DNA from: Candidatus Heimdallarchaeota archaeon
GTDB lineage: Archaea > Asgardarchaeota > Heimdallarchaeia > Heimdallarchaeales > Heimdallarchaeaceae
Reading direction: 5' to 3'
DNA: 10,135 bases
Assembly: GCA_016839945.1 (NCBI GenBank)
Contig: JAEOTE010000142.1
Coordinates: forward strand, 1 to 10,135
Shown: in pieces, positions 1 to 10,135 of the stretch
How the letters are laid out: every line of letters starts with the position of its first letter
How positions within the stretch are numbered: position 1 is the stretch's first letter
The notes under the pieces: generated by a model
Databases searched by the model: none
The model's input: the letters and a program-made list of their open reading frames with translations, nothing else
Told to the model about the DNA's origin: nothing
Position numbers and translations under genes: made by a program

Positions 1-308
1 ACAGAACTAAAAACAGGTAGAGAAAGATCAAAAGATGTTGTTATTTCACCTCCATCTAGAAGAAAAGTAGCAATAACAGATTCATCTTTTCCTGCAATCA
101 AACTAAGCTTTTCTTGTAATAGTACAGTTTCCTCTTTAAGTAAGGGAATTTTCAAATTGGGGAACGATTCATCTTCACTTTCTTGAGAGGAATAAATAAA
201 CATTGGAGAGAAAACTATGGAAGAGAGGAACAAAATGAGTACCACTGATGTTTTAAGATATGGTGGGGCTATTCTTTTCTTGAAGTAGAGATTTTTTTTG
301 GTACTCAT
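1..308 (-). CDS. Secreted or membrane-anchored hypothetical protein, N-terminal part only (runs off the window start; absent from the ORF track)
   Basis: Manual translation from ATG at 308: MSTKKNLYFKKRIAPPYLKTSVVLILFLSSIVFSPMFIYSSQESEDESFPNLKIPLLKEETVLLQEKLSLIAGKDESVIATFLLDGGEITTSFDLSLPVFSS..., open to the window edge. A basic N-region followed by a hydrophobic stretch fits a signal peptide or anchor. SD-like GAGGGG at 322-317. Confidence 0.8.
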   Translation of the reverse strand, partial: MSTKKNLYFKKRIAPPYLKTSVVLILFLSSIVFSPMFIYSSQESEDESFPNLKIPLLKEETVLLQEKLSLIAGKDESVIATFLLDGGEITTSFDLSLPVFSS

Positions 309-409
309 GAAGCGTTCCCCTCATATTTTATATTAAGTAAGAATATTGATAAGACTTTATTTTTATAAAATTTAAAGTATTGAGTTCTAATTTTCTCGAG
401 TTCCTTCAT
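305..409 (-). CDS. Putative 34-aa small protein (MKELEKIRTQYFKFYKNKVLSIFLLNIKYEGNAS)
   Basis: Its ATG (409-407) overlaps the upstream gene's TGA (ATGA), and its own TGA (307-305) overlaps the downstream ATG (ATGA). SD GGAGGT at 421-416, 6 nt before the ATG. No recognisable homology. Confidence 0.35.
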   Translation of the reverse strand: MKELEKIRTQYFKFYKNKVLSIFLLNIKYEGNAS

Positions 410-1263
410 ATAGCGACCTCCAGCATATTCATAACAACAAAAGCTAAACCATTAAGGATGAAAATAACGAAAAGAGCTATTGTACCTGCTTTTTCGACCC
501 TTAACTGTTTGATAACCACCACTGATTCAATTAATAATCCTACGAAAATTAACTGAATTACGAATAATAAAACAATGACCCAAACATCCATTTGCAAAGG
601 AGAAACTGAGTATTCAAACTCAAAAACCAAGGACATGAGAATGCTTAACACGATAAAAGGTAATTGTGCAAAAATTATACCTTGAAATAAAGCTAACCTA
701 CCTATCTTTCTTTTGAATATTATACTTACTAGGAACTCACTAATTATGTAAGTTATAAGAACTGAAAGAATAAAAAAAACTGGTGCAAAATAGTCAGGAA
801 CTATATATGAAGGATAAAGGAAAATTGGGGTAACAGAAAGAAAATATGTTGCTACTCCAAAACCTATGAATAGAAGAATTGAGAAACCTAATGACCTCAC
901 TGGATCATTTGCTATAAATTGGAAGATATGTCTTAGAAAGATTGTATGCATAAAAGAAAAACGACCATATACTTGCAAACCAGGTGCAGAAACATCTAAC
1001 TCATCCTCTATTAGAGCATAAGCTCTGCTTCCTTTTTCAGTTAGAAGATATTTCTTTGATGTGTCTTGAGTGATTAATTCACCGAGAGTATCTAAGTGAT
1101 GATAGAGAGTTCCAACTTTCATCTGAAACCTTTCTTGGATTTCAGTAAAAGAAACGATTTTTTTTTCACCAATAAAACTAAGTAACTCTCTTCTAATTTC
1201 ATTTGAGAGAGCTTTCCATATTTCAGGTGAAGTTCGTTTCTTTGAAATCATAATAACTAACAT
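406..1263 (-). CDS. ArsR-like winged helix-turn-helix domain fused to a ~5-TM membrane domain (Yip1-like); putative membrane-bound regulator
   Basis: N-terminus ALSNEIRRELLSFI...SFTEIQERFQMKVGTLYHHLDTL...YLLTEKG is a typical ArsR/HTH_20 wHTH. The C-terminal ~160 aa has five hydrophobic segments. The start may be ATG 1251 (MISKK) instead of 1263. Confidence 0.8.
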   Translation of the reverse strand: MLVIMISKKRTSPEIWKALSNEIRRELLSFIGEKKIVSFTEIQERFQMKVGTLYHHLDTLGELITQDTSKKYLLTEKGSRAYALIEDELDVSAPGLQVYGRFSFMHTIFLRHIFQFIANDPVRSLGFSILLFIGFGVATYFLSVTPIFLYPSYIVPDYFAPVFFILSVLITYIISEFLVSIIFKRKIGRLALFQGIIFAQLPFIVLSILMSLVFEFEYSVSPLQMDVWVIVLLFVIQLIFVGLLIESVVVIKQLRVEKAGTIALFVIFILNGLAFVVMNMLEVAI

Positions 1264-1277
1264 TAATTGTCATCAGT

Positions 1278-1297
1278 TAATTTAAAATTTGGCTTTC
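1278..1297 (-). promoter_or_regulatory. Possible BRE/TATA promoter for the wHTH-membrane gene
   Basis: Minus strand reads GAAAGCCAAATTTTAAATTA: a purine-rich stretch then TTTAAA, about 30 nt upstream of ATG 1251. Weak evidence in AT-rich DNA. Confidence 0.3.
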
Positions 1298-1299
1298 TA

Positions 1300-2424
1300 T
1301 TAATGGGATTGAATTATGTTGTACATAGTATCTCTCTGAACAGGAATTCTTTTTGCATCTCTAATCAAATCAATAAATTCTTCTATTGATTTCTCCTCAC
1401 CAAATTGCCCACCTGCACTTTTAGTAATAGATTCAACAAAAAGCGTTCCTCCTAAATCATTTACTCCTGCATTAAGAGAAAGCTGAGCAAACTTTGGACC
1501 TAGTTTAACCCAAGAAGCTTGAATGTTTGGAATAACTTCTCCCATGTACAATCGAGCAGTACTAAAAAGTGCTAAATCGTGCATCCCTGTACTTCCAGGC
1601 CTCGCTCCTAAATATCTATAGAGTATAGTTTTATCGTGCACAAAAGGCAATGGTACAAATTCAGAAAAACCTTGGTAAATATCTTGGATATGTTTCAACA
1701 GAACTAGGTGTTCAGCTTCATCTTTATGTGATTCAATATGGCCATACATCATGGTTGATGTTGTCTTTAATCCTAATTGGTGAGCTGTTAAAACAATATT
1801 CACCCATTGATTGGTTGATATTTTTTCTGGGCAAATAATCTTACGAACATCATCTACTAAGATTTCAGCTGCTGTACCTGGCATTGAATCTAAACCATTG
1901 CTTATTAATTCCTTTAGAACATCTGCAACAGATTCTCCGGTGATTTGCGACATGTAAGCTATTTCAGCAGGGGAAAATGCATGTATATGTAACTTTGAAG
2001 TAGTTTGTCTGATTGTTTTGAGTATTTCTAAATAATAATCGAATGTTAATTCTGAGTCTAATCCGCCTTGAAGACAAACTTCAGTACATCCCCTTGCAAT
2101 TGCTTTTTCAACTTCTATCTTTATATCATCCAAAGACATTCGAAAAGCTGTCACATTGTTATTCTTTTCATCAGCTCTAAAGGAGCAGAATCTGCAAGAT
2201 CCTATACAATGGTTTGTAAAATTAATATTCTGATTTAAAACAAAAGAAACATTATCCCCTACTTGCTGTTTTCTTAAATCATCAGCTAAGGAAGTTTGAA
2301 TCCATAAATCCCTTCCTCTTTTGCTTAGCATTTTTGTGAGTTCTAATATCTCCTCTTCATGTGATTCATGAAAAGAAGATAAATCACACACTTCTTCTAT
2401 TTTAGGGGGAGAAAGCTTCTTCAT
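1300..2424 (-). CDS. cofH: FO synthase subunit 2 (5-amino-6-ribitylamino-uracil:L-tyrosine 4-hydroxyphenyl transferase), radical SAM
   Basis: ADDLRKQQVGDNVSFVLNQNINFTNHCIGSCRFCSF (CxxxCxxC), EVCLQGG, HIHAFSPAEI, SMPGTAAEIL, TMMYGHIE, NIQASWVKLG and NDLGGTL are CofH/MqnC-family motifs. Direct adjacency to cofG favours CofH over MqnC/MqnE. Confidence 0.92.
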   Translation of the reverse strand: MKKLSPPKIEEVCDLSSFHESHEEEILELTKMLSKRGRDLWIQTSLADDLRKQQVGDNVSFVLNQNINFTNHCIGSCRFCSFRADEKNNNVTAFRMSLDDIKIEVEKAIARGCTEVCLQGGLDSELTFDYYLEILKTIRQTTSKLHIHAFSPAEIAYMSQITGESVADVLKELISNGLDSMPGTAAEILVDDVRKIICPEKISTNQWVNIVLTAHQLGLKTTSTMMYGHIESHKDEAEHLVLLKHIQDIYQGFSEFVPLPFVHDKTILYRYLGARPGSTGMHDLALFSTARLYMGEVIPNIQASWVKLGPKFAQLSLNAGVNDLGGTLFVESITKSAGGQFGEEKSIEEFIDLIRDAKRIPVQRDTMYNIIQSH

Positions 2425-3487
2425 TTCTATAATGTTCCTCTATTATTTTGCGTATTCTATTGCTTAAATATTTTTCATATTCAGGGTAAACTGGTAACCT
2501 TGCCTTTAGAGAATAGTCTTGTTGTTCCAATTCTTGTCTCAGCTCTTCTTCTTTATGCCATTTCATATTAGGGTTAATATAATCTATAGATATTGGGGAA
2601 ACACCACCCAAATCATTAGCTCCACATCTTAACGATTCTATAATTCTCTCTGTGTTAAGATTAGGTGGTATTTGAATACTAATTTGTGAAGGTAAAATAC
2701 ATCTAGCTAAAGAAACAGAGAGTAAATATTCCTCTTCTGAAGGTGGAGGATTTCTTTGCATCGGTGTTCCTTGCTGAGGATTGAAATTTTGAACTATTAC
2801 TTCCTGAATATGTTTATACTTCTTACTTAATTTTGCTAATGCATCAAGAGATTCTATTCTTTCATCCCATGTTTCCCCTATACCAACTAAAATTCCTGTT
2901 GTGAAAGGTATTTTCAATTTTCCAGCATTCTCAATTACTTCTATTCGTAAACTTGGGTTCTTACCTGGAGAATACTGATGGGCTTCTCCTTCAGACATTA
3001 GTCGGTCACTACTTGATTCTAGCATTAATCCAAGACTTGCGTTACAATCCTTTAGATATTCCAACTCTTTGTATGGTAAGACACCTAAATTAGAATGAGG
3101 TAGTAAAAATTGACTTAATGCAACCTCACAAAAATAATGGACGTATTCGAATGTTGAGCTAAAACCTTGGTCTACAAGAAACTCTCTCGCTGATTGATAT
3201 TTATCTTCAGGTTTTTCTCCTAGAGTTAATAAAATTTCAGAACATTTGGATTCTTTAGCTTGTTTTATCATTTGTAGATAGTTTTCCTTTGTAATCCAAC
3301 TCTCTGGATCATCAGAAACAAAACCACAATAACTACATCGATTTCTACATTGTTGAGTTACAGGAACAAAGATATTCCTAGAAAAAGTTATTTCATTACC
3401 ATAATTTTTTCTAGCAATCTCACTACTCTTGGAGATAAGTTCTTCCTTGTTGTTTTGCAGTAGTGATAGATAATGTTCAACACTCAT
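2402..3487 (-). CDS. cofG: FO synthase subunit 1 (7,8-didemethyl-8-hydroxy-5-deazariboflavin synthase), radical SAM
   Basis: ITFSRNIFVPVTQQCRNRCSYCGF (CxxxCxxC), LPHSNLG, NASLGLMLE, IPFTTGILVGIGE, HIQEVIVQNF, QIPPNL, NDLGGVSP and RLPVYP are CofG signatures. Overlaps the cofH start by 23 nt. Confidence 0.93.
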   Translation of the reverse strand: MSVEHYLSLLQNNKEELISKSSEIARKNYGNEITFSRNIFVPVTQQCRNRCSYCGFVSDDPESWITKENYLQMIKQAKESKCSEILLTLGEKPEDKYQSAREFLVDQGFSSTFEYVHYFCEVALSQFLLPHSNLGVLPYKELEYLKDCNASLGLMLESSSDRLMSEGEAHQYSPGKNPSLRIEVIENAGKLKIPFTTGILVGIGETWDERIESLDALAKLSKKYKHIQEVIVQNFNPQQGTPMQRNPPPSEEEYLLSVSLARCILPSQISIQIPPNLNTERIIESLRCGANDLGGVSPISIDYINPNMKWHKEEELRQELEQQDYSLKARLPVYPEYEKYLSNRIRKIIEEHYRNEEAFSP

Positions 3488-3511
3488 TCAGACTCAGCTT
3501 CTTTAGCTATT

Positions 3512-4189
3512 TTACCTTTTATCTAATATTAATGAAACTAAGAAACCTTCCTCTAGTTCCTCTATATTTGTTATTTTAAGTTGTGGTGCAGTGGATATAT
3601 CTTCAATAACCTTTTCACTAAAAAGGTGCTTTGCATTAATACCACCTGCAAAAGCTGGAAAGTAAAAAACATACATTCTATCAATAAGATTATTTTTTAG
3701 AAATTGTGTTATAATTGTAGAACCACCCTCAACTAGTATCTTATTTATGTTATATTTCGATTTTAAGATTTCAAGAATAGATTTTAAATTAAGAAATCCG
3801 CTTTTTTCATCTTCTGAAACTGCAATCACATCTGTTTTACTTTTTGCAATTTCTTCTTTTTTTTCTTCAGAACATTTTTCAGAAACGAACACCAGAGTTT
3901 TGTTGACTTTCTGATTTTTGAGAACTTTTGAATTTAGAGGGATTCTACCATTAGAATCTAAAATTACTCTGAAAGGAGGTGGAGATTTAGGTTTCACATA
4001 CCTTATTGTTAACATTGGATTATCAGTAATGATTGTGTTAACCCCTACTAATATTGCGTCTACTGAATTTCTTAACTCATGAACTCTTACCCAATCTTCT
4101 GTTGTTGAAAGAAAAAGAGCTCCCTTATCCGAAGCAATAACGCCATCAAGAGAACTTGCTACATTAATTATTATTTCTGGTCTTTCCAT
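3512..4189 (-). CDS. arfC: 2,5-diamino-6-ribosylamino-4(3H)-pyrimidinone 5'-phosphate reductase (stand-alone RibD C-terminal domain; ArfC/Rib7 type)
   Basis: NVASSLDG, D..RVHELR...DAILVGVNTIITDNPMLT, RVILDSNGRIP and ILVEGGS motifs. It has no N-terminal Zn-deaminase domain, unlike bacterial RibD. Confidence 0.85.
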   Translation of the reverse strand: MERPEIIINVASSLDGVIASDKGALFLSTTEDWVRVHELRNSVDAILVGVNTIITDNPMLTIRYVKPKSPPPFRVILDSNGRIPLNSKVLKNQKVNKTLVFVSEKCSEEKKEEIAKSKTDVIAVSEDEKSGFLNLKSILEILKSKYNINKILVEGGSTIITQFLKNNLIDRMYVFYFPAFAGGINAKHLFSEKVIEDISTAPQLKITNIEELEEGFLVSLILDKR

Positions 4190-5322
4190 TTTACTAACCT
4201 ACCTTTGTACATTTGAAATCCTATATCAGAAGGTTCTGCTCGCATTGTGATTGCACTGTATATATCTTTAGATAATTTCAAGTTGGGATTTTCTAAATCT
4301 ATTCCTATAAAATCTGCACTAAATCCTTCTTTAATTTGCCCAATTTTCTTTTTTGCTATCAATCCAGGGTTGACTGTTATAGATTTTAATACTTCTCTTG
4401 GTGTGATTTTCTGATTATTATTCCGTGCATTAATGAGCGTGAAAGCCATTAATCTAAATGGATCAGGATTACAGCTTAGAACATTATCTGTTCCCAAACC
4501 TAGAATTATCCTCTTCCTTAGGATGGATTCTATTGGAGGAAATTTAAGTCCATAATACAAGCTTGAAGTTGGGCAACAAATTACACACATATTTTTTTCC
4601 TTTAATAGAGATAATTCATCTTCATTTGCATATGTTGCATGAACAACATAATCAAAAACTGAATAATCACATACCAACTCTATATCTCTTTTACCATATT
4701 TTGAGAGAGAATTAGAAAGCAGCTCCTCTGATTCAGAAACGTGTATCCCTACAAGTTTTTCTGGATTATTCTCTTTCAATGATTTTGTTGTTTTCACAAT
4801 TTCCTTATCTACTGCAAAAATATCAACAAAACCTAAACCATCACTTTCATTGAAAACATCTTCTAAATCTCCTTCTGCTTTACTTCTTCCAAATATCAGC
4901 CCTCTTAAAGGAAAACTAGATAATATGTTCTTGAGTAAAACAACTCCTTCCACTCCTTGTTCTCTAAAATCGAAAAAAGTAGTATAACCGTTGTGTACTA
5001 ACATCTCCAAAGAATTTTGTATACTATCTCTTCGTTCTTCTATAGTGCTAGTATTCAACTTATTATGTTTTATTCCTTCGGGACCTACAGTTTCATCAAG
5101 TGATAATCCATAACCTTGATCTTTAAGAAAAGCATCAGCAACATGAGTGTGTGCATTAACAAAACCCGGTATCAAGACATAAGAGGGGGGTAGCAGATAC
5201 GTTATTGGTTTTTGTTCTTTAGTTATTTCAACAATAATGCCTTGTTCATCTACTTGAATATACACACTTTGAACAAATTCCAAATCGGGCCCAATCAAAG
5301 CATTAGCACATATAGTGACCAT
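4171..5322 (-). CDS. Metal-dependent amidohydrolase, deaminase subtype (COG0402-like archaeal family)
   Basis: LIPGFVNAHTH (HxH), GIHVSE (HxxE), VHAT, CPTS, LGTDN and G.IKEGFSAD motifs. ATG 5322 (MVTI) is preferred over GTG 5331. Overlaps the reductase start by 19 nt. Confidence 0.88.
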   Translation of the reverse strand: MVTICANALIGPDLEFVQSVYIQVDEQGIIVEITKEQKPITYLLPPSYVLIPGFVNAHTHVADAFLKDQGYGLSLDETVGPEGIKHNKLNTSTIEERRDSIQNSLEMLVHNGYTTFFDFREQGVEGVVLLKNILSSFPLRGLIFGRSKAEGDLEDVFNESDGLGFVDIFAVDKEIVKTTKSLKENNPEKLVGIHVSESEELLSNSLSKYGKRDIELVCDYSVFDYVVHATYANEDELSLLKEKNMCVICCPTSSLYYGLKFPPIESILRKRIILGLGTDNVLSCNPDPFRLMAFTLINARNNNQKITPREVLKSITVNPGLIAKKKIGQIKEGFSADFIGIDLENPNLKLSKDIYSAITMRAEPSDIGFQMYKGRLVKWKDQK

Positions 5323-5349
5323 TTTGCACACGTTAAAATATTTGTGAGT

Positions 5350-5367
5350 GTATTAAGAGTTTTTTGA
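5350..5367 (-). promoter_or_regulatory. Putative BRE/TATA promoter of the deaminase-arfC-cofG-cofH operon
   Basis: Minus strand CAAAAAACTCTTAATA. The TATA-like element lies about 29 nt upstream of ATG 5322 and no SD is apparent, consistent with a near-leaderless mRNA. Confidence 0.4.
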
Positions 5368-5387
5368 ATACATAACAAGTTTACATT

Positions 5388-5410
5388 CGCAAAAATCATT
5401 ATATTTATAA
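5388..5410 (+). promoter_or_regulatory. Putative BRE/TATA promoter of the EF-2-family gene
   Basis: CGCAAAAATCATTATATTTATAA: an A-rich BRE-like stretch followed by TTATAT/TTTATAA, about 45 nt upstream of ATG 5455. Confidence 0.5.
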
Positions 5411-5454
5411 TGCAACCTTTGAAATTAGCGTCAAAGTAAAAATAGTTGATAAAG

Positions 5455-7671
5455 ATGGTTCGAGTTAAGAATCCAGATGAAATACGTGATATGATTAAAA
5501 ACCATCCAATGAATCAAAGAAGAGTTTTTTCTATCTCAGCTCACATTGATCATGGAAAAACAACCACTAGTGATTATCTATTAAGAAAAGCCGGTTTAAT
5601 GTCAGATGCTGATGCCGGTAAGAAAGTTATGATGGATAGTGATGAAGAAGAACAAGAAAGAGGTATAACAATTTTTACAAGTGTTGTTCTGCTTTCATAT
5701 GAATTAGAAGGTCAAACTTATCTTTGTGAAATTAATGACACTCCAGGTCACATCTCATTTACTGGAGAAGTAAGCAGAGCTCTCAGAGGAAGTGATGGAG
5801 TTATCATTCTTGTTGATGCTCTTGAAGGTGTAATGACTCAGACTGAAACCAATATTAGACTCAGTCTAGGGGAAATGTGTAAACCAGTATTGTTCATTAA
5901 CAAAGTTGACAGACTTATTTCTGAATTAAGATTACAACCTCAGGATGTTTTTGCAAAAATTGACACAATTATTACAGGTGTCAATAAGCTCATCAGAGAA
6001 AATTCACCTGATGAAATAGGTAAAGGATGGCAGGTTTCATTCAAAGATGGTACTGTTGCAGTAGGATCTGCAAAAGATGGTTGGGCTTTCAATATGACAA
6101 CTTTGCAGAAACTACAAATTAAACCTCAAGATGTTTTTGCAAAGTATGATGAGAATGATAAAGAATGGTTAAGAGATAATCTCCCTCTTGAAGAACCTTT
6201 ATTGGAAATGGTTATCAAACATCTTCCAGATCCAGTTGAAGGACAAAAACTTAAAATCCCAGCAATTTGGGATGGAGATTTAGAAAGTCCTGAAGGAAAA
6301 GCTCTTTTAAATTGTGACAGAGATGGTCCTCTTTTAGGAATGATTACAAAAATATTCATTGAACCAAAATCAAAAAGACCAACTCTCATAGGTAGAGTAT
6401 TCTCTGGTACTTTAAAGAAATCCGATACACTCCATCTTATTGGAAAGAAAACTGAAAGTCGAATTAAAAGATTAGGAGTAATGGAAATTACGGACATTCT
6501 AGATGTTGAAGAAGTTCCAGCAGGAAATCTTTTTGCTATTTATGGTTTCATTTGTCCAGCAGGTGAAACCTTTGTTCGAGCGGAAGACAAAGGAAAACTG
6601 AAATCTTTTGAAGATATTTCTTATGTTGCAGAACCTGTTGTAAGTAGAACAATCAAACCAAAAGATCCTCAAGATATAGCAAAACTTGGTGATGTTGTAT
6701 CTAAGTGGATTATGGCTGATCCTACAGCTGCTTTTAGACATGATGAAGAATCGAAAACATATGTATTATCAGGAATAGATCCTCTGCAAATAGAAATTCT
6801 TGTTACACGTATTCAAGAACAAGTTGAAATTGATGTTAGTGACCCTATTATTGTTTATAGGGAAGTTCCCACAAAAAATGGTTTGACTATACACACCAAA
6901 TCTCCAAATGGTCACAACAGAATAATGTTACATGTTGAACCAATGAACCAAGAAGCTGTAGATTTAATCAAATCAGGTAAAGTACATAATGATCAAGATA
7001 GAAGAGAGAGAGCAATAATGCTACAGCAAGAAGCAGGATGGGAAGCTAAGAAAGCAAGAAGAATATGGTTTGTAAAGGATACAAATGTACTTCTAGATGC
7101 AACTACTGGAGTGCAGAGATTAGATAATATAAAAGCCTATATTATACAAATTTTCTTTGACTTTTGTGAAGGATCAACTTTAGCTAAAGAACCTTTAATG
7201 GCTTCTAAGTTCATAATCACAGATGCAAAAGTTCACGTTGATCCAGCTCATACAGGATATACTGAAATAATGCAAATGTGTTTGGCAGCATTTCATACAA
7301 CATTCTTAACAGCAGAACCTCAGATTCTAGAACCTATGTTGATAGTTGATATTAAAGTTCCTAATGATTATGTTGGAAATATGTCCAAAGTTATAACACA
7401 ACATAGAGGGATAATACTTGATATGACACAAGAAGGAGAGAGTACAAATATAAGAGGAAAACTACCTACGGCTGAAACTATTGACATAGCAGATGAGATA
7501 AGAGGAAGCAGCTCTGGACGTGCATTCTTTGGTTATCAATTCCTCGGTTTCGAACGTGTTCCTACTAACTTGGAAGCAGAAACTATTGAATCGATTAGAG
7601 TTCGTAAAGAACTGGCCCCACAAGTACCTGATGTTAATAATTGGGATCGTTTTATTTACAAGCGAACCTAA
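5455..7671 (+). CDS. fusA: Archaeal elongation factor 2 family translational GTPase, divergent (possible aEF-2 paralog)
   Basis: G1 AHIDHGKTT, G2 ERGITI, G3 DTPGH, G4 NKVD, G5 GSA; domain IV SPNGHN; domain V PQILEP and IRGSSSGRA; ~738 aa, the archaeal EF-2 length. ATG 5455 is preferred over TTG 5446. The diphthamide loop reads HVDPAHTGYTE. Confidence 0.92.
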   Translation: MVRVKNPDEIRDMIKNHPMNQRRVFSISAHIDHGKTTTSDYLLRKAGLMSDADAGKKVMMDSDEEEQERGITIFTSVVLLSYELEGQTYLCEINDTPGHISFTGEVSRALRGSDGVIILVDALEGVMTQTETNIRLSLGEMCKPVLFINKVDRLISELRLQPQDVFAKIDTIITGVNKLIRENSPDEIGKGWQVSFKDGTVAVGSAKDGWAFNMTTLQKLQIKPQDVFAKYDENDKEWLRDNLPLEEPLLEMVIKHLPDPVEGQKLKIPAIWDGDLESPEGKALLNCDRDGPLLGMITKIFIEPKSKRPTLIGRVFSGTLKKSDTLHLIGKKTESRIKRLGVMEITDILDVEEVPAGNLFAIYGFICPAGETFVRAEDKGKLKSFEDISYVAEPVVSRTIKPKDPQDIAKLGDVVSKWIMADPTAAFRHDEESKTYVLSGIDPLQIEILVTRIQEQVEIDVSDPIIVYREVPTKNGLTIHTKSPNGHNRIMLHVEPMNQEAVDLIKSGKVHNDQDRRERAIMLQQEAGWEAKKARRIWFVKDTNVLLDATTGVQRLDNIKAYIIQIFFDFCEGSTLAKEPLMASKFIITDAKVHVDPAHTGYTEIMQMCLAAFHTTFLTAEPQILEPMLIVDIKVPNDYVGNMSKVITQHRGIILDMTQEGESTNIRGKLPTAETIDIADEIRGSSSGRAFFGYQFLGFERVPTNLEAETIESIRVRKELAPQVPDVNNWDRFIYKRT

Positions 7672-7675
7672 AACA

Positions 7676-7716
7676 TCTTTTTTTCTATTTTTTCTATATT
7701 TTAAGTTAAAAAAAGA
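7676..7716. terminator. Bidirectional archaeal oligo-T terminator region between convergent genes
   Basis: T7 (7678-7684) and T6 (7688-7693) follow the EF-2 stop on the plus strand. A7 (7708-7714) is a T7 tract on the minus strand after the stop at 7735. Confidence 0.6.
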
Positions 7717-7734
7717 AATGAGTGAAGAGAGTTT

Positions 7735-9258
7735 TTATTCGTCTTCGACGAATTCAGTGCCCAATTGTTCATAAAAGAGATCTTCTTCAGTTATTGGTTC
7801 AAGTTCTCCTTCAATTATTATACCTGCTTCAAATTCCTCGAAATCTTCTATGTCGTCAAGTTCAGGTTCTAGTTCTTCCTCAAATCTTGATGAGAATCTT
7901 TCCTGAATATATCCTACTAAAGCGGTTAGCAAGAGAATGAAAACCACAATTGGTATAAGTAGTAATACAACTCCTTCTGGTTGTAACATTTCTATTGAGT
8001 TATAGATTGATGGCGGGTATCGTAAAACAAACAACAACACATCAGGATTAAGAATTGCATATAATCCTGCAAGCATTATTCCAACTCTGAAAAGAACAGA
8101 AACTCCTACATAAACTAATGTCATTAATGGTTTAATCAAAACTGAAGTTCCTACCAATTTGTCATCTACTCTGGCATCACTGTGAACTAATCCATCATGA
8201 TACCTTTGGAGTCTTGCTGTTAGTTTATCTTGTTGTCCCCCTGGTTTGGCAAAAAGAGAGTCAGAAGCTTTTTCTATAAAATAAGTCATTCCAGCTAGAC
8301 CAAACTTTCTAGCTATAGAGCTTCCTGTACCACTGATTGATAAAGAAGCTTTTGAATCCTCATCATCTTCTTCTGGCTTTTCTAAAACTTGTTTGGGGGT
8401 TGTGTCAGTTACTCCTAACCTGAATTCTCTCAAACGATCTAAAGCTCTTAAAACCCTTTGTTGTCGACTTTGAGCGGGATTCAGTATTTGCGTTATATAT
8501 GATATCTGCAACGATATTTCAAGGAACAAATAGGAAGCTAACGCCATTAAAACAACATTGTTCGAGAATAACTCACCAACTCTATTTGTTGGACTGAATG
8601 AAAATACACCAGGCCAGAAAAGATGTTGAGTACTTGCATGAAATACAATGAGCTGAGTGCAGATGAAAGCTGTTGCAGCTGTACGCATATCTGCGCGGAA
8701 TAGAAACGCAACTAAAGTTAATATAAACAAGATTACAAGAACCATCAATATCGATGCTCTATTTGATGGTTGTAATGAGTTAAAAACTCCTCCACTGAAA
8801 AGATTTCCAAATGATCCAAATAAGTTAGTTGCTGATCCACCAAAGAAAACGTCAGGAGTTAATTCCCCTGTGGGATTAGGTGGGTTAACACCATTGAATA
8901 GATCTTCAGTAACAAATGCTCTAGCACCTAGAAGTATAGCCGCAGCATCAGCACTAGAAATTGCTAAGAAAATCATTAGTGGTGCAGAAAAAATCACGAT
9001 TGCAATATTTTCAAAGAAAACAAAGATAAATGTCATAGAATTAAGAAGGTATCCATCTGGGAATTTAGTGGTATTAGATAGTTCAATTAAACCATTTGTA
9101 GGATGTAATAAAGATAACAAAACCCATAGTGCAATACCAAAGGCAGCTAAACGTCCCACTAAATGAGTTATTATTGTTTGATATCGAGCACCTCTTATTC
9201 TACGTTGAACTCCTCTTATTCCGAGGTCAATAAATCTTGTATCTGCTAAAGATTCCAT
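7735..9258 (-). CDS. Polytopic membrane protein of unknown function (~507 aa) with a large polar loop and a very acidic C-terminal tail
   Basis: About 7-9 hydrophobic segments. Start reassigned from 9351 to ATG 9258 (MESLADTRF), because SD GGTGAT (9270-9265) precedes it and this removes an 86-nt overlap with the DUF58 gene. Confidence 0.82.
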   Translation of the reverse strand: MESLADTRFIDLGIRGVQRRIRGARYQTIITHLVGRLAAFGIALWVLLSLLHPTNGLIELSNTTKFPDGYLLNSMTFIFVFFENIAIVIFSAPLMIFLAISSADAAAILLGARAFVTEDLFNGVNPPNPTGELTPDVFFGGSATNLFGSFGNLFSGGVFNSLQPSNRASILMVLVILFILTLVAFLFRADMRTAATAFICTQLIVFHASTQHLFWPGVFSFSPTNRVGELFSNNVVLMALASYLFLEISLQISYITQILNPAQSRQQRVLRALDRLREFRLGVTDTTPKQVLEKPEEDDEDSKASLSISGTGSSIARKFGLAGMTYFIEKASDSLFAKPGGQQDKLTARLQRYHDGLVHSDARVDDKLVGTSVLIKPLMTLVYVGVSVLFRVGIMLAGLYAILNPDVLLFVLRYPPSIYNSIEMLQPEGVVLLLIPIVVFILLLTALVGYIQERFSSRFEEELEPELDDIEDFEEFEAGIIIEGELEPITEEDLFYEQLGTEFVEDE

Positions 9259-9265
9259 TTTTTTA

Positions 9266-10135
9266 TCACCCTTGACGTTGCATCCTATTAAATTGAGACA
9301 TAACTGTAGGTAAGAAATCATCAGGTCCAACAGAAACTGAAGTAGTGTCATATCGTCTCAAAATCTTGAACATGTTTTGACGTTCTCCAAGTTGTTTTTC
9401 AACCATTGCATGACCAATCATCTGTTCTACAGGTGTGAGTTGTTGAGAAACAATCTCAAACCATGGACCAAATGGAGAGATTACAGTGATGTTGTGTTTT
9501 CTTGCACGTGCTCTTCGAACTGCATTAACTACTTTTTGTGGATTTGATTCAAGATCAGTTATTAGAACTATGTAGGCAGAACGCTTAACTCGTTGTAGAA
9601 GATACTCTATTGCCACTTCTAAATCAGATTCATCTTGAGGTTTAACATGTGCTAAAGCTTCAAGAAACTGGAAGAGATGAGAACGAACTGAAGTAGGTTC
9701 TACCCAATTCCGAATTTCTTTATCATAAACACATAAACCAATAATATCACTTTTTTCAAATGCTAGATGAATAAGTAGAACAGCACTTCGAATAGCGTAC
9801 TCTAATTTAGTATTACGAGGAAGACCAGCACCCATGCTAGCGGAAGAATCAATTAACACAACAACGCGTATATTCTCTTCTGATTCGTACTCACGAACCA
9901 TCATCTTACCAGAACGAGAGAATGCTTTCCAATCAATAAATTTGAAAGGATCTCCCACTTGATATTTTCTGATACCCCAGAAATCCGATCCCATACCTTT
10001 TAATTTTGTACGATGGAATCCAAATAATACGCCTAGTTGTCTTTTTCTTCCTATTAACTCTAGTTTCTTTATGTCTTCATAGCTTGGATAAACTAAAATC
10101 TCTGTTTTAGTTTTTATTTCCCCTTCTGTAGCGTA
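9266..10135 (-). CDS. DUF58 family protein with vWA-like domain (MoxR-associated); 5' end lies beyond the window
   Basis: The frame stays open upstream of the ORF-track Met to the window edge: ...EILVYPSYEDIKK...GFHRTKLKGMGSDFWGIRKYQVGDPFKFIDWKAFSR...VREYE. This matches the DUF58 pattern VYP...G.eF..lReY.pGD....IdWka.Ar. MIDAS-like IDSSASM and LITD are present. Confidence 0.9.
   Translation of the reverse strand, partial: YATEGEIKTKTEILVYPSYEDIKKLELIGRKRQLGVLFGFHRTKLKGMGSDFWGIRKYQVGDPFKFIDWKAFSRSGKMMVREYESEENIRVVVLIDSSASMGAGLPRNTKLEYAIRSAVLLIHLAFEKSDIIGLCVYDKEIRNWVEPTSVRSHLFQFLEALAHVKPQDESDLEVAIEYLLQRVKRSAYIVLITDLESNPQKVVNAVRRARARKHNITVISPFGPWFEIVSQQLTPVEQMIGHAMVEKQLGERQNMFKILRRYDTTSVSVGPDDFLPTVMSQFNRMQRQG

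Follow-up and report, generated by a model that had tools for sequence, protein, structure and literature searches.

A predicted amidohydrolase-type pyrimidine deaminase heads a compact operon for the F420 chromophore in a heimdallarchaeon

CofH, one of the two radical SAM subunits of FO synthase, uses 5-amino-6-ribitylaminouracil and tyrosine as substrates. The N-terminal domain of RibD and the fungal Rib2 protein are zinc deaminases with a cytidine deaminase (CDA) fold, and the removal of a 2-amino group from a 4-oxopyrimidine ring is also the reaction of guanine and isocytosine deaminases. To our knowledge, the C2 deaminase is among the last enzymes without an assignment in archaeal riboflavin and F420 synthesis. 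The original prediction for the locus described here likewise took this deaminase to lack a firm assignment, which holds with respect to proof of activity, as a literature search found no paper reporting activity for any member of the family concerned; yet the same family is already a published candidate, whose annotation has drawn on gene context since 2010. It is cited in Rodionova et al. 2017 (PMC5397151) and in Pfeiffer & Dyall-Smith 2021 (PMC8305020) as having been proposed for C2 deamination in 2010 (Osterman, Overbeek & Rodionov), and it appears in these two papers as the predicted archaeal pyrimidine deaminase "PyrD," with MJ0699 and HVO_2483 as the candidate loci given in PMC8305020. 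The present finding is a well-supported rediscovery, since the role of the family itself was already proposed in 2010 and 2017.

The window, i.e., the whole stretch of 10,135 nucleotides that was analyzed, covers positions 1 to 10,135 of contig JAEOTE010000142.1 from Candidatus Heimdallarchaeota archaeon (Asgardarchaeota; family Heimdallarchaeaceae; assembly GCA_016839945.1). It carries an operon for the F420 chromophore with the gene order AH-arfC-cofG-cofH, all on the minus strand and with the amidohydrolase (AH) gene first. AH (positions 4171 to 5322), a predicted C2 deaminase of 383 amino acids, matches the Pfam domain Amidohydro_1; its open reading frame spans 4171 to 5331 from an in-frame GTG, and the N termini of close homologs (MVTICANALIG) agree with a start at the ATG at position 5322. 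The gene for a stand-alone pyrimidine reductase of the ArfC/Rib7 type (3512 to 4189, 225 amino acids) shares 19 nt with AH (4171 to 4189). It is followed by the genes for the two radical SAM subunits of FO synthase: cofG (2402 to 3487), which begins 24 nt past the reductase stop, and cofH (1300 to 2424), which overlaps cofG by 23 nt. Both subunits score above the curated cutoffs, CofG with 427.6 bits on NF004884 and 405.2 bits on TIGR03550, and CofH, which has the Pfam domains Radical_SAM and CofH_C, with 449.2 bits on TIGR03551 (cutoff of 374.1). The coordinates, motifs, and domain searches thus confirm the predicted arrangement, in which AH heads the operon, overlaps the reductase gene by 19 nt, and is followed by cofG and cofH. 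The reductase had been described as devoid of the RibD zinc deaminase domain, and Pfam indeed finds RibD_C alone (156.6 bits), with no deaminase domain in a profile search of Pfam and NCBIfam.

Two further features border the operon. The gene of a helix-turn-helix (HTH) protein of 285 amino acids (406 to 1263, minus strand; DUF7347/HTH_20, ArsR/SdpR-like in Pfam and NCBIfam) lies 36 nt downstream of cofH, and four genera of the host family have an HTH gene after cofH, an arrangement absent from the sister family f13. The protein may be a cotranscribed regulator, and its place in the system is uncertain. On the other side, an AT-rich intergenic region (5323 to 5445) separates AH from the divergent upstream aEF-2 gene (5446 to 7671, plus strand), and from the sequence reading the operon promoter is presumed to lie within it.

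The catalytic residues of AH are those of a metal-dependent deaminase. An HxH motif (H58/H60 in NAHTH), an HxxE motif (H194/E197 in HVSE), H228, and a GTD motif (G277-T278-D279) line up with the NAHGH, HVHE, VHMT, and GTD sequences of two Zn-bound deaminases, 4dyk and 4gbd, and thereby with residues that serve as Zn ligands and catalytic Glu in COG0402 deaminases of known structure. H58, H60, H194, E197, H228, and D279 are invariant among 52 diverse representatives of the family, as are the family-specific residues D63, K85, C250, and N280, and the long motif that had been proposed as a family signature, AHTHxxDxxxKDxGxGxxLxExVxxPxGxKH, is essentially the family consensus. The Heimdall clade has CPTSS/CPLTA where the rest of the family has CPRSN/CPRAN, and its substrate specificity could therefore differ. 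The AlphaFold2 (AF2) model (pLDDT of 97, pTM of 0.94) has a deaminase-type fold, a predicted (beta/alpha)8 barrel with an N/C-terminal beta-sandwich as in COG0402 deaminases. Foldseek aligned it with a probability of 1.00 and TM-scores of 0.82 to 0.88 to 4gbd, 3lnp, 4f0r, 1p1m, 7ww2, and 2i9u; every one of the best PDB matches is a deaminase or dechlorinase that acts on amino-substituted N-heterocycles, guanine and isocytosine deaminases included. A sequence search of the PDB found no close relative (best E value of 4.7e-11), and Pfam gave no match to PF00383 in either AH or the reductase, i.e., no sign of the CDA fold of RibD/Rib2. Judged by its modeled fold and aligned catalytic residues, AH is a deaminase of the COG0402 mononuclear-metal type.

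Among the NCBIfam models, NF005552 fits AH best (252.5 bits over positions 6 to 374 of 382, about 160 bits more than the next model), although the score stays below the curated cutoff of 294 bits. The haloarchaeal (261 bits) and Methanothrix (244 bits) matches also fall below this cutoff, while Methanobrevibacter passes with 456 bits. At an E value of ≤1e-30, NF005552 matches only the four archaeal control genomes, those of Methanocaldococcus jannaschii and Haloferax volcanii included. Through these matches, the papers cited above, and the SEED name of a family member, AH is linked to MJ0699 and HVO_2483, its putative orthologs.

We consider it probable (roughly 0.8) that AH removes the C2 amino group of a 2,5-diamino-4-oxopyrimidine intermediate in flavin and deazaflavin synthesis, as a predicted mononuclear-metal deaminase. 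RibA (GTP cyclohydrolase II), which is encoded on another contig of the same genome, would convert GTP to 2,5-diamino-6-ribosylamino-4(3H)-pyrimidinone 5'-phosphate, the ArfC-type reductase would then turn the ribosyl into a ribityl moiety, and AH would deaminate C2 to give 5-amino-6-ribitylaminouracil 5'-phosphate. A phosphatase would release the substrate of CofH, which together with CofG would carry out the condensation with tyrosine to FO, and CofD and CofE, both encoded elsewhere in the genome, would complete F420. Translational coupling through the overlaps of 19 and 23 nt would balance the enzyme amounts. The only CDA-fold protein found in the genome is dCMP deaminase-like, and a RibD/Rib2-type deaminase was not detected there, nor did any of 121 genomes of the host phylum (Asgardarchaeota) contain a bacterial RibD above the cutoff. 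Comparative genomics supports the original proposal that AH is a probable nonorthologous stand-in for the RibD/Rib2 deaminase, and the computational checks that had been suggested for it were all favorable.

Synteny is one line of this evidence. Related loci were retrieved with a 14-sequence alignment of AH, with genes defined as unfiltered open reading frames and grouped by clustering. In about 40 loci of Nitrososphaeria the order is ribE-ribB-ribH-arfA-AH-arfC on a single strand with gaps of <25 nt, and a DPANN locus (Aenigmatarchaeota) reads ribH-ribB-AH-arfC; rib operons that contain AH but no radical SAM gene thus exist. The order AH-arfC-cofG-cofH occurs in two families, with AH identities as low as 32 to 41%. 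Within the sample of Asgardarchaeota, arfC lies directly 3' of AH in 37 of the 42 AH-bearing genomes. The expected linkage with arfA/arfC/ribH/ribB/ribE and with cofGH therefore holds across archaeal phyla. Against this, in haloarchaea the AH gene stands apart from the rib genes and usually neighbors a Usp gene. GTP cyclohydrolase I genes flank the AH operon in the sister family f13.

The phyletic pattern, a second line, agrees with the anticipated co-occurrence with flavin and F420 genes. All 42 AH-bearing genomes among the 121 encode RibH (lumazine synthase) or a true CofH, and AH is present in 0 of 73 genomes that lack both, counts that overstate the evidence because genomes from one lineage do not represent independent cases. 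AH accompanies CofH without RibH in 20 genomes and RibH without CofH in six; the four apparent exceptions have diverged or contig-split copies, two of which adjoin ribH. Moreover, AH occurs with either RibA or ArfA. The family is thereby tied to ArfC for riboflavin, FO, or both, with either type of GTP cyclohydrolase, which lends independent support to its role.

The alternative that survives best, an unlikely one in our estimate, retains the same deaminase and changes only the order of the steps: as in bacteria, AH would act on the ribosyl product of RibA, and the reductase would then act on 5-amino-6-ribosylaminouracil 5'-phosphate. It fits the bacterial-type RibA that this genome uses instead of ArfA, the position of AH ahead of arfC in every operon seen, and a reductase that exceeds the cutoff of TIGR00227 (166.8 bits) but remains below that of the archaeal equivalog TIGR01508 (166 versus 186 bits). 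However, the solved structures nearest to the reductase are 2azn of M. jannaschii (E value of 3.6e-31) and 6p8c, both of the reduce-first type (1e-31 to 1e-29), whereas bacterial RibD/RibG structures are more distant (about 1e-21), and the biochemistry of M. jannaschii, as cited in PMC5397151, has reduction first (Graupner et al. 2002). We therefore infer reduction before deamination as the more plausible order.

It is much less probable that AH performs a different hydrolytic step, be it removal of the formyl group from the formylamino-pyrimidine product of ArfA, as by ArfB, or the missing dephosphorylation. The gene directly before AH is arfA in Nitrososphaeria and in several families of the host phylum, the ArfB assignment is only predicted in many archaea (PMC8305020), and HutF, another COG0402 protein, cleaves a formimino group. 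Against this, the host family has RibA but no ArfA, and thus no formyl intermediate is expected, and still AH-arfC is kept in all nine genomes sampled; in the genome analyzed here, too, ArfA was not found. The occurrence of AH with either cyclohydrolase type speaks against a deformylase as well, the HxxE deaminase signature is invariant, and deamination is the sole step needed with either cyclohydrolase and always alongside ArfC.

The original prediction had itself named another option, a DadD-like role in salvage, with AH acting as a deaminase on the 5'-deoxyadenosine that CofG and CofH, both radical SAM enzymes, release. AH does share superfamily and fold with methylthioadenosine (MTA), adenosine, and 5'-deoxyadenosine deaminases, and its gene has two radical SAM genes as operon partners here, but the evidence disfavors this role to the point of making it very improbable. 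AH reaches about 60 to 75 bits on the DadD, MtaD, and GuaD models, e.g., 64.3 bits on NF005557 for DadD (cutoff of 522) and 64.9 bits on NF012037 (cutoff of 779), while a separate DadD-like paralog elsewhere in the genome scores 482 bits on NF005557. In a FastTree phylogeny of 99 rows, comprising 94 family members and the five COG0402 paralogs of the same genome (SH-like supports), the AH family and the paralogs (DadD/MtaD/SsnA-like and TRZ/ATZ-like proteins) form separate groups, each with a support of 100, so that AH falls, as envisaged, outside the DadD/MtaD-like proteins. Its clade comprises the rib operon members and OLS12595.1 (P0145 in the tree), whose database record carries the SEED name "Pyrimidine deaminase archaeal predicted." The rib operons without a radical SAM gene and the six genomes with AH and RibH but no CofH likewise argue against this role, as does the absence of AH from all genomes lacking both RibH and CofH.

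An equally improbable guanine-, isocytosine-, or pterin-type deaminase, linked to the flavin genes by mere coregulation of GTP-derived cofactors, would accord with the guanine and isocytosine deaminases among the structural neighbors and with the GTP cyclohydrolase I genes adjoining AH in f13, but not with the AH score of 59 bits on TIGR02967, the model for guanine deaminase (cutoff of 375), the close adjacency to and overlap with arfC conserved across phyla, or a presence of AH that tracks RibH or CofH exactly.

If AH is the C2 deaminase, the question arises which end product the branch serves in this lineage. Searches found RibB in two of the 31 host-family genomes and RibH in one of nine; a single-contig genome yielded no RibH, and the genome analyzed here, which does encode a riboflavin kinase, no RibE. 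Since the lineage is without ribB, ribH, and ribE, the branch seems to be kept for FO and F420 only. It is an evenly balanced proposition that the lineage is a riboflavin auxotroph that has kept RibA, the ArfC-type reductase, and AH only to feed CofG and CofH; in the papers searched, we found no description of such a "deazaflavin-only" supply line in one operon. If this is true, the operon represents a minimal, self-contained test bed, as its four genes plus RibA should yield FO in a host without a RibD deaminase, and FO formation there would at the same time prove the long-missing archaeal deaminase. The compact Asgard operon is in any case suited for a direct biochemical test or for complementation, and the lineage contributes evidence for a branch retained for F420 alone.

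Compared with the known systems, AH is closest to PyrD, i.e., NF005552 (PRK07213, "chlorohydrolase"), which belongs to the same family and with which it shares the proposed role and the type of evidence, clustering and co-occurrence. The clustering described for PyrD is also found for AH, in view of the downstream arfC, the 37 of 42 genomes, and the loci of Nitrososphaeria, and the AH family shows the same co-occurrence of a pathway that is present with a RibD/Rib2 deaminase that is absent. It differs from PyrD in rib operons in that it heads an FO operon (arfC-cofG-cofH) and belongs to a lineage devoid of ribB, ribH, and ribE. With RibD/Rib2, AH would have in common the type of reaction and the position in the pathway, C2 deamination, and both are genetically coupled to a RibD_C reductase, but the (beta/alpha)8 amidohydrolase barrel is unrelated to the CDA fold and has a different catalytic machinery. 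DadD (NF005557) and MtaD/TM0936 belong to the same COG0402 subgroup, have the metal ligands and the catalytic Glu in common with AH, and are its best structural matches (TM-scores by query of 0.83 to 0.88); AH differs from them by a sequence identity of 17 to 21%, a length shorter by about 55 residues, and another genomic context, and it neither reaches their equivalog cutoff nor falls into a shared clade. The guanine and isocytosine deaminases (2i9u, 6ohb, and 7ww2), finally, are structural neighbors whose chemistry is that of the step proposed for AH, from which AH is distinguished by an identity of 15 to 19% and by its own invariant residues D63, K85, C250, and N280.

The amidohydrolase encoded at 4171-5322 on the minus strand (AH) is, with a probability that we put at about 0.8 from sequence comparison, the C2 deaminase of the pyrimidine intermediate in flavin and FO synthesis, because this step is needed with a RibA or an ArfA start and for riboflavin, FO or both, because the protein always accompanies ArfC, and because any other candidate enzyme is absent from these genomes. 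Its gene (383 aa from an ATG) heads five co-oriented genes on the minus strand; a GTG at 5331 is likewise in frame, but homologs beginning with MITICANALIG or MVTICANALIG support the ATG. As originally predicted, ORF coordinates and domains place next to it, with a 19-nt overlap, a RibD_C-only reductase, ArfC (3512-4189, minus strand, 225 aa), followed by cofG (2402-3487, minus strand), which starts 24 nt past the reductase stop, and cofH (1300-2424, minus strand), which overlaps cofG by 23 nt. The last gene starts 36 nt past cofH and encodes a 285-aa DUF7347/HTH_20 protein of ArsR/SdpR-like type (406-1263, minus strand). Four genera of the window's family (47 to 62% identity), but not the family f13, have this gene after cofH, and its product may be a lineage-specific operon regulator. 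The aEF-2 gene is divergent from AH, at 5446. Farther along, a 538-aa ORF without a Pfam or NCBIfam match (7735-9351, minus strand) adjoins a DUF58/VWA gene (9266-9994, minus strand), and both are kept beside aEF-2 in relatives (53 to 83% identity).

The best NCBIfam model for AH was NF005552 (PRK07213, "chlorohydrolase"), matched over nearly the full length with 252.5 bits, short of its curated cut-off (294); scores on the DadD, MtaD, SsnA, guanine deaminase, and HutF models were only about 45 to 92 bits. Homologs of ~380 to 400 aa form a coherent family of 115 clusters (E ≤ 1e-30, 1.84 billion cluster representatives searched), the consensus of which reproduced the long motif of the original prediction. 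The predicted deaminase motifs HxH, HxxE, and GTD are present as H58-x-H60, H194-x-x-E197, and G277-T278-D279, along with H228. Aligning 52 representatives showed no variation at H58, H60, D63, K85, H194, E197, H228, C250, D279, and N280, and in the family profile the invariant residues align with the zinc ligands and catalytic glutamate of solved COG0402 deaminases. A sequence search found no close solved structure (best E value, 4.7e-11), and the very confident AlphaFold model (pLDDT, 97) matched MTA/adenosine deaminases, AtzA, TrzN, isocytosine deaminase, and guanine deaminases best in the PDB (14 to 21% identity). Several of these structural neighbors deaminate a 2-amino-4-oxopyrimidine moiety, the same moiety that the flavin intermediate carries. 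Model scores, invariant residues, and fold matches therefore indicate that the family is a distinct, structurally uncharacterized branch of metal-dependent deaminases. At residues 247 to 254 (window positions 4560-4580), the Heimdall-type clade has CPTSS or CPLTA versus CPRSN or CPRAN in the rest of the family and CPESN in solved deaminases, an active-site-proximal change that might alter specificity.

Among 121 genomes of the window's phylum, AH was called (E ≤ 1e-30) in 42, all of which have lumazine synthase (RibH) or true CofH, and in none of the 73 that have neither, so that the anticipated co-occurrence was found. Four of six apparent exceptions are a diverged copy or one split across contig ends; the diverged copies score 137 to 144 bits on NF005552, and two lie directly beside ribH. 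AH occurs with CofH without RibH in 20 genomes and with RibH without CofH in six, it is directly followed by arfC in 37 of the 42, and bacterial-type RibD was above the cut-off in none of the 121. It is present in RibA-bearing families without ArfA, including the window's own, and also in families where ArfA lies immediately before it. These counts are patterns rather than statistics, as related genomes are not independent, although several families are spanned. In the family f10 of this sample, a GTP cyclohydrolase II homolog (240- to 300-aa ORFs) is encoded in 14 of 17 genomes, yet AH, RibH, and true CofH are absent.

A context scan with one genome per GTDB species yielded 80 AH loci from Nitrososphaeria, Halobacteria, methanogens, ANME-1, Thermoplasmatota, Aenigmatarchaeota, and a few bacteria. 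When all neighboring ORFs were clustered and the largest clusters annotated, the four commonest neighbors were GTP cyclohydrolase III (ArfA; 37 loci), lumazine synthase (36), DHBP synthase (35), and riboflavin synthase (29). The expected synteny with flavin genes is exemplified by ribE-ribB-ribH-arfA-AH-arfC in Nitrososphaeria (same strand, gaps of <25 nt) and ribH-ribB-AH-arfC at one Aenigmatarchaeota locus; one Heimdall locus reads AH-arfC, and arfC is adjacent but divergent at two Methanothrix-type loci. The scanned haloarchaeal loci had a Usp gene as the sole neighbor and no rib neighbors. Bacterial members at L039, L044, L056, and L086 (Terrimesophilobacter, Parafrigoribacterium, and Trueperaceae) form one clade without rib genes nearby and may reflect transfer from archaea. 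The AH of L011, titled "Thermoproteota archaeon," is identical to that of L121 from G076, a genome in the window's GTDB phylum, so that title and grouping disagree.

Four genera of the window's family keep the order AH-arfC-cofG-cofH(-HTH), with AH identities as low as 41%, and f13 keeps it without the HTH gene (32 to 34%). Within the window's family, RibH occurs in 1 of 9 genomes (it was not found in the single-contig genome G074) and RibB in 2 of 31. The window's own assembly (3.0 Mb, 88% complete), in which RibB, RibH, RibE, ArfA, and a RibD/Rib2-type deaminase were not found, has as its sole CDA-fold protein a 163-aa dCMP-deaminase/ComEB-like one; like its family, it retains RibA, AH, ArfC, CofG/H, CofD, and CofE (two genes), and it encodes riboflavin kinase (235-aa ORF, G000:C151:16118-16483). 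The largely missing riboflavin-specific genes and the presence of the kinase suggest, as the simplest reading, that riboflavin is salvaged and the pyrimidine branch kept solely for de novo FO/F420 synthesis. G026, the sole genome of the family to have riboflavin genes, carries a bacterial-style fused ribBA (400-aa ORF) beside ribH (G026:C1:242281-243929), far from its AH-arfC-cofGH cluster, which looks like a separate acquisition. In all ten f13 genomes (G008, G019, G030, G040, G057, G071, G077, G083, G099, and G113), the sole type-I GTP cyclohydrolase gene adjoins the AH cluster, being FolE2/MptA-type (PF02649) in seven (e.g., L132:3632-4447 and L133:3191-4099) and classical FolE (PF01227) in three (e.g., L131:8762-9319); GTP cyclohydrolases II and III are absent from eight of the ten at E ≤ 0.01. 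This enzyme may catalyze the initial step of the FO branch; alternatively, pterin and deazaflavin synthesis may be co-regulated.

The alternative in the original prediction, a DadD-like removal of 5'-deoxyadenosine, did not hold up. Besides the low DadD model score, the window's own genome has five further COG0402 paralogs (439 to 483 aa), among them an SsnA-like and a separate DadD-like one (482 bits on NF005557); in a tree of 99 sequences, these paralogs and the AH family form two groups with support of 100 each, and the window's AH falls within a well-supported Heimdall-type clade of its family. Rib operons that contain AH but no radical SAM gene also argue against it, as do the six AH-bearing genomes that lack CofH. 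A role as an ArfB-like deformylase fails too, since AH-arfC is always kept in the window's family although ArfA is missing there. As to the C2 deaminase, reduction would probably precede deamination; among solved structures, 2azn (M. jannaschii) and 6p8c, both of which are reduce-first enzymes, came nearest to the reductase, with bacterial RibD/RibG behind.

An archaeal pyrimidine deaminase candidate, "PyrD," was proposed in 2010 by Osterman, Overbeek, and Rodionov from clustering and co-occurrence, according to the account in PMC5397151, in which Rodionova et al. (2017) state that it "remains to be tested." In PMC8305020, Pfeiffer and Dyall-Smith (2021) name HVO_2483 and MJ0699 as the "PyrD" candidate, with confirmation by experiment still needed, and the literature searched contained no assay report for the family. 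The family member P0145 (GenBank accession number OLS12595.1) bears the deposited, SEED-type name "Pyrimidine deaminase archaeal predicted," and NF005552 matches all four archaeal control genomes, and only these, at E ≤ 1e-30, M. jannaschii and H. volcanii among them. AH is therefore a member of this known predicted kind, and its prediction as a deaminase is a well-founded rediscovery of the "PyrD" family.

Follow-up and report, generated by a model that had tools for sequence, protein, structure and literature searches.

A probable ribosomal translocase, aEF-2, with a rewritten diphthamide loop in a Heimdallarchaeaceae genome lacking detectable dph genes

The window analysed here is the whole stretch of DNA, 10,135 bp with ~33% G+C, and contains a long plus-strand open reading frame at positions 5446-7671. 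Since homologs begin with MV(R/K)VKN, the start of the EF-2 gene was placed inside this frame, at the ATG at 5455, which gives a protein of 738 aa in which the histidine at the diphthamide site is residue 599. The genes of the window are the following:

1300-2424, minus strand: cofH (CofH, 449 bits, over the cut-off)
2402-3487, minus strand: cofG (CofG, 428 bits, over the cut-off)
3512-4189, minus strand: riboflavin-type pyrimidine reductase
4171-5331, minus strand: amidohydrolase
5455-7671, plus strand: aEF-2 gene, 738 aa plus stop, identified by Pfam, TIGR00490 and solved-structure matches and by its G motifs
7735-9351, minus strand, downstream of EF-2: 538-aa protein with no family match
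Downstream of EF-2, minus strand: DUF58/VWA protein

The neighbours of EF-2 are unrelated to it and lie on the opposite strand. The two upstream radical-SAM genes were considered as an alternative histidine-modifying system and rejected: they encode CofH and CofG and stand on the opposite strand beside the pyrimidine reductase, and the three genes together are therefore taken as an FO/F420-precursor cluster and not as His modifiers.

The identity of the EF-2 gene product is well supported. All five Pfam domains (GTP_EFTU, GTP_EFTU_D2, EFG_III, EFG_IV and EFG_C) are matched, and the GTPase motifs are intact, with G1 (AHIDHGKTT) at residue 29, G3 (DTPGH) at 95 and G4 (NKVD) at 149. Solved archaeal EF-2 structures, that of Pyrococcus (5h7j) and others, match the protein over its full length with E-values from 1e-165 to 1e-150, and its fold is already settled by these matches. 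The NCBIfam aEF-2 model TIGR00490 aligns over positions 3-719 of 720 with 656 bits, which is less than its equivalog cut-off of 738.45 bits. Because all ten other Heimdallarchaeia genomes sampled, the canonical dph-positive ones included, miss this cut-off as well, the low score is a matter of the limited reach of the model and not of functional loss.

Compared with canonical archaeal EF-2 (Pyrococcus horikoshii 5h7j; TIGR00490), the protein belongs to the same length class and shares the five domains, the G motifs and the acceptor His, with ~40% identity end to end. It differs in a small number of otherwise conserved motifs, namely HTGYTE for HRGPAQ, SPNGHN for SPN(K/R)HN, Asn for E660, HISF for HVDF and IDPLQIE for GELHLE, and it is encoded in a genome without dph genes. 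The features of the domain IV tip and its partner loops are these:

6901-6918, plus strand: second domain IV loop, SPNGHN, in which Gly486 replaces the tRNA-contacting Lys (K584); SPNGHN in 118/120 homologs
7126-7128, plus strand: Asn558, the counterpart by alignment of E660, which is the salt-bridge partner of R702 in canonical EF-2
7222-7281, plus strand: diphthamide loop at the tip of domain IV, HVDPAHTGYTE against canonical HxDxxHRGPAQ (translation and HMMER alignment)
7249-7251, plus strand: CAT, encoding His599, which by alignment and DNA corresponds to the diphthamide-acceptor His (H701, Drosophila numbering)
7252-7254, plus strand: ACA, Thr600, in place of the invariant Arg (R702); Thr in 11/11 HT-clade rows, Arg in 62/62 canonical rows

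The plus-strand translation of 7222-7281 is DAKVHVDPAHTGYTEIMQMC, and the DNA at 7249-7266, CAT ACA GGA TAT ACT GAA, encodes H T G Y T E. HMMER aligns 'dakvhvdpahtgyteim' of the window protein over 'daqvhednvhrgpaqiy' of Pyrococcus EF-2 (5h7j); this puts H599 at the diphthamide site and T600 in the place of the Arg. The loop thus departs from the canonical HxDxxHRG pattern in that the His is kept while Arg has become Thr and P-A-Q has become Y-T-E. The original prediction had read HTGYTE here, with the His codon at 7249-7251 (about residue 599), and translation, DNA and the 5h7j alignment show this to be correct to the base. At the E660 site, the window protein reads LDNIK where dph-positive relatives have LREIK and other dph-less Asgard archaea LDRIK. 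The Asn is common to the family of the window genome (f1), including AB_125, and the other dph-less families compared have Arg.

The changes are not confined to the tip. When 11 sequences of the H-T clade were compared with 62 H-R sequences, six near-universal positions besides R600T proved to be fixed to another residue in the clade. Three of them, D101S, V133N and Q136L, are in the G domain and the others in domain III. The corresponding segments are:

5749-5760, plus strand: HISF after G3, with the clade-fixed D101S in the near-universal HVDF (Ser in 11/11 HT-clade rows, Asp in 60/62 canonical rows)
6772-6795, plus strand: domain III reads GIDPLQIE and not G(M)GELHLE; G442D, E443P and H445Q are clade-fixed (11 versus 62 rows)

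How widely the rewritten loop is distributed can be read from the 120 closest database clusters, which are 61-100% identical to the window protein and whose columns were extracted from a MAFFT alignment. Their source names are Candidatus Heimdallarchaeota (including AB_125 and Heimdallarchaeum aukensis), Heimdallarchaeaceae, Thorarchaeota and 'Asgard group'. The acceptor-site His is present in all 120; it is followed by T-G in 119 and by I-G in the remaining one, then by F or Y (rarely L or S), by T, S or N, and finally by E (rarely Q). By comparison, all 62 canonical EF-2 sequences of the alignment have H-R at this site. When 1.8 billion proteins are clustered at 50%, a single 58%-identical Asgard-type sequence appears, with H-T-S, and the next representatives are ~40% identical with H-R-G. 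Since H-T-G recurs in 119 of the 120 nearest homologs, the rewritten loop is real and due neither to chance nor to sequencing noise; it is clade-fixed and not polymorphic. The near-invariance of the tip residues within the clade also implies that the tip is under purifying selection.

Diphthamide was long regarded as universal in archaea and eukaryotes and as important for reading-frame maintenance. The genes for its synthesis were sought with models for Dph2 (PF01866), Dph5 (TIGR00522) and Dph6 (PF01902) in 83 genomes of the same class, i.e., the genome of the window and 82 relatives. Four archaea matched by all three models served as positive controls, and control genomes gave the expected results. 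The window genome is a metagenome-assembled genome (MAG) whose 186 contigs sum to 3.0 Mb, with 88% completeness and 2.4% contamination. In this 88%-complete assembly neither the Dph2 nor the Dph5 model found a match, and the sole match to the Dph6 model was weak and partial (19.8 bits, contig C4). The latter was rejected as a Dph6 remnant, as the gene is QueC (TIGR00364, 145 bits). At 88% completeness and 186 contigs, absence from this genome alone is weak evidence, and the case rests on the relatives:

Family f1 (own family, single-contig genomes G006 and G007 included): Dph2 in 0/30, Dph5 in 1/30, Dph6 in 0/30
Families f2, f3, f4 and f7 pooled: Dph2 in 1/28 (a 162-aa fragment on a short contig), Dph5 in 0/28, Dph6 in 0/28
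Family f5 (sister family, same class): Dph2 in 21/22, Dph5 in 22/22, Dph6 in 22/22
Family f6: Dph2 in 2/2, Dph5 in 2/2, Dph6 in 1/2

The one Dph5 in family f1 is a strong match in a genome of the same genus (G008). Among 16 other genomes of the order, Dph2 is found in one and Dph5 and Dph6 in none. The counts of 21-22 out of 22 in the sister family mean that the same searches would have found dph genes had they been present. Across the 83 Heimdallarchaeia genomes, dph genes and loop type partition cleanly by family. The search for dph2, dph5 and dph6 by which the original prediction was to be judged has thus come out in its favour, with none detectable in the genome and a family-wide presence of 0, 1 and 0 out of 30.

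A second EF-2 gene lies elsewhere in the genome:

Contig C36, L002:916-2901, minus strand: aEF-2p paralog, 661 aa, found by searching the window genome with the TIGR00490 aEF-2 model

The window gene itself is on contig C128, and the two proteins are 31% identical. Both are translational GTPases with domains G, II, III and V, which in the paralog are matched by Pfam without any match to EFG_IV; the loop comparison shows that the three domain IV loops, including the diphthamide-site His, are missing from the paralogs. Unlike the window protein, the paralog of the same genome keeps D101, V133, Q136, G442 and E443. This holds for paralogs generally, which have the canonical residue at five of the six positions (D101 in 16/17, V133 in 14/17, Q136 in 14/17, G442 in 17/17 and E443 in 13/17).

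The pairing of the two genes is regular. Ten further Heimdallarchaeia genomes were sampled, seven of them dph-less and from five families, and three dph-positive. In each of the seven, a single aEF-2 (727-747 aa) is accompanied by a single paralog (655-702 aa), and the single-contig relatives G006 and G007 carry just this pair of EF-2 genes, with no third. Each of the three dph-positive genomes has a single EF-2 of 811-817 aa with HRG, SPNKHN and E660. In the aEF-2 of dph-less genomes the loops are SPNGHN, L(D/E)(N/R)I and HTG(F/Y/L/S), and in the dph-positive EF-2 they are SPNKHN, LRE(I/V) and HRGA.

The hallmarks of aEF-2p, i.e., loss of the His and SPxKHN loops and a shortened domain IV, are absent from the window protein, and the idea that it is itself a divergent paralog was rejected on the loop table (both loops are kept), the EFG_IV match and the tree. 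Its gene is intact and conserved and is the only EF-2 gene of its genome with a domain IV tip. The original prediction had drawn attention to lineages without dph genes that carry a second EF-2 with altered motifs. The second gene does exist, but the window gene appears to be the translocase of the pair and not that second EF-2. Nor does the window hold the only EF-2 of a dph-complete genome, given the paralog on contig C36 and the lack of detectable dph2, dph5 and dph6.

A quick IQ-TREE phylogeny (LG+G4, 59 rows, 740 columns, short search, unrooted), used for clade membership only, is in agreement with the loops. Full SH-aLRT support (100%) is obtained for the HT clade, whose stem is long (0.6), and the window protein falls inside this clade as the sister of the Heimdallarchaeota AB_125 sequence (P0038), to which it is 82-83% identical. 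The dph-positive Heimdallarchaeia EF-2 join the eukaryote-like sequences with a support of 100. The aEF-2p proteins lie outside both the HT clade and canonical EF-2, their largest group, own copy included, being fully supported. The suggested phylogeny has therefore placed the window protein among the dph-less Asgard aEF-2, apart from aEF-2p and from eukaryote-like EF-2. The EF-2 of the dph-positive Heimdallarchaeia (families f5 and f6; Hodarchaeales or 'LC3' in the literature) and eEF2 belong to the same protein family, and f5 and f6 to the same class. These dph-positive EF-2 differ from the window protein in their length of 811-840 aa, eukaryote-type insertions, HRGA(G/N)Q, SPNKHN and E660, as well as in being single-copy, in having complete dph sets in their genomes and in grouping with eukaryote-like sequences.

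Most of this picture has a precedent. Narrowe et al. 2018 (Genome Biol Evol, PMC6143161) reported that dph1/2, dph5 and dph6 are missing from nearly all Asgard archaea, Korarchaeota and Geoarchaea, and that most such genomes encode aEF-2p, without the diphthamide and SPHKHN loops. In the remaining EF-2 they described R702T, the replacement of E660 by Arg or Lys in 21 of 22 proteins, an unconserved K584 and an H701 still under selection; the LC3 Heimdallarchaeota retain dph genes and a single eukaryote-like EF-2. According to Eme et al. 2023 (PMC10307638), dph genes together with a single canonical EF-2 are found within Asgard archaea only in Hodarchaeales. The loop, the loss of dph genes and the paralog, and with them all that the original prediction observed and concluded, were thus already published in 2018 and restated in 2023; the present searches reproduce the pattern with more genomes, and the window provides a further member of the clade. 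Like the published dph-less Asgard aEF-2 (Narrowe et al. 2018), its EF-2 has Thr for R702, keeps H701 and G703, has Gly for K584, occurs without dph2, dph5 and dph6 but together with aEF-2p, and is placed inside the clade in the tree. The sole difference is the E660 counterpart, which is Asn and not Arg/Lys as in 21 of the 22 published proteins. For functional follow-up of aEF-2p or of a diphthamide-less Asgard EF-2, a literature search returned only the 2018 study and genome surveys citing it.

The window gene is thus, to judge from sequence, a bona fide ribosomal translocase, aEF-2, of a Heimdallarchaeaceae genome lacking dph genes. Its GTP-dependent translocation activity is probable in view of the conservation of the protein and the lack of any other candidate gene. 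We hold it to be highly probable that the protein is the working translocase of a lineage that has lost Dph2, Dph5 and Dph6, with a tip re-fitted around an unmodified His599. Like nearly all Asgard archaea outside Hodarchaeales, the lineage would have lost the diphthamide pathway and gained or kept aEF-2p. His599 would most likely be an ordinary histidine, there being no enzyme to attach the 3-amino-3-carboxypropyl group. The re-fitting of the tip would comprise four changes. The Arg after the His (R702, paired with E660 in canonical factors) has given way to Thr600, and the counterpart of E660 to Asn558 (Arg in the other dph-less Asgard archaea compared; Narrowe et al. give Arg/Lys). In SPxKHN the Lys that contacts the tRNA has been replaced by Gly486, and after the Gly of H-T-G an aromatic residue, a polar residue and Glu (Y/F, T/S/N, E) stand where P/A/G, A/G and Q are otherwise found. 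Thr600, Asn558 and Gly486 may together re-balance the loop-loop contacts that are provided elsewhere by R702-E660 and K584, a re-balancing that Narrowe et al. 2018 proposed from homology models. During translocation the tip presumably still enters the decoding centre, where its contacts would differ.

A corollary concerns toxins. Eukaryotic cells deficient in diphthamide resist the ADP-ribosylating toxins that require it, and for this reason the window EF-2 would be expected to be resistant to such toxins, as had been suggested when the loop was first noticed.

That His599 is strictly kept in a lineage presumed not to modify it is left unexplained by the reading of a re-fitted, diphthamide-free translocase, and counts against it. 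An invariant His in 120 of 120 homologs despite the loss of Dph would rather suit the view that His599 is still modified, either to diphthamide by non-orthologous enzymes or with some other adduct, in which case Thr, Tyr/Phe and Glu could be what a different modifying enzyme recognises. Narrowe et al. 2018 likewise left room for an alternative diphthamide pathway or another modification. However, no enzyme emerged as a candidate for such a pathway, the two radical-SAM genes of the window being CofG and CofH and not Dph2-like. Moreover, the domain IV loop extending to the decoding centre has this His at its extreme tip, and conservation of the residue does not call for a modification, as eukaryotic dph mutants with a bare His are viable and the unmodified residue is thus tolerated. 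We therefore regard a modified His599 as improbable.

Far less plausible is the notion that the window protein is a specialised, non-translocating derivative of EF-2 and that the product of the other EF-2 gene, or of one missing from the assembly, is the true translocase. In its favour are the score under the aEF-2 equivalog cut-off and the replacement of seven near-universal residues (D101S, V133N, Q136L, G442D, E443P, H445Q and R600T), five of which (D101, V133, Q136, G442 and E443) the paralog keeps. But all three domain IV loops are missing from the one other EF-2-like gene, which also has no match to EFG_IV; the single-contig genomes G006 and G007 have just these two genes; and the window protein is full length, with five domains and a conserved tip. 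Least credible of all is that dph genes were missed through MAG incompleteness (88% complete, 186 contigs; a Dph5 match in one genome of the same genus) and that the loop is a neutral polymorphism of a diphthamide-bearing factor. The window genome lacks all three genes, and so do 29-30 of 30 family genomes (two of them single-contig) and four more families, which makes 58 dph-less genomes in total; the same searches are positive in 21-22 of 22 genomes of f5, and the loop variant is clade-fixed.

If the window gene is indeed the translocase of a diphthamide-free lineage, its significance lies in a case made in 2018, namely that such lineages and the compensation at the EF-2 tip are relevant to how translocation achieves its fidelity and to the ancestry of eukaryotic translation. 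To this the window adds one genome that fits the published pattern and a broader check over 83 Heimdallarchaeia genomes.

Two small additions to the published picture can be made. One concerns near-universal residues of the G domain and of domain III, which are replaced in aEF-2 but kept by the paralog. The two proteins would accordingly seem to retain complementary parts of the ancestral consensus, which, although only a pattern, hints at subfunctionalisation. On a speculative and rather unlikely extension of this, the two EF-2 genes of dph-less Asgard archaea would have divided the features of the ancestral factor, aEF-2 keeping the tip and aEF-2p the switch II-adjacent and domain III residues that have changed in aEF-2 (HVDF to HISF, V133N, Q136L and GELH to DPLQ). 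If aEF-2 and aEF-2p worked on the ribosome jointly or one after the other, or if His599 carried a novel modification, translocation in these archaea would be unlike that of every system studied, and more frameshifting might be tolerated or exploited. The other addition is that the E660 equivalent in the family of the window genome is Asn and not Arg/Lys; AB_125, which shares this residue, may be the lone exception at E660 among the 22 proteins of Narrowe et al.

The aEF-2 of the window, a translocase with an H-T-G diphthamide-site loop, and aEF-2p, a 661-aa EF-2 paralog from the same genome, keep, by residue comparison, complementary parts of the ancestral EF-2 consensus. The genes compared are:

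Window 5455-7671, plus strand: aEF-2
Contig C36, L002:916-2901, minus strand: aEF-2p

Five residues that are near-universal in EF-2, D101 (in the HVDF motif), V133, Q136, G442 and E443, are retained by aEF-2p and substituted in the window aEF-2 and its entire clade. Three domain IV loops are absent from aEF-2p.

The window protein also departs from a published rule for the EF-2 of genomes lacking Dph2, Dph5 and Dph6, according to which the position of E660 (Drosophila numbering), the Glu that pairs with R702 in canonical EF-2, is occupied by Arg or Lys in 21 of 22 proteins (PMC6143161). While the other dph-less Asgard families carry Arg here, the counterpart in its own family, including Heimdallarchaeota AB_125, is Asn:

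Window 7126-7128, plus strand: codon of Asn558 in the aEF-2 gene

Lone dph matches occur in dph-less families. The only Dph5 match in the window's own family (G008:C131:5399-6082, in a same-genus genome) scores 279 bits, above every match in the dph-positive families (174-214 bits); neither Dph2 nor Dph6 was found alongside it in that genome, and its contig is possibly a foreign one in the bin. In family f4, otherwise dph-less, a single partial Dph2 match (G040:C524:36-419; 162-aa frame, 69 bits) lies on a very short contig.

The EF-2 of none of 10 sampled Heimdallarchaeia genomes, canonical dph-positive ones included, reaches the equivalog cut-off of TIGR00490, the NCBIfam aEF-2 model, which probably accounts for the bare label 'GTP-binding protein' that many of them bear in NCBI records.

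Around the aEF-2 gene, the window holds:

406-1263, minus strand: DUF7347/HTH_20 protein
1300-5331, minus strand: cluster of cofH, cofG, riboflavin pyrimidine reductase and amidohydrolase
7735-9351, minus strand: 538-aa ORF, convergent with EF-2
9266-10135, minus strand: DUF58 and VWA-domain protein, extending past the window end

The 538-aa ORF has no match in Pfam or NCBIfam. The cluster resembles an operon for deazaflavin (FO/F420 precursor) synthesis in a Heimdall-group archaeon: cofH and cofG both exceed their NCBIfam cut-offs, the archaeal-type reductase scores 166 bits, below its own cut-off of 186 bits, and the amidohydrolase is chlorohydrolase-like.
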